Positions 1-64,000 of a stretch of 64,000 bases of DNA are shown piece by piece. A program made the position numbers and the translations under genes. The notes beneath the pieces were generated by a model that saw only the letters and a program-made list of their open reading frames with translations, made no database searches and was not told the origin of the DNA. Source of the stretch: Lama glama. Its lineage: Eukaryota. Location: assembly GCA_028534125.1 (NCBI GenBank), contig CM052849.1, positions 3,224,001 through 3,288,000 on the forward strand, given 5' to 3'. The first letter of the stretch is position 1, and every line of letters begins with the position of its first letter.

Positions 1-2224
1 GACGACAACAACAAAAATTCTGCTGGGATTTCTATTGAAATTACATTAAATCTGTTGTCCAATCCGGGGGAGAATTAACATCTTGACTTGAACTCTTCTG
101 ATCTGTGAGCACAGTGTGTCTCCCCGTTGATGTAGGTCTTTGATGTCTTTCATCAGTGTTTTGTAGTTTTCAGCACACAGAGCTTATATATTTTATTACA
201 GTTACACCTAAATATTTTATTTGAAGGAGGGCATCATAAAAAGAATTTTTTTTCAACTTTGGTTTCCAGTTGTTCATTGTTCGTCTATAGAAGTACAATT
301 GATTTTTGTGTATTGACCTCGTATCCTGTGACCCTGATAAATACACTTATTCTAAGAGCATTTTTGTAGATTCCTTGGCTGTCTACGTGTAGACAGTCAT
401 GTCACCTGCAAATAGAAATAGTTTTATTTCTTCCTTTTCCATCTGAATGCCTTTAGTTTCTTTTTTTATTACACAGCCTGGGGACTTCCAGTATGGTGAT
501 GAGCATGAGTGGTGAGAACAGACGTTCTTGCCTTATTTCTGACCTCAGAAAGTGTTCAGTCTTTGACAGTTAACTACGATGTTAGCTATAGGTTTTTCTT
601 GTAGTTGCCCTTTATTAGGTTAAGGAAGAGTTGGAAAGTATTATCTTCTCTTCTAGTCCCTGGAAGAGATGTATGAATTGGTGTTATTTCTTCTTTAAAT
701 GTTTGGTAGACTTCAGCAGTGAAACCATCTGAGCTTTTTTCAGAAGGATTTAACAATAAATTCAATTCCATTCATAGTTAAAGGATTATTCAAGTTATCT
801 GTTTCATCTTGGGTGCGTTTTGGTAGTTTGTGATTTTTGAGGAATAGGTTATTTCATCCAACCATCAGATTTATGCATGTAGAGTTGTTTATAGTGTCCC
901 CTTAGCATCTTTTTTATCTGCAGGGTCTGCAGTAACATCACCTTTTCATTTTTCATACTGATCATTTGTCTTCTGTATTTCTTTGTTAGTCTGGCTAGAG
1001 GTTTATCAATTTTAAAAGATCTTTTTAAAGAAGTACTTACCTTGTATTTTTAATTTTCTCTATTGTTCTTCTCTTTTCTATTTCCTTGATTTCTCCTCCT
1101 AATTATTTCCATAGTTCTGCTTGCTTTGAGCTTATTTTGTTCTTTTTTCGAATTTCCTGGAAGGTGGAAACTTACATTATTGATTTGAGACCTTGCATCC
1201 CACAGAAATCAATATGTTGCATTTTCAATCTTGTGCATTTCAACACATTTTCTAATTTCCCTTGAAATGTCCTTCTTTACCCATGTGTTATTTAGAAGTG
1301 TGTGGTTTAACTTCTAAGTATTTGGAAGTTTTACAACCATCTCTCTGTTACAGGTTTCTAGTTTAATTCCATCAGTCAGAGACCATTCATTGTATGATTT
1401 CATTTCTTTTAAACTTATTAATGTTTACTTAATGATGTAGGTTATGGTCTGTCTTGGTAAATGCTTCATGTGCACTTGGGGGAAAAAGGGGTTTATTTTG
1501 GATGGAGTGTTCAATAAATGTCAATTAGGACCAGTTGATTGATAATGGTTTCATTTCTCTTACACACTTCCTGGTTTTCTAGTTACTTGTTCCATGGATT
1601 ACCAAGAGGAGTGTTAAAGTATCCAGCTAAAACTGGATTTGTGTACATCTCTTTTCAATTCTATTAACTTTTGTTTCATGTACTTTGAAGCTTTGTTGTT
1701 AGGCGCTTCATGATTGGGATTGTTATGTCTTCATGGCGAACTGACCCTTTTATGAACATCCAGTGTCTCATTATCTTTCTTTAGCAAGTCTATTCTGCCT
1801 GATATTAATACAACCACCCCAGCTTTGTTTTAAGTAAGTATTTGCATGATGTATCTTTTTACATCCTTTTACTTTCAGCCTACCTATATTGTTATATTGA
1901 AAGTAGGTTTCTTGTAGACAGCATATAATTGAGTCTTTTTTCATATATCCAGTTTGTCCTTTAATTGCTGTGTTTAGACCAAAAATATTGATATTTGGAC
2001 TTAGGTCTACCATTTTACTGTTTTCTGTTTGTCCTCTCTGGTTTTCATTCTTCTATTTCCCTTTTCCTGCCTTCTTTTGGATTATTAATATTTTTAAGTA
2101 TTCCATTTAATTTTGTATAGTCTTTTTAGACATTGCATTAGAGACTATAATATACATACTTAACTGTTCATAAGCTGCCTAAATTAATATCTTACCAGCC
2201 TCACTGTTATTCATACTGGATAAT

Positions 2225-2790
2225 GTATTAGTTTTCTCTTGCTGCCATAACAAGTTACCACCAACTTAAGACAACACCTATTTATTACTTCACAATTTCC
2301 GGAGGTCAGAAGTCTGGTTAGGTTTGACTGTCTTCTGCTTAGGGCCTCACAAGGCCAAATTCAGGGGATTTCATAAGCCTGAAATCCAGCATATTTTTCA
2401 AGCTTATTGAGATGGTTGACTTCAGTTCCTCGTGGTTGAAGAAGACCCCATTTCCTTACTAACTTAGCTGGGGGCTGCTCTTTTCTCCTAGAAGTTGCCC
2501 ACATTCCTTTCAGTGCTTTCGTGGCCCCTCCAGCAAGAGCGGGTTGAGTCCCTCTCACACTTTAAATACCTCTGACTCTCCTGCTGCATCTCTGAATCCA
2601 GCCAGAGAAAAATCTCTGCTTTTAAGGATTCATGTGAGTAGACTAGGCCCACCCAACAATCCAGCCCTGATTTTTAAAGTCCATAAACTCAATTACATCT
2701 GCAAAGTCTCTTTTATCATAAAAAGCAACGTTCACACTTTCCAAGGAATAAGGCATGGACGTGTTTGGCAGAGGTGGACATACTGCATAT
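2225..2790. mobile_element. MaLR (MLT1-like) LTR inserted in the L1
   Basis: Begins tgtattagttttctcttgctgccataacaagttaccac...tttatt...ggaggtcagaagtctg, typical MLT1 terminal sequence. Recognised from memory. Confidence 0.6.
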
Positions 2791-3195
2791 CACAGACAAT
2801 TTCTACCGCTCTGTCTTCAAGTTCACAGCCTTTCCTCAGTCACCTCCATTTTGCTACTGAGGCCAATTACTAGTATATTTTCAAATTTTGGTGAATGTAT
2901 TTTCTTAGTGTTAAATATTCTATTTGATTATTTTCTGTACCTTCTATGCCTCTGCTGAGACTTTCTATCTTTTCATTTCTAAAGTCTTTTTCTGATAATT
3001 CCAATATTTGGGTCATCTCCGTGTTTAAACTTTCTTGACTCTTTATACATAAAGTAATTTTGGATTGAATCCTGGACACTTTAAATATTATGCTATGGGA
3101 CTAGGTCTTGGGTAATTCCTATGGAAGATGTTGAGTTTTTGGTTTAGGAGGCAATTGATCCACATAGGATCAGTTCTGTTCTGCCTCCTGTAGGC

Positions 3196-3583
3196 TGTTA
3201 AAACAATAGGCTCAAAATGGAGTCACTTGTGCTAAGCCCCACCGCACCAAGCTGAGACTTAATTGAATTATAGTTTTGGCTCTCCCAGAAATGAAATATT
3301 AAACCAGTCAATCAGGAGTCACCTCCTCAGCACTAGTTAGGCAATCTGCCTGATAGATCCCTGCCATCCCCTAAAGGAAAATAACCTTGCGATAACCAAC
3401 GCGCTTTTTTGCCTAAGACAACTTCCTCGTTCTTGCTCCCTTCTGCATATGAAAGTCTTTCATTCTGTACAGCTCCTTGGAGCTCTTCCTATGTGCCAGA
3501 TTGGATGCTGCCCAATTCATAAATCGTTGAATAAAGTCTGTAAGATCTTTAAAATATACTCTGTTGAATTTTGTTTTTTAACA
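3196..3583 (+). mobile_element. Solo ERV LTR
   Basis: TGTTAAAA...TTTTAACA 8-bp terminal inverted repeats, internal AATAAA near the 3' end, near-matching 4-bp flanks (aggc/gggc). Confidence 0.75.
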
Positions 3584-4539
3584 GGGCCGTAGTTCAAGTA
3601 TCAGTTCGGTTTTCAGAACCTCTGCAGTGTAAGACAGATCTATCCTACGTTTGTGCCACCCAGGAGCCCGTCTGAAATCTGGGGGGTCTACATAGTAGTT
3701 TCGTTCTCAAAGTCATTGGAATACTGTTTGGGGTCAGATCCATGCCTGTGAATCTAGGGGACCCGGGTCTCAAGCCTCCTCCTCTCCACAGTTTCTCCCA
3801 CACCCTCCAGTTTTCAAGACCACCATCCCCTGGCCTCCAAGCTAGAACCCAGGCCTTGAGTCTGCCTGCTCTGCTGTACACATTCTGTGGCTTCTTCTGC
3901 TCTGGAACTAGGTGGCAGGATGAAGGGAGGGGGGAAAGCAAGGGGATGCCTCCCCTCGAAACACACCCTTCAAGCCACAGCTGTGGTCAGACGGAAGGAT
4001 GCCCCTCAGAGCTTTAGGATCTCTGCCGGCTGTCGCCGCTGCTGCTCCCACCCGGTTTCAACTTCAGAATGAGGCTTGCCCAGGGACAGGGCTGGACGAG
4101 AAAAGAGGAAAAACAGAGGGCAACAAGGATTTCCCTCATTCTGTTTGTCCTGAAGGGGCCCTTCTTCCTACTCCTCAGACCAGAAAGACAGGGCTTCTCT
4201 TGGAGTTTTTTCTTTCCATTTCCAGGGTCCACACTGCCCCTGAGACCATGGCCAGCAGATACAGGAGCAAAAAGCAAAACAAGAAACTCGCCACCAGACT
4301 GTTTACACTCCAAGTTCTGGTTCCCTCTCCCAATCCACCTGCTACCATTTCTTCCTCAAAGTCCACGGATAGCTGCTTCCTACATTCCGCCCAGGGTTTT
4401 TAGTTGCACTCAGATGGAAGGACAGACTCTGCTTACTCTGTCTTACTCAGAACTGAAACCCTAAGAAATGTCTTTTTGAAAATATATGCTCATGCGTGGC
4501 GGGAGGCTAATAGCTCAGTGGTAGTCCCGTGATGGCCGG

Positions 4540-4795
4540 GACGGAGGCCTCCTGCCTACGGCCATGTGAATGCATCATCTTGGAAGTGGACCCTCCAGCC
4601 CCAGTCAAGCCTTCGTGTGACTACAGTCCTGGGTGACATCTGACTGCCCCTTGTGAGGGAGACCCTGAGTCAGAGCTGTCCAACGCAGCCACTCCCAGGT
4701 GCCTGATCCACAGAAACCGGGAGATAATTTATATGTGTTGCTCTAAGCCATAGTGTTTGGGGATAACTTGCTCCCCCAGATCAATACAATAGATG
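4540..4795 (+). mobile_element. MLT1-like LTR fragment
   Basis: ggaagtggaccctccagccccagtcaagcctt...tgtgttgctctaagcca...tttggggataacttg motifs typical of MLT1 3' halves. Confidence 0.55.
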
Positions 4796-7702
4796 CTACC
4801 CTGCACCACACCCAAGGCACTGTCCCCACTGTCATCTGTCCAATGGACCACAGTGATAGTTCCCTGGTCTCCCTGCCTCCTGCCACAAGCCCCTTCAATT
4901 TCTCCTCCACATAGGATCCAGACCAAACTGAAGGGCCATTATCCAGAAAGCTTTACTGCACTTTTGCCTGCTCAAAACCTTCCACAGCCCCCCTGTATTC
5001 TGTGTTATTGCTAAGAGGTGTACAACTGAATAGGAACAGTGTGATGGTGGAGTTCCTGGTGTCCCTGAGCTGACTGGGGAGCAGAGGAGAGAGGAAGAGT
5101 CCTTGTTTGCCCTGGCCCCCTGGAATGACAATCCCAGGGCCCGCAGGGGAGGGCAGGAGGGGCCCCCTGGCAGCTGGGGCCAAGGCAAGGCAGCTGCTTT
5201 GTTCTGAATCCACAATGGCAGGATGCCCGGCACAGGCCCGGCTTCCTCCAAGGCAGGGCGAGGGGGTGGGAGCTAGGCCAGGGGCATGCCTGGGCCCTCG
5301 CTGGGCAGGGGGAGGCTGGAGGGAGGAGAGCATGAGAAGCCTTGGGAGAGGAGCTGGGAGGCATCTGTATGAGCTAACATTACTTGACGACCCGCTAGGT
5401 TTCAGGCACTGTCGCTAAGCACATGCCATGCCTTAGCCTCCAGGATCTAGATCAGGGTGGGCTCTGCTGCTGCCCCCAAATAACACAGACACACAGGAGG
5501 GGACGACCCTACCCCCCCCCCCCCCACCCCTGGTCATACAGCTCAGACTTGCCAGGGCTGGGATTTGAACCCAGGTCTGACCCCTGCTTTTGCCTAGTCT
5601 TCTCCCCCTACTCCATCCACGCCAGGCTGGTGCTGGTGCCAGGGAGCCGGCAGTGAGCGGTCATCTCAGCCCTCCCAGAGCCCTGGCCAGTAGAGGACAA
5701 AGGCGATAAACCAGCTCTGAGAGTGAGGTGTGCTCAGGGCCCGGCCTGGGGATCTGGGGTGACCTTTGGCTGTGGCTGTCAACCCAGCCTGGTAAGGGGC
5801 AGGGCAGGGACGGGGATTGGTGGAAAGAGCTCCCAGGAATGGTGACACCGGCTATTCCGAGAAGGATTCCCGGCAGGGACTAGGTACAAGGAGGGAGGCT
5901 CAGAAAGGTGAAGTGACTTGCCCCAGGCCACAGAACAAGTAAGAAGCAGAGCCTGGAGGGTCAGTGGCCTGTCAGTGAGAATCACCTGCAGAATCCTTCC
6001 CTGAGGGGATTCCTGTCAGTGAGAAAAGTGCCTGGGACACAAGCCCAGGTTTCTGACTCCCAGTCCAGTGCTCAGTGTGCCCACTGCTGGGAGGAGAGAG
6101 AAGCTGGGCTTCAACTCTGCCCTTGAGGGAATCACCTCAGTGCCATCCCATCCCCCATCCCACCCCTATAACCGCCAGGTGCTGGCTTCGATCAGATGGG
6201 AAACTTACTCTTAAGCCAAGCACTTCCTGGGGCCCAGGAGCCAGGGCGAGGTCACTGCGGGAGGCTCCTGCTATGGCAGGGGGCCCCCTTGAATGTGGAA
6301 GGGTCCTGAGTACCAAGGAGGCTCTGCCCCTACAAAGCCATCTATCCCTGTCAGGTCTGGTCAGGCCTCAGAGTGGAGCCCAGAGGTATCCAGGGTACAT
6401 GGGACAGGGCTGGGCCAGTGGCATCTCTGAGTCACAGGGAGGGTGGGTGGCCAGTGACTCAGCCTAGGCCCACTTCCCCTCGGCAAGGCCAGCCTGGGCG
6501 GAGGCCTATGCTGGGAAAACCTGCATCTGTCCTCCCTGGGCCAGGGGCCTACCAGCCCCTCGCCACCCCCAACCCCACCCTGAGGCTGACCCGGTACGCT
6601 GCCCTGTGTAGCACTGGCTGGCACAGCAGACATCCATGAATTCTGGCTACTGAAGCAACGAATGATTCCCCTAGCCCTGGCCTGGCCTAGCTCCCACCCT
6701 CCCACTTACCAGATGGGCCTGGAGCCTCAGAGAGTGGATGCCTAGCCCAAGATGGGGACCAAGCCATCTGGCACCATCACCCACCTCTCCCCTGGCCCTG
6801 CTCACCAGTCTTCTCACCAGAATCCTCGCCATGGGGGACCATCAGCCCACTTTGCAGATAAGGAAGCCGAGGCTGAGAGGGGCAGTACCTACCTACCCCA
6901 GGTGCAATGAGGTGGGTGGAGCAGGATTAGGCCCCAGGTCTCTCTAACCCAGGCAGGGTCCTTATGGTTTTTAACAGGCAGCCTCCAGTGGAGGCAGGTG
7001 GCGGCTGGAATTAAGTGAATAGAGTCAAGGACAGAGGAGTGATGATCTGAGTCAGGACAGCTGGTCAGAGAGGAGCCCAGCAGACTCCAAGCTGAGACTG
7101 TGGCCCCAGGTTCCCCCCGTGGCAGCCCTGGAGCTCCCCCCACCCCAATTCCTTGCCCTCTGCTCCCACAGCCCTGGGCATGGCCCCTGGTCAAGGCCCT
7201 TCCTTCCTCAGGCTTCCTTTTTGGGGTTTTCTTTTAGAGGAGAGCTGCAGATTGGGTTTTCTCCCCCAAGCAAGGGTTTAGCTGTGAGAAGGGAGATGCA
7301 GATGTAGGAAGAGGTGCAGGTGGGTGGGCCTGGCCTCAGTGGGAACCTGCAGGAAGCTGGTGGGAGCAAAGGCAGAATCCAAGGAGAGGTGAGGCCACGG
7401 GGCCAGACCCTGACAGCCTTGTGGTCTGGGGCAGGAAGATCTGACCTTGTCCTGAGCAGTGTGGAGCCACAGAGGCTGTGTGTTCTAAGAGACTCCGGGG
7501 CAGGGCTGGCGTGCAGGGGCCGGAGCAGAGGGCTGGGGTGGGGGCCTGGCCGACCACAGCAGTAATGGTGGAGGTCCTCGCTTCTGTGTGGGCGGCTAGC
7601 AGCCAGTGTGCCCTCTGCTCTCCCGATATTTCCTTTTCTTCCTCCCTATATTTCCTTAGCTGCCACCCCTGAGGAATGACACAGGTGTCCACGCAAAAAT
7701 AG

Positions 7703-7708
7703 TTTATT
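7703..7708 (-). other. SLC35E4: Probable SLC35E4 polyadenylation signal (AATAAA)
   Basis: tttatt on the plus strand about 510 nt downstream of the stop codon. Confidence 0.65.
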
Positions 7709-8215
7709 TGAGGACGGAAGACCCAAAACTGGGGAGCCCGGGGCTGAGGCCACAGCAGCTGCCTGGAGTTGGCACAGACGACCCCAACTCCCTAGGAAGC
7801 CCAGTGGCAAAGAAGCCCTTCCCCAGGCCCCTAGCTGCCTCCCCCACTTCCTGGAGGAAGGATTGCGCGACCGCCAAGATTCATCGTCGTCGCCATCAGA
7901 ACACGGTTTGGCCAGCAATACTCGGCGTCATAGTTGATACTAATTGTAATAATTACTCTCACAGGCACAGTGCCTGCACCGGGCTCGGACCCACCATCCA
8001 GTGGTGAGTGGGGACTGAGGCGAGGAGAGGCGGGCAGGGACAGGAGAGGGGTCTCTCCGGGAGTCCCCATTCCAGCCTCCAAGGTGGCCCTTCTGGAAGG
8101 CCTGTCTTCCCCATGGGCCCCAGAGGCTGCCCGCTCTCCACGTTTCCCATGGCCACAGGCCAAGGCTGGATTCAAGCTGGGGCTGTCCCAGGTGGTCCCT
8201 GTGAGCCCTCAGGTC

Positions 8216-8649
8216 TCAGAGACCCTTGCCAGGCTGGTCCCTCCGCCAGAAGCCCCGGCGGGCAGCCCAGGAGGCCACGAACTCGCAGTTGTGGTAAAGG
8301 AACATTCCTGAAAGGGTGAGCGCGATGCCCACGTAGCTGAGGGCGCTAAGGCAGCTGCCAAACAGGATCCGGGACAGGACGAGGTTGCCCACGACAGTGA
8401 GGTTGCCCAGGACGTGGACAGTGAGGGCTGAGGTGAGGGCCAGCAGGGAGAAGCTGGCCAGGTTGTAGAGTACGGACAGGAGGCAGCTGAGCAGGATGCA
8501 GGCCCAGAGGCGGGAGTCAGTGGGAGCGGGCGGCGGCGCCACGCCGGCCTCCAGCACCAGGGCCGCGCCTGCCAGCAGGCAAAAGCTGGGCAGCGAGGTG
8601 GCGTAGAGCAGGGTCATCGCGTCCAGCCTCTCCTCCTGCAGCAGGGCAC
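8216..8649 (-). CDS. SLC35E4: SLC35E4 coding exon 2 (solute carrier family 35 member E4)
   Basis: Acceptor tttcag|GT. Encodes (S)[10 protein letters not shown]...RRDQPGKGL-stop. 434 nt; with exon 1 gives 1053 nt = 350 aa. Confidence 0.96.
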
Positions 8650-8779
8650 CTGAAACCAGGACGGCAGCTGTCAGCACCGTCAACCCCACCTGGCCCGCCC
8701 TGCATGACCCATGGTCCTCAGGAAGCCTGCCCCAGCCCCTCAGGCAGAATCAGTGACTCCCCTCGCTCTGTAATGTGAA

Positions 8780-8965
8780 GGTCAAGATTCCGGAGTCAGA
8801 CCACCTGGGTGGTGACCTGTATTGCGCCTTACTAGCTGTGACCTGGCACTTAACTTCTGTAGGCCTCTGTTCACTCACCTACGAAGTTTTATAACCTAAT
8901 AGGCAGGGTAGTTGTAAAGATTAAAATAGATAATGTATAGAAGGCCCTTATAAGTGCTCAGCAAA
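8780..8965. mobile_element. MIR SINE
   Basis: ttactagctgtgacctgg...ttaacttctgtaggcctctgttcactcacct...gttgtaaagattaaa, the MIR core pattern. Confidence 0.6.
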
Positions 8966-9291
8966 CATAAAAAGGTAAGATAAATAAGGCCAATATCACC
9001 TACTCAAACCACCCCCCGGAGGCTGAAACAATAATCCGCTTGTGATATCCCAATGATCATAAACATGGGGAAAAGAAATCTTCAGGGACTCCCCAGTGGA
9101 AAAACACATCGTGGGCTCTTAGCCAGCTTTGTAGGCCCTGTGCCAAGTGACCCCGACCAAGCTTTCTTGGCGTCAGCCCTTCTGGAACCCACTGCCCCGC
9201 AGTGCGGCTCCCACATCAGAGCAGGGACAGGCTCACAGCAGGTCCCAGCCCTGCCACTTACTAGCTATGTGGCCTTTACATTAAAAAAAGT

Positions 9292-9386
9292 TGGGGATAG
9301 CTCAGTGGTAGAGTGTGTGCTTAGCATGCACAAGGTCCTGGGTTCAATCCCCAGTACCTCCATTTAAACAAAAAAAGAAAGAGAAA
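9292..9386 (+). mobile_element. tRNA(Ala)-derived SINE (Vic-1-like, camelid)
   Basis: A box tagctcagtgg, B box ggttcaatccc, A-rich tail; similar copies at 17946 and 48703. Confidence 0.85.
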
Positions 9387-10175
9387 GTTTTATTAAAATA
9401 ACAAAAATTGTTTGAGTCAAATGTTCAATGACTTATGACCACTGGGATGACAGGGGAACAAGAAAGTCATTGTCTGCCCTTGGCTGTCATTCACTGTTTA
9501 TCACCATCTTTTGCTACCAACACTGGGGCTTGTCAAGGTGAATCCGGGACAAAGAGGAAATCAAAGGCTTTGCAAGGGAAGAGGAAGTCCTATTGCATTG
9601 CACCGGGGTGCCTGCACCGGTGTGTGCGTGCACACGTGATACCACCCCACTCGTTCACAAAAGAAGTGGTGCCCATCCTAAAATCACATACGGCTCAGGT
9701 GAAATGGCAGTATTTGCGTGAAGGCAACAACGATCTGGGGCCTTCTCCAAGTTTTCGCGGAGGGATGAGTAACGGATCCCGGTCCCCTCCCAGGGCTCTC
9801 TGAGCCTCTATGCATTTTCTGACACACAATTTCCAGAGGTGCTTACTCATAGGCTATGCTTAGAATAGGAAATCTTATTTCTCTCTCGATTTCATTCTAA
9901 TGTTTTGGCTTTGTTCTCTAGGCAACAGTCCCTCTGGCTCAAGCATTTCTAGAAATGAACAGATCATTGGAATGCCTCCTGTTCATTGGCTCCAAATTTA
10001 GCACCGTCATGAGCTGCCCATGTCGGGCATGTGAAAGGTGCAATCCCTGGAAGGTGTTGAGGATTTCAGGTGACCTTCACCTCTGGCAAATTTCACCTTC
10101 TGCGGGGCAGCCAGGCAGGAAGGTCCTTCCCTCCCCACTGGTCCCTCCGCCAGAAGCCCCGGCGGGCAGCCCAGG

Positions 10176-10252
10176 ATCTGCTCTGTATCCCACTCTGCCC
10201 TCCATCTCCCCTTGCATCTGCTCTGTATCCCACTCTGCCCTCCACCTCCCCT
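10176..10252. repeat. 40-bp-period tandem duplication
   Basis: 10176-10212 vs 10216-10252 match at 36 of 37 positions. Confidence 0.95.
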
Positions 10253-12825
10253 CCCTGCAGCCCAAGGAAAGAGCAGTGATCCTCAGCCAGAGGTGATGCA
10301 CCCCACCCGGGGCCCCCAAAATGCCAAGCCGGTCGTCCTGCTGTCTCAGTGACCCCTCCTCTGCCAGCTCCCCACAAACCCTGCATTTCAACCTCTCCTC
10401 CTCCAAAGACATTTTTGTTTCAGCCTCTGAACACACCCAACCTTCAGCCACATGCAAACAAATGTTCTCTAGACCCTGTCTGGCTGGCTACTGGCTTCTC
10501 TCCTCTCTGCTCCGTCATGAGCTGTGTGGTATCACACAAGTCACCTTCCCTCTACGCCTGTCCTCTTGTGTCAGCAAGGGGTATGTGAGGTGCTAAGCAC
10601 AGGGCCTGGTGCCCAGGGCAACTGCTCACCGCGGCAGCTGTCACGACCCCCATGCCCTGCTCCCGCCCGCTGACACCCGCTCCCAGACTGCCCTCTCCGG
10701 CTCTGGCCGTGTGGAGAGCTGGACACATGGTGAGGGCTCAGCAAGCGTTTGCTACTATTCTTACGTTATTGTTATCATCGCTGCCTGCCTCCTCCCCTAG
10801 GCTGCCTTCTCTGGTCTCCCCTAGACGTAACTGCTGACCACACCTGTGCCCACCTTGGCCCTGGCACTTCTCCCTCGCTGTGTGATCTCTAGGTCTGAGG
10901 GCACCCCCTGACTAGCCTGAGAGTGCAGCGGACAGGGATCGGGTCAGGCCATTCCCCATTGCAGGTGGGTATAGCTGAGGACAAGTTCAGCACTTCCCAC
11001 CCTGCTTCCCAGCCTTTCTGTGAGTGGGAAGGTGGCACCCTCGTGTAGGCCCCTCGGCCGGCAACTGGCCCAGGAAGGAGGGAAGCTGCCGGATCTGTCT
11101 GTGGCTGCCTGGGCACGCCTCTTCCTGGACTTTCATCCTCTGCTCCCGTGCAGCCTGTCCTTAGGAAAGGAGCTGATGTCAGCCATTTACACTCTAGTCT
11201 GAATCTAGTCCTGGTACCTTTCCTGGAACCTCTGGAAGTAGAAACCTTCTCTTGCCCAGAAACCCATGTCAGCCCCTGTCTCCAGTATATTCCTCCCCAC
11301 CTCTGCCAGGCTTCTGCCTTAGCCTCCTAAGCTCCTCCTTAGCACCTTGAGCCATGTAGCCTCAACAGCCTGCCAGTGTTGCCACCAGAGCCATTAATAA
11401 ATCCACCACTTAAGGGCTACCTGCCCTGTGCCAGGCCCCAGGTCACGTGCTGGGGACACAGAGCTGCCCCAAAGCCAGGCCAGGCCCTCTCAGAGCTCCT
11501 GTCTGGTGGGAAGCAGACAGGTAATCAAGTGGCTATGACACAGGGCATGTGGGGTTCTGATGGCGGAAGCAGAGGGTGCTCAGGGAGCCTGGAGAAAGCA
11601 TCCAATCCACCTCAGGGACCAGGCAGGAGACAAGGAGGGAGCTAGCAGAGCCAAGGAGCAGCCTGATGCCAGGCACCTGCTGCTCCTGGCCCGTGTGCCC
11701 GAGATGTGGGTGGACGTAGCCTGTCCTGCAGGCCGGGCTCCTCCTAGGTGTGGAGCACTGGGCAGGCATGGTGGGGCCTCAAGGCTGGGGCCTTCTCAGC
11801 CTTCTGGCCCTGCCCAGGGCAGGGCACGAGGTCAAGTTTCCCACTGACTCATGCATGCCCAGAGCTCAGACCCTAGCTCTCATGTAACCTGAGGGCAAAA
11901 ATAGAACTGGAGGGCCCTGGAGGACAGGGATAGGTCCTGGCGCTGCAGATGCCAGGGCAGGGTTGAGCTCTGACTTCAACCTTCCCTGACTGCAGGCTGC
12001 TCCTAACCCCAGTCCAGTGCCCTGGGAGCACCCCTTTTCCTCTCCCAGGCTTGGGTCATAGGACCTCAGAGCTGGAAGGGAGGGAGAGCATGAAGGCCCT
12101 GAGAGCACCGAAAATATGGGGAGACTGAGGTGCAGACAAGATCCAGACCTGCCCAAGGTCATCCAGCAAGGATGAGCCAAAGTGTGGCTAGAACCCAGGC
12201 CTCTCCACCCTGAGTGGGTGCCCTGGACTTCACCATGTCTCCCTTGGATTGAGGCAGAGAGAGGGTGGGGGCTGTGACTCAGAGCCCCTCAGTAGGACAG
12301 GCCGGAAGGTGGCCTCCACCCTTGGGCAGAATGATTTAGCTGGGTCTAGGCCTGGAGCCTCCACCCGACCCTCTGCCCAGAGCCCTGAACCCCTTACATC
12401 AGAGCTGAGGTCCAGAGTGACATGGACCAGGATTCCAGTCCTTAGGAGCTGTGTGACCTGGGCAAATCACGAACCTCTCTGGGCCTCAGTTCCATCATCT
12501 GTAAAATGGGGATGAAGGTGGTGGTTGCCATGATGACTCAAGGTCAACACTCGGCATGGGGCCTGTTACACTGTAGCTTCTAGTAAACACCAGCCCTTCC
12601 CAGACTTCGCCAAACCCCTCACCATTCAAATCCCAGCTCACAGCCTTCCTCTCTTCTGTCTCCCTGGTCCCTGCCATCAGGCCTCCCTCTGGATCCGCAG
12701 CCTTATGCCTCATCATTTGGACAGCGTGGAGTCTGCTGCCTGGGTTCAAATTTGCCTCCGCAGCTCACATGGCCCAGGGCAAGCCCCCTCTACCTGTCAA
12801 ATAGGGGCAATATAGTGACTTCCTT

Positions 12826-12867
12826 GATCAGGGCAGTAGAGAGATCAGGGCAGTAGAGAGATCAGGG
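12826..12867. repeat. 17-bp tandem repeat (gatcagggcagtagaga x about 2.5)
   Basis: Read directly from the sequence. Confidence 0.9.
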
Positions 12868-13127
12868 AGATAAAGGACTTGACAAAACACGGGCCACAGA
12901 TCTAGACAGCAACTCTTAATAAATCCTGGTTGGGCCTGTAGAGCCTAAGTTTCGGGCCTGGAACTCACTGAGCTGCTGAGTCCCTTTCTGAGCCTCAGTC
13001 CCTGCCTCCTCCAAAGCCACACACCTCAGTTTCTTCATCTGTAAAATGGGATAATGACCTCAAGAGCCTCCAAGGCCATGCTCCCACCCTGGCCCCCACC
13101 TCCTCAGCCAGCGACCTGGGTACTCAC

Positions 13128-13746
13128 TCTGCTGAATAGACTTGAGGCCACGGAGGCAGGTGGCCGCCAGCAGGAAACCACAGCCGGCGGGGGGTGTCCG
13201 GAGCTCTCCAGCCAGGCTGCAGGCAGCCCCCAGGCAGAGCGGGCCCATGGCGGCGAACTGCAGCGGGTGGTGGCGCCGGCCAAGCAGCAGGGCTGACAGG
13301 GCCAGTGTGATCAGTGGGGTGGTGGTGGTCGCCAGCTGCGCCAGGTCCAGGGGCACAGCGCTCAGGCCCACGTTGCCACAGGCCATCGAGGTGCCAAAGG
13401 TGAGGCTGAGCAACAGCACTTGACAATGGGTGCGGCCAGGCATGGGTCGCCGTGCCCCCCGGTGGCACACCAGTGCTGCTGCCAGCATGTGCAGCGCCGA
13501 GAGCAGCAGGGGCCGCCCAAAGCCGTGCACCGTGAAAATCCACTTGTTGAGGCTGGACATGCTGGCTCCCGACAGCAGCCACACCAGTGCCGCCATGGCC
13601 ACCCGGGCCCGGCCAGGCCGCCCCAGGGCCTGAGGGGTGTCGGGGGGCCAATCTGGGGACCCAGCCAACCGCGCCCCGCCAGACACTGCCACTGCCTCAG
13701 CTGAGGTCATCCTGCTGTCATGGTGCTCCGGTGGGCAGCGGCACAT
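13128..13746 (-). CDS. SLC35E4: SLC35E4 coding exon 1
   Basis: ATG at 13746 ([10 protein letters not shown]...), TM segments [19 protein letters not shown]..., donor A|gtgagt at 13128; 619 nt, phase 1. Confidence 0.96.
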
Positions 13747-14099
13747 CCGTACCAGAGGGGCTGGCGCGGGAGGCCGGCTCCCCGGTGACCAGCTCTGGGC
13801 CACCAGAGAGCCCCACTTTGGGTCAGGCCAGACCTGGGTTCCTGGAATGCCACCGAGTCTCAGACAGGTGAGGGCACTGCTTCTTGTGCCTGGCCTGCGC
13901 CAGCCTGGGGCCAGGAGCTAAGCTGCGTTCCCTGCTCAGGCAGGTCAGAGCCCAAGTCGCTGTTGCTGGGATGCCAGGCTCTCAGGGGCTCAAGCCTGGC
14001 CTAGTAGGCGTCGGGCACCTCTGCCCCGTGCCAGGGACGTCTCCACGCTTCTCCCCTACTAGTGCCAACGCTAGGCTTACATGGAATCCTCCGTCCTTT

Positions 14100-14545
14100 T
14101 TCTCTTCGGTCCAGACCGCGGGACCTCCTGCGTGCTCAGGCCCGGCGGGGGCGATGCGGGCTCCCGCGCCCCGTGGTGCCGGTGGTGGGGCTCGCTGCCT
14201 CCAACAGTGCCCTGGGCCTGCGGGTAGCTGACAGGCCGGCCCGCGCTCCGGCCGGTGCCAGGCGGCGAGCTCGGCTCAGCTCGGCTCCGGCTGGGCCTGC
14301 GCTCCAGCTCCGGCTCCCGGGAGCTCGGGCTGCGTCTCAGGCTGCGGCGGCGGCTCCCGCCAGGCTCGGGCGGAGAGCGAGGCTCCGCGCTCTAGGCCCC
14401 GCCTCCACGGCCGCCCCTCGCGCCCCACCCGGAAAATTGGGCCGAGCCCCTCGCGCCACCTCTGGCCAAGCCCCGCCCCCGGGAGGGATGTCCTGCCCTG
14501 CCTCCGCTCCGCCGGCTCGCAGCTCCTCCTCCATCGGCCTAGCGT
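14100..14545 (-). promoter_or_regulatory. SLC35E4: CpG island / SLC35E4 promoter and 5' UTR
   Basis: Very GC- and CpG-rich with GC boxes (ccccgcc), directly upstream of the SLC35E4 start. Confidence 0.8.
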
Positions 14546-15701
14546 CCCCTCCATCAGCAGAGCCCCCTAGCTGGAGTGGTCAGCCTGTCTGTCCCTTCTC
14601 GCCCCACCGGTGGGGGATCAAGCCCCTGCTCACCGAGAGCCAAGGCAAGTCCCCCACAGAGAGGAACACAGGGCGGGAGACCCTGGGGTATCTTTCTGAG
14701 GCAGCCTGATAAAAAGCCCTAGCTTCACAGAAGACTCCAACTTCAAGGACCCCCACCCCACTAGACTTCATCCTAGTACCAGCCTCGGGAACACCCAATC
14801 TCTGGCCACAGTTATCCAGTGGGACCTCCTCAGCCATTAGAATTGACCACTTGCCCCTTAAGGCCACTCCCTTGCCCCACCCTAATAGTAACACCTCCTC
14901 TCTCTTCCAGCCCAGGACGGCCCCCTCGAGGCAGGCAGATGGAAGCTGAATCACCAAGGCCACCCACAGCTGCGGAAGCAGGGTCTTGCCGGCTGGCATC
15001 TATCCCCAGCCAGCGGCCCCTGTCCCATCCCCTGGGCACTCAGAGCTGACTCATAGCTGGACTTCCTGGGGTCTACCCTCTGCCTCTAGCCCTTGCAGGA
15101 CAAAGAGCCCTAGGTGGGCTGGGAGCCAGAGCAGCTGCCACTAAGCCCTTGCCCTTGCCTGGGTCTTGCCTTTCCCATCGTAACAGACGGTTCCTCTCTG
15201 AACTCAGGGTCTGGGAAACAGCACACACTCTCAGAGCAGGACAGGCTGATCAGGATTCCAGGCTGGGCCGTGGCCTCTCTGAGCTCTGGAGTCCAACTGT
15301 GAAAGAATCATAGGTGCCCAGTGCCAGCTGCGAACCTCTTTCCTGATGTTGGGCTTCCTTCTCTGTGTAAGCCCCTTGCCCACTGGGACACGGTTCATCC
15401 CCCTAGCCTGTTGTCTCACCAGTAAGTCCTTGATGACAGCAGCCTGTCTGGAGGAGTAAGACCACAAAGAGGGATGGCTTAATACGGTCTATGTCTCCCT
15501 CTTGTGGTCAGAATGCAGAATTGCTGCAAATGTCCCCTCATCTCCATCCCAATCTTTGGACTGGGATTAAAATCTCCCAGCCCCACTGTTGATTCAGATG
15601 CCCTCTAGTGGGCCCAAGAATGTGCTTTTCTTTTCTTCCATTTGCCTCTGGTGATTCTGATGCCCACAGGAGCTTGCAAATCACTGCTGGATAGTCCAAA
15701 T

Positions 15702-16163
15702 TGTAGGGCGGGAGATTTCTACGTGAAGGCCTGGGTAGGACCTCTGCCTCTACAAGGATTAAATCCTGAGCTGCTTCAGCCGCTGACCTTCAACACACCC
15801 TGAAAGGTGATCAGGAATGAGGCACTCTGTGCTCTGGGAAAACTGGCAGAACAGGCTTCAGATGTTTTCGGGAGAATTTTATGAGCCCTAATTCTTGCAT
15901 CTCCTCATATCTAGAAAAGAACTAAAATCATTAATGGTGACATCTGCTCCTCGTGACCAGAGGCAAGCCTCTGCCAAAATGTGTGCTTGACTGCACGTAC
16001 CCCCCTTCACTGAACTCGTATATAACACTGAGTTCCCCCTGCCTCTTCAGAGCAGCTACTCGGAGCTCTCTGTAATGCTGTCTCCCTGGCTGTAGTCCTC
16101 ATCTTGTCCCAAATAAAACTGAACTCACAACTCTCACGTTGTGGGATGTTATTTCAGCTGACA
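15702..16163 (+). mobile_element. Solo ERV1-like LTR
   Basis: Ends ...ccaaataaaactgaactc...tttcagctgaca; this 3' end resembles the reverse complement of the LTR at 37198. The 5' boundary is uncertain. Confidence 0.7.
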
Positions 16164-16720
16164 GTAGGCCTTGGTGGGAGGGAGCAAGCTCTACACCCTG
16201 GGAGGGTAGCGGGGGGGAGGCTGAAGGCAGAGCCCAAAGCAGGGGTTGTGCAGCAAGTGGGGTGGCGTCCTAACTGTGCTTTGGGGAAAAGCTCTGGGTC
16301 CTGAGCCACCAGTTGAATTTGGACTCTGCCATGTAATCTTAACAATCATTGAAGCCCCCAGTTTTCAGTGCTTGAGTGGAGGAGCCAGGAGGCCACCCTA
16401 GAACAGATCTGTCTCTTAGCCACGCCCCCAGCCTGACACTGTGAGTGAGTCATTCTCCCTCTCTGAGCACCGATTTCCTTGTCTGTAAAGCAGAGAGGAA
16501 AACAGAAGTATGAGCAACCTCAGAGTTGTGCAAGAAATTGTCTAGCATGTACATGCTCCCTAGACAATAATCAACGTCACAACCGCCACATCGGTCCCCC
16601 CAGTACCCCAGAGAACGCTCACCCTGCTCCTGCTCCCTGAGGGGTATCTCCCCCTTTTCTGCTCTAGTCCCTGCATTGGTTCCAAACATGAGGCTCAGGA
16701 TGCTGGGACTCAATCAACTC

Positions 16721-16726
16721 TTTAAT
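16721..16726 (-). other. TCN2: Probable TCN2 polyadenylation signal (ATTAAA)
   Basis: tttaat on the plus strand about 470 nt past the stop codon. Confidence 0.55.
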
Positions 16727-17194
16727 CATTTTAGTGGCCGGATGAAAGCAGCCCTGCAGAGCTCTCTCCGGCTGCTACACCACTTAGAACAGCTCTGGGG
16801 CTGCTTTGATGGCAGAGTGGGGAGCTGGGGTCAGGGCCGCAGAGCTCTCCTCGCAGGACCCCAGTTCCAGAGCGAGCCATACTCACAACGCTGGCGGCAG
16901 CGGCCTTCACCTCCTTGTGCCTAGGTGTCTGAGATGCTTGTGCCCTCCAGCCTCTGAGCAGCCTTCACAGGACGCCAGACCCAGGCAGACAGATCTCCCG
17001 GGGGAGGTGTGGGCTCCCAGCTCAAGGGTGAGTGGTGGCTTAGGACCCCCGCAGGGGTGGTGGCTGGGGTGATCTGGGGACAAGGGCGCAAGAGGAGGCA
17101 GCAGGGTCAGGCATGTGCCTAATACAGGGATATCTGGAGGGAGGGCAGAAGCCCAGGAGGTGTAGGAGGCGGCTGTGGGGCTGAGCCCAGGGGG

Positions 17195-17256
17195 CTACCA
17201 GCTAACCAGCCTCAGCTCGATGGTCTCTCCATCCCTGGGTCTGTAGTCAGCAAGGC
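17195..17256 (-). CDS. TCN2: TCN2 (transcobalamin II) exon 9, last coding exon
   Basis: ctgcag|GC; encodes (G)LADYRPRDGETIELRLVSW-stop; 62 nt. Confidence 0.95.
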
Positions 17257-17945
17257 CTGCAGAAACAGGTTGAGCAGGGGGTTAACAGGGCAGAGTGTCC
17301 CACCCACCAGCCCTACCTTCTGGACTCCTACCCTGTCGCCAGGGTCTGTAAGATGGGCTCAGGGCTTAGCAGTGGGAAATTAGGGACTGCCCAGGGTCAG
17401 TCTGGAGACTCTGAACTCAGTTGTGACCCTGGGGTCGCTGAGACCCACAGGCTCATTTTGCAGTGGGGGAACCCCCAGAGAGCATGGAAGGGTATGGGAT
17501 AGCATGCAGGATACCCAACATGGGGCCAAAGGAACCTGACAACACCTGACGGGCTGGGCCACTGCCTTCATAGTCCCCCCGAGGGGCATCAGGAGGAGGG
17601 ACCTGCTTGTTGTGGTCTGGGGAGAACCAGGACCACGAGTGAAGTCTCCTGGAAGCCAGCCTTTGCTCACTACAGACAATCCAGTCTCCAGCAGGACACT
17701 GGGGTTCAAGCCCCAGCTCTGCACTCACTTGCAGCCCAAAGCACCCTAGTGGATGATATATTCCATGTGGCTATTACAAACAAAGGGGGAGATCTACACA
17801 GAGTGACATAGACAGATGTCCACAATATGCTAAGGCTGAAAAAAATAAGTTACAGTACAGAGAGCTGTGCCATCCGATATGCCAGCCATTAGCCAGATGT
17901 GGCTACTGAGCACTTGAAACCTTAACCAAAAAAAGGCATAAAAAA

Positions 17946-18110
17946 GGGTGGGAGGATATAGCTCAGTGGTAGAGCATGTGCTTAGCATGCACGAGGTCCT
18001 GGGTTCAACCCCTAGTACCTCTGCATAAGTAAATCAGCGCCTAATAAATCAATACCTAATTCTTCCCCCCAAATTTTAAAAATAAAGTTAAAAATTACAA
18101 AAAAAATTTT
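17946..18110 (+). mobile_element. tRNA(Ala)-derived SINE (Vic-1-like)
   Basis: A box tagctcagtgg, B box ggttcaaccc, A-rich tail, near-identical flanks aaggcataaaa/aaggcatgaaa as a probable TSD. Confidence 0.85.
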
Positions 18111-18654
18111 TAAGGCATGAAAAATATGTCATAATCATTTACACCAATTACATCTTGGAATAATATTTTGGATGCATTATTAATATTAGTTTCAGCAACA
18201 ACGAAATTTAGAATGACACATACGGCTCACAGTTTGTTTCGATCAGACAGCACTGCTGTAGAGTATGACTTCATTTTTATGAAAAACAAAAAACAAACTT
18301 ACATATTTGAAAAATTATCTGGAAGAAAATATACCAAAGGTAAAAAGAAGTTATTTCTGGGTATTGAATTATAAGTAGTTTGAATTTTCTTCTTTTTTGC
18401 TTATCTGATTTCCTAGAGTTGCACAATAACATACAGAAAAATTCTTACACTTGAATACATGATACTCAATCTTGAGCATTAGTGATTTTTTTTTGAAGGT
18501 AGAGAAAGTAGTTTTTAATTTTTTTATTATTATTGTTTTGAGCAATAGTGATTATCTGAGGCTGAGGCCCAGGAAAGTTTGGGAGAAAGCTGGGTCAAGA
18601 CTGGGCTGGGGCTGGGGCAGGGTCACATCCAAGGTGGCTGGCCACCAGACTCAC

Positions 18655-18770
18655 CTTGCAGCAGCGGGGTGTTGGGGGCCCTGAGGAGCTGCCAGAACTC
18701 ACGTCCCTCAGCCTTTTTCCCCATTACAGAGGTCAGGTAGGGGCCTGACAAGGAGGCCTGTGTTCCGTAC
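18655..18770 (-). CDS. TCN2: TCN2 exon 8
   Basis: cggtag|G ... YGTQASLSGPYLTSVMGKKAEGREFWQLLRAPNTPLLQ G|gtgagt; 116 nt. Confidence 0.95.
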
Positions 18771-19574
18771 CTACCGAAGGGACAGGCAAAGAGGGAGAAA
18801 AGGTGACATTTGGTCCCCTCAACCCAAGGGCAGAAGTAGAATCACCCCCACAAGGAAAGTGCTGCCCTGACTCTCAGGACCAGCGCTAGCCAAATCTGGG
18901 ACACCTCAGCTTGGGTCTCCCCTCCACCCCTCTTCTCTGGCCCCTCGGACACTGCCCACGCAGGGGACTCCATCCCCTCTGCGTTGTCCACAACCCGGGA
19001 TATGGAGGGTCACCTGTTACATTATTGACCCAGCAGCGCTCCCTTTCCGGGGGCTGAGGTTGCAGGCAAGCCGCCAGCAGCACACAGATGCCAACACCCG
19101 ACCAGACAGGGGACGCCAGCCCTGCAGGGAAGCGGGAGCCCACAAGACGGAGGCAGAGACACACCCCCGGCGGCACTGGGTCTCAGGTTCCAGCAGTTTC
19201 TGTGACTCAGGGGCACTCCCCACTCTTGTGGCTGGATGGCTCCGTCTTCTCTCTGATTCCTACACCCTGCGCTCCCCGTTAGCGGAGAGGGCTGGGGTCC
19301 GATTTCTGACCTTGGCAACCAAGAGGCTCCTTCCTCTCACCACCCCGCCCGGAGCTCCAGACTCTGCTGCCAAAGGGAGCCTCTTAAAGGCTGTGGGCCG
19401 TGCCGTCCTCCCTCCTAAAGGCTTACAAATGGCCTTGGTCTTAGACGGTGAGGGTTTTTATAGTTTTACAAAACAGAAACACAGGGTGACCTAGTCAAAG
19501 GGAGGGTGTCGTTATAGGGAGCAGCCTGTCCCCAGTCATTCCCAGCGTGCAGGGCCCCGTGGCTGCTCGGAGAC

Positions 19575-19660
19575 CTCTCTCTGCCTGCCCGTCTCTCTCC
19601 GTTTCTCTCTCTCTCCTCTCTCTCTCTCTTTTTCTCAGTCTCTCTCTGTCTCTCTTCTTC
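19575..19660. repeat. Imperfect (TC)n microsatellite
   Basis: CT-rich low-complexity run in TCN2 intron 7. Confidence 0.8.
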
Positions 19661-20949
19661 TAGAATCTGGTTTTCTCTGCTGTGCATTCACAGGCCTCGA
19701 ACGTGGCCTCCGGCCTGGCCTCTTAACCTGGCTCAGGCACCCACCTCCACTTCCAAGAGAATTATTTCTCAGATTGGTATCCCTGTTGTCTTCTCAGAGG
19801 TCCTGGAGTTTTGAATAAAGATATTAAGTTCTATTTTTTTTTCTTATTTTGATGACAATGTCCAAACATGAATACCAGCAGGTTCTAGGTAATAATTCCA
19901 GTGCCTGCTGGATGGAGAGAAGCCTGCCAAGGGCCCCCGGTATCTCTCACCCCCAGCGGTGCTGCCCTGCAGGCTACAGCGAAATAGGACAGAAATGGGC
20001 TTGGTAGTGAGTGGAGAGTTCAGGGGCCAGGGAAGAGTCTCTGAGCCATAGCTGCCTGTGCAAACTCAACCTGATGGCAGCTCACATCCAAGGGAGTGCT
20101 GAGAGCGCTGGGCTCACCGGCACCTGCGAGGACACCTGCCCCTCAGCAGATAGTCCTTATTCAAATGTTATTGGTTTCAGAGCTTTCTTTGTATTTAATT
20201 TCTAAAGCTTTAAAGGGGTCTTTGCATATCTCTGGCCTGAAATTCCCTGGCCCAGACGACCCCAAGGCGCCAGCTGTGGGCCTCCCTTGGCAGCAGGACA
20301 CTGTTCTTTGGGAACTCCAGGTGGGGACAGAAGTTGGGGCCCTCTCAAACTGACGCACATCCTCCTAGAAGAGAAGTCTGGGGTCTGGGTGACCTGGTAG
20401 AAGGCACTTATTCTCTGGGCCAGATTCCCCATCGGTTATCACCCCCATCTTACTTAGGCAGAGGCACAGAGCTCAGGAAATGCTTGTGTTCAGACCCGTC
20501 CAATCTCAGGGTTAGAAGCAAGTTTAGGGCTGTTGTCTCACCTCCACGTGCTGCACAGGGCTTGCCCGGGTAATTCACCACTGGGATTAGACCAAGATTG
20601 TTTGATAATAAAAATTCTTATTCTTATGAGAGCTAACCTGTATTGAGTGTTTACTAAGGGCAGGACTCTGCACACAAAAAGCACATACCACGTCCTCTTT
20701 GTGCACTAATTATTCCCAGACTCCTCCATGGGCTCTGTGCTGGGGGTGGGGGTGCACAACTGCCGTCCTCACTGAGTTGCAGGTAAATAACTTGTCTGGG
20801 CCCCGGGCTGGAGAGGGGGGAGCTGGGTTTCCACATGTGGAGGGTCTGCCCCCTCCCAAGGGAGCTCTCTCTCCACCCCTGTCCCATCCGTGTCCCATCT
20901 CAGGGATGCGGGGGTGGCTCGGGTGAGGGCCAGGAGGTAGGGGTCTCAC

Positions 20950-21121
20950 ATGAATCTTCCATGATCCTGGGCCTTCTTCAGGACGTCTTCCAAGGAGGAG
21001 CCAGCAGGGACAGAGATGGACTGTACGTATGGAGAAAGGATGCTGGAGACCTTCAGCGTGACATGGATGACCTCCGGGACTTGGGTCTGTGAAGAGGTCT
21101 CCATAGCTGGCTCCAACGTGA
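20950..21121 (-). CDS. TCN2: TCN2 exon 7
   Basis: cacag|TC ... TLEPAMETSSQ...SISVPAGSSLEDVLKKAQDHGRF AT|gtgaga; 172 nt. Confidence 0.94.
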
Positions 21122-22007
21122 CTGTGTGGAGGAGAGGGGAAGCGGCAGCTGGTCTGAGAGCAGGGGGCCGGACGTCAGCTCTCCTTTCTTCTCTAGGAGA
21201 CGCTGTGGCCCCTCGGCACCTCTGTCTTCCCTGTGGTCCCATGGCAGTCAACACCTCCACCTCCTGAGCAGCTGGAGCCTGGCTGCCTTTCCAGCCTCCC
21301 CTGTCCCCCAGCTCCCACATCCTCCGGCTGCCCAAGGTCAGGCCCCTCAGTGATTTCTCTGCCTCCAGTATCCCCCCCTCACCTATCTGCCACACAGCAG
21401 CCCAGAGGGCTCTTTCTAGAATGTATATTTGTTCATATCAGCCCCTGTTCCCTCTGAGGGTCTCCCCTCCCGTTCACTCTTCTGCCCGCTGCTCCAGCTC
21501 ATTCTCCCAGACTCCACTCTTTAGTAAGCCCCTTCTCCCAATTTCCAATCTTGTCTGCCTCTGCACCTTTGTTCTTGCTGCCTGCTCTCTGCTCTGCCTT
21601 CAGAAGACTCTTATCCGCTGGCAAATCTCACTTGCTGACTGCAGTCCCTCTCCCAGATGAAGCCTTGATTCAAGGAGCTGGGACTCATTTGTTATGATGT
21701 ATCAGAGCTGAGCAAAGTGTGTCTCTCCCCATTCACCTTCCATCCATCCATCCATCCATCCATTCCTGTCACATGAGGGGCTGGAGATTCATGGCCTGCC
21801 CAGAGCTCACCATCTGGTGTCTCACTCCCCACACTCTAAGCTTCTAGACTCTATGACTGCATCTTAGCTGCCAGTGTGTCCCACACCTGCCTGCAAACCC
21901 CTACACGTTAACTCAGCGAATCTGGACTAAGCGACCTCCCCTCACTGGGACATGCAGACTTCAAGGCAGATTGAAAAGAATAGGGCTTCTGTGAAAGGCT
22001 CGGCTAC

Positions 22008-22194
22008 CTCTTGGTGCCTGGCAGTCTGGGAAGATGAGATCCACATAGCTCTTGCGGTTCAGGACTGGCAGCAGCTGAGAAATCATCATAGGATTCCGGA
22101 AGGTCTTGTGCTGCAGGCTGGCCAACAGAGCAGCCTTGGCCTTGAGGCATGCTGCGCCCAGCTCCACCGTGGGTGTGTGTGAGGTCATCAGCAA
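22008..22194 (-). CDS. TCN2: TCN2 exon 6
   Basis: accag|LLMTSHTP...ISQLLPVLNRKSYVDLIFPDCQAPR G|gtagcc; 187 nt. Confidence 0.95.
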
Positions 22195-22302
22195 CTGGTG
22201 ACAGAATGGGCAAGAAGAGGAGGCGGGGGGTCAGCCAGCCCTGTCTGCTCCACCTCCCACCAGCCACCAGGGTGGACCATGGCCCCATGGCCTCCTTCCT
22301 AC

Positions 22303-22475
22303 CTGCAGCGCCAGAGGGGTACTGTAGACGTTCCCGAAGTGGCCCTCGGGGGTCTGGGCCTTCAGGATCTTCTCTTGTACCCTCCCGAGGGCCAGGGTGA
22401 TCCGGTCTCTCTGACTGGGGTTGAGGTTGGACAGCTCCAGACAGGAGAAAGCCAAGCCCGCCATGGCCACGGAGT
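22303..22475 (-). CDS. TCN2: TCN2 exon 5
   Basis: gctag|AC ... (D)SVAMAGLAFSCL...EGHFGNVYSTPLALQ|gtagga; 173 nt; cobalamin-binding family signature. Confidence 0.96.
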
Positions 22476-23536
22476 CTAGCAGGGGACAAAACCCAGTGGG
22501 GTCAGGCCTGGCGGGACCTTGGGGCAACAGGCAATCACAGGGGGGCTTGAGGAAGGGGGCTGATACGGTCAGAGCATGATTTCAGAAAGTTTCCACCAGC
22601 TAGGGGGACCAATCAGCCCCGTTTGCCCACTTTCCGGGACGGCAACCTGGGATGGTCGGTCACCCTATTCCTGTCTGCCGCCTGGGGGTCAGGGGTTAGG
22701 GAAAGAGCCTGGAGAACAGAGGGCAAAGAGGACTTTATCCTACACCACTCATTCCCCAAGCTGCCCGCACTTTGGAATCACCAGGGGATTTTAAAATGGG
22801 CAGATGCCTGGGTCCACTCCAGGTGGTCTAGTTTAACAGGTCCAGGGAGCTGCTTGGGCTCTGGGGGGTTTTAAGCTCCCTGCCGCAAGGGGATTTAATG
22901 TATCCACAGTGCGTTTTCTGTAAGCCTCTGGGGCAGAACAAGTCCCTGCTGGCTTCTGCTCTCTGGGAACCTCCCCTCCCCACCTCTGACCTCCTCCAAC
23001 CTGCCTCCCCCCATGCGAGGCACGCACACTCCAAGAACACAGCCAGGCCTAGAAGAGACCCTGACATCGCGATGACAAGGAAGGGCACTGGAGACCCGAG
23101 GTCACACAGTGAGCTGACCCAGAATCCAGGTCTCAGGCACATCCCAGCTTATCTGATGAGAACATCGTGGCTGGGTGTCCAGAACTCTCTCCCTGATGGG
23201 CACCAGGCTGCGCCCTTTACTTATAAGGTATCTTTTATTGAGCTGCTGCCGAGGGGTTATTTTACCAGAGCAGCTGCACCAGAAAGGCCAGCTGATTTGT
23301 CCACTGGGACCTACAGCAAGTGTGTGATGGAGGGCAGGGTCAGGGTCTGGTCCAGCTCCACTGCGGGCAGCGCTGTGCCACAGTGAGCCCTCCTGTGACA
23401 CTTCTCATGGACTTGACAGGGAGAGGTGAGCAGGGCCTGGGGGCAGAGGCCTTCATCTGGGGTGGGGTTAGAGGAGGGCCAGCCTGGCCTCAGAGGAGGG
23501 GTGTAGGGGGTTGGGGGTGGGGTCTGGCTCACTCAC

Positions 23537-23698
23537 CCACAGAGAGGTGGGCCTGGCGGAGATGCCCTTCATGCTCCACGGCGTACAGGAGCTTGCCCAC
23601 CACGCTGTCATGGACCCGCTTCTGATGGAGGCACAGGGCCAGGATGCCCAGGCTGTACTGGTAGTAGCTCGTGTGGGGGTGGCCCTTGTGATTGTGCC
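23537..23698 (-). CDS. TCN2: TCN2 exon 4
   Basis: Encodes (G)[22 protein letters not shown]...HLSV G|gtgagt; 162 nt; the acceptor is an unusual GAG. Confidence 0.94.
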
Positions 23699-24691
23699 CT
23701 CGGGGAGAAAACCACAGGGTGTGGGCATCATGCTGGGCCTGAGGGGCTGCCCCTCTGCCCTCTCCCACAACCAGCCCTGCCAGCACCGGACCCATTGCCT
23801 ACACCGCCCAACACCCTCCTTTAGGTCGTGGGATCCTTCTTGCCTTCATTCCCTTCGCCCATACTTGCTGAGACCCCGCTGTCAGGCACTGTGCTTGGAG
23901 CATGAACACAGTGACGGCAGGCCTGGCACAGTGCAGCCAGGGCCTCCGAAAATCACATAACCCAAGCTCACAAGACCATGAATTGTGGACCAAGGTCCAT
24001 GGGGCCGAGTAACAGAGGTCTTTGAGTAGCTGGGGAGTTGGGGCAGGATTCTCTGAGGCAGTGATGCTGGGGAGGAAGGGTGAGGAGAGCTAAAGGTGGA
24101 GCTAGAAGGCGAAGGAGACCTTCCAGATAGAGGGAACATATGGGAAGACCCTGGCTGGTGAGCTGAGAGGCCAGTGTGGCCGGAGCCCATGGAGGGGCAG
24201 TGGAATGGGTAGGCCAGAGGGTGGGTGGGCAAAGACTGGAGAGGAGAAAAGGGCAGGCAGGCTGGGCCTGAGGGCTGTGAACACAGCAGTGAGGAGCCCC
24301 TGCAGTGTTTAAACAGCTCTAACAAGATCAGATTTGTATTTAAAACGCTTACTCTGTGTATGCTCGGTGGAGTCAGGAGGCAGGAAAGTTAGGGAGAGAG
24401 GCTGAGGAGTGAGTAGTAAGGAGGCTGCGCAGTTGTCCCAAAGGTGGAAAATCAGGTCTATTTTGGTGCCTGAGCAGCAAGACTTGCCAACAGAGTGCAT
24501 GTGGGGTGCAGGAAAGGCTTGATCAAGGGTGGCTCCTGGGGGAAGCCTGAGCCTCTAGGTAGATATCGAGACAGGCAGATGGAGGGCAGGAAAGAGGCCT
24601 GGGGAGAAAACCCAAAGTTCTGATGTAGATGCTTCACCAGACAGTGTTGTCTGGTGAGCCCTCCCCACCCTGGCAGACCCCATCTCCTCAC

Positions 24692-24861
24692 CAATGGCCC
24701 CCTTCTCGTCCTCCAGGAACCGCTTCAGCTGTGACACCAGCCTGTCCCCCTTGCGGCCTCCGACAAACTCGCAGTTGGCCCGGAGAGCGAGCAGGTAGAG
24801 GGCCAGCTGGCCCATGGAGGGCTTGGCCTCAGAGTCACTGTTGTCATTGCCAGAGGCAGAC
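24692..24861 (-). CDS. TCN2: TCN2 exon 3
   Basis: cccag|G ... KPSMGQLALYLLALRANCEF...EDEKGAI G|gtgagg; 170 nt. Confidence 0.95.
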
Positions 24862-25191
24862 CTGGGACAAAGGCAGTTAACAATACTTCTGTAAGAAAGT
24901 ACCACCCTGGTAAGCCTGGCTTGGGGGGCTCCCCAGCAATATTACAAAGAGGAAAAAAAATCCTAGGAGTTGGAAAGTTTACTAGACCTGCCAAACGTAG
25001 ATCTAGTCAGCCTTGTGCGTTGTGAGGAGTATGCCATGCGTATTTCATAAAGATGGAAAATTAAACTCAAGAACAAACTCTGAGGGCTCTTGCATCCAAA
25101 TGACCTGTGTTTGCCCCACCCTTTGGTCACACTTTGCCTGTACATTCTCCCTTTCTTTCCTCTCCCTGCCCTGCGTCTGCTTCTCAAGAGG

Positions 25192-25691
25192 NNNNNNNNN
25201 NNNNNNNNNNNNNNNNNNNNNNNNNNNNNNNNNNNNNNNNNNNNNNNNNNNNNNNNNNNNNNNNNNNNNNNNNNNNNNNNNNNNNNNNNNNNNNNNNNNN
25301 NNNNNNNNNNNNNNNNNNNNNNNNNNNNNNNNNNNNNNNNNNNNNNNNNNNNNNNNNNNNNNNNNNNNNNNNNNNNNNNNNNNNNNNNNNNNNNNNNNNN
25401 NNNNNNNNNNNNNNNNNNNNNNNNNNNNNNNNNNNNNNNNNNNNNNNNNNNNNNNNNNNNNNNNNNNNNNNNNNNNNNNNNNNNNNNNNNNNNNNNNNNN
25501 NNNNNNNNNNNNNNNNNNNNNNNNNNNNNNNNNNNNNNNNNNNNNNNNNNNNNNNNNNNNNNNNNNNNNNNNNNNNNNNNNNNNNNNNNNNNNNNNNNNN
25601 NNNNNNNNNNNNNNNNNNNNNNNNNNNNNNNNNNNNNNNNNNNNNNNNNNNNNNNNNNNNNNNNNNNNNNNNNNNNNNNNNNNNNNNNNNN
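25192..25691. other. Assembly gap (500 N), probably hiding TCN2 exon 2
   Basis: Round-number N run. Exon 1 ends in phase 1, exon 3 starts in phase 2, and I found no exon-2 sequence in the flanks. Confidence 0.85.
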
Positions 25692-27534
25692 TTTTCTCAG
25701 TGCCTTTCTGTGTCTTACTCCATTTCTGTACATACTTCCCTTTATTTCTCTGGATCTGAGTCTCTCCATCTCTCAGCCTGTCTCTCTGCTTGTCTGTCCC
25801 TCCACAGATCTCTTTTCCTTTCCCCTTTCTTCCAACTGGAGAGGGAGCCCCAGTCCCCCTCACCCCACCCACCAATCCCTGGCTCTGACCTCAAGCAGGT
25901 GAGTCAGCCCTGGGATAAGAGTGATAAGAAGAGGAGCCGTAAAGGGAGGTAGATAAACACAATTCAGCCTCCTGAGCAGGAAGGAGCCAGGCAGATGCAC
26001 CCAGGGTAATAAAGTTGACCCTGGGTGAGCTCCCTCCCCTCAGGGCCTTGGACTGGCTTTGACACTGGGAAGCACCAGCCCACCTGGAACGGGGGCCACT
26101 GCAGCATCCTTGTCAATTTCACAGCCACACAGAGCGTGAAGCTGGTAAAGCAGGTGGGTGGGCACCACACCAAGGAAGAAGGCAGGGTAGCATTCTTAGC
26201 CCATTTTACAGGTGAGGGAATGAGGCTGGGGGCGACTAAATGGCCTAGCAGCTGTGGGCTGCATCCCCAATCCCTGCCCAGGGCTCGTGGGGGTCAGGCT
26301 TGTGGACTAACTCTCGAAAGGTTCACACCCAGTGAGGGTGAGGACTGGGTCCCCGTCTCCCTTGGGGACTCTGGACAGGAACCAAGAGCCAAGGGCTGGG
26401 GGGGTCTAGTTGCACTTGTAGAACACGGGCTGGAGGCTCCTGACGCCCGGGGAAGACCCTGACCTGGAGTTCTGAGAACAGTCAGCAAAGCCCTAGAAAG
26501 CTGGGCGCCCTGGGCAGGTCACCTGGCCCCTTCGACCCTTCACTGCTTCTTCTATCACCTGGACACGACTGAACCTGCCTCTCGGCTTTTCCCAGGATTG
26601 CAAGAGCCCCAGCTGGTGAATGAAGAGGTAATGCCGCAGGCGGAGTACGAGTAGGGAAGAAGAGAGGTGGGTGACTCAGGGTGCAGATGCCTCCCTTCCT
26701 GCCTCCAGGCTCCAGGGCACAAGTAGCCCTGAGCCTGTGTGCTCAGACTCCCAGGCGAGAGGCCCCAGGAGGCGCTGGGACAGAGCGGGAACAGCCTGGC
26801 CCCTGTGTGCAGCATGTAAAGCAAATGCCTGCCCTTGTCTCCCGCCAGTCTCTTACTTCCCTCTGCCTGGGTGCAAGCCTCCGACTCTTCCTCGCCATCT
26901 CCTTTTCCTCCTTCAGGTCTCAGTTCCCATGTGGCCCCCTGGCCTGCTACCTCCGGCCTGGGGCTTCCCCTGGCCCTCACCACAGCCCCCATGCGCAGCG
27001 CTGAGTTGCCTCTTGACTAGAACGGAAGCTCTAGGAGGGCAGGGATGGGGCCTGCCTTACTCTTTGCTCTTTCCCCAAAGCCTAACACTGTACCTGGCAT
27101 AGAGAAGGCTCAATCAACGTGTGTTGAACGAGTAAGTGAACAGAGGACTGAATTAATGGAAGAGAGCTTGTCTGGTGAGGAGTCAGATAAAGTTCATCTC
27201 AATACAATGTGCTAAACGCTGAGGTCCAGGGTCCAGCAAAGTCCGAACAGCTTACCTGGGAACCCAGATAAGCTGCACCCGACACACATGTGAGCCTCAG
27301 TTTCCCCAGCCACACAATGAGGGACTTGGACAAGATGGTCCTCCCTCCTAAGGACCCAGGAGGAAAGAGGCACAGGGTGTCTGCCTCCCGCCTGGGGCTT
27401 CCTCTGACACTCACCCCAGCCCCACACACAGCACTGACGTGCCCCTCATGAGAACCAAAGTCTAGGAGGGCAGAGATGAAAACTGTCTTGCTCTCTGTTC
27501 TTTCCCCGAAGACTTACATGGCACAGTTACTCAC

Positions 27535-27598
27535 CACAGACCTGGGCGAGGGCCCCCAGGCCCCCCAGCAGGAAGAAGAGGGCCCCAAGGCGCCCCAT
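27535..27598 (-). CDS. TCN2: TCN2 exon 1, coding part (signal peptide)
   Basis: ATG at 27598; MGRLGALFFLLGGLGALAQVC G|gtgagt; 64 nt hydrophobic leader. Confidence 0.93.
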
Positions 27599-28089
27599 GG
27601 CAGGAGCAGGGGTGGCAGCAGGCGGGGAGCAGGACACTACTGACCACGGCCGGGCACTGCTCCGAAAGAGGCGGCTTCCTGTCACTGATTAATCTCTCCA
27701 CGCCCGGCGGCACCAGCACGCTAAGTCAGTGGAGAAAGTGGGAGAGAAGTTCTGTAGCTGAGGGGAAAGGAAGGCCAAAGAATGGAGGAAGGAAGGGCAG
27801 GGGAGAGGAAGCCTTCCTGGAGGTGGGGGGTGAGAGGAGGGGAGGGTGAGCAGGGTGGTGAGAGAGGTCTGGAGGCAGCCGCAGTCTGGCCCTGCTGCCC
27901 AAGAGCCCTGAACCAGTGCAGAAGGGCTGCCTTCTGATCTGCTCCCAAATCTGTTCAACTGCATGTGTCCCGTCTCCCCTTAGCTGATCCAGTGGCAGAC
28001 AGGTAGGGCTGGGGTGCCTACCTGGTAGCCCTCCCAGAAGGAGCCCCGAAAGTGCCCGCCCTGCCTGGGACAGGGAGGAGGACTGGGGG

Positions 28090-28210
28090 TTGCAGTGGTC
28101 ACATGAGCCACTGCTGGGTCAGCTGTTCTCTGCCCGCCCGTCCGCCCGCCCAAAGGCGGGGGTAGCTGGACCCGGACCAGACTGGCCAGTTTTCTCAGCC
28201 AATCAGAAAG
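28090..28210 (-). promoter_or_regulatory. TCN2: TCN2 TATA-less promoter: E-box, GC boxes, CCAAT
   Basis: GTCACATG at 28098-28105, clustered gcccgccc/ggcggg at about 28131-28161, CCAAT at 28199-28203. Confidence 0.65.
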
Positions 28211-29835
28211 CTGTGAGCCTCCTGGAGACAAAACAAAGCAATTTAAGGAATGAGATTTAATTATTTGAGACACAAAACCATGGTTAGCAGGGCCACTTGT
28301 TGGGACTAGGGAAGGAAACTGAAAAAAAATCTCTGCAAGGAGGGAGAACAAAGGATTCCTCATCTAGCTCCACAGAGAACTCTATGTCCAAGAGTTAGCT
28401 CTGGCAGTGCTGTGTGACCTTGGCCAGGTGACTTAACCTCTCTGAGTTTGAAATAGTTTCTCCGTTGCAAGATGAAGGGGTTGGACAAGGTCATTCCAAG
28501 TCAACTCATGAAGATGCTATGAACTTAAAACATCTCTAACCATTCCTAAATAAAATTTATACTGCAATCATTTTATGGCAAATTGCTAAGGTTCATTCTT
28601 TCAAGATAATTTGGTTTTGTGTCTGACTTATCACAAGCCAATAAATAAATACAGAGATGTATGTCTGTTCACAGAAGTACTTCGTAAACTTAAAATTAGA
28701 TTGTCCAGTGCAAGAAAGCTGGGTGTGGTCCATCAGGGTGAAGTTCCTGCGAAGGAGGGAGGCCAGCAGGAGGCCCCACTTCTGCAGATCCTCAGGTTTG
28801 GATTTCCAGGGGGCTTTGGAAATTTGTATGCAAAGGGGCTGCTCCGGCTCTGCAACCCTCTGCCTGTGGCAGTTGGCAATGATTCTGTTTCCTGCCGCCT
28901 CCAGGAAGACAGACTGGAGGAGACAGCTGCAGAGGAGATGCTCCCTTACCCAGCCTCTGGTGGGAAGCGGCTTCCTTGCAAAAGTCACCTCTGATCCCCG
29001 AGGTCTTGGAGGTACCACGGTGACCAGTGGGGAGGAGGTGCATTTTCTACAGCTATTAGAAATAGAGTGATTGATTGGGGGCGGAGCTGGAACTTTTTAG
29101 GTAATGCAGTTAGGGAAAGTGAGAAAGAAAGATGAATAAATCATTTTATTCAGGATTTCTATTTGGGGTCTATAGCTGAGAAAGCAAAGATTAGCTTGGA
29201 ATAAGCAAGTAAAAATTTGCCTGTCCATGCATCAGGACAGGCACAAAGAAAGCCAGCTTCACAAAGGAAATAAACAGGAAACATTATTTCTCCTGAGGTC
29301 ATGTTACAGCTGTAAAGTGTCCCAACAGCCGTGTTGTTTGAGTGACTGATGCTTTTTTACTGAGATTTCTCTCCCCCTCTAAAATCACAGACTATCAGGA
29401 ATTTACTGTTTGAAATCATATTAGTAACAAAGAAACATTCCCGGAGGAGCCAAGCCACTTTGACACAGGGAAGCAGCCCTGGTAAGGAATTTCTGGACTC
29501 AACATTCTATGCCTGTCTCAACTTTGTAGTTTCCAAGGAAACAGGATACTTTCCTGCCCAGACCTGATGCTGACCCTTCACACAGCTTTGCATTGTGATG
29601 AGCCTATCCAAATGCTGCTTGGTTTACATTTCACCTAACCCTACCCTTCACCCAAATCCTGTAAAAAAACCTTGCCCTTTGTGTGGTCAGACCCCCACAG
29701 TTCCTTTCCCTCATTGCAGTGGGTCAACTAAGCTGACTTTGTCAGACCAAACGTTTGTCCCTGGTGGTCTTAGGATGACTGGGCTAAGACACGGCCTAAA
29801 AAAGAATCCAACAGGAAAAAAATTAAACTGTAGGC

Positions 29836-29990
29836 ATGAACAAGGATATATTGTACAGCACAGGGAATACAGCCAAAATTGTATAAGAACTATAAATGGA
29901 ACTTATCTCTCAAATTTGTAAATCACTATGTTGTACACCTGAAACTTACATAATGTTATACATTAACCATACGTCAATTTAAAAAAAAAG
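29836..29990 (+). mobile_element. 5'-truncated LINE-1 3' end
   Basis: gtacagcacagggaat...ctatgttgtacacctgaaac followed by a poly-A, typical of laurasiatherian L1 3' termini. Confidence 0.65.
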
Positions 29991-30974
29991 GTGAAGTGAA
30001 AAAAACTGTATGCGTGAAGGAGGCATGAGAAGAATGAATATAACAAATCTATGATTGTATGGTTATAAATGGAATACCCATTTTCTTAAATTAAAAATGT
30101 AAATATATTAAAATCTTATTTTAGAGCCCATTTAACATAGAAATAAATTCATAATTAATCTTAAACTTTAAAAATTACATAAGTAACACATGTGGACTGC
30201 ACAAAAAATTAGCAAATGTGTGGAAGGAGGAGGAAGAGGAGGAGGGAAAGAAAAGAAAAATCACTGATGGTCCTGCAACCCAGAGGGTTGTTTTCAAAGT
30301 GCAGCCTGTGGATCCTTGGGGGTCTCCAACACATTTCTAGGGAGTCTGTGAGTTCAGAATTACTTTAAAGAATACTACAACATTCTCTGCCTTGTTCACT
30401 GTTTGGGCATTTGCACTGATGGTGTAAACCAGTGGCATCTAAAATTGCTGGTGCCTTAGCAGGAATCAGGGCACTGACACCAAACTACACTAGTAGTCAC
30501 TGTATTCTTTGCCCCCATGACCTCCGGGGGTAGCGGGGGGAGTTGGTTTTACTTAAGAATGTCCTTAATAAGGCAAAAAAAATTAATGTATTAAATCTCA
30601 ACCAAAACACCCAAAATAGGGTCATCCTATAGACCTGGACTCCAGGCTTACCCCTATGGCCTTTGGCAAGAGTCCTACCCTTTCTAAGCCTGCTCCTTGT
30701 AAAATGGGAGTGGGGCACTGTGCTCACAGGTGTCTCACGAGGATCAAACAAGAATCCTCGTAAAATGCTTAGCACGGTGCCTGGCACATGGTCCAGGCAC
30801 ACTCGATTTCAGCTCTTATTAATATTCATCTGTCAACATCCAGGAAAGAAAATGTTACAGGGAAGAGTCAGTGTCCACTCAGCAAGTTTCCAAATTCTAA
30901 GGGTCTGGGTTCCAGCTAAGTAAGAGAAAACAGGCTTGCACATGAGACTGTGGGACCATCTTAGGCCACATAAC

Positions 30975-31469
30975 TGAAGGGGGTCAGATTGAACCTCCCC
31001 AAAACACACCACCTTGGCATGTAGATTCTTTAGCACTAAAGGCAGTTGAGACCCTGCAGGCTCGAGAGAAATGTCTGTCTCTCCCTTAACTGCCTAGAAG
31101 AATTTAAATTGTAGGTATTTCCCAGAATGAGAGTTATTACCAGATACAAATTTTATCTGAGTGATCCATCTGGATAGCAGGGCGAACATCTCATTACCAA
31201 GCATCTGCTCTACTTCTTGTCCTGTGAATTGTCCTGTTCTGTGAATGGTCCTCCTGCCTGTTGAAGCCCTGAGGCCCAGTCCCATTCCTTAGCTCAGGGT
31301 GGCACATATATCTCATTCTACCCTCTGTCTTTGACTCTCTCATGTACGTAAGGTTCCTGTACTTACAAAATTAAATCTGATTTTCTGTTACTGTGTCTCA
31401 TGTGAATTTGATCATCGGACCAGTGGAAAGAAACTTTAAAGGGGAGAGGGAAATTCTTTCTCCTCAACA
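30975..31469 (+). mobile_element. ERV LTR (MER34-like)
   Basis: TG...CA ends (tgaaggggg...ctcctcaaca) and LTR-like internal motifs; family assignment from memory. Confidence 0.5.
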
Positions 31470-31639
31470 TGATGCTCGGAAGCGTCCGATGATGCTGTGG
31501 CAGGATTTGAGTAGTCCTGTCTGATAGCCTTCCCCTTGTCCTCCAAGGGTAGCTGTCTTAACAGGACCCCAGGAGGGGACACACTGGAATCCTGCTAGCA
31601 GGTCCCAGGAGCGCTGTTCAGACAGATCCTTGGAACTGT

Positions 31640-33760
31640 CTGGAATTTGCAGATAAGAGAATGAGAAGCAAGCTACAAAGTGGGAGAAAATATTTGCAAA
31701 TGATATACCTAATAAAAGACTATTATTATCCAAAGAATTCTTAAAACTCAACAATAAGAAAACAAACAACCCAATTTAAAAACAGACCCAAGACCTGAAC
31801 AGACATCTCACCAAAGATGATCTACAGATGGCAAAAAAGCCTATGAAAAGATGATCCATTTCATATGTCACCATATAGTTGCAAATTACAACTGATATCA
31901 CTATATAAGTATTAGAATAGCTCAAACCCAAAACACTGACAGCATCAAATGCTGGCGAGGATGTGGAGCAACAGGAACTGTCACTCATTGCTAGTGGGAA
32001 TGTAATTGTCAATTTCATGGTACAGACACTTTGGAAGATACTGGTCAATTTCTAACCAAGCAAAACATAGCTTCACTGTCAGATTCCACAATCGTGCTCC
32101 TAGCCTTTTACCCAACAGACTTGAATACTTCTGTCCACACAAAAATCTGCATGTGAAAGTTTACGACAACTTTATTCATAATTTTAAATACTGGAGGCAA
32201 CCAATGTGTTCCTCCATAGGTGAATGGATAAACACACTCTGGTACATATACACAATAAAATGTTATATAACTAAAAATAGCAATGAAAAGAAATGAGCTA
32301 TCAAGCCACAAAAAGACAAAGATGAAACTTAAATGCATACTGCTAAGTGAAGAAAGAGGTGAGACTGAAAAACCTCCAATTATTCCAATTACGTAACATT
32401 GTGGAAAGGGCAAAACTAGAGAGATAGTAAGATCAGTGGTTGCCAGAGGTTGCAGGGGAAGGAGTAGGGGAGAGTGGGTGGGACAGGTGAAGCAAGCACT
32501 GGGGATTTTTCAGCACGGTAAACTGTACAATAGTACAATGGTGGATACCTAATACTATGTATTTGTCAAAACCTACAGAACTTTACAACACAGAGTGAAC
32601 GTAATGCATGCAAATTTAAAAACAAGTCATTTAGGAGATCAGAGGATCCCAGGATAGAATGCAGATGGTGACAATCTAACTGTATTACAACTGTATGAAA
32701 CAACCTCACCAATGGGATAGGGGAAAGGGTGCTGACCTAAGAAACTGTGAAAATGAGTGGGGTCTGTAAGAATAAAGGTAAAAGGATCTGCACATAAGCA
32801 CTATATCATGAGGGCATGAGTTAATAATTCTGATGTCAGTAGACATGTGTACTGGAATTGAACAATTAAGTAAATGGATGGCAGATTACGGAAGGCAGGT
32901 TTCTCACTGTTAAGAGTGGGGGTTTACAGATCAGAATGGGGGAGGCTAGAATGATCCAAATGGTGACAGATTAGAGGTGGAGACATCAGTATGAATTCAT
33001 ATCTAGCTTAATATAGTCAAAGATGGTTACACCTAGAAATATTTATAGGTATGTATGTATACAGCATAATCATATATATACAAACATACTTTTTGCTCTG
33101 TCAGCAGAGAAGGCCTAGAAGCAAAAATAGCAGCAGTAAGATTACCAGGCGCCCAGCTTTTGGTTTATAATAACCATTCTCCAATAAGAGGACAGGTTTC
33201 CCTAGAGAAGAGGCTGATACTAGGACTGGGACAAGAAATATGCAACGTGATACTAGTACATGCACACACGCTCAAAGTACCCTCTAGTGGCCAAAACTGG
33301 AACAACTAGTGCAACAAAATAAAATGGTGTTAGATTGAAACCCAAAGTAAAAAATAAATATCCATGCGTCCATACTGATATAAATGATTAAATAAATGAA
33401 TGATGACATAGACTGAATGTTGTGTCCCCCTCAAATTCCTATGTTGAAACCTAATCCCTCATGCCATGGATTCTGGCATTGAGGCCTTTTGGGGGTCATT
33501 AGCAGCCCTCATGAATGGGATTAATCCCCTTACAAAATGTCACATGGTATTCTGGAACAGAAAAAAAAAATGATAATAGGTTAAAAATTAAGGAACTCTA
33601 AATAAAGTGTGTTAATAATAAAGTATCAGTATCGATTCTTTGAGGTATATGGAAATTCTCTGTTCTATCTATTGAATTTTTATGTAAAACTAAAACTGTT
33701 CCAAAAAAATGAAGTCTACTTTTCTTTTTTAAAGAGGAGTTTCCTTAAAATGATAACCTC
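31640..33760 (+). mobile_element. Old LINE-1 (L1M) ORF2 3' end and 3' UTR
   Basis: tgggagaaaatatttgcaaa...ctcaacaataagaaaacaaacaacccaatt...gaggatgtggagcaacaggaact, classic L1 3' ORF2 sequence; A-rich plus strand. Confidence 0.8.
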
Positions 33761-34079
33761 ATCATTTTTCTGGGCTTTGAAGATACTTTTGCTGATATTC
33801 TTAAATAAATAATCCCATGCTCTGGGGAGTCTACTGATTTTAAGCAACTTATGGAAGGCAGGGGTCTTCTGTGAGACTACATTAAAAGTGATGATATTTT
33901 AACCAGCTACTCAAGAACTCACATCTTGATTTTAACTGTTCTTAGTAGAAACTAAAATCTCAGTATCATCTTTTTGATAGTTTACCAAATATCATAGATA
34001 TTGATTTTAATTTTGTCTCAATCAGCCTATCCACACTAATTTTATGCTTCTTTTTGCAAGTTTAATTTTAAAAATGTGA

Positions 34080-35510
34080 TTTCAAAAAGTATGAGCATTT
34101 AAGAGTCACAGAAAATAGAGTACAACGGTCCAACATGAATCTAGTGGAAACTACAGAAGGAAAAAAAATGGTCAGAAAGAAGAGGCAATATTTGCAAACA
34201 CAACAGTTGAGGATTTTCCAGAATTGAGGAAAGATATCAGTCATTAGAATGAGGAATCCCAGTGAATCTCAAGCTGGATCAGATGACATAAAATGACATG
34301 TTATCTACGAAGAGACAATAATATTACTGATGGATAACTTTTCAATAATAACAATGAAAGCCAGATCAGACTAGAACGAGATCTTCATTGTGTTGAGAGA
34401 AATCACCAGCCAATTGGAATTCTATACCCAGTGAAATTATCACTCAAAAACAAAACTTAAGAGTAAAATAAAGGTATTTTAAGATAACCAAAAACTGAGA
34501 GTTTACTTGCAGTAGAGTCTTACTAATATACCTCTAGAAAAGGAAAAATGATTCCAGGAGAGAAAGATGTAAAAAAGAATGAGAGCAAAGAAAATGTCAA
34601 GCCTGAGGATAAATGTAAACAAATGTTGACTACAGAAAACAACACCCAGGGGGTGAGAAGGGACAGACTGGGAGTTCAAGATTGGTAGATATTGACAGGT
34701 ATATATAGAATAGATAAACAAGTTTATACTGTATAGCACAGGGAAATATATTCAAGATCTTGTAGTAGATCACAGTGAAAAAGGATATGAAAATGAATAT
34801 AAGTATATTCACGTTTGACTGAAAAATTGTGCTGTACACCAGAAATGGACACAACATTGTAAAATGACTAAAACGCAATTAAAAAAATAAGTAAAATGGA
34901 AAAACAAGAAAACAACACCCACAATGTGTACTATACAGAATTTAAAAACCAAGATAAAGTTCAACAGTTGTACACAGGTCTAGAGGGATCAGGTTGGAGT
35001 TAAAGTATACTAAGATCCTTCTACTATTTCTGAAGAGGACAAAGATAATGATTAACTTTAGGATCTGCTAAGTCTTATGATTTAGTTAAAAATTTTGGAT
35101 AATTATTAAAAGAACAGGAACAAAGCATGTAACTTCATAGAGGGGGAAATGGAATTTAGTGTGGGGAGAAATTAATCTAAAAACAAAAAGGAGGGAGAGG
35201 AAAAAGAAACCTAGAAAAAGTGAATAGATAGAACAAAAATTAGAAGAAATAAACCCAAATATATCAGCTATCACAATCCATGTAAATGGATTAAACTGTC
35301 CAGTTCAAGAGCAAAGATTATCAGATTGGTTAAAAAAAATCCAGCTATATTCTGTTTTCAAGAGAAACTCCTGTAACATAAAAATACAAGATTGAAAGGA
35401 AAAGGTCAGAGAAAGAGATACCAGATAAATACCAACCAAAAAAAGTTGGTTTAGCTATATTAATATCTGATCAAATAGTCTTGGGCAAAAAGCATTAAGA
35501 GATAAAGACG
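34080..35510 (+). mobile_element. Old LINE-1 ORF1 / ORF2-start remnant
   Basis: aattttcca/ttctatacccag ORF1-like stretches and tgtaaatggattaaac...aaagattatcagattgg, the ORF2 endonuclease start. Confidence 0.65.
34649..34906 (+). mobile_element. Younger 5'-truncated L1 insertion with a perfect 15-bp TSD
   Basis: agaaaacaacaccca at 34634-34648 and 34907-34921; L1 3' terminus (ctgtatagcacagggaaatatattcaa...gctgtacaccagaaa) plus A-rich tail. Confidence 0.85.
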
Positions 35511-36114
35511 GTATTATCAGATTGTCTTTTGCAAGGATGGCTGCATCTTTGTCCACCCCCCACCCCCGGCCCACGGTGATCTTCTATAATTTTGTCATTC
35601 ATCCGCAAAGTCTAAACCCCCTCCCTTTGAATCTGGGCAGATTTGTAAACTGCTTGTAAGTAGCAGAATGTAGGATAAGTGATAAGGTCAGAAAAGAAAA
35701 TGCACTGTCACCTTGCTCATGGCAAGCCTTGAAAGCTATTGTGTAAGCAGTCCAACTGCCCTTAGGCTGCTACCCTGGGTGGACGCCTCAACTGGCCTAC
35801 AAAAGTAACCCACAGGACTACCTGAAGAGAGAGAGCCCCCAGCTTCTCCAGCCCTCAGACTAGTCCAGCTTTTATGACTGCAACTGCACAGAAGACTCAG
35901 ACTGAACCATGAGATAACAAAATGATTCTTGTTTTAAGTCACTACATTTGGGGATGATTTGTTACACAAGAAGAGTGACTAGAACAGAGACTTACTACAT
36001 ATTATATTAATAAAAGAGTCAATTCACTAAGAAGGTTTTTTAAAAATCATTCTAGACCTAAAAATATAACTGAAAAATATAAAGTGAATTGTGATAAAAC
36101 TGCAAGGAGAAACA

Positions 36115-36695
36115 GAGTTCTGGCCTTTGCCCTTGGCTTCTGGGAGATAATCTCTAAGCCCATGGAATGTCATGCCTGATAGGAGTGCCTTTGTTTGCCT
36201 AGGAGTCTGAAACCAGACAGACAGTAACAGTGTGATTTAGGGTGGGGACTTTGGTTCATGTGATACCAGCTTTGCACTTCCTGAGGGCTGGAAATTGACA
36301 TCAGCTACACGGGCAGTCAACCCTGTTTATGTGATGGAGCCCCAATAAAGACTCTGGACACCAAGACTTAGTTTCCTGGTTGGCAATACTCCGTGCTTAG
36401 AGTCACACATTGATACCAGGAAAGTAACACTGTCCTGAGTCTCTGGAGAGAGGATGACTAAGCTCTACGTTTGGTACTTTGCTATACTCTGTCCCACCTG
36501 TCTCTTCCCTTGGCTGATTTTAATGTGTATCCTTTCCCTGTAATAAACAGTTAACTGTGAGTATAACAGCTTTCATCAAGTCCTGAAAGTCCTTCTAGTG
36601 ACTTATCAAAACTGAGGGTGATCTCAGGGATCCTTGAACTTGCGACTGTTATCAGAAGTGAGGGTAGCCTTGTGGTCTGTTCCCTAACTCCACAG
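36115..36695 (+). mobile_element. ERV LTR (MER21-like)
   Basis: cccaataaagactctggacacc...cctggttggcaatact...gtaataaac motifs; family assignment from memory. Confidence 0.55.
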
Positions 36696-37197
36696 TTGTT
36701 ACACTTTTGCATGACCTGATTTCCATCAAGAATAGAATGGATAAAGTATGGTACATTCTGCATGGCAGTTAGCATGAGTAAACATCCACACAGCAATAGG
36801 GATGAATTTCACAAGCATAATGTTGAATGAAAAAAGCCAGACAAAAATGAAAACAGCCTGCAGGGAACTAAGATCTCCGTGAACGTCTCAGTGCTCCTGC
36901 GAAAAGCCCTAGCCTCCTCTAACCTTCTTTAAGGGGAGTAAATTGGCACTCATATAGAAAGTTTCCATCGACTCTCATTTCACTGCCTTTGGGTCTAGGT
37001 GTGAGGAATTAATGTTACTCTGGCTGTTAATCTGAGTATCAACATAGAGTTCTTTTCCCTGACCCAGAAGTCTCGTGTTTCTGCAATTTTCATATATAAA
37101 AATTACTTATTTGTGTGAGGTGGGTAACAACTCTGGCCCTTCACTGTTCTTTAGCTAGCAGACAAAACATGCTATGAGATTAAATTGATATTTTAAA

Positions 37198-37647
37198 TGT
37201 CGACTGAAAAAATTGCACAATCTAAAAGTTGAAAATTACGTTTTATTTGGCAGACTTGCTGAGGACTTAAGCCCAGGAGACAGCCTCTCAGATGGCTATG
37301 AGGGACTGTCCCAAAGAGGTAAGGGAGAAGCCAGGATATACAGGAGTTTTTGAAGAAAAAAAACAAACCCAGGTAGTCATAATGTCCAAAAATTACTGTT
37401 AATTAAATAAAATACAGACATCGCAAGTTAATGAATTTAGTGCTTTTCTATGTGTGGGAAGATGCAAGAGTCTGGGCTCACTGAAATCATTCCTTTGATA
37501 AACATCTTAACTATCTAGGACCAGGATCCTGATTTTCTCTATTCCAAATCCCCTCAGGGTGCAGTCTGGGCAGCTGCAGTAGCTGACAATTTGATGGTTA
37601 CAACACCCTTTGTTTACTGATACAGCAGGCAACAATTTTCATTCACA
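37198..37647 (-). mobile_element. Solo ERV1-like LTR, reverse orientation
   Basis: TGT...ACA ends, minus-strand AATAAA, near 4-bp TSD (taaa/caaa); terminus similar to the LTR at 15.7-16.2 kb. Confidence 0.7.
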
Positions 37648-40039
37648 CAAAGTTCAAAAATAGGCAAAACTAAGGTATGACGTGGAAAGTCAGATTAATG
37701 ATTGTTTTTGAGGGACAGGAAGTGGAAGGGTGCACTACCGGGAGGGCTCCTGGGTGCTGGTCATCTTCTGTTTCCTGAGCTGGGTGCTGGTTATATGGGT
37801 GTATTTGGTTTGCAAAAAATAATCAAGCTATAAATCTATGACTGGTTGCATTAGTCTAGATTCTCTAAGAGCAGATGCCAAATGGGATAAAATGTGCATA
37901 GGACTGACTGGGGAAAATTCTGAGTGTAAAGGGAGAGGGAACCAGAGGAACCAAGCCCTGGTCTTTCATTATCGGTCTGCAGGGCACTCACACAACTTGG
38001 CAACAACCAATCCACCTTCTTTATCTTCATAGGCATTGTTCACCACTCTTCAGTATCCTTCAAATACCGCAATCAGTGCACCTGCCACAGACCTTCCCTC
38101 CACTCGGATATTTTCCCAGGTCACCACCAGTGAAATCTTTTGCAACTAAGCTGCCACCTTGCACCATGGACTCTCTATGCCCACCTACCAACTGGGCTGG
38201 CACCTCTGTGCTTGCCAAGCTGTGAGTGAGCCAGTTTCAGATGCCCATTTTATCACGCGTTTAATGGTCTAAGGACAATTACTAGTACCATTTGTATTAC
38301 CTATGTTCCGCAGTAAGCAGATGCCAAGACAGGGTGAATGTGCAAAAGTTTTTTGGGAAAACGTCTATGAGGGAAATGGAAGGGAGCTGGAAGCTGGGAA
38401 AGCAGGAGTCAGCAATGTAGGTCTGACCCCTGTTCCCTCTGCAGAGGGCCTGAAATGTGCATTTCATGGCTAGCACATTTGTCCACTGTTCTGTACGCCT
38501 GTTATATTTCAATAACAAGATCTTCAAAGTCAGTAAGGAGGAAAAATTTAAATAGACAAGGAACAAGCTTAGACTTTTGGACACAGGTAGAACCTTTCAC
38601 TCAAGGGCTCCTGAGATATTCCTAGGTACCAGGTGCTTCACATGGTCATCTCACTTACTCCTCCCTTGAAATGTGGCTACTGTGATGAAGGGACTTAATT
38701 TTTACTTGATTTTATTTTAAATTTACATCGTCACACGTGGCTGGGGGCCATACTGGATGATGCAGGTTAGAGGCTTCATTCTTCATTATTATTACCCCAG
38801 TAACAATCCCAACACCTTAATTTTTCCAGCACTTCATGGTTTACAAAGCATTTTACTATATTACTCTTCCATGATCCTCATGGCATTTCTTTTCCAAGAG
38901 TCTATGGGGAAATGTAATCTCAGCAATGAACAATGTGAAAAGGAAATTAAGAAAAGTTGCAGTTGTCACCTTTCCCGATTTCAAAACCTACTGCAAAGTG
39001 ACTGTGAGCAAAACAGTGTGGCATGAGGATATACGTATAGACCAATGGGACAGAATTGAGAGAATGGAAATAAACCCTCAAATATACAGTCAGGTGATTG
39101 TTGACAAGTTACCTGTGTCATCATCTTTTTTTCCCGCTCTCTTCAGAGACGATGTTCATACATTTATAAAACTGTTCAATTATCTCGTCACATTATGCAT
39201 TCCACCCTGGGATTCCGCTGACCCCCAAAGTGTTTTTTTTTTGTTTATCTGCATACATAATTCAGTCTTTGTGCTGTGACATTCTATGAGTTTTGGCAAA
39301 TGCATAGGGTCATATATCATCCCAGATAGAATAGTTTCATCACCTAAAACAACCCTGTGCTTCATCAATTCAACCCTCCCTCCTCCCTCCCATTGACCTT
39401 CTGTCAACCATTGATCTTATAACTGTCCTTAGTTTTCCTTTTCCAGAATGTTATAAAACTAAAATCTTACAATACGTAGTATTTGTAGACTGGCTTTTTT
39501 TTTTCACTTAGCAAATATGCATTTAAGATTTTCCATATCTTTTCATGGACGATAACTCATGAAACATACCACTGTGCGTTTACCCATTCATCGATTAAAG
39601 GACACCTTGGTTGCTTCTAAATTTTGACAATTATGAATAAAGCTGCTATAAATATTCCCAAGGAAGTTTTGTGTGAACATTTAGTATTCACGTCAATTGA
39701 GCAAATACCTAGAAGTGTCATTGTTGGGTTGAATGGTAAGGCCCCATCTATCTTTGTAAGAAATTGCCACACTGCCTTCCAAAGTGGCTGTACCACTATT
39801 ATCCATTTTTTAAAAACAATTTAAAAATATCTAGATCGACGACTCTATGCAGTTGGTGTTGCCCTCATTTTACACGCGAGGAAGAGAGGTACAGCGAGGT
39901 GAAGTGGCCTGTAGCTTGGCAGTAAGACCAGGTGTGTCTGCCTGCAGCCTGGGTTCTTCACCACAATGGTATTGGAGGATCGGTATTTCACAAAGCATTC
40001 CGTGAGTGGACGGCTGTAATGGTTAAAAATCTCTTCCCT

Positions 40040-41150
40040 TCAGCCCGGAATCCGGCGGCGGCGGGAGCGCTGCGAGCGAGAGGTGCGGAGGGGAGGGCGG
40101 GCGACTCTGGCAGTGACTGTGGCGGCAGTGATCGCCCCGCTGTGGGAGGCTATGGGAGCGCGCGCATCCTCTGGGTATCCAGCGCGCGGCGGCTCGGAGT
40201 GACCTGCCCCGGTGCTGTAGGGACAGGCCATGGAGCAGTTACTCGCTGAAGACCCCCGGGACCCACTGGTCTTGGCCCGTGGCTCGCCGTGCCTCTCCCA
40301 GGCTCCGAGGGCGCGGAAGAGGAGCCGTACTCCGAAGCGGGAGTAGCAGCATGCGGACAGGGGGAGGCGCTGGATAGGCGCGCCGGTGGCTCCCTTGGCT
40401 AGGGCTCTGCTTCTGGACGGCGGGCTGCGGCTGCCCGAGGTAAGCGGCGGGCTGAGCGAGCGGGGCGATTGAGCGGGACCTGCAACCATGGCGCTGGCCC
40501 CCGAAGTTACACCCTGCACCTCTCCGCGCGCCGAGCCCAACGGGACGGGACTCGGGCGGAGGACCTCCGAGGGGACCACTGCCTCCCACCCCAAGTTCGC
40601 GATCATCGTCAATCCTACAGGTTGCTGGGACGGGGCCCCTGCCCTTCCTTTACTCTGGTCGCTTGCTCCATTTTCCAAGCCCTCCCCAACTGCTGCAGAC
40701 TGGAGTCCCCACCTCTTCACTCCAGTCTCGCTCTCCCCAGACCTCTCCACTTTCTTCCGAGGCTAGATCGTTCGTGGATGGGCGTCTGTAGGGGTGTCTG
40801 AGAGTTCCTGGGGAGAGGGGCCGGCTGATGGGAGTCTCTGCAGGGGAGGCTTGACTAGAGAGGTGCCTTTTCCCTTCGGTAAGCAGCATCCAGGCTGAAG
40901 TCCTCCAAGCTTGACACCCCTCCAGCGACACCAGCCTGAGGTCCTAGGCAGCAGTGGGCTTCCTTTGGAGGAGGCCGTGTGTGTACGGGGAGCTCGGGAG
41001 AGCTGCGTGCACCATTCGCTTTTAACTGCGCCTGCAGTGCCCAGCCGGGTCAGCAATTGGTCCCAGGCGGCTCACCCGGAGCCTCCTCTCCCTGCCCGGT
41101 GCCCGACCCAGCTCGCGAAAGCGGTGTCCGCTGAGCGGCAGGGAAACCAC
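40040..41150. promoter_or_regulatory. Orphan CpG island between TCN2 and PES1
   Basis: Abrupt shift from AT-rich repeats to CpG-dense unique sequence; not at the 5' end of any recognised gene here. Confidence 0.8.
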
Positions 41151-44120
41151 TGCTTCTTTCTGACTTAGAAACGTAGACCCCATTTTTCCTGGATCCTCTG
41201 GATTCCAGAAGAGTGAAATTTTGCAGCTGGTTTCAGCTCCACCTTGAGTGAAGACAGAGCACATCAACTTAAAGATAAAACCCGCAGACTTGTTTTGAAG
41301 ATGATCAGACACAACGTGACATATAGCTTTACCATGGAAATCGTCAGGGAGCTTCTCCTTCCCGCTCTTCTTTACCTTTTCCTGGGTGTCATACATTAGG
41401 CTTAGCATTTGTAATTGCATCAAATGATTCACCTAATGCTTGTCTGGCGAGAGGTGAAATTGATCTTTCCACCTCACCTCTGCTCTGCTGGCTACCTTGA
41501 ACATATTGTGAGTAGCTAGGAGACAGAAAAGGGCAGAAAGGGGAGAGGACGATCAGAAATGAACCAATATAATCTCATTTTTATAAAAAGCTACCAGTGT
41601 GTTAAAAGGAGTTGTGCTGTCTGAAATGAACAATTTAAAAAAAGATGGATAGAGGCTTTCCCTTTTATGATCCTATTCAGTGGCTATTTACATTTCATTT
41701 CCTGTGAAGTTTTTCACCCCCCACAATGGAGCAGGTTTTTTAAAAAGCAGGAAAGGTTTAAAAATGAGCTTCAGGGATTGACCACACTAGGTTACAGTGA
41801 AGCAGAGTTCTTTTGCTTGCTGGAAGAAGCACCAGCTTCAGCCATTTATTTTACTACAGAGGATGCCTCCTTGCAAAGTCAGCTCTGAGTTGTTTTTAAT
41901 ACACTGTCATGGGGGAAAGGGGGCCTTTTCTTTTCTGAATGTTGAGCTAAATGTCTGAGTCCCAACTTAACTGTTCTCTGCTGAATACCTAATGGTGATT
42001 GACTCCCTGTCCTGACCCCTGGAATTTGGTTGATGGGGCTGTCTTGAAGCCAGCTTGAAACCAGAGTGAAGGGGACCTGCCAAAAGCCTCTTAGATGGAG
42101 CTTTGCTGGCTGTGAAACTAAGGCTAGCACCTCTTGTCTGCAAGCTGTTCTTCAAAGGACTCCTAGAAAACATACTGCACACTCTGCAGGCTTATTTACA
42201 ACAAATGTCTTGCACAGATCGTAGTAATGTTCAGGACACATGGAATGGAGCAGTACATCTGACTAATATTTCCCATGTAATATTTTACTTTCTGGGGAAG
42301 GAAGCCCATGACCCTTAGCATCTGTCAGAGGTTCCCCAAGAAAGGAACGGTAAGCAGCCTGGAAATCTTGAGAAGCCCATGCACCTGGCTTTGGACAGTT
42401 GGATGCAATGGGAGTTTTCAGAACAAATGGTGTGTTTCAATGTTCCTTAAGTTCTCCCAGCCCAGGAAGGTTCCCATTCCTTAAAAGCCAGAAGAGGTGC
42501 ACTCTGGGGACATGTTTGCTGAGTAGTCTTACCACACTCTCAGCGTTGGCCCTACATTGTTCTTACATATGCAAATAATTTTTTTTTTTGTTCTGAAAAA
42601 TAAAAATCTCTTCCCTTTACAGAACTAAAATCTGCCTCACTTGGTCCTGGAGTCACATTAACAGTTTCCACAAAACAGAGAGAAGGGAACTGAGTGTTGG
42701 GTGCCCCGGCCTGTCCACAACTCATTAGGCAGTGGCATGTGATTTCAGCAGCAGGCCCTGCGACAAGGCTGCCTAGTCAAAAGTCCGTTTTCTACTACTC
42801 ATCAGCTGAGTGACCTTTGGGTGAGTCTCTTCCCTTCCCTGAACCTTAGTTTCCTCACCTATAATACCTGGTACCTATTTTGAGTTCCAGACCTGAAAGT
42901 ACAATTACTTTCCTAGACACCTCCACCCGTGTCTTTCACTGACCCCTCCAAATCAACATGAGCAAAACAGGGTACCTCCTGTGCAGAACCAGCTACAAGA
43001 TTTGCAAGGGCGCAGCGTGAAATCAAAGTGCAGAGCGCCTTCTTAAAACATTAGGAAGAATTCAAGACAGCAGTGGAGCAGTAGATCAAGCACAGGGCCA
43101 TGGGTGACTGGGCCGGCCAGGTCACACGCCCCATGACACTGGCCTTGCTCCTGTGTTCCTTTGATGAACCAGCCACTGCTGTCCCCTTAGGTCCTTCCCT
43201 CTCCTCTTGCCCGGTCACACCCTCCATGCTCCCATCATAATGGACTTCTGTCATTCTCTGAATGTCCCAAACTTTTGCCTCTGGCCTGGATAATCTTTCT
43301 CCTTTCTCTTTGCCAGCCCCTCTCCTTTTATCCTCAGATCGTTTCTGAAACACTGCACGGTCTTCTGCTGTGAGCACCACATGACCCTAGTTTTCCTCAC
43401 ACCTCTCTGGCAAATTCCTTCCAAGTCTTCACAAGCTCGCTGTCCCCAACCTGGTTTTCATTTTACTCCATTTTTCATTGTTTGTAGAATCACTAGGTTT
43501 TTATTTTGTTTTAGCTTTAATTGAAAGTAGATAATAAAAAATGCATTGTTCAAAACAAGCACGTTAGTCACTGCTTAAAGTCTGTATCCGTCTCTAAAGG
43601 GTAAGTTCTATGACCATGAACTTGGGTCCGGTCTCATTCACAAGGACCTCAAATTTAAAATTTAGAGGCAATCTCCAAATGGAGTTGAGAGGCCTGAAGG
43701 AAGAAAACATCAAACAACCTTACAAAATTTTGTCTACTTCCTAGACCACACCACCTTGGTGTGACTATTTGTATAAATCTTGTAATTATCCTTTGAGGAA
43801 CACAATAAGGAATCTGCGTACATATATTAAAAGCTCAAACGCGTTAAACGTACATTTAAAAATACACCACGAATTCTGTAACTCTACTTGGCGTTTCGTC
43901 AGTTTTCAACCTACCGCTAAGGCTCAGAAAGTAAGTGGTCTCTCAGGCCTCTCCACCTATGTGAGGATAAAAGCCTGCTTTTGCTCTATTTATTCCAGTA
44001 TCAGCGAATGGACCAAAGGAAAAGCCAACGGCCAGCGGCGAATCGAGCGCAGCCTCCCTTACCGCCCCTGGTGGCCGCTTCTCAAGTCAAAAGAACCAGG
44101 TTCCAACGACACCAGCAACC

Positions 44121-44134
44121 GTTTCCGTGGCAAC
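44121..44134. promoter_or_regulatory. RFX X-box
   Basis: GTTTCCGTGGCAAC (reverse complement GTTGCCACGGAAAC), close to the palindromic RFX consensus GTTGCCATGGCAAC. Confidence 0.7.
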
Positions 44135-44244
44135 GCAATTCACGCGGCCTCACTGAGGAGTGCGGCTCCTCTCTGCATCCCAGAAGGCGCTGCGCTGCCT
44201 CTAAGCCTTCCGCCCCCTTCCATCCCAACATGCAATGGGGCTCA

Positions 44245-44252
44245 TGACGTCA
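44245..44252. promoter_or_regulatory. Full CRE (CREB/CREM site)
   Basis: Perfect TGACGTCA palindrome with its CpG retained. Confidence 0.65.
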
Positions 44253-44439
44253 AACGTTCGTTATCAGGATGATTATAGAAATGCCTGAATAGCCGCCTTC
44301 GCTTAAACATTAAAAATGTACGTAATAAGCTCATGTGTAAGAAAAGTCCCAAAGAGCGGCCTTAGTGATTTTTTCCAGAGGTTTTAGTTTTAAATCTTGA
44401 CAAGAAAATCCCATCTTTCCCTAGATTCTCTCAGGCACC

Positions 44440-44560
44440 TCCTTGGGCAGCCCGCGCAGGCCGGCAGCGTTGGGGACCTCGGGGTCCTAGGCAGGGCACA
44501 TGCGGGGGGAAGTGGCGCTGTCTGTCCGCGCGGCGGTTGTAAACCCTTCAGCGTGGAGCC
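44440..44560 (+). promoter_or_regulatory. PES1: PES1 core promoter / 5' UTR
   Basis: CpG-rich; E-box CACATG at 44497-44502 and ETS-type GGAAGT at 44508-44513, just upstream of the ATG. Confidence 0.65.
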
Positions 44561-44584
44561 ATGGGAGGCCTAGAGAAAAAGAAG
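44561..44584 (+). CDS. PES1: PES1 (pescadillo ribosomal biogenesis factor 1) exon 1
   Basis: gccATGg Kozak; MGGLEKKK|gtgaag; 24 nt. Confidence 0.93.
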
Positions 44585-45586
44585 GTGAAGAGCGAGAGGC
44601 CTCGGTGGGAGTGTCGGTAGGGGGGTGCTCCGGGATGTAAGAGACAGGACCAGCAGAGCCTGGGGACTGCTCCTTTCCCCAGCCTTGGTCCCTCGTAGGT
44701 GTAGAAGCGGCTGGGATCAATGCGACATGAGACAGTAGCCAGAAGGGGTCCAAAGGTGGGCGAGGGCGGCAGTTACTCCTCCGGTGAAATCCAGGATAGA
44801 ATTCTAGAGTAGAGCTGTGTAAGAGAGTTGAGGTTACCAAGCAAAGCTGCACGCCCCCAGTCAGGCCGAGCCAAAAGACCGTTTACTGAAAGACTGATGA
44901 ATATTTCGTAGAGCCCACCATGATGTCCATTTTATCATTTCTAAAACTTGTTACTCCCTTTTCTACTGAACCAGGCCCTGTCCTAGACACGGGGGATGGA
45001 GACATAAACAATCAGATGTGGTCCCTGCATTCCCCAAGCTCATTTTCTGGTGGGGGAGATGGACAGTAAAGTAAGCAATCAGATAAGATGATCACTGACA
45101 AGCCTGGCAGGGGAAACTAAGTGCCAGGAATCTTAGTTGGGAAAGGGTCGCTGTGTGCAAGGAATCGGAAGGACGTCAGGATGGCTGGGGTATAGTAAAC
45201 CAGGGGAAGAATGGTATCTAGTGTGGTTGGGGTTGGACAAGGACCAGGTCATACAAGGCCTGTCAGGCACAGTGAGGAGATTGGCTTTTATTCAAAATGC
45301 AGTAGGAATCAACTACTTCTAAGTGCTTCGCATAGCACCAGATCCACAGCAACCCTGTGGTCCCTGAATCATGCAGATGTATGTGTCCTCTGTGCTGACA
45401 GCTGAAGATAGTGCAGGAGAGCTCCTTCAGGCATGTGGGCTCCCTCCCCATGGTGTTTTTTGTCCCAGGAGCCTTTTCGCCACTTATCCAAGGTGATAGT
45501 TGCCTCTGGCATGAGGAATATCCAGAGATTGCTGTCTATCACTGCAATCATTGCTAATGGAGAATTGTTTTTTTTTCCTCCCCAAG

Positions 45587-45666
45587 TATGAGCGAGGCTC
45601 TGCCACCAACTACATCACCCGAAACAAAGCCCGGAAGAAGCTGCAGCTCAGCCTGGCCGACTTCAG
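45587..45666 (+). CDS. PES1: PES1 exon 2
   Basis: [26 protein letters not shown]; aag| ... |gtgagg; 80 nt. Confidence 0.96.
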
Positions 45667-46115
45667 GTGAGGTTGGAGAGGAGAGGGGGACCTCTGGATG
45701 CCTGGGCAGTGCATTACGCAGCTAAAACTCAGCCACACCCCTGTCTAAGCTGCACTGCTACAGACTCTGTTTGGGATTCTGATGTTCCTCCTCTTTCTTG
45801 CCTGGCCTTGCTTTGGTGAGCTGTGCTTTGCCAACTGTGGTCCATGGGGAATCTGGAGCACTGGGTCATGCTGCCCTTAGTCATCAGAATGGACCTGCTG
45901 GTACTATGCACTCTCCCCCATCCTCTCCCTTCTGGCAGTAGAGACCCCTTAATCTTGCAGCTGGGGGTTCTCAGCACCTCAGAGAGTGAAGTCCAGACTC
46001 CTCCACAGCCTGTGGGTCCTACCGCCTGGCCCACTTCTCATCTTCCAAGCATACCCAGCACTTTCCAGTCTTACTGCCTTTGTCCTTCTGAGGATGCTCT
46101 TCCCTCTGCCCTTTA

Positions 46116-47972
46116 TAGGCAGACCTCAGAGATACTGTGATTTGGTTTCACTGCAGTAAAGTGAATGTCACAGTGAAGCAAGGCATGTGAATGTTTTGGT
46201 TTCCCAATGTGTAAGAGTTATGTACTGTATTATATACTGTACCATAGTCTATTAGGTGTGCAACAGTATTATGTCTAAAAAGCAATGTCTTAACTTAAAA
46301 TATTTTGCTGGTAAGAAATGCTGATCGTTTTCTGAGCTTTCAGGGAGTCATCATCTTTTTTTACTCTTGGAGGGTCCTGCCTCGATGTTGATGGCTGCTG
46401 AGTGATCAGGGTGGTGGTTGCTGAAGGTTGGGCTGTGAGTGACAACTTCTTAAAATAGGATAACAATGAAGTTTGCTGCATTGACTGACTCTTCCTTTCA
46501 TGAACGTTTCTCTGTAGCACCCAGTGCTGTTTGATAGCATTTTACCCATAGTGGAGCTTCTGTCAAAATTTGACTTAATNNNNNNNNNNNNNNNNNNNNN
46601 NNNNNNNNNNNNNNNNNNNNNNNNNNNNNNNNNNNNNNNNNNNNNNNNNNNNNNNNNNNNNNNNNNNNNNNNNNNNNNNNNNNNNNNNNNNNNNNNNNNN
46701 NNNNNNNNNTAAGAAGCAGCTCCTCACCTGTTAAAGTTTGATCATGAGGTTGGCGCAGTTCAGTCCCACCTCAGNNNNNNNNNNNNNNNNNNNNNNNNNN
46801 NNNNNNNNNNNNNNNNNNNNNNNNNNNNNNNNNNNNNNNNNNNNNNNNNNNNNNNNNNNNNNNNNNNNNNNNNNNNNNNNNNNNNNNNNNNNNNNNNNNN
46901 NNNNNNNNNNNNNNNNNNNNNNNNNNNNNNNNNNNNNNNNNNNNNNNNNNNNNNNNNNNNNNNNNCCTCTTCAGAAGGCTTTCAATTGACTTTGGCCAGA
47001 TCTGTCAGAGGAATCACTATCTATGGCAGCTACAGCCTTATGAAATCTATTTCTTAATTAGTAAGACCTGAAAGTTGAAGTTAGTCCTTGATCCACAGAC
47101 TGCAGAATGGATATTTTGGTAGCAGGCATGAAAACAACCTTGCAGTTTCTATATCAGTATTTGCTGCTCACCCTTCTCCTCATGAACCAATCTCAGCTGG
47201 CATCACACTTTTTCCTGCAGCTTCCTCACCTCTCTCAGCCTTCATAGAATCAAAGAGAGCAGGGCCTTGCTCTGGATTAGGCTTTGACTTAAGGGGATGT
47301 TATAGCTCATTTGNNNNNNNNNNNNNNNNNNNNNNNNNNNNNNNNNNNNNNNNNNNNNNNNNNNNNNNNNNNNNNNNNNNNNNNNNNNNNNNNNNNNNNN
47401 NNNNNNNNNNNNNNNNNNNNNNNNNNNNNNNNNNNNNNNNNNNNNNNNNNNNNNNNNNNNNNNNNNNNAGCTTTCAACCTGTCTTGGCTCTCAATGTGCC
47501 TTCGTCACCAAGCTTAATCATTTCTAGCTTTTTATTTAAAGTAGGGGACGTGTGACTCTTCCTTCCACTTGAACACTTAGAGGCTGTTGTGGGGTTATNN
47601 NNNNNNNNNNNNNNNNNNNNNNNNNNNNNNNNNNNNNNNNNNNNNNNNNNNNNNNNNNNNNNNNNNNNNNNNNNNNNNNNNNNNNNNNNNNNNNNNNNNN
47701 NNNNNNNNNNNNNNNNNNNNNNNNNNATATTTGCGTGATTCATGGAGCCCCCAAAATTATTATAACAACAATTTCAAAGATCACAGATCACCATACCAAA
47801 TACAATAATGATGAAAGAGTTTTGAGATATTGTGAGAATTACCAAAATGTGATACAGAGACGTGAAGTGGGCAAATGCTGTTGGACAGTGGTGCCAGTAG
47901 AGTTGCTCAGCTCAGGGTTGCCTCAGACCTTCAATGTATAAAAAAAAAACTCCATAAAATGAGGTATGCCTG
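46116..47972 (-). mobile_element. Tigger1 DNA transposon (TcMar/pogo), with N gaps
   Basis: TA-flanked TIRs (taggcagacctc / gaggtatgcctg); minus-strand peptides SKCSSGRKSHTSPTLNKKLEMIKL and ERKSQSMQQTSLLSYFKKL match the Tigger1 transposase termini. Confidence 0.9.
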
Positions 47973-48257
47973 TATGTGGCCAAAATGTTGATTTCTCAGG
48001 GAGACTTTTCCTGACTCCTCTTGCTGAAGGGAGTGCCTGCCAGTGTGGCCCCTGGCAGTATCCTGATGTTTCTTTCTGGTACTCAGGACAGTCTGCACTC
48101 TGTTTTTCAGGGAGCTCATGATTATCAGACTCTTGCACCAGGATGGGAGTTCCTTAAAGTCAGGGCGCCCATGTTCTGTGTTCCCTGCTATTTCCAGGCC
48201 CCACATGGCCAGCACTCAGCACAGGTACTGACAGAAGGAATGGCCTTTGTTTTTCAG

Positions 48258-48411
48258 ACGGCTGTGCATCTTGAAGGGCATTTATCCCCATGAACCCAAA
48301 CACAAGAAGAAGGTTAACAAGGGCTCCACGGCAGCCCGAACCTTTTACCTTATTAAAGACATCAAATTCCTCCTCCATGAACCCATTGTCAACAAGTTTC
48401 GGGAATACAAG
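48258..48411 (+). CDS. PES1: PES1 exon 3
   Basis: [14 protein letters not shown]...[15 protein letters not shown]; 154 nt; canonical splice sites. Confidence 0.96.
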
Positions 48412-48702
48412 GTGAGGCCTGGGCTCTGGGGGTCTGGGTGGGGCCCTTCGCTGCTCTGTGCAGCCCCACTAACACTGACCTTGGGCAGATTGTTTAAACT
48501 CTGAGCAAGCCTGTGTGAAGGGTGAGGTAATTCTACCTCAAAGGGATTGACTGAGATCTCAGGTGTGCAGATCATTTCCACGGGACCTGGCCAATGGTTA
48601 ATGTTTCACCTGTCATACTTTCCCCTGGTTCTTTTGGAAAAGAGTAAATTTGTTGCCTCTGAGACAGATTGTGGTCTTTCAGGGGTTCTCTGGTAGTTTT
48701 TC

Positions 48703-48800
48703 TTTTTTTTTTTTTTTTTAAATGGAGGTGCTGGGGATTGAACCCAGGACCTCACACATGCCAAGCATGTGCTCTACTGCTGAGCTCTACCCTCTTCCCC
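48703..48800 (-). mobile_element. tRNA(Ala)-derived SINE (Vic-1-like), reverse orientation
   Basis: Poly-T followed by ggggattgaacccagg...ctctactgctgagct, the reverse complement of the B and A boxes. Confidence 0.85.
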
Positions 48801-49598
48801 CATCTCTGGTGTGTTTTCTGCCCAAAGAAACCCCTCCTATTTGGGTTCTTTTTCCCGAGACCAAGCTTTTCATTTTGCAAATAGAAACCGTTAAATGCTT
48901 AACTACCACGGGAAAAGTAGATGCCTAATTCTACCAAACCGAATGCAAATGATCGAAGCCTTTGCAGAGAAGCAGGGCCGGGCTGGGGGGCCTGCTCACC
49001 AGAGCCCACTAAGGCGGGTGCCTCTTCTGCTGCTGGGTTTGGCGGCCACTAAACTCACCACGTGGGGAGTGGGCCCCCGTGGGACTGGCTGCCTCAGAGC
49101 TGCTGCTCTGACCCCAACGGAGGTGGCCTCTGAGCCTCTGAAGAGCACTGAGGGCAGGCCTGACCTGCAGCACTCGGAGGGAGAAAGTCAGTCGGTTTGG
49201 AGGACTTTTGGGGCCCCCACCAGCCTCGGCTGCGTTTTCCTGTGTGGCTCAGCCCCACACATGCAGACTGGTGTGAGAACGAAGGCCCAAGCCCCCGGCT
49301 CTGAACTGCCTCACTCCTCAGCTGGAGAATAGGGCTGAAAATGTTATACCTCCATGTAAATAGGTGGAGTCAGCACGACTGAGTGGGCATCCCTGTCCAT
49401 CCATCGCTGGGGTGCTGTGGGCGGGCTCGTCTTCAGCCTGGGTCAGGTTTGCTGCTCCTTGGAGTCGGCTGTTGTGCAGATCCTGGGCTGGGGGCCGGGT
49501 CATACAGGCAGACAGCGTGGTCAGCTGCAAGCGGCCTCGTGTGTCCTCCTGCCCTGGGTATTCTCCTGCACCCAAGAGGGTCTCGTCCTCTCTTCCAG

Positions 49599-49708
49599 GT
49601 GTTTGTCCGGAAGCTGCGCAAGGCCTATGGGAAGAGTGAGTGGAACACAGTCGAGCGGCTGAAGGACAACAAGCCCAACTACAAGCTCGACCACATCGTC
49701 AAGGAGCG
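49599..49708 (+). CDS. PES1: PES1 exon 4
   Basis: [15 protein letters not shown]...LDHIVKE; 110 nt. Confidence 0.96.
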
Positions 49709-50127
49709 GTGAGCAGGGGGCTCTGACCTGGTGCTGGGGATTTGGTGGGAATGAGACCAAGACCCCGCTCACAGAGCTGGCATCCTCTTGGAGGAAGCAG
49801 GCTAAAAGCAAACTGGCAAGTTTTTCTAATGCAATTCCATGTGTGTGCCGTGAGGGATGCCAGCCTTGAAGGGAACTGGAGGACACACGTCAGTTACAGG
49901 CTTGTCAGAGGAGATGTCTCAGAGGGGAGCCATTTGAGCCAGCCAGGGGAAGTGTGGTTCATGCTGTGCAAAGAGCAAGTGCAAAGGCCCTGTGGTGGGA
50001 GAGAGCTGGAGTTCCGGGGTACACATGGGATGCATGATTAGCCCTGGAAGACGTAGCTGGACACCTCTGATCTTAACCTTTTTCTTGCCCAGCCTTCTCA
50101 GCAGTCCCCCTCATTCATCGGCTAAAT

Positions 50128-50347
50128 CAGTGGTTCTTAGCCTGGGGTCATTTTGCCTCCCAAGAGACACCTAGCAATGTCTAGGGATGTTTCTGTTTCT
50201 CATGACTTGGATGGCAGGGGGTCTACTAGTATTTAATGAATAGAAGCCAGAGGTACAGCTAAACACTCTACAGTATAATAGGACAACCCCCTACGGCACA
50301 GAAAACCTGGCCCAGTATGTCAGTAGTGGTGAGGTTCAGACACCCTG
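50128..50347. mobile_element. MER20 hAT DNA transposon
   Basis: cagtggttcttagcctgggg...tggcccagtatgtcagtagtggtgaggtt...ccctg, about 220 bp, matching the MER20 pattern. Confidence 0.75.
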
Positions 50348-50596
50348 GACTGCCTAAAATCTCTTGTCTTCTCTTGGGGTCTGATGGCCTGGGAAACTTA
50401 GCTCCAGACTGGATGGATTTGACTCCACCCTGGTCCCCTAGGGCAGCTTCAGCCTTTTCCCAGCTGTCTGTTCAGGAGATGGTGGTGGCGGGTCCTGACC
50501 CAGGGAATGGGGCCTTGGAATGGCTAACAGGCTGGGGCCAGGAGGTCAGAGCCTGGGCTGAGTGACCCCGTGAGTGCTGCCTTCCTGGCCCCGCAG

Positions 50597-50768
50597 GTAC
50601 CCAACATTCATAGATGCCTTGCGGGACCTGGACGATGCCCTCTCCATGTGCTTCCTCTTCTCCACATTCCCACGGACTGGCAAGTGCCACGTGCACACCA
50701 TCCAGCTGTGCCGCCGGCTCGCTGTGGAGTTCATGCACTACGTCATCGCTGCCCGTGCCCTGCGCAAG
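50597..50768 (+). CDS. PES1: PES1 exon 5
   Basis: [25 protein letters not shown]...ARALRK; 172 nt. Confidence 0.96.
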
Positions 50769-50850
50769 GTGAGCCCGGGGTGCCTGGGAGGCCCCAGCCT
50801 GCTCCCTGCCCTGCCGCCCGTGTTCTCACCATGCTGTCCCTCCGCCGCAG

Positions 50851-50940
50851 GTCTTCCTGTCCATCAAAGGCATCTACTACCAGGCCGAGGTGCTGGGGCA
50901 GCCCATTGTGTGGATCACGCCCTATACCTTCTCCCACGAT
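50851..50940 (+). CDS. PES1: PES1 exon 6
   Basis: [30 protein letters not shown]; 90 nt. Confidence 0.96.
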
Positions 50941-53341
50941 GTGAGTGTGCCTGTGGGGGGCAGGGGGGTGTGGGGGTGCGGGGCCGGTGCTCCCTCTCTG
51001 GTTCCTAGACAGAGACGAGAGAGTGAGGGGGGTGCTTCCTGTCCTGCAGAGAAAGCTGGGCTCCTGAGTGCTGGCCGGAGGGTGGGGAGTGTGTTGTGCA
51101 CCATTGTAACAGGAGCCAGAGCCCGCCTGACTCCAGACCTGCTGGCTGGTTGACCTTAGACGTGTTCCTTTACTTCTCTGTGCCCCAGTTAATAACATGT
51201 TTCCATGTTCTAAGCCTTGTCGTGAGGATCTAAGGAAAAAAAGCTTTAGAAGTGCCTGGTGGTTGGCCCTTGGGGTTTGCTGAGCAAACAGGGAACAGCT
51301 GTATCACTGGACTCCTCTGCCCCCCCATTCCCATCCCCGACCCAGGGCTGGGGGCTGCGTGAGATCTGGGGGTGAGCATTGAGTGGCACTACTTAGGGAT
51401 ACTGCTTCTTATTTATCTTTTTTTCAGACTGTGGCAATATTTGGCCGGATCCATTGAGAGAAATCCAGGGTTGGCCTCTGTATGGGGGGTGGTTAGCCTC
51501 TAGTCTCCCACAGGGTCCCCGTCAGGCTCCCCTCCTACTTACTATGCTGTGGGTCTGTGTTTGGCCCCGCTTTCTGCTGAGAGTTGAGCAGAATCTGGTG
51601 CCTCCGGTGGAGAGCAGGTGCACCAGCCTGGCTGGATGGTGGGTTTGCTGGCCAGGGGGTGGGTATCCAGGTTGAGCTGGTGGTCTGGGGGCCTTGGGAC
51701 CCTGCCCATTACTCTGGGCTGTTGGGGGCCCAGGCTGGAACCACGTCTTAGTGTGGAGCAGTGGTGATGTTTGGTGGCAGCCTGCGGTCTCTGTGGGAGA
51801 AAGGCGGGTGTGGTCCTCAGCCGCTGGCGTGCCCACTCCCTGGGGTGGGTGTGTGTGCCAGAGCCTGTGCTCTCCCCTTCCCCTGTCCTCCCTGCCTTCC
51901 CTCCTTCCTCTCTGGCCCTCCCTCTCCTTCCTTCTCTTTGATGTCCCACCCCTGCGCTGCTCAGACTGGTCTTTGTCCTCCCGGGTGGTGAATAGGGCCC
52001 TGTGGAAGCCGGCCTCCGCACAGCTGGCCCTGGGGATCAGGGGAAGGGAACAGGCCGCCCCTTCCTCCTTCCTTTCTGGCCAGCTCACTGCCACTGCTTC
52101 CTCTTAGCAGGAGGATGGGGGACCGGTCCTGAGTTGTCGCTGGGGCCCCAATATGCCCCCTCCCCCGGTGCAGCCAGTGCTGGGCACCCGGCAGCATGAC
52201 CCAGGCAGGTAGTGGGGGCCAGAGGGCTGCTCAGCACTGTGCTGGGGGGGAGTCGCTGCTCACGTGCTCCTGGGCGTGTTGAAGGCCCTGGCAGATGCTC
52301 GTGTAAGGACTGGGGGTCGTTGGGGGACAGATGGGGCACCTCTCCAGCCCTGCACCCCCACAGCCCAGTTGCTGCCTGATGGCAGGATGGAGAAACAGCT
52401 CAGTGTCACGGGCGCACAGGCACCGAAGGGTTATTGTGAACGTTACCAATTTTGACGTTGCTTGACACATCCTCCCATCCAGGTCCCTGGAGTTGGCAGG
52501 CCTCCCTGGTTTTGGGGGCGGTGCTGCTTAGGCATCGAGGCACTTTGGTCTCGGTCTCAGATCCTTGCCCTGTTTTGCTTTATCGTCTCCAAGGTTAAGG
52601 ACGAGCCCCCCGTGCCTCTTGCTTGCTCTGTGCTTCTGCCCCAAGCAGGCAGCTCTTCTGCCCATTTCTCCAGAGCTCCCTGGGGCTGAGCCAGGCAGCT
52701 GCCCAGCTCATCCCCGGTCCTCGGGTTGTGCCTTTGTCTCTGGCTTGGCCCCAGGGCAGGCTTGCTGGATTCTGAGTGTCTGTGCCAAGGCTGCTGCCAA
52801 GGCTTGTAGGCTCTGAGTGCCGTCCACCCACTGCCCCCACCCAGGCAGATGGACTGTTCCAGGGCTGCCTCTCCCAGCTGGGCCTCCAGGTGCTTGTGGG
52901 CTAGCCCTGGAGGCGACATTATACGAAAATTGTGGGATAAGTAATGGAGGAGGCACTAGCGGCCTCTGGAGGGACAGAAGTCTGACTTGCAGATTGAGGG
53001 GGAGAGCTGGGGCAGGGGAGGGGGGCGCCAGCCAGTCCTGGAAACATCGTGTCAAGGGCTTCCCTTTTCTAACACCTCTTGTCCCCTTTATGGCATGGGG
53101 ATCGGGCTCTGGCCTCCAGGACACCCCTAACCCTTGGGACCGTGTCTAGAGCCTCACTGGTGCCCAGAATACTCCTGGGTGGGGACATGCCACATGGCCT
53201 CTTCCCATGGGCAGAGCTCTGAAGACAGGGCCACCTTGAGTTGGGGGGTCCTGATCCTTGGGCAGGCAGAACCCCCACCCTGCCTGGGTTGTCAGTGCAG
53301 TCTTTGCACCCACACTGCTGATTTGCCTCCTGTGTCCCCAG

Positions 53342-53458
53342 CACCCAACAGACGTGGACTACAGGGTCATGGCCACCTTCACCGAGTTCTACACGACTCT
53401 GCTGGGCTTCGTCAACTTCCGCCTCTACCAGTCCCTCAACCTGCACTACCCACCCAAG
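53342..53458 (+). CDS. PES1: PES1 exon 7
   Basis: [39 protein letters not shown]; 117 nt. Confidence 0.96.
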
Positions 53459-53589
53459 GTAGGCCCGGCCCAGCCCAGCACCTTCTCCTCCCCCAAAGGG
53501 GCCCTGGCCTTTCTCTCCCCACATGGAGGTGGGGGCCGAGGTGGGAGCAGTGGGCATCCTTTTTCTCTGACCTTCCGCCTGCCTCCCAG

Positions 53590-53664
53590 CTCGAGGGTCA
53601 GCCCCATGCAGAAGCGAAGACCAGTGAGGACACTTATGCTTTGGACTCCGAAAGCTCTATGGAG
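53590..53664 (+). CDS. PES1: PES1 exon 8
   Basis: [25 protein letters not shown]; 75 nt. Confidence 0.94.
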
Positions 53665-53871
53665 GTGAGAGAAGCTGTCAGAGCACGGGCCCCGCCTCCC
53701 CCAGAAGGGTGGTTCCTGGTCTGGGGCTGGGAGTGGTCTCAGGGCTGGTCTTTTGAACCCAAACCTGCTGATATCCATCCCAGAACTGTCAGTGCCACCC
53801 CTGCCCCACCCCATCCATGCCCCCCGACAACCCCCCAACCTGCAAGCAGCAGCCCTGCTTCTTTCCCGCAG

Positions 53872-53958
53872 AAACTGGCTGCCCTTGGTGCCAGCCTGGC
53901 CCGCGTGGTGGTGCCCACGGAGGAGGAGGCTGAAGTGGATGAGTTTCCTGCCGATGGG
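53872..53958 (+). CDS. PES1: PES1 exon 9
   Basis: KLAALGASLARVVVPTEEEAEVDEFPADG; 87 nt. Confidence 0.94.
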
Positions 53959-54111
53959 GTGAGGACTGTGCTGTCTTTTAGAAGGGGCGCAGAGGCAGAA
54001 TGGGGAGGCATAAGGACTGGGAGTTAAAAGGAAGCTGGAGAGGCTCCAACCTCTGCGTCCAGTGGGGGTGTGGGTGGGGCTGACGGTATGAGCGACCCCT
54101 TGTCGCGGCAG

Positions 54112-54242
54112 GAGGTGTCGGCGCAGGAGGAGGACCGCAGGAAGGAGCTGGAGGCTCAGGAGAAGCACAAGAAGCTCTTTGAGGGCCTGAAGTTCTTCCT
54201 GAACCGCGAGGTGCCCCGTGAGGCCCTGGCTTTCATCATCAG
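54112..54242 (+). CDS. PES1: PES1 exon 10 (start of BRCT domain)
   Basis: EVSAQEED...[22 protein letters not shown]; 131 nt. Confidence 0.95.
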
Positions 54243-54541
54243 GTGGGGAGGCTGATGACACTGGCTCTGCCACAGCTTGGGCTAGGTCCCGCTCTGGACC
54301 AGGCAGCCCTGGGAGCCTGTGGGTAACATCAGGCTGGTGTCAGCATCCACTGCTTAGGGCTGTCGGGAAGATTTGACAGAATGGGCGAGGAAAGTTCTCA
54401 GCCTGTCCCCAGCATGTGGGAAACACTCACGGGAGGGCAGCTGGCATCACTTTCTTACCAGCTCAGGGCAGGAGGTCTCTGCTGGGCCATGGTGGGCACC
54501 CCATGCCTGAGCGCTCTTGTGGGCTCTCCCTGTGCCTGTAG

Positions 54542-54667
54542 GAGTTTTGGGGGGAACGTGTCCTGGGACAGATCTCTGTGCATCGGCGCCACCTACGACG
54601 TCACAGACTCCAGCATCACCCACCAGATTGTCGACCGGCCTGGGCAGCAGACCCCCATCATTGGCAG
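54542..54667 (+). CDS. PES1: PES1 exon 11 (BRCT)
   Basis: SFGGNVSWD...ITHQIVDRP; 126 nt. Confidence 0.96.
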
Positions 54668-54777
54668 GTGGGCCCCCGAGGCCCTCGTCTTCCTCCGCTT
54701 GTTTGGGTTTCTGGTTATAGGGGTCTATGTCAAGTTCCCTGCAGATGTGATGACTCTCTGCCTCTGCCCTGTGCCAG

Positions 54778-54962
54778 GTGCTATGTGCAGCCCCAGTGGG
54801 TGTTCGACTCTGTGAACGCCCGGCTCCTCCTCCCCGTGGCAGACTACTTCCCCGGGGTGCAGCTGCCCCCACACCTCTCGCCCTTTGTGTCAGAGAAGGA
54901 AGGCGATTATGTCCCCCCTGAGAAGCTGAAGTTGCTGGCGCTGCAGCGGGGGGAGCACCCAG
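54778..54962 (+). CDS. PES1: PES1 exon 12 (BRCT end)
   Basis: [14 protein letters not shown]...LPPHLSPFV...QRGEHP; 185 nt. Confidence 0.96.
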
Positions 54963-55391
54963 GTGAGGGGCCGGGCCGGGGGTAGGGGGCAGTGGGCAGG
55001 TTTCTCCAGGCTGTCCTTGGCCCTGGGCCTCAGCTGGCTGTTTCCCTTCTTGGCTATGAATGTAGAAAGCTCCAGAGAGCAGGACAGCAGGGGCATGAAG
55101 CCCTTTAAACCCACCTCTGGAATAAGGCTTAGGGGGAGGGCCGTTTGTGTTCTATAGTCAGGTGTTCTTGATGTTCGGAGTAGCTCAGCGGAATGGTCTG
55201 GAAGTTTACATAGGAGGCGACAGAGCTCAGGTGTCCAGAGCCTGGAGTTTCCTCTGTGGGGCAGTGCCAGAGGGGCCATGGTTGGGACAGCCCTGCACCG
55301 CCTTTGGACCATCCCTGTGGCCAAAGAGGGTGGTGCCCAGTGCCAGGTCTCACGCCACGGGGGAAGAGCAGAAGTCCTTGGCTGTTTGTAG

Positions 55392-55627
55392 GAAATTTGA
55401 ACGAATCTGAAGAGGAGGAGGATGAAGAGGACAATGAAGGTGATGGTGATGAAGAGGAAGGAAAAGAAGAGGAGGAGGAGGATATGGAGGCTGGTTCAGA
55501 AAAGGAGGAGGAGGCCCGTCTGATGGCCCTGGAGGAGCGGAGGATGGAGGCCCAACAGACAGCCCCAGAGGAGCGGAGGACAGAGGCCCGACAGACGGCC
55601 CCAGAAGAGCAGAGGACAGAGGGGAAG
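55392..55627 (+). CDS. PES1: PES1 exon 13 (acidic region with 36-nt triplication)
   Basis: NLNESEEEEDEED...EGK|gtaccg; 236 nt, phase 1 to 0. Confidence 0.93.
55511..55618 (+). repeat. PES1: Coding tandem repeat, 3 x 36 nt
   Basis: EARLMALEERRM / EAQQTAPEERRT / EARQTAPEEQRT. Confidence 0.92.
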
Positions 55628-55748
55628 GTACCGGAGAGTTGACTGGGGTCACAGCCTTGGCAGCAGCCCCCTGGCTGTCTTGGTGCCCATTTGGGGGTGG
55701 AGGGTGGTGGGCAGCCTGCCTCCACGAGTGTCTACCCTGTTTCCCCAG

Positions 55749-55910
55749 AAGCCCAGGGTGATGGCGGGCACGGTGAAGCTGGAGGACAAGCAGCGGCTGG
55801 CTCAGGAGGAGGAGAGCGAGGCCAAGCGCCTGGCCATCATGATGATGAAGAAGCGGGAGAAGTACCTGTACAACAAGATCATGTTTGGCAAAAGGCGCAG
55901 AATCCGCGAG
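55749..55910 (+). CDS. PES1: PES1 exon 14
   Basis: KPRVMAGTVKLEDKQRL...KIMFGKRRRIRE; 162 nt. Confidence 0.96.
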
Positions 55911-56397
55911 GTGAGCCTCCGACCTGCCCGAGTTGAGCTTCGAGGCCGCGAGCTCTCCCGGGCAGACTCGGGGCCTCTCTTAACCCTTTTCTGAGGTTGC
56001 TTCCTGGCCCGGCCCAGCGTCTGGGGCCCCCACCCAGGCCCATGTGGGCATCTTGGTGTCAGTGTCCTTCCTGCATCCGGCGCTTTCTGAGTCTGTGGGG
56101 TCCGGGGCCAGAGCCGTTTCAGCAGAGCCAACATGCTTTTATGAAGGAGCGCCTTACGGAAGTGCATACACCTGGAGGGACTACGGGAGGTTTTGGTTCA
56201 CCTTCTGTTTCTTTCTCATTCACAAAGCCACATACACTTACTATTTTTCAAAGAGTTTCATGCACACCGGAACTCTAATGGACGGCCTGAAAGCGACTCA
56301 GCTTTGCCCATGGGGTGATCCGTAGTAACAGCCGCCCAGGTTTCTTTTGTGCACGTAATGACATGGACATTATTTGGGGGGTGTGGTGCTGCATAGA

Positions 56398-56905
56398 CAA
56401 GCAGACCTCCTTGGATTGCGTTTGCTTTACTGCATTTCATAGATACTGTTTTTTAACAAATAGGAGGTGTGGCAGCCCTGTGTTGAGCACGTCTGTTTAG
56501 CGCCATTTTTCCAAGAGCATTTACTCATTTCATGTGTCTGTCACCAGCGACATTGATAATTCTCACATTTCAAACTGTTTCATTATTATGTTTGTTCTGC
56601 TGATCTGTGATCAGTGTTCTTCGATGTCAGTATTGCTAAAAGATCACAACTCATTAAAGGCTCAGGTGAAGGTTAGCATTTTTTTTTTTGGCCATGAAGT
56701 ATTTTTTGATTAAGATATATGCATTATGTTTTTAGACATAATGCTATTGCACCCTTGATAGTCAACAGTGTAGTATAAACGTAACTTTTAAATGTGCCTG
56801 GAGACCGGAAAGTGGCCGAGAAGTTCGGGTGACTGCCTTTATCGCAACCTTCAGTTTGTCGGGGTGAACTGGAACTGAACCTGCAGTATCTCCAGGGCCT
56901 GCCTG
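56398..56905 (+). mobile_element. Internally deleted Tigger1-type element
   Basis: Degenerate TIRs (caagcagacctc / agggcctgcctg); both halves resemble the reverse-complemented ends of the 46-48 kb Tigger1. Confidence 0.75.
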
Positions 56906-57493
56906 CAGGTTGTTTTGCTGTGTGTTTATCATTTAACCGTAGCCTGAACCTCTGTCCACGGCATCTTACAGTGTTCTCTGCTGACAGGGTTAGGTTGTCT
57001 GCCATTTTTAGTCATTCTTAGAAGACACTTAAGCACCTCTCACTTCCATCCAAGTGTCTCTGTAGGGTAGATTCTTAGGAATGTAATCGCCGGGTTGAAA
57101 GGCCTACCTGCTTTGTAATAGATGCTGCCAAACGGCCCTGGGGGAAAGCCTGTTCCAGGTTGACTCCTCCCCAGCAGCTCCTGGTGAAGGTTGAGTGGCA
57201 CCCAGCTTTCCCAGGTCAAGGCGTCAGTGGGGCGGTTGCTTCCAGCTCTGGGAGCCTGTGATCCTCCTAACTTGCTGTGGGCCCATAAAATACTGAGTTA
57301 GAGAGGCAAAAGTGAAGGCATATTTCTTCACCCAAGGTGGTTCAGATTGGTTTGTTTTCCCCCATGGTAGTAATTTGCCTGTTAGCTTTTCTGGAAGCTT
57401 GCGTTTTACGGGGTGGCCTTGAGTGGGAGAAAGGGGGTTGGGTTCCTTCCCTGCCCCCCCATCACAGCTCAGTCCTCCCTTTTCTCCTCACAG

Positions 57494-57577
57494 GCCAACA
57501 AACTGGCGGAGAAGCGGAAAGCCCATGATGAGGCTGTGAGGTCTGAGAAGAAGGCCAAGAAGGCAAGGCCGGTGTGA
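57494..57577 (+). CDS. PES1: PES1 exon 15, last coding exon
   Basis: ANKLAEKRKAHDEAVRSEKKAKKARPV-stop; total CDS 1833 nt = 610 aa. Confidence 0.96.
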   Translation, partial: ANKLAEKRKAHDEAVRSEKKAKKARPV

Positions 57578-57962
57578 GTGGCGGCAGCCCCTCAATGTGC
57601 AAGGCCAGCTCTGGACCAGTGGACTTGGCACAGGCAGGCCAGAGGGCCTAGGCTTGGTGACAGACCAGCGTCTCTTCTGTTTTCATCCTTCTCCTCCCTC
57701 TGCTGGCCTGGCCTCCACTCAGCCTCTCTGGCTGGGCCTCTGGGCAGCCCCAGCCTCCCTTAGATTGCGCTCCCTGCTGGTGGCTGGGTAAGGAGAGGCT
57801 TCCATACTCAGCCGACTTGATTCTCCCAGGAGTCAGCAACACATTCACCCTGGCTTTCCGCCGGCCCTCCCCCCGCCATTCCCCATACCTACCCCTGCCG
57901 TGGGTTGGACCCATGGCTCTCCCAGTGCTGTGATGGGGGGTGAGGGTGGGGGAGTGTTTGTT

Positions 57963-57968
57963 ATTAAA
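57963..57968 (+). other. PES1: Probable PES1 polyadenylation signal (ATTAAA)
   Basis: ATTAAA about 390 nt after the stop, followed by GU/U-rich downstream sequence. Confidence 0.65.
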
Positions 57969-59619
57969 CGGCTTGAGTTTTGCAGCCAATTGAATTCTGT
58001 GTCCGTGAGTTTTCCTGGGGTTGGCAAGAAGGGCCACCTACTACCCTGTGCTCTAGGCTGGCCAGCCTTCGGTATTCACTGAGAGGTGCTGGTCACTGCT
58101 CAGAGCTTTCTGGATGTCCATGGACCACTGTGGGTCCAGAGTTGCCAGAAGGTAGGCACACATTTCAACCCAGATACTTTTGCTCTGTTAACCTCCTTCA
58201 TTGTGTGTAAGTTAAGTGTAGAAGTTCTGGAGACTTTCTGTCAGGGATGTGTGGAGGGTTCAATGATAATGTTACAGAGACTCACTAGTGTCAGGTGTCT
58301 AGAGGGAAAAGTACTCAGGAAATGCCGTGATTGTCATCACTTCCTGTTGGAGTCAATCCAGGAGGTAAAAGCCAGTGTCTGAAGGGTCTGTGGGGCCTGA
58401 GTTGAAGGTTCCTAGCTTTACCTTGTGGGCTTATGGACAAAACTGCCAAGCACCCCCAACGTGGGCTTTGTCAGCAGGCTGCCTTGAAACCCTGTCTGGG
58501 CCATCCTTACAGCTTCCCACCTGGCCCTGGTGGTTCCCTTGCAGAGGCCCAGGGGGACATGCTTTTGCTTGGACTGCCAGTTCCTCGTGGCAGAGTGAGG
58601 GCTGAAATCTGGAGCTTGGAATGGTTCCGCAACCTCTCCCAGGTCCAGTAGGGAGTTTCTAAATAGCACCCCCAGGGCACCCCTGTGGATTGAGTGCTGT
58701 CAGGAGCAGAGGCTGGGTGGGGAAGGATGGGTTTGGAGCTGGACTTCACTAGGTACATGAGGGCCTTGGCCTCCCCACCCCCTCACTCTGTAGAAGTGTC
58801 CAGGCTCTACAGAAGTTTTTTGGGCAGTGTCTTCAGGACCATCCTGTGCAGGGGGAAGGCAGGCGCTTGGTCAGGCTCTCTGGCTGAGGGAGCGGAGAAC
58901 CCAGGGCCCTTGTCTTGCTGGGCCTCACTGTGGGTGAGAGATGTGTTCCACTTTGACACACTTCATGATTGTCGGGGGAGGGAGCAGGTTCCTTCTAGGG
59001 CCTCTGGAGTCTGCAGTCCTGGGGGATGACTTGGGCCTGGGTGCATGTGCATTGCAGGGCCATGGCAGGGGTGCCAGAGAAAGGCTGGAGAGCAGGCCCA
59101 TCAGATATGGAAAAATCCCTGGCAGCCATGCTGATGTGGAATTTTCCCCATTCCAGAGTCGCCCAGTAATGGCGGGGGCAGTGGGGCTCTGACGTGGCTT
59201 ATGCCCCTCTGGGTGGCCAGCTGGTTTTGCACTGCCCACAGCTGGAGCTGAGCATTCCCAGCTCCAGGCCGTTATTAGTCCCCATCCTTGGTCCTGCTCC
59301 TCTGAGGGTGAAGGAGGGAAGCTGGGGACTGGGAAAAGGTGGATCCTGAATGGGGCACCTGCATCCTGATGGCCCTGTGCTCAGCCCTGATGGGCACCCT
59401 GGAGGGGCGGGGTCAGCCGAGACCTCTCAGGGATGTGACCAGCCCCTACTCTCATCAACATTGCAGACGCCAAAAACGTGTGTCTGCACTTTGCGCGGCC
59501 TTTAGAGCCGGAGGCCATACTTCCACTGAATGAAAGTTAAGCAACTGTCTAGCCTCCTCCCTTTTTCCCAGAGCTGGGCTGCCCTCACCACCACCACGCC
59601 ACCCCGTTTCTCGGGCACC

Positions 59620-60210
59620 CTCGAATCCCCTTCAGGACTGGGAGCTCGGCCGAGCCTCAGGGTCCGGCGGCGGGACAATGGCCCCGTTTGCACGTCCGAG
59701 ACAAACGCGCCTTGTTGGGCCGGCGGCGGGGGCGCGGCGGTGCGCCCCGGCGCGCTGAATGCGGCTTCTGTGCGTCCCGGGCAGGCGCGGAGGGGCGGGG
59801 AGGGGGCCGGGACCCGGGGCGCCATTGGCCGCGGCGTCGGGGGGCTGGGCCAGGCTGGCGGCCGCACCTGGCCGGAGCGGGAGCGGGTGCGGCGGCGGCG
59901 GCGGCGGGGGCGGGAGCATGGTCCAGGCCGGGCCGAGCCGGGGGACCCGGCGGGTACACCCCGCCGCCTAGTAAGCGCCCCGGGCGGCGCGGCCCGGGGC
60001 CGAGCCTGCACTCCAAGCCCGAGAAGGACGGGGACAAGGTACGTCCTGTGAGCCCAGCACCTTCCACCAGCTTGCGCCCTGCCTCAGTCTACCCTCTGGG
60101 GTCCAGGCCCGCGCTACCCTAGCCCCAGAACTGGGACTGCGCACGCCAGACCCTCAGACCTGAGGGGTCCGGGAGTGCTACACGGACGCTCCAGGGTCCG
60201 CGTGCCCGTC
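59620..60210 (+). promoter_or_regulatory. GAL3ST1: CpG island, probable GAL3ST1 promoter and non-coding first exon (donor AAG|GTACGT after 60038)
   Basis: CpG island with GC boxes, a GGC run and a splice donor about 2 kb downstream of PES1. Gene identity is inferred only from conserved synteny; no coding exon is in the window. Confidence 0.6.
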
Positions 60211-62079
60211 CCGGGGCCAGGGAGGGTGCAGGTTGGTCCTTGCCCGGCCGTTGGTTTTCTTCCCCAGGCTCCTATTTCCAGGGTTTACCCGGTCCTTGGA
60301 CTTGGGGTGGGTGGGGCTGGAGCTGGGCTGGAGCTGGGAGTTCATTAATGATTAATCTCGGACACTGCGCCAGAGCCGTTGGGGAGGAGGGGCAGGGATC
60401 TTCCCTCTTCCCACCAGCCCTCCCCAGAAGAGGGGCGGTTAGAGCAGGGGCTGGGTGTCAGGGTAAAAGACGGATCCCTTCTGCCTGGGGAAGACCCTGT
60501 GCTGTCCCACTTAGGAGGCAAAGCCACCAAGGAAAGGCTTGTGGGAGTGGGGCAAACTCTGGATACCCAACAGTTCCCTTGTTTCCTGGACCAGTGCCCA
60601 GGAAGGGGGTCCAGCTTGGTCTGCCCCGCTTGGTGCCAAGCCAGCATTTTGGTAACAGCACAGAGCAACACTGTGATCCCTTCCCAGTGGGGACCCCCTT
60701 CCCACCTGCCTAGAGCAGAGGTGATAGGTGCACATCTGGCTGCAGTAACCCTAACCAGTGGGAGGGAGGGAGAGAGGGCCGCAGGCCTGACACCTGATCC
60801 CTGGGTTGCCAAGGTGACAGGTGCCATGGAAATCTTCAGGAGGACAGTCCAGTTGGGAGAATCCAACCTCTTCCTTTATGAAGAGGGTGACCTGAGGCCC
60901 AGAGAGGGTAAGGCTGTGGGCTTGGCTAGACCGGAACAGCCCTATGCTGCTGTACCCTACCTTGCCCTGTGGAGGAGGCATTGTCACTAACCCCATTATC
61001 TGAAAGGGGAAACAGGTTCAGGGAGACTCAGTGACTTGCCCAAGGTCACACAGTTCAAAGGTGGCTAAATTGACCCCAGATACAGTGACTTGCCCCAGCC
61101 CCCATTTCAAGACCCCAGCCTGGTTCATGACCTCTCTGCCCTTCTGAGGTCCTAGCCTCTTGGAGCTGCCATGGACTCCCCAAACCCCTTCCCCCTTGCC
61201 TGCTTAGCTCCCAGCTCTGCCTGACACTCGGGGGGTGGGCAGGCTGCTACCCTGGGAGCAGAGACAACGGAGCCCTGTTCCCAGCTGCCACCTCGGGCTG
61301 CTTCCTCCCTGCTTGTCACTAGGGCAGAGCCCTGCCTGATGGAAGCGGCCTGTGGACAGAGAAGCACACCTCCCTGCCTTGCATCCTCTTGTCTGATGAG
61401 CATGGGTCCGATATTTGAGGGCATGGGTCCAATGCCCTCCTGTCACCCAGCAAGGGAGGAATGTGTCCCTACGGCCCCTCCCTCTGGGCTCTAAGGGACT
61501 GAGTGTGCCATCCTGGTGCAAGAGGCAATGATTAACCTGGGAAAATGACACACAGATGGTGGAATTCCAGGCACAGCAGCAGGTTGGTGAAGGGCTCTTT
61601 CTTCCCTCAAACTGGGCGAGGACTATGGACCAACTCCTTTTAGAAGCCCCATCCTCCTCCAGATTGAGAGGGCAGAATGGAGCACTGTGCCCACGGTGGT
61701 CAGCAGGCTGGGAGCCAGAGGAGTCGCCAGGTGAGAAGTGATGGTTCAGAGGAAGTGGGGTTTCAGAGGAAACCTACCTCCCAGCCCCAGGGCAGAGATG
61801 AGGTGGGGCTTGGGCACCCCCAGATCTGATTCCAGCAGTTTCCAGACTTGCCAGGGGACCCCAGGCAAGTCCTTCCCTCTCTGTGCCTTGGTTTCCTCAG
61901 ATGTGAGATCTGGGGGTTAGGGACCTTGGGTCTGGAGCACGGGAAGTATAGATGCTTGGATGGGGAGGGGGTGGCCCTCCAGGAGTCCCGCTTCTGCCAG
62001 GTGGGTCTAGAAGGGTCAGGATAATAATCTGGGGGTGTGCAAAGGGCTCCGCATGCCTCATCTCATGTGCTCCTCACCT

Positions 62080-62200
62080 CAAGCCCACAAGAAAGTTGCA
62101 TTATCCTCATTCGTTAGGGAATGGAGGCTCAGAGAAGGTAGGTCACTTGCCCAAGGTCTTCCAGCTGGGGAGTGGTGGAGCCAGGACTCAGAGCCAAAGC
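62080..62200. mobile_element. MIR SINE
   Basis: ttatcctcat...gaggctcagagaaggtaggtcacttgcccaaggtc, the MIR core. Confidence 0.6.
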
Positions 62201-64000
62201 CTCTCCAGGATGAGCAAGGCAGGTGGGCAGATCCAAGGCTTTGTGCATAGCAAGTGCTTAGCACCTTTTGAAGACCTTTGTCCTTTCCATATTTTTATGC
62301 AACCAAGTGCATGACATCTGTTTAAAAAACATTTCAGTCATACTGGGAGGTAGAGAGAATGGTTAATATCCACTCCCACATACTCACCTCCCGGGTTCTC
62401 AGGAATTTTGACTAAGAGAACAGGGACGGACTTCTCCGTTAACCTGTGTTTTGCCACTTCTCATTTAGAGCTACTTGGGGTGACTGAAACCTGCCATCTG
62501 GAGGTGTGGTGGTTTTGCCTGGACAAAGCAGTGTAGCAGGCAGACCTGTGGGCTTGCTCGGAGTTTCTGACTGGGCCATTTCGCCCCTCCACAAGTTTCT
62601 GAGGCTCAGTTTCCCTGCCATCATGTGAGTTAGCAGGTGACACTAAGGATGTCTGTCCAGGATACAGATGTGGTTGCCATTTGAAATGGTAGAAATAGGT
62701 GACGTTGCAAGATCAAAAAGTATCTTCTGAGTCATCAAAGAACATTGATTTCTTCTTAATTAGCTGCCGGGCCCCATGCCCAGCTGCAGCCATTCCCCCA
62801 GCCAAGACGGCAGTGGGGGAAAGATGTCAGGGCTTCTCTACATGTTTGGAGGGGGTCCTGCCAGCCAGCAGGCTAAAATGCCCCTCCAGGTGATCCTCCA
62901 CGTCTCTACTCCAGCGCCCCACTCCAGAGGGCCTCAGAGCGAGGAAGCTTCTGGACTTTTGCTAGTCACTGCCCCAGTGTGCCTGGACTGAGGGCCACCC
63001 TCTCCATCTGCACCTTCAACTGTGCAGCTCACACTTCTCAGCTTCTCTGTCCCAGGTCCCTGCTGCCTCTTCCCCACTTTAGGAGATGGAGTTTCAGAGA
63101 GGGCCGCATGGCTGCCGAGGTCACACAGCGAGGTGGGGCATGGTTCAGACTAGTCATAGTTCCCTCCTCCTCCAGCCAGACTGCAGTTTTTCAAAATGGA
63201 AATATCTTTGTTTTATTTTAATTTTTTTCAAAGTAATACAGACTCTGTAAAACAAAATTATATGTGTGTACTATATTTATGTGTGTACATATATGTGTGT
63301 GTATATGTATTTTTTCATGTCATTATAAATTGTGGACATCATTTTAATGAGTATAAAATAGACCATTGGATGAATGTCATATATTTTCTACCATCCCCTA
63401 TTGCTGGATACCTGTTTCTATTTTTCCCCTTTGCTAAAACACTACAATGAACATCTTTGGGCTTCATCTCAGATCTCTTGTTAGATTTTCTTCTTTGAAC
63501 AAATTCCCACAGGTAGAAGTGCTGGGTTTTAGACCTGTAATAGTTGCTGTCAAATATGTGCTCTGAGCACTGTAGGGACAGTCTTTCTGCCCTGCTTTTA
63601 AAAAAAGTCTTCTCCAGTGTCCCCATGAGACTCCCTTCTAGCCACAGGAAACAGCCCTAGGACACCCTCACCCCACCACCTTCTCTGCCAGAGCCCTGTT
63701 TCCTTGTGTGCCCACCAAACAGTACGAATGCCTGCCGACCAGTGAATGGTTCACGGGAGCAGTGGTTCCACAGAATGTTCTGCAGCCAATGGCTTTGGAG
63801 GCCCTTTTGTCTCCTTGGGGGTCTCTTCCCCACCCTGTTCCCCTAAGTGCAGGGGTCTTTCTCCTTCCTCACCTGCTCGTCCTCTGACCTCAGTTCCCAC
63901 CTCTGTGCTCATGACCCCCAAGATCTCCCTCTGGTGCTCTAAGCAGGGGCTCCTTCTGCTCTTTGCACATTCTGCGAGCCTCCCACATCCCCCGGACTCA

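Follow-up and report, generated by a model that had tools for sequence, protein, structure and literature searches.

A proposed gene between TCN2 and PES1 in Lama glama is probably non-coding DNA, with a conserved block that runs into an orphan CpG island

Introduction

Does the interval between TCN2 and PES1 contain an undescribed gene? The question is raised by a 64,000-nt stretch of the Lama glama genome (contig CM052849.1 of assembly GCA_028534125.1, positions 3,224,001 to 3,288,000 of the forward strand), referred to here as the window; all coordinates below are positions within it. A sequence-only reading had proposed that the minus strand from 44150 to 40040 carries a multi-exon coding gene, or a unitary pseudogene of one, starting close to PES1 and running into a large CpG-rich exon. 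If true, this would matter, as a mammalian gene missing from annotation next to one well studied in ribosome biogenesis, but the evidence is against it. The 40040-44150 interval is probably non-coding intergenic DNA of three kinds: the flank of the PES1 promoter, a stretch of filler, and a conserved block with an orphan CpG island at its end.

The TCN2-PES1 interval

By direct reading, the PES1 start codon is at 44561 on the plus strand. The coding part of exon 1 (44561-44584, plus strand) has eight codons followed by GT, with a donor score of 3.4 on the scale described below, and Pescadillo_N matches are found downstream of it on the same strand. TCN2 exon 1, including the signal peptide, is on the minus strand at ~27.6 kb (27.5-27.7 kb), and an upstream first coding exon of TCN2 was ruled out as an identity for the candidate block on the strength of this position. 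The proposed chain is on the minus strand and PES1 on the plus, so the two are head-to-head, as the sequence-only reading had it.

Some of the intervening DNA is repeat-like. A segment at ~42.79-42.87 kb (42790-42870, minus strand) is presumably a fragment of a MIR-like SINE, judging by eye against the MIR consensus; within it, at 42859 on the minus strand, is a donor-like tag/GTGAGG with a score of 5.5. An ORF at 39.62-39.82 kb, also spotted by eye, is one that we take to be L1-like.

The proposed exon chain

The motifs listed for the chain are all present on the minus strand: GCG/GTAAGG after 44063, ...ccttcag/ before 43693, an exon at 42592-42533, ...ttttaag/ before 42479, ttttctag/ before 42162, ATG/GTAAAG after 41333, CGG/GTGAGC after 41076, and GAG/GTCTGG after 40743. 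For the supposed coding part, introns of 90, 132, and 128 nt were given, which is correct, and local translation of its three joined exons (41432-41333, 41242-41076, and 40943-40743) does yield 156 stop-free codons.

Splice sites were scored with a rough PWM, uncalibrated on known exons, and were ranked against all GT and AG occurrences in the window. On this scale, the “coding” part has four acceptors, with scores of -6.9, 2.1, 1.0, and -1.2, and three donors, with scores of 1.7, 4.5, and -0.7. Three sites in the chain are strong and no others: the 44063 donor (score 4.1, close to the 98th percentile) and two acceptors, one at 43693 (10.0, the strongest in the interval) and one at 42592 (8.3); on the plus strand of the same interval, strong splice sites are equally common. 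The intron between 42533 and 42479 would be 53 nt long, which is shorter than mammalian splicing normally tolerates. The two middle exons (42289-42592, minus strand), on either side of this intron, have stops in most frames, and the donor after 42289 scores 0.1; they are most likely chance motifs.

Chains of three exons whose sites are no worse and whose open codons number 156 or more occur 216 times elsewhere in the window, occupying roughly 28 places, some 20 of which are outside known coding exons. At least 200 open codons are reached by 111 of them. As a gene model, the exon chain is no better than chance, and the comparison is a caution for other loci: GC-rich mammalian DNA can be expected to yield many by-eye splice chains of ~150 open codons per 64 kb.

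A stop-poor frame

The 156-codon ORF is obtained because the three “exons” share one genomic frame carrying merely four stops in the 464 codons from 41432 to 40040. The 90-nt intron 1 is itself open in that frame, and the proposed splicing therefore serves just to remove stops, three of the four being stepped over. An unspliced ORF of 136 codons (41022-41432, minus strand) covers exon 1, intron 1, and exon 2. In Markov simulations, this degree of stop-poverty has P = 0.017, and the frame is within the top ~1% of GC-matched windows in this respect, beside real coding regions.

Such a frame is one of the points in favor of an alternative, that 41.6-40.6 kb was a fast-evolving coding ORF with a single or few exons and expression in reproductive tissue, now decaying here as a unitary pseudogene. 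On the whole of the evidence, given here and in the next sections, we consider this quite unlikely. A stop-poor frame alone is insufficient for protein-coding status. The mean AF2 pLDDT for the 136-codon ORF is 38.9, which speaks against a decaying protein, and in the Atlas this ORF (recognition 1707) was without a usable match.

Searches for known proteins, domains, and RNAs

Queries from the window covered 40043-40612 or 40660, together with 40707 or 40743 upward, and consisted of exons and unspliced ORFs rather than the joined model. None of the exons or ORFs tested has a Pfam match, nor do three ORFs from relatives, P0004 and P0005 among these. No named protein came out of two word searches, of a region search that started from an ORF of a relative, or of HMMER run in full (1.84 billion representatives); the word search seeded with P0008 used its residues 84-185 only, and an exact cluster look-up took in P0005, P0007, and P0008. 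The sole matches were unnamed Logan/ENA ORFs from about six other lineages, with none from NCBI or UniRef, and the 136-codon ORF likewise has only unnamed ORFs as relatives. This lack of a domain or a named relative counts further against a decaying coding ORF. The most conserved stretches (described below), written as degenerate patterns, had no match in two scans of metagenome contigs.

At the RNA level, Rfam covariance models had no match at E values up to 1 in 38500-40660 or 40707-44600, and a snoRNA or miRNA host was ruled out on this basis. A retrocopy of a known gene was likewise ruled out, there being no protein match.

Conservation of the DNA and of the frame

Mapped to the window, the Logan/ENA ORFs of the other lineages cover 41423-40046 with frame switches, and the N-terminus of P0007 resembles the window, by eye, up to ~41.6 kb. 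Introns 1-3 are read through in these ORFs as translated sequence; the ORFs are therefore unspliced. Relative to the window, the frame path is -3/-1/-2/-3 for P0004, -3/-1/-3 for the P0008 clade, and -3/-2/-1/-2 for P0012, and P0005 is an ORF of 293 codons in frame -1.

Several features of these relatives favor a coding ORF in decay. In several other lineages the ORFs are open over 218-333 codons, and at both ends they are collinear with the window and in the frame of the proposed exons; in the P0008 clade the ORF is free of indels in 10 of 11 members, at 92-100% identity; and a single base separates the stops at 40946 and 40652 in the window from sense codons of that clade. Against this reading, the middle 85 codons are in different frames in two groups of lineages, the starts and ends of the ORFs vary between lineages, P0009 has a frameshift relative to its own clade, and another separates the window from P0001, a close relative. 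Ascertainment may also contribute: the protein collection shows only those lineages in which a long ORF is present by chance.

Substitutions give no sign of coding constraint on the proposed frame. Translation of one 201-nt segment gives an identity of 61-64% in that frame and 67% in another, so that in-frame identity is not above out-of-frame. At the nucleotide level, the window is 81.6% identical over 201 nt to DNA rebuilt from two overlapping frames of one lineage. Of the 37 differences in these 201 nt, 16 are at the first, 12 at the second, and 9 at the third codon position of the proposed frame; that is, in this one lineage pair there is no third-position excess of substitutions, a further point against a decaying ORF. 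In a still more specific form, the alternative would be an ORF of one exon, young or evolving very fast, within the conserved block that is 3-4.5 kb upstream of PES1. It would reach 333 codons in some mammals and be translated in their reproductive tissue, and a few point changes and indels would have disabled it here; this we regard as highly improbable.

Nor is conservation restricted to the exons, as the proposed gene would have it: the best-kept pieces are in introns 1 and 3. The first (41190-41312) includes intron 1 and its acceptor, and has nearly invariant columns in both alignments made (A1 and A2). In the P0024 lineage, His is found where the AG of the intron-1 acceptor requires Gln or Arg, and the acceptor AG is therefore not kept in that lineage. 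The second (40655-40745), inside intron 3, has ~92% translated identity to the P0018 lineage, dropping to 61-65% around it.

Taken as DNA, the segment from 40040 to 41600 is a GC-rich, apparently single-copy block that is conserved as nucleotide sequence and not as a reading frame, “conserved” here not being scaled to neutral divergence. The ORF mapping and the 81.6% identity over 201 nt point to its conservation, and the relatives' clusters, small and on few contigs, to a single copy. A multi-exon coding gene or unitary pseudogene with the proposed exons is not borne out: its supposed relatives share no frame, start, or stop, the third-position excess and the annotated match are lacking, and the pattern of conservation is not that of its exons.

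The PES1 promoter flank

The PES1 CpG-island promoter extends over 43750-44700 (CpG o/e 0.60-0.90, GC 0.50-0.55). It has a CRE (TGACGTCA) at 44245 and two GC boxes, one at 44067 and one at 44215, and the GC skew flips sign across it. The first exon of the proposed chain (44063-44150, minus strand) is in the upstream flank of this promoter, where the minus strand is G-rich. Most CpG-island promoters fire both ways, and the segment from 44.15 to 43.5 kb is probably a promoter flank of this kind, with bidirectional firing.

An early donor (after 44063) and early poly(A) signals are both present as motifs on the antisense side. Minus-strand hexamers occur at 43994 and 43505 (AATAAA) and at 43521 (ATTAAA), and a candidate second and last exon of a divergent transcript can be drawn at 43480-43693 (minus strand), from the strong acceptor at 43693 to beyond the hexamers at 43521 and 43505. 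With these elements, 44063-44150 on the minus strand may be the first exon of a short, divergent, two-exon transcript without coding function, which would be spliced from the donor at 44063 to the acceptor at 43693 and end at a poly(A) signal near 43.5 kb. Below this, from 43.5 to 41.6 kb, comes AT-richer filler with the MIR-like fragment, in which the middle “exons” are most likely chance motifs.

Possible transcription of the interval

Of the words of 39900-44700, 14-29% occur in the RNA-seq contigs of two or more studies, and RNA runs contain 19-29% of the interval. The largest shares are in “reproductive system” samples, which is a point in favor of the decaying ORF discussed above. In human, an lncRNA with the GENCODE clone-based name RP1-56J10.8 is on the TCN2 strand and overlaps a region at the TCN2 promoter, and PES1 is listed too among the genes overlapping that region (PMC11505613). 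The human lncRNA being on the TCN2 strand, non-coding transcription between the two genes on the strand of the proposed chain is already annotated in human.

Could the whole chain then be a spliced non-coding RNA, one that begins at the PES1 promoter and follows the minus strand as far as the CpG island? The good donor at 44063 and the good acceptors at 43693 and 42592 would suit it, as would the presence of up to 29% of the interval in RNA contigs and the human lncRNA annotated on the TCN2 strand. The sites farther downstream are weak, however, and one of the introns would be of 53 nt; five minus-strand poly(A) hexamers are on the proposed exon path, the first of them at 43994; conservation is highest within the proposed introns; and the acceptor AG of intron 1 is absent from one lineage. 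We regard such an RNA as very unlikely. Divergent promoter transcripts do not usually extend 4 kb through nine exons, and what our reading allows for at the PES1 end of the interval is a possible short transcript of two exons.

The orphan CpG island

At its other end, the conserved block runs into a CpG island of ~1 kb (39750-40750; GC 0.56-0.70, CpG o/e 0.73-0.89), an orphan in that the PES1 start is ~4 kb away and TCN2 exon 1 ~12 kb away, the island being upstream of both. The “large CpG-rich exon” of the proposed gene falls inside it, and a frame open for 240 codons, other than that of the proposed exons, ends at 40040. On the PES1 (plus) strand, the island includes a donor, gag/GTAAGC (40434-40445, the last exon base being 40439), which at 6.1 is among the two top donors on either strand between 39.0 and 44.7 kb, the other being at 43600 on the plus strand (6.3). 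GC skew is positive at 40001-40400. The donor at 40439 and the skew together suggest that transcription may initiate on the plus strand within the island.

A high CpG o/e over 1 kb indicates a long-term unmethylated state in the germ line, which is not expected of inert DNA. This bears on the possibility that nothing beyond the PES1 promoter is functional, the apparent conservation reflecting close kinship and the RNA words coming from genomic DNA carry-over or unspliced read-through. The 81.6% identity would fit neutral divergence within an order, and the RNA shares are modest; but a 1-kb island with a CpG o/e of up to 0.89 would be left without an explanation, as would the unevenness of conservation, with its two sharply better-kept stretches. 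We judge this possibility to be unlikely.

Under the preferred reading, that the interval is non-coding DNA ending in an orphan island, the conserved single-copy block from 41.6 to 40.04 kb would most likely serve as a regulatory island or as a second promoter. A PES1-direction transcript could start there, from an upstream position, or an lncRNA in the TCN2 direction, and the island could couple TCN2 and PES1 regulation. The island and the two sharply conserved stretches flanking it are of modest local interest, as the possible site of an alternative promoter or of the start of an lncRNA.

Comparison with known systems

The human lncRNA and a human gene symbol offer one comparison. RP1-56J10.8 differs from the present case in that the human region adjoins TCN2 instead of being 4 kb from PES1, and the two are likened by annotation, not by sequence. 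PES1-AS1, a symbol met as one entry in a gene list, is likened by name alone.

With unitary pseudogenes, the block shares a stop-poor frame here that is open over 218-333 codons in some lineages. It is unlike them in that no frame is common to the lineages through the middle, codon positions show no signal, and neither an annotated parent nor an annotated orthologue was found.

Divergent CpG-island transcripts are the comparison for the PES1 end of the interval: the first exon is on the strand opposite PES1, at 350-450 nt upstream of its start, and in the same island, and in this locus a usable donor is followed soon after by poly(A) signals. The chain as originally proposed, running for 4 kb through nine exons, is unlike them, and the short form would be a candidate member.

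For the other end of the interval, the comparison is with orphan CpG-island promoters. Unlike in that class, few classic promoter motifs were found in a motif scan here, the only ones being two GC boxes, and such a small number of hits does not carry an argument. Like them, it meets the usual criteria for a CpG island, is away from the coding first exons of its neighbors, and is conserved elsewhere.

Genomic Setting

The window is mammalian: Pescadillo_N matches span 48.2–53.6 kb of the + strand, Cobalamin_bind matches span 24.9–22.0 kb of the minus strand, and a TPT/EamA transporter, SLC35E4-like, is found at ~8.5 kb, also on the minus strand. As read from the sequence, PES1 exon 1 (+ strand) has an ATG at 44561 and its last base at 44584, followed by GT, and TCN2 exon 1, with its signal peptide, is at 27.5–27.7 kb on the minus strand. 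The gene proposed in the sequence-only reading (40040–44150, minus strand) fills the PES1-proximal quarter of the 16.8 kb TCN2–PES1 intergenic interval, and its claimed placement head-to-head with PES1, on the TCN2 strand, is borne out by these exon positions. The window has five runs of N (1104 N in total), at 25192–25691 (inside TCN2) and 46580–47726 (a PES1 intron). ARAGORN called two tRNA-Ala(AGC), at 9292–9363 and 17951–18024 (+ strand); since tRNA-like translations recur at ~48.7 kb, both look like tRNA-derived SINE heads rather than tRNA genes.

Proposed Exons and Splice Sites

All motifs and lengths listed for the proposed gene were found in place, and its three “coding” exons (41432–41333, 41242–41076, and 40943–40743) do join into 156 codons without a stop. 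They share one genomic frame (frame −3), and because the introns between them are 90 and 132 nt, the proposed splicing builds no frame, but merely skips stops. Intron 1 is itself open, giving an unspliced ORF of 136 codons from 41432 to 41022. From 41432 to 40040 the frame has four stops, at 41024, 40946, 40652, and 40241, the first three of which sit in proposed introns by construction.

Splice sites were scored with a rough, approximate PWM and ranked among all GT and AG dinucleotides of the window. On this scale the “coding” part has four acceptors, with scores of −6.9, 2.1, 1.0, and −1.2, and three donors, with scores of 1.7, 4.5, and −0.7; just three sites of the proposed gene are strong, one donor, after 44063 (4.1), and two acceptors, at 43693 (10.0) and 42592 (8.3). 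By the same approximate measure, 39.0–44.7 kb has eight donors scoring at least 4 on the + strand vs. six on the minus strand, and five vs. three acceptors scoring at least 6. At 53 nt, the intron proposed between 42533 and 42479 falls short of the length that mammalian splicing ordinarily needs. Both window strands were searched for chains of three exons whose sites are at least as good, with introns of 70–300 nt and an open path: 216 such chains reach 156 codons or more and 111 reach 200 or more, in some 28 places, of which about 20 lie outside known coding exons. With so many chance chains and such mediocre sites, the spliced ORF as such carries no weight.

Homology Searches and Frame Conservation

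Word searches found three proteins for the 136-codon ORF and two for a 190-codon ORF in the CpG island; a full HMMER search of 1.84 billion representatives gave eight matches at E ≤ 0.001, one of which (3633 residues) was taken as spurious for its low identity. All real matches are unnamed Logan or ENA ORFs: none is from NCBI or UniRef, none is named, and none has a Pfam domain. A region search with a relative's ORF (the part homologous to proposed exon 3) returned that ORF alone. Pfam gave no match in any proposed exon, CpG-island ORF, or relatives' ORF scanned, nor did Rfam on either side of 40661–40706. For the 136-codon ORF, AlphaFold2 mean pLDDT is 38.9, and Atlas gave a low recognition value and no usable match.

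The relatives' ORFs (designated P0001–P0027) represent about six lineages besides the window: P0001 and P0005, from a close relative (~89–90% translated identity); P0002, P0003, and P0004; P0007 and P0013; a P0008 clade of 11 sequences, with P0009 and probably P0006; P0011 and P0024; and P0012 and P0025–27. They contain translated proposed introns, and therefore derive from unspliced sequence. Placed on the window by ungapped tblastn, they switch frames along it: −3, −1, −2, −3 for P0004; −3, −1, −3 for both P0007 and the P0008 clade; and −3, −2, −1, −2 for P0012. P0001 shifts frame near 41.09 kb, P0009 equals P0018 over 83 residues and is frameshifted beyond, and P0005, an ORF of 293 codons, stays in frame −1 across proposed exon 3, intron 3, and the island. 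In multiple alignment, two lineage groups agree at either end but differ in frame for the ~85 codons in the middle, and ORF starts and stops vary among lineages. Lack of exon-restricted conservation had been named among the refuting signs; the best-kept columns fall in intron 1 and its acceptor (~41312–41190) and inside intron 3 (~40745–40655). In the P0024 lineage, a His at the intron-1 acceptor residue excludes AG there.

Over 40975–40775 (201 nt), the window and the P0018/P0009 lineage share 61–64% translated identity in frame −3 and 67% in frame −1. Being known in two overlapping frames, that lineage's DNA could be rebuilt almost unambiguously; it has 37 differences from the window (81.6% identity), of which 16 are at codon position 1 of frame −3, 12 at position 2, and 9 at position 3. 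For this one lineage pair, that is the opposite of what a constrained coding frame would show. Taken with the frame switches, the lack of a named homologue, and the chance chains, it leaves a multi-exon coding gene unsupported.

Frame −3 nonetheless stands out as unusually stop-poor. First-order Markov simulations give P = 0.017 for four stops in 464 codons, and among GC-matched windows of 1393 nt just 1% are equally poor, at four loci that include two real coding regions; the figure is inflated by selection, the block having been chosen for its openness. A decaying or lineage-specific single-exon ORF is retained on this account as a minority reading. Very long open frames also run across and antisense to the PES1 3′ half (53131–54024, + strand; 54758–56150, minus strand), and in the antisense frame stops are as sparse as in the block studied, an illustration that no coding on that strand is needed for such openness. 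A frame −1 TAG in the window (40763–40765, minus strand) is a Ser codon in P0005, whose ORF has 293 codons vs. 240 in the window: long ORFs appear and vanish easily here.

CpG Islands and Possible Promoters

The locus is best read as three parts: an antisense flank of the PES1 promoter, unconstrained filler, and a conserved non-coding CpG-island block (40040–41600), with a likely promoter or regulatory function. One CpG island is at the PES1 start (43.75–44.7 kb); the stronger, at 39.75–40.75 kb, is an orphan, with GC up to 0.70, o/e up to 0.89, and a CpG-rich shoulder to ~41.2 kb. What had been taken for a large CpG-rich exon from 40614 is this island. GC skew is positive on the + strand at 40001–40400, and the + strand donor gag|GTAAGC after 40439, inside the island, is among the interval's two top-scoring (6.1); these motifs suggest that the orphan island may fire towards PES1.

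The minus strand is G-rich at 43.8–44.2 kb, and a compact two-exon divergent transcript could be drawn there from motifs: the 44063 donor, the 43693 acceptor, and a pair of poly(A) hexamers (43521 and 43505). Overlapping that donor is CCACCAGGGGCGG (44063–44075, minus strand), the CTCF core motif minus one G, so that what looks like a donor may belong to a PES1 promoter site bound by protein. A full CRE, TGACGTCA, is at 44245, with GTTGCY half-sites at 44119 and 44134 (minus strand). At the AT-rich edge of the conserved block, TATAAA occurs on both strands (41582/41585), and a strong donor-like gag|GTGAGG (6.0) comes next on the minus strand, after 41478; 41478–41585 could be a small first exon, or chance. 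Two degenerate-pattern scans of metagenome contigs for the best-kept stretches of the conserved block gave no match.

RNA and Annotation

Words sampled from 39900–44700 were found at 19–29% in RNA-seq contigs labelled “reproductive system metagenome” (one study), 14–17% in metatranscriptomic runs of a second, and 86–87% in DNA-like runs that carry one species label. At most ~4% can come from PES1 exon 1 with its flank, which leaves some 1 kb or more of sequence upstream of PES1 in contigs derived from RNA.

Entries in a methylation study give the genes overlapping one human region, at the TCN2 promoter, as TCN2(+), PES1(−), and RP1-56J10.8(+), the last classed as a lncRNA in its supplement (PMC11505613); the symbol PES1-AS1 appears as a single entry in a gene list. 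Going by these entries, non-coding transcription on the TCN2 strand is already annotated in this intergenic region in human. By annotation, RP1-56J10.8 resembles the gene proposed in Lama glama in strand and intergenic region.
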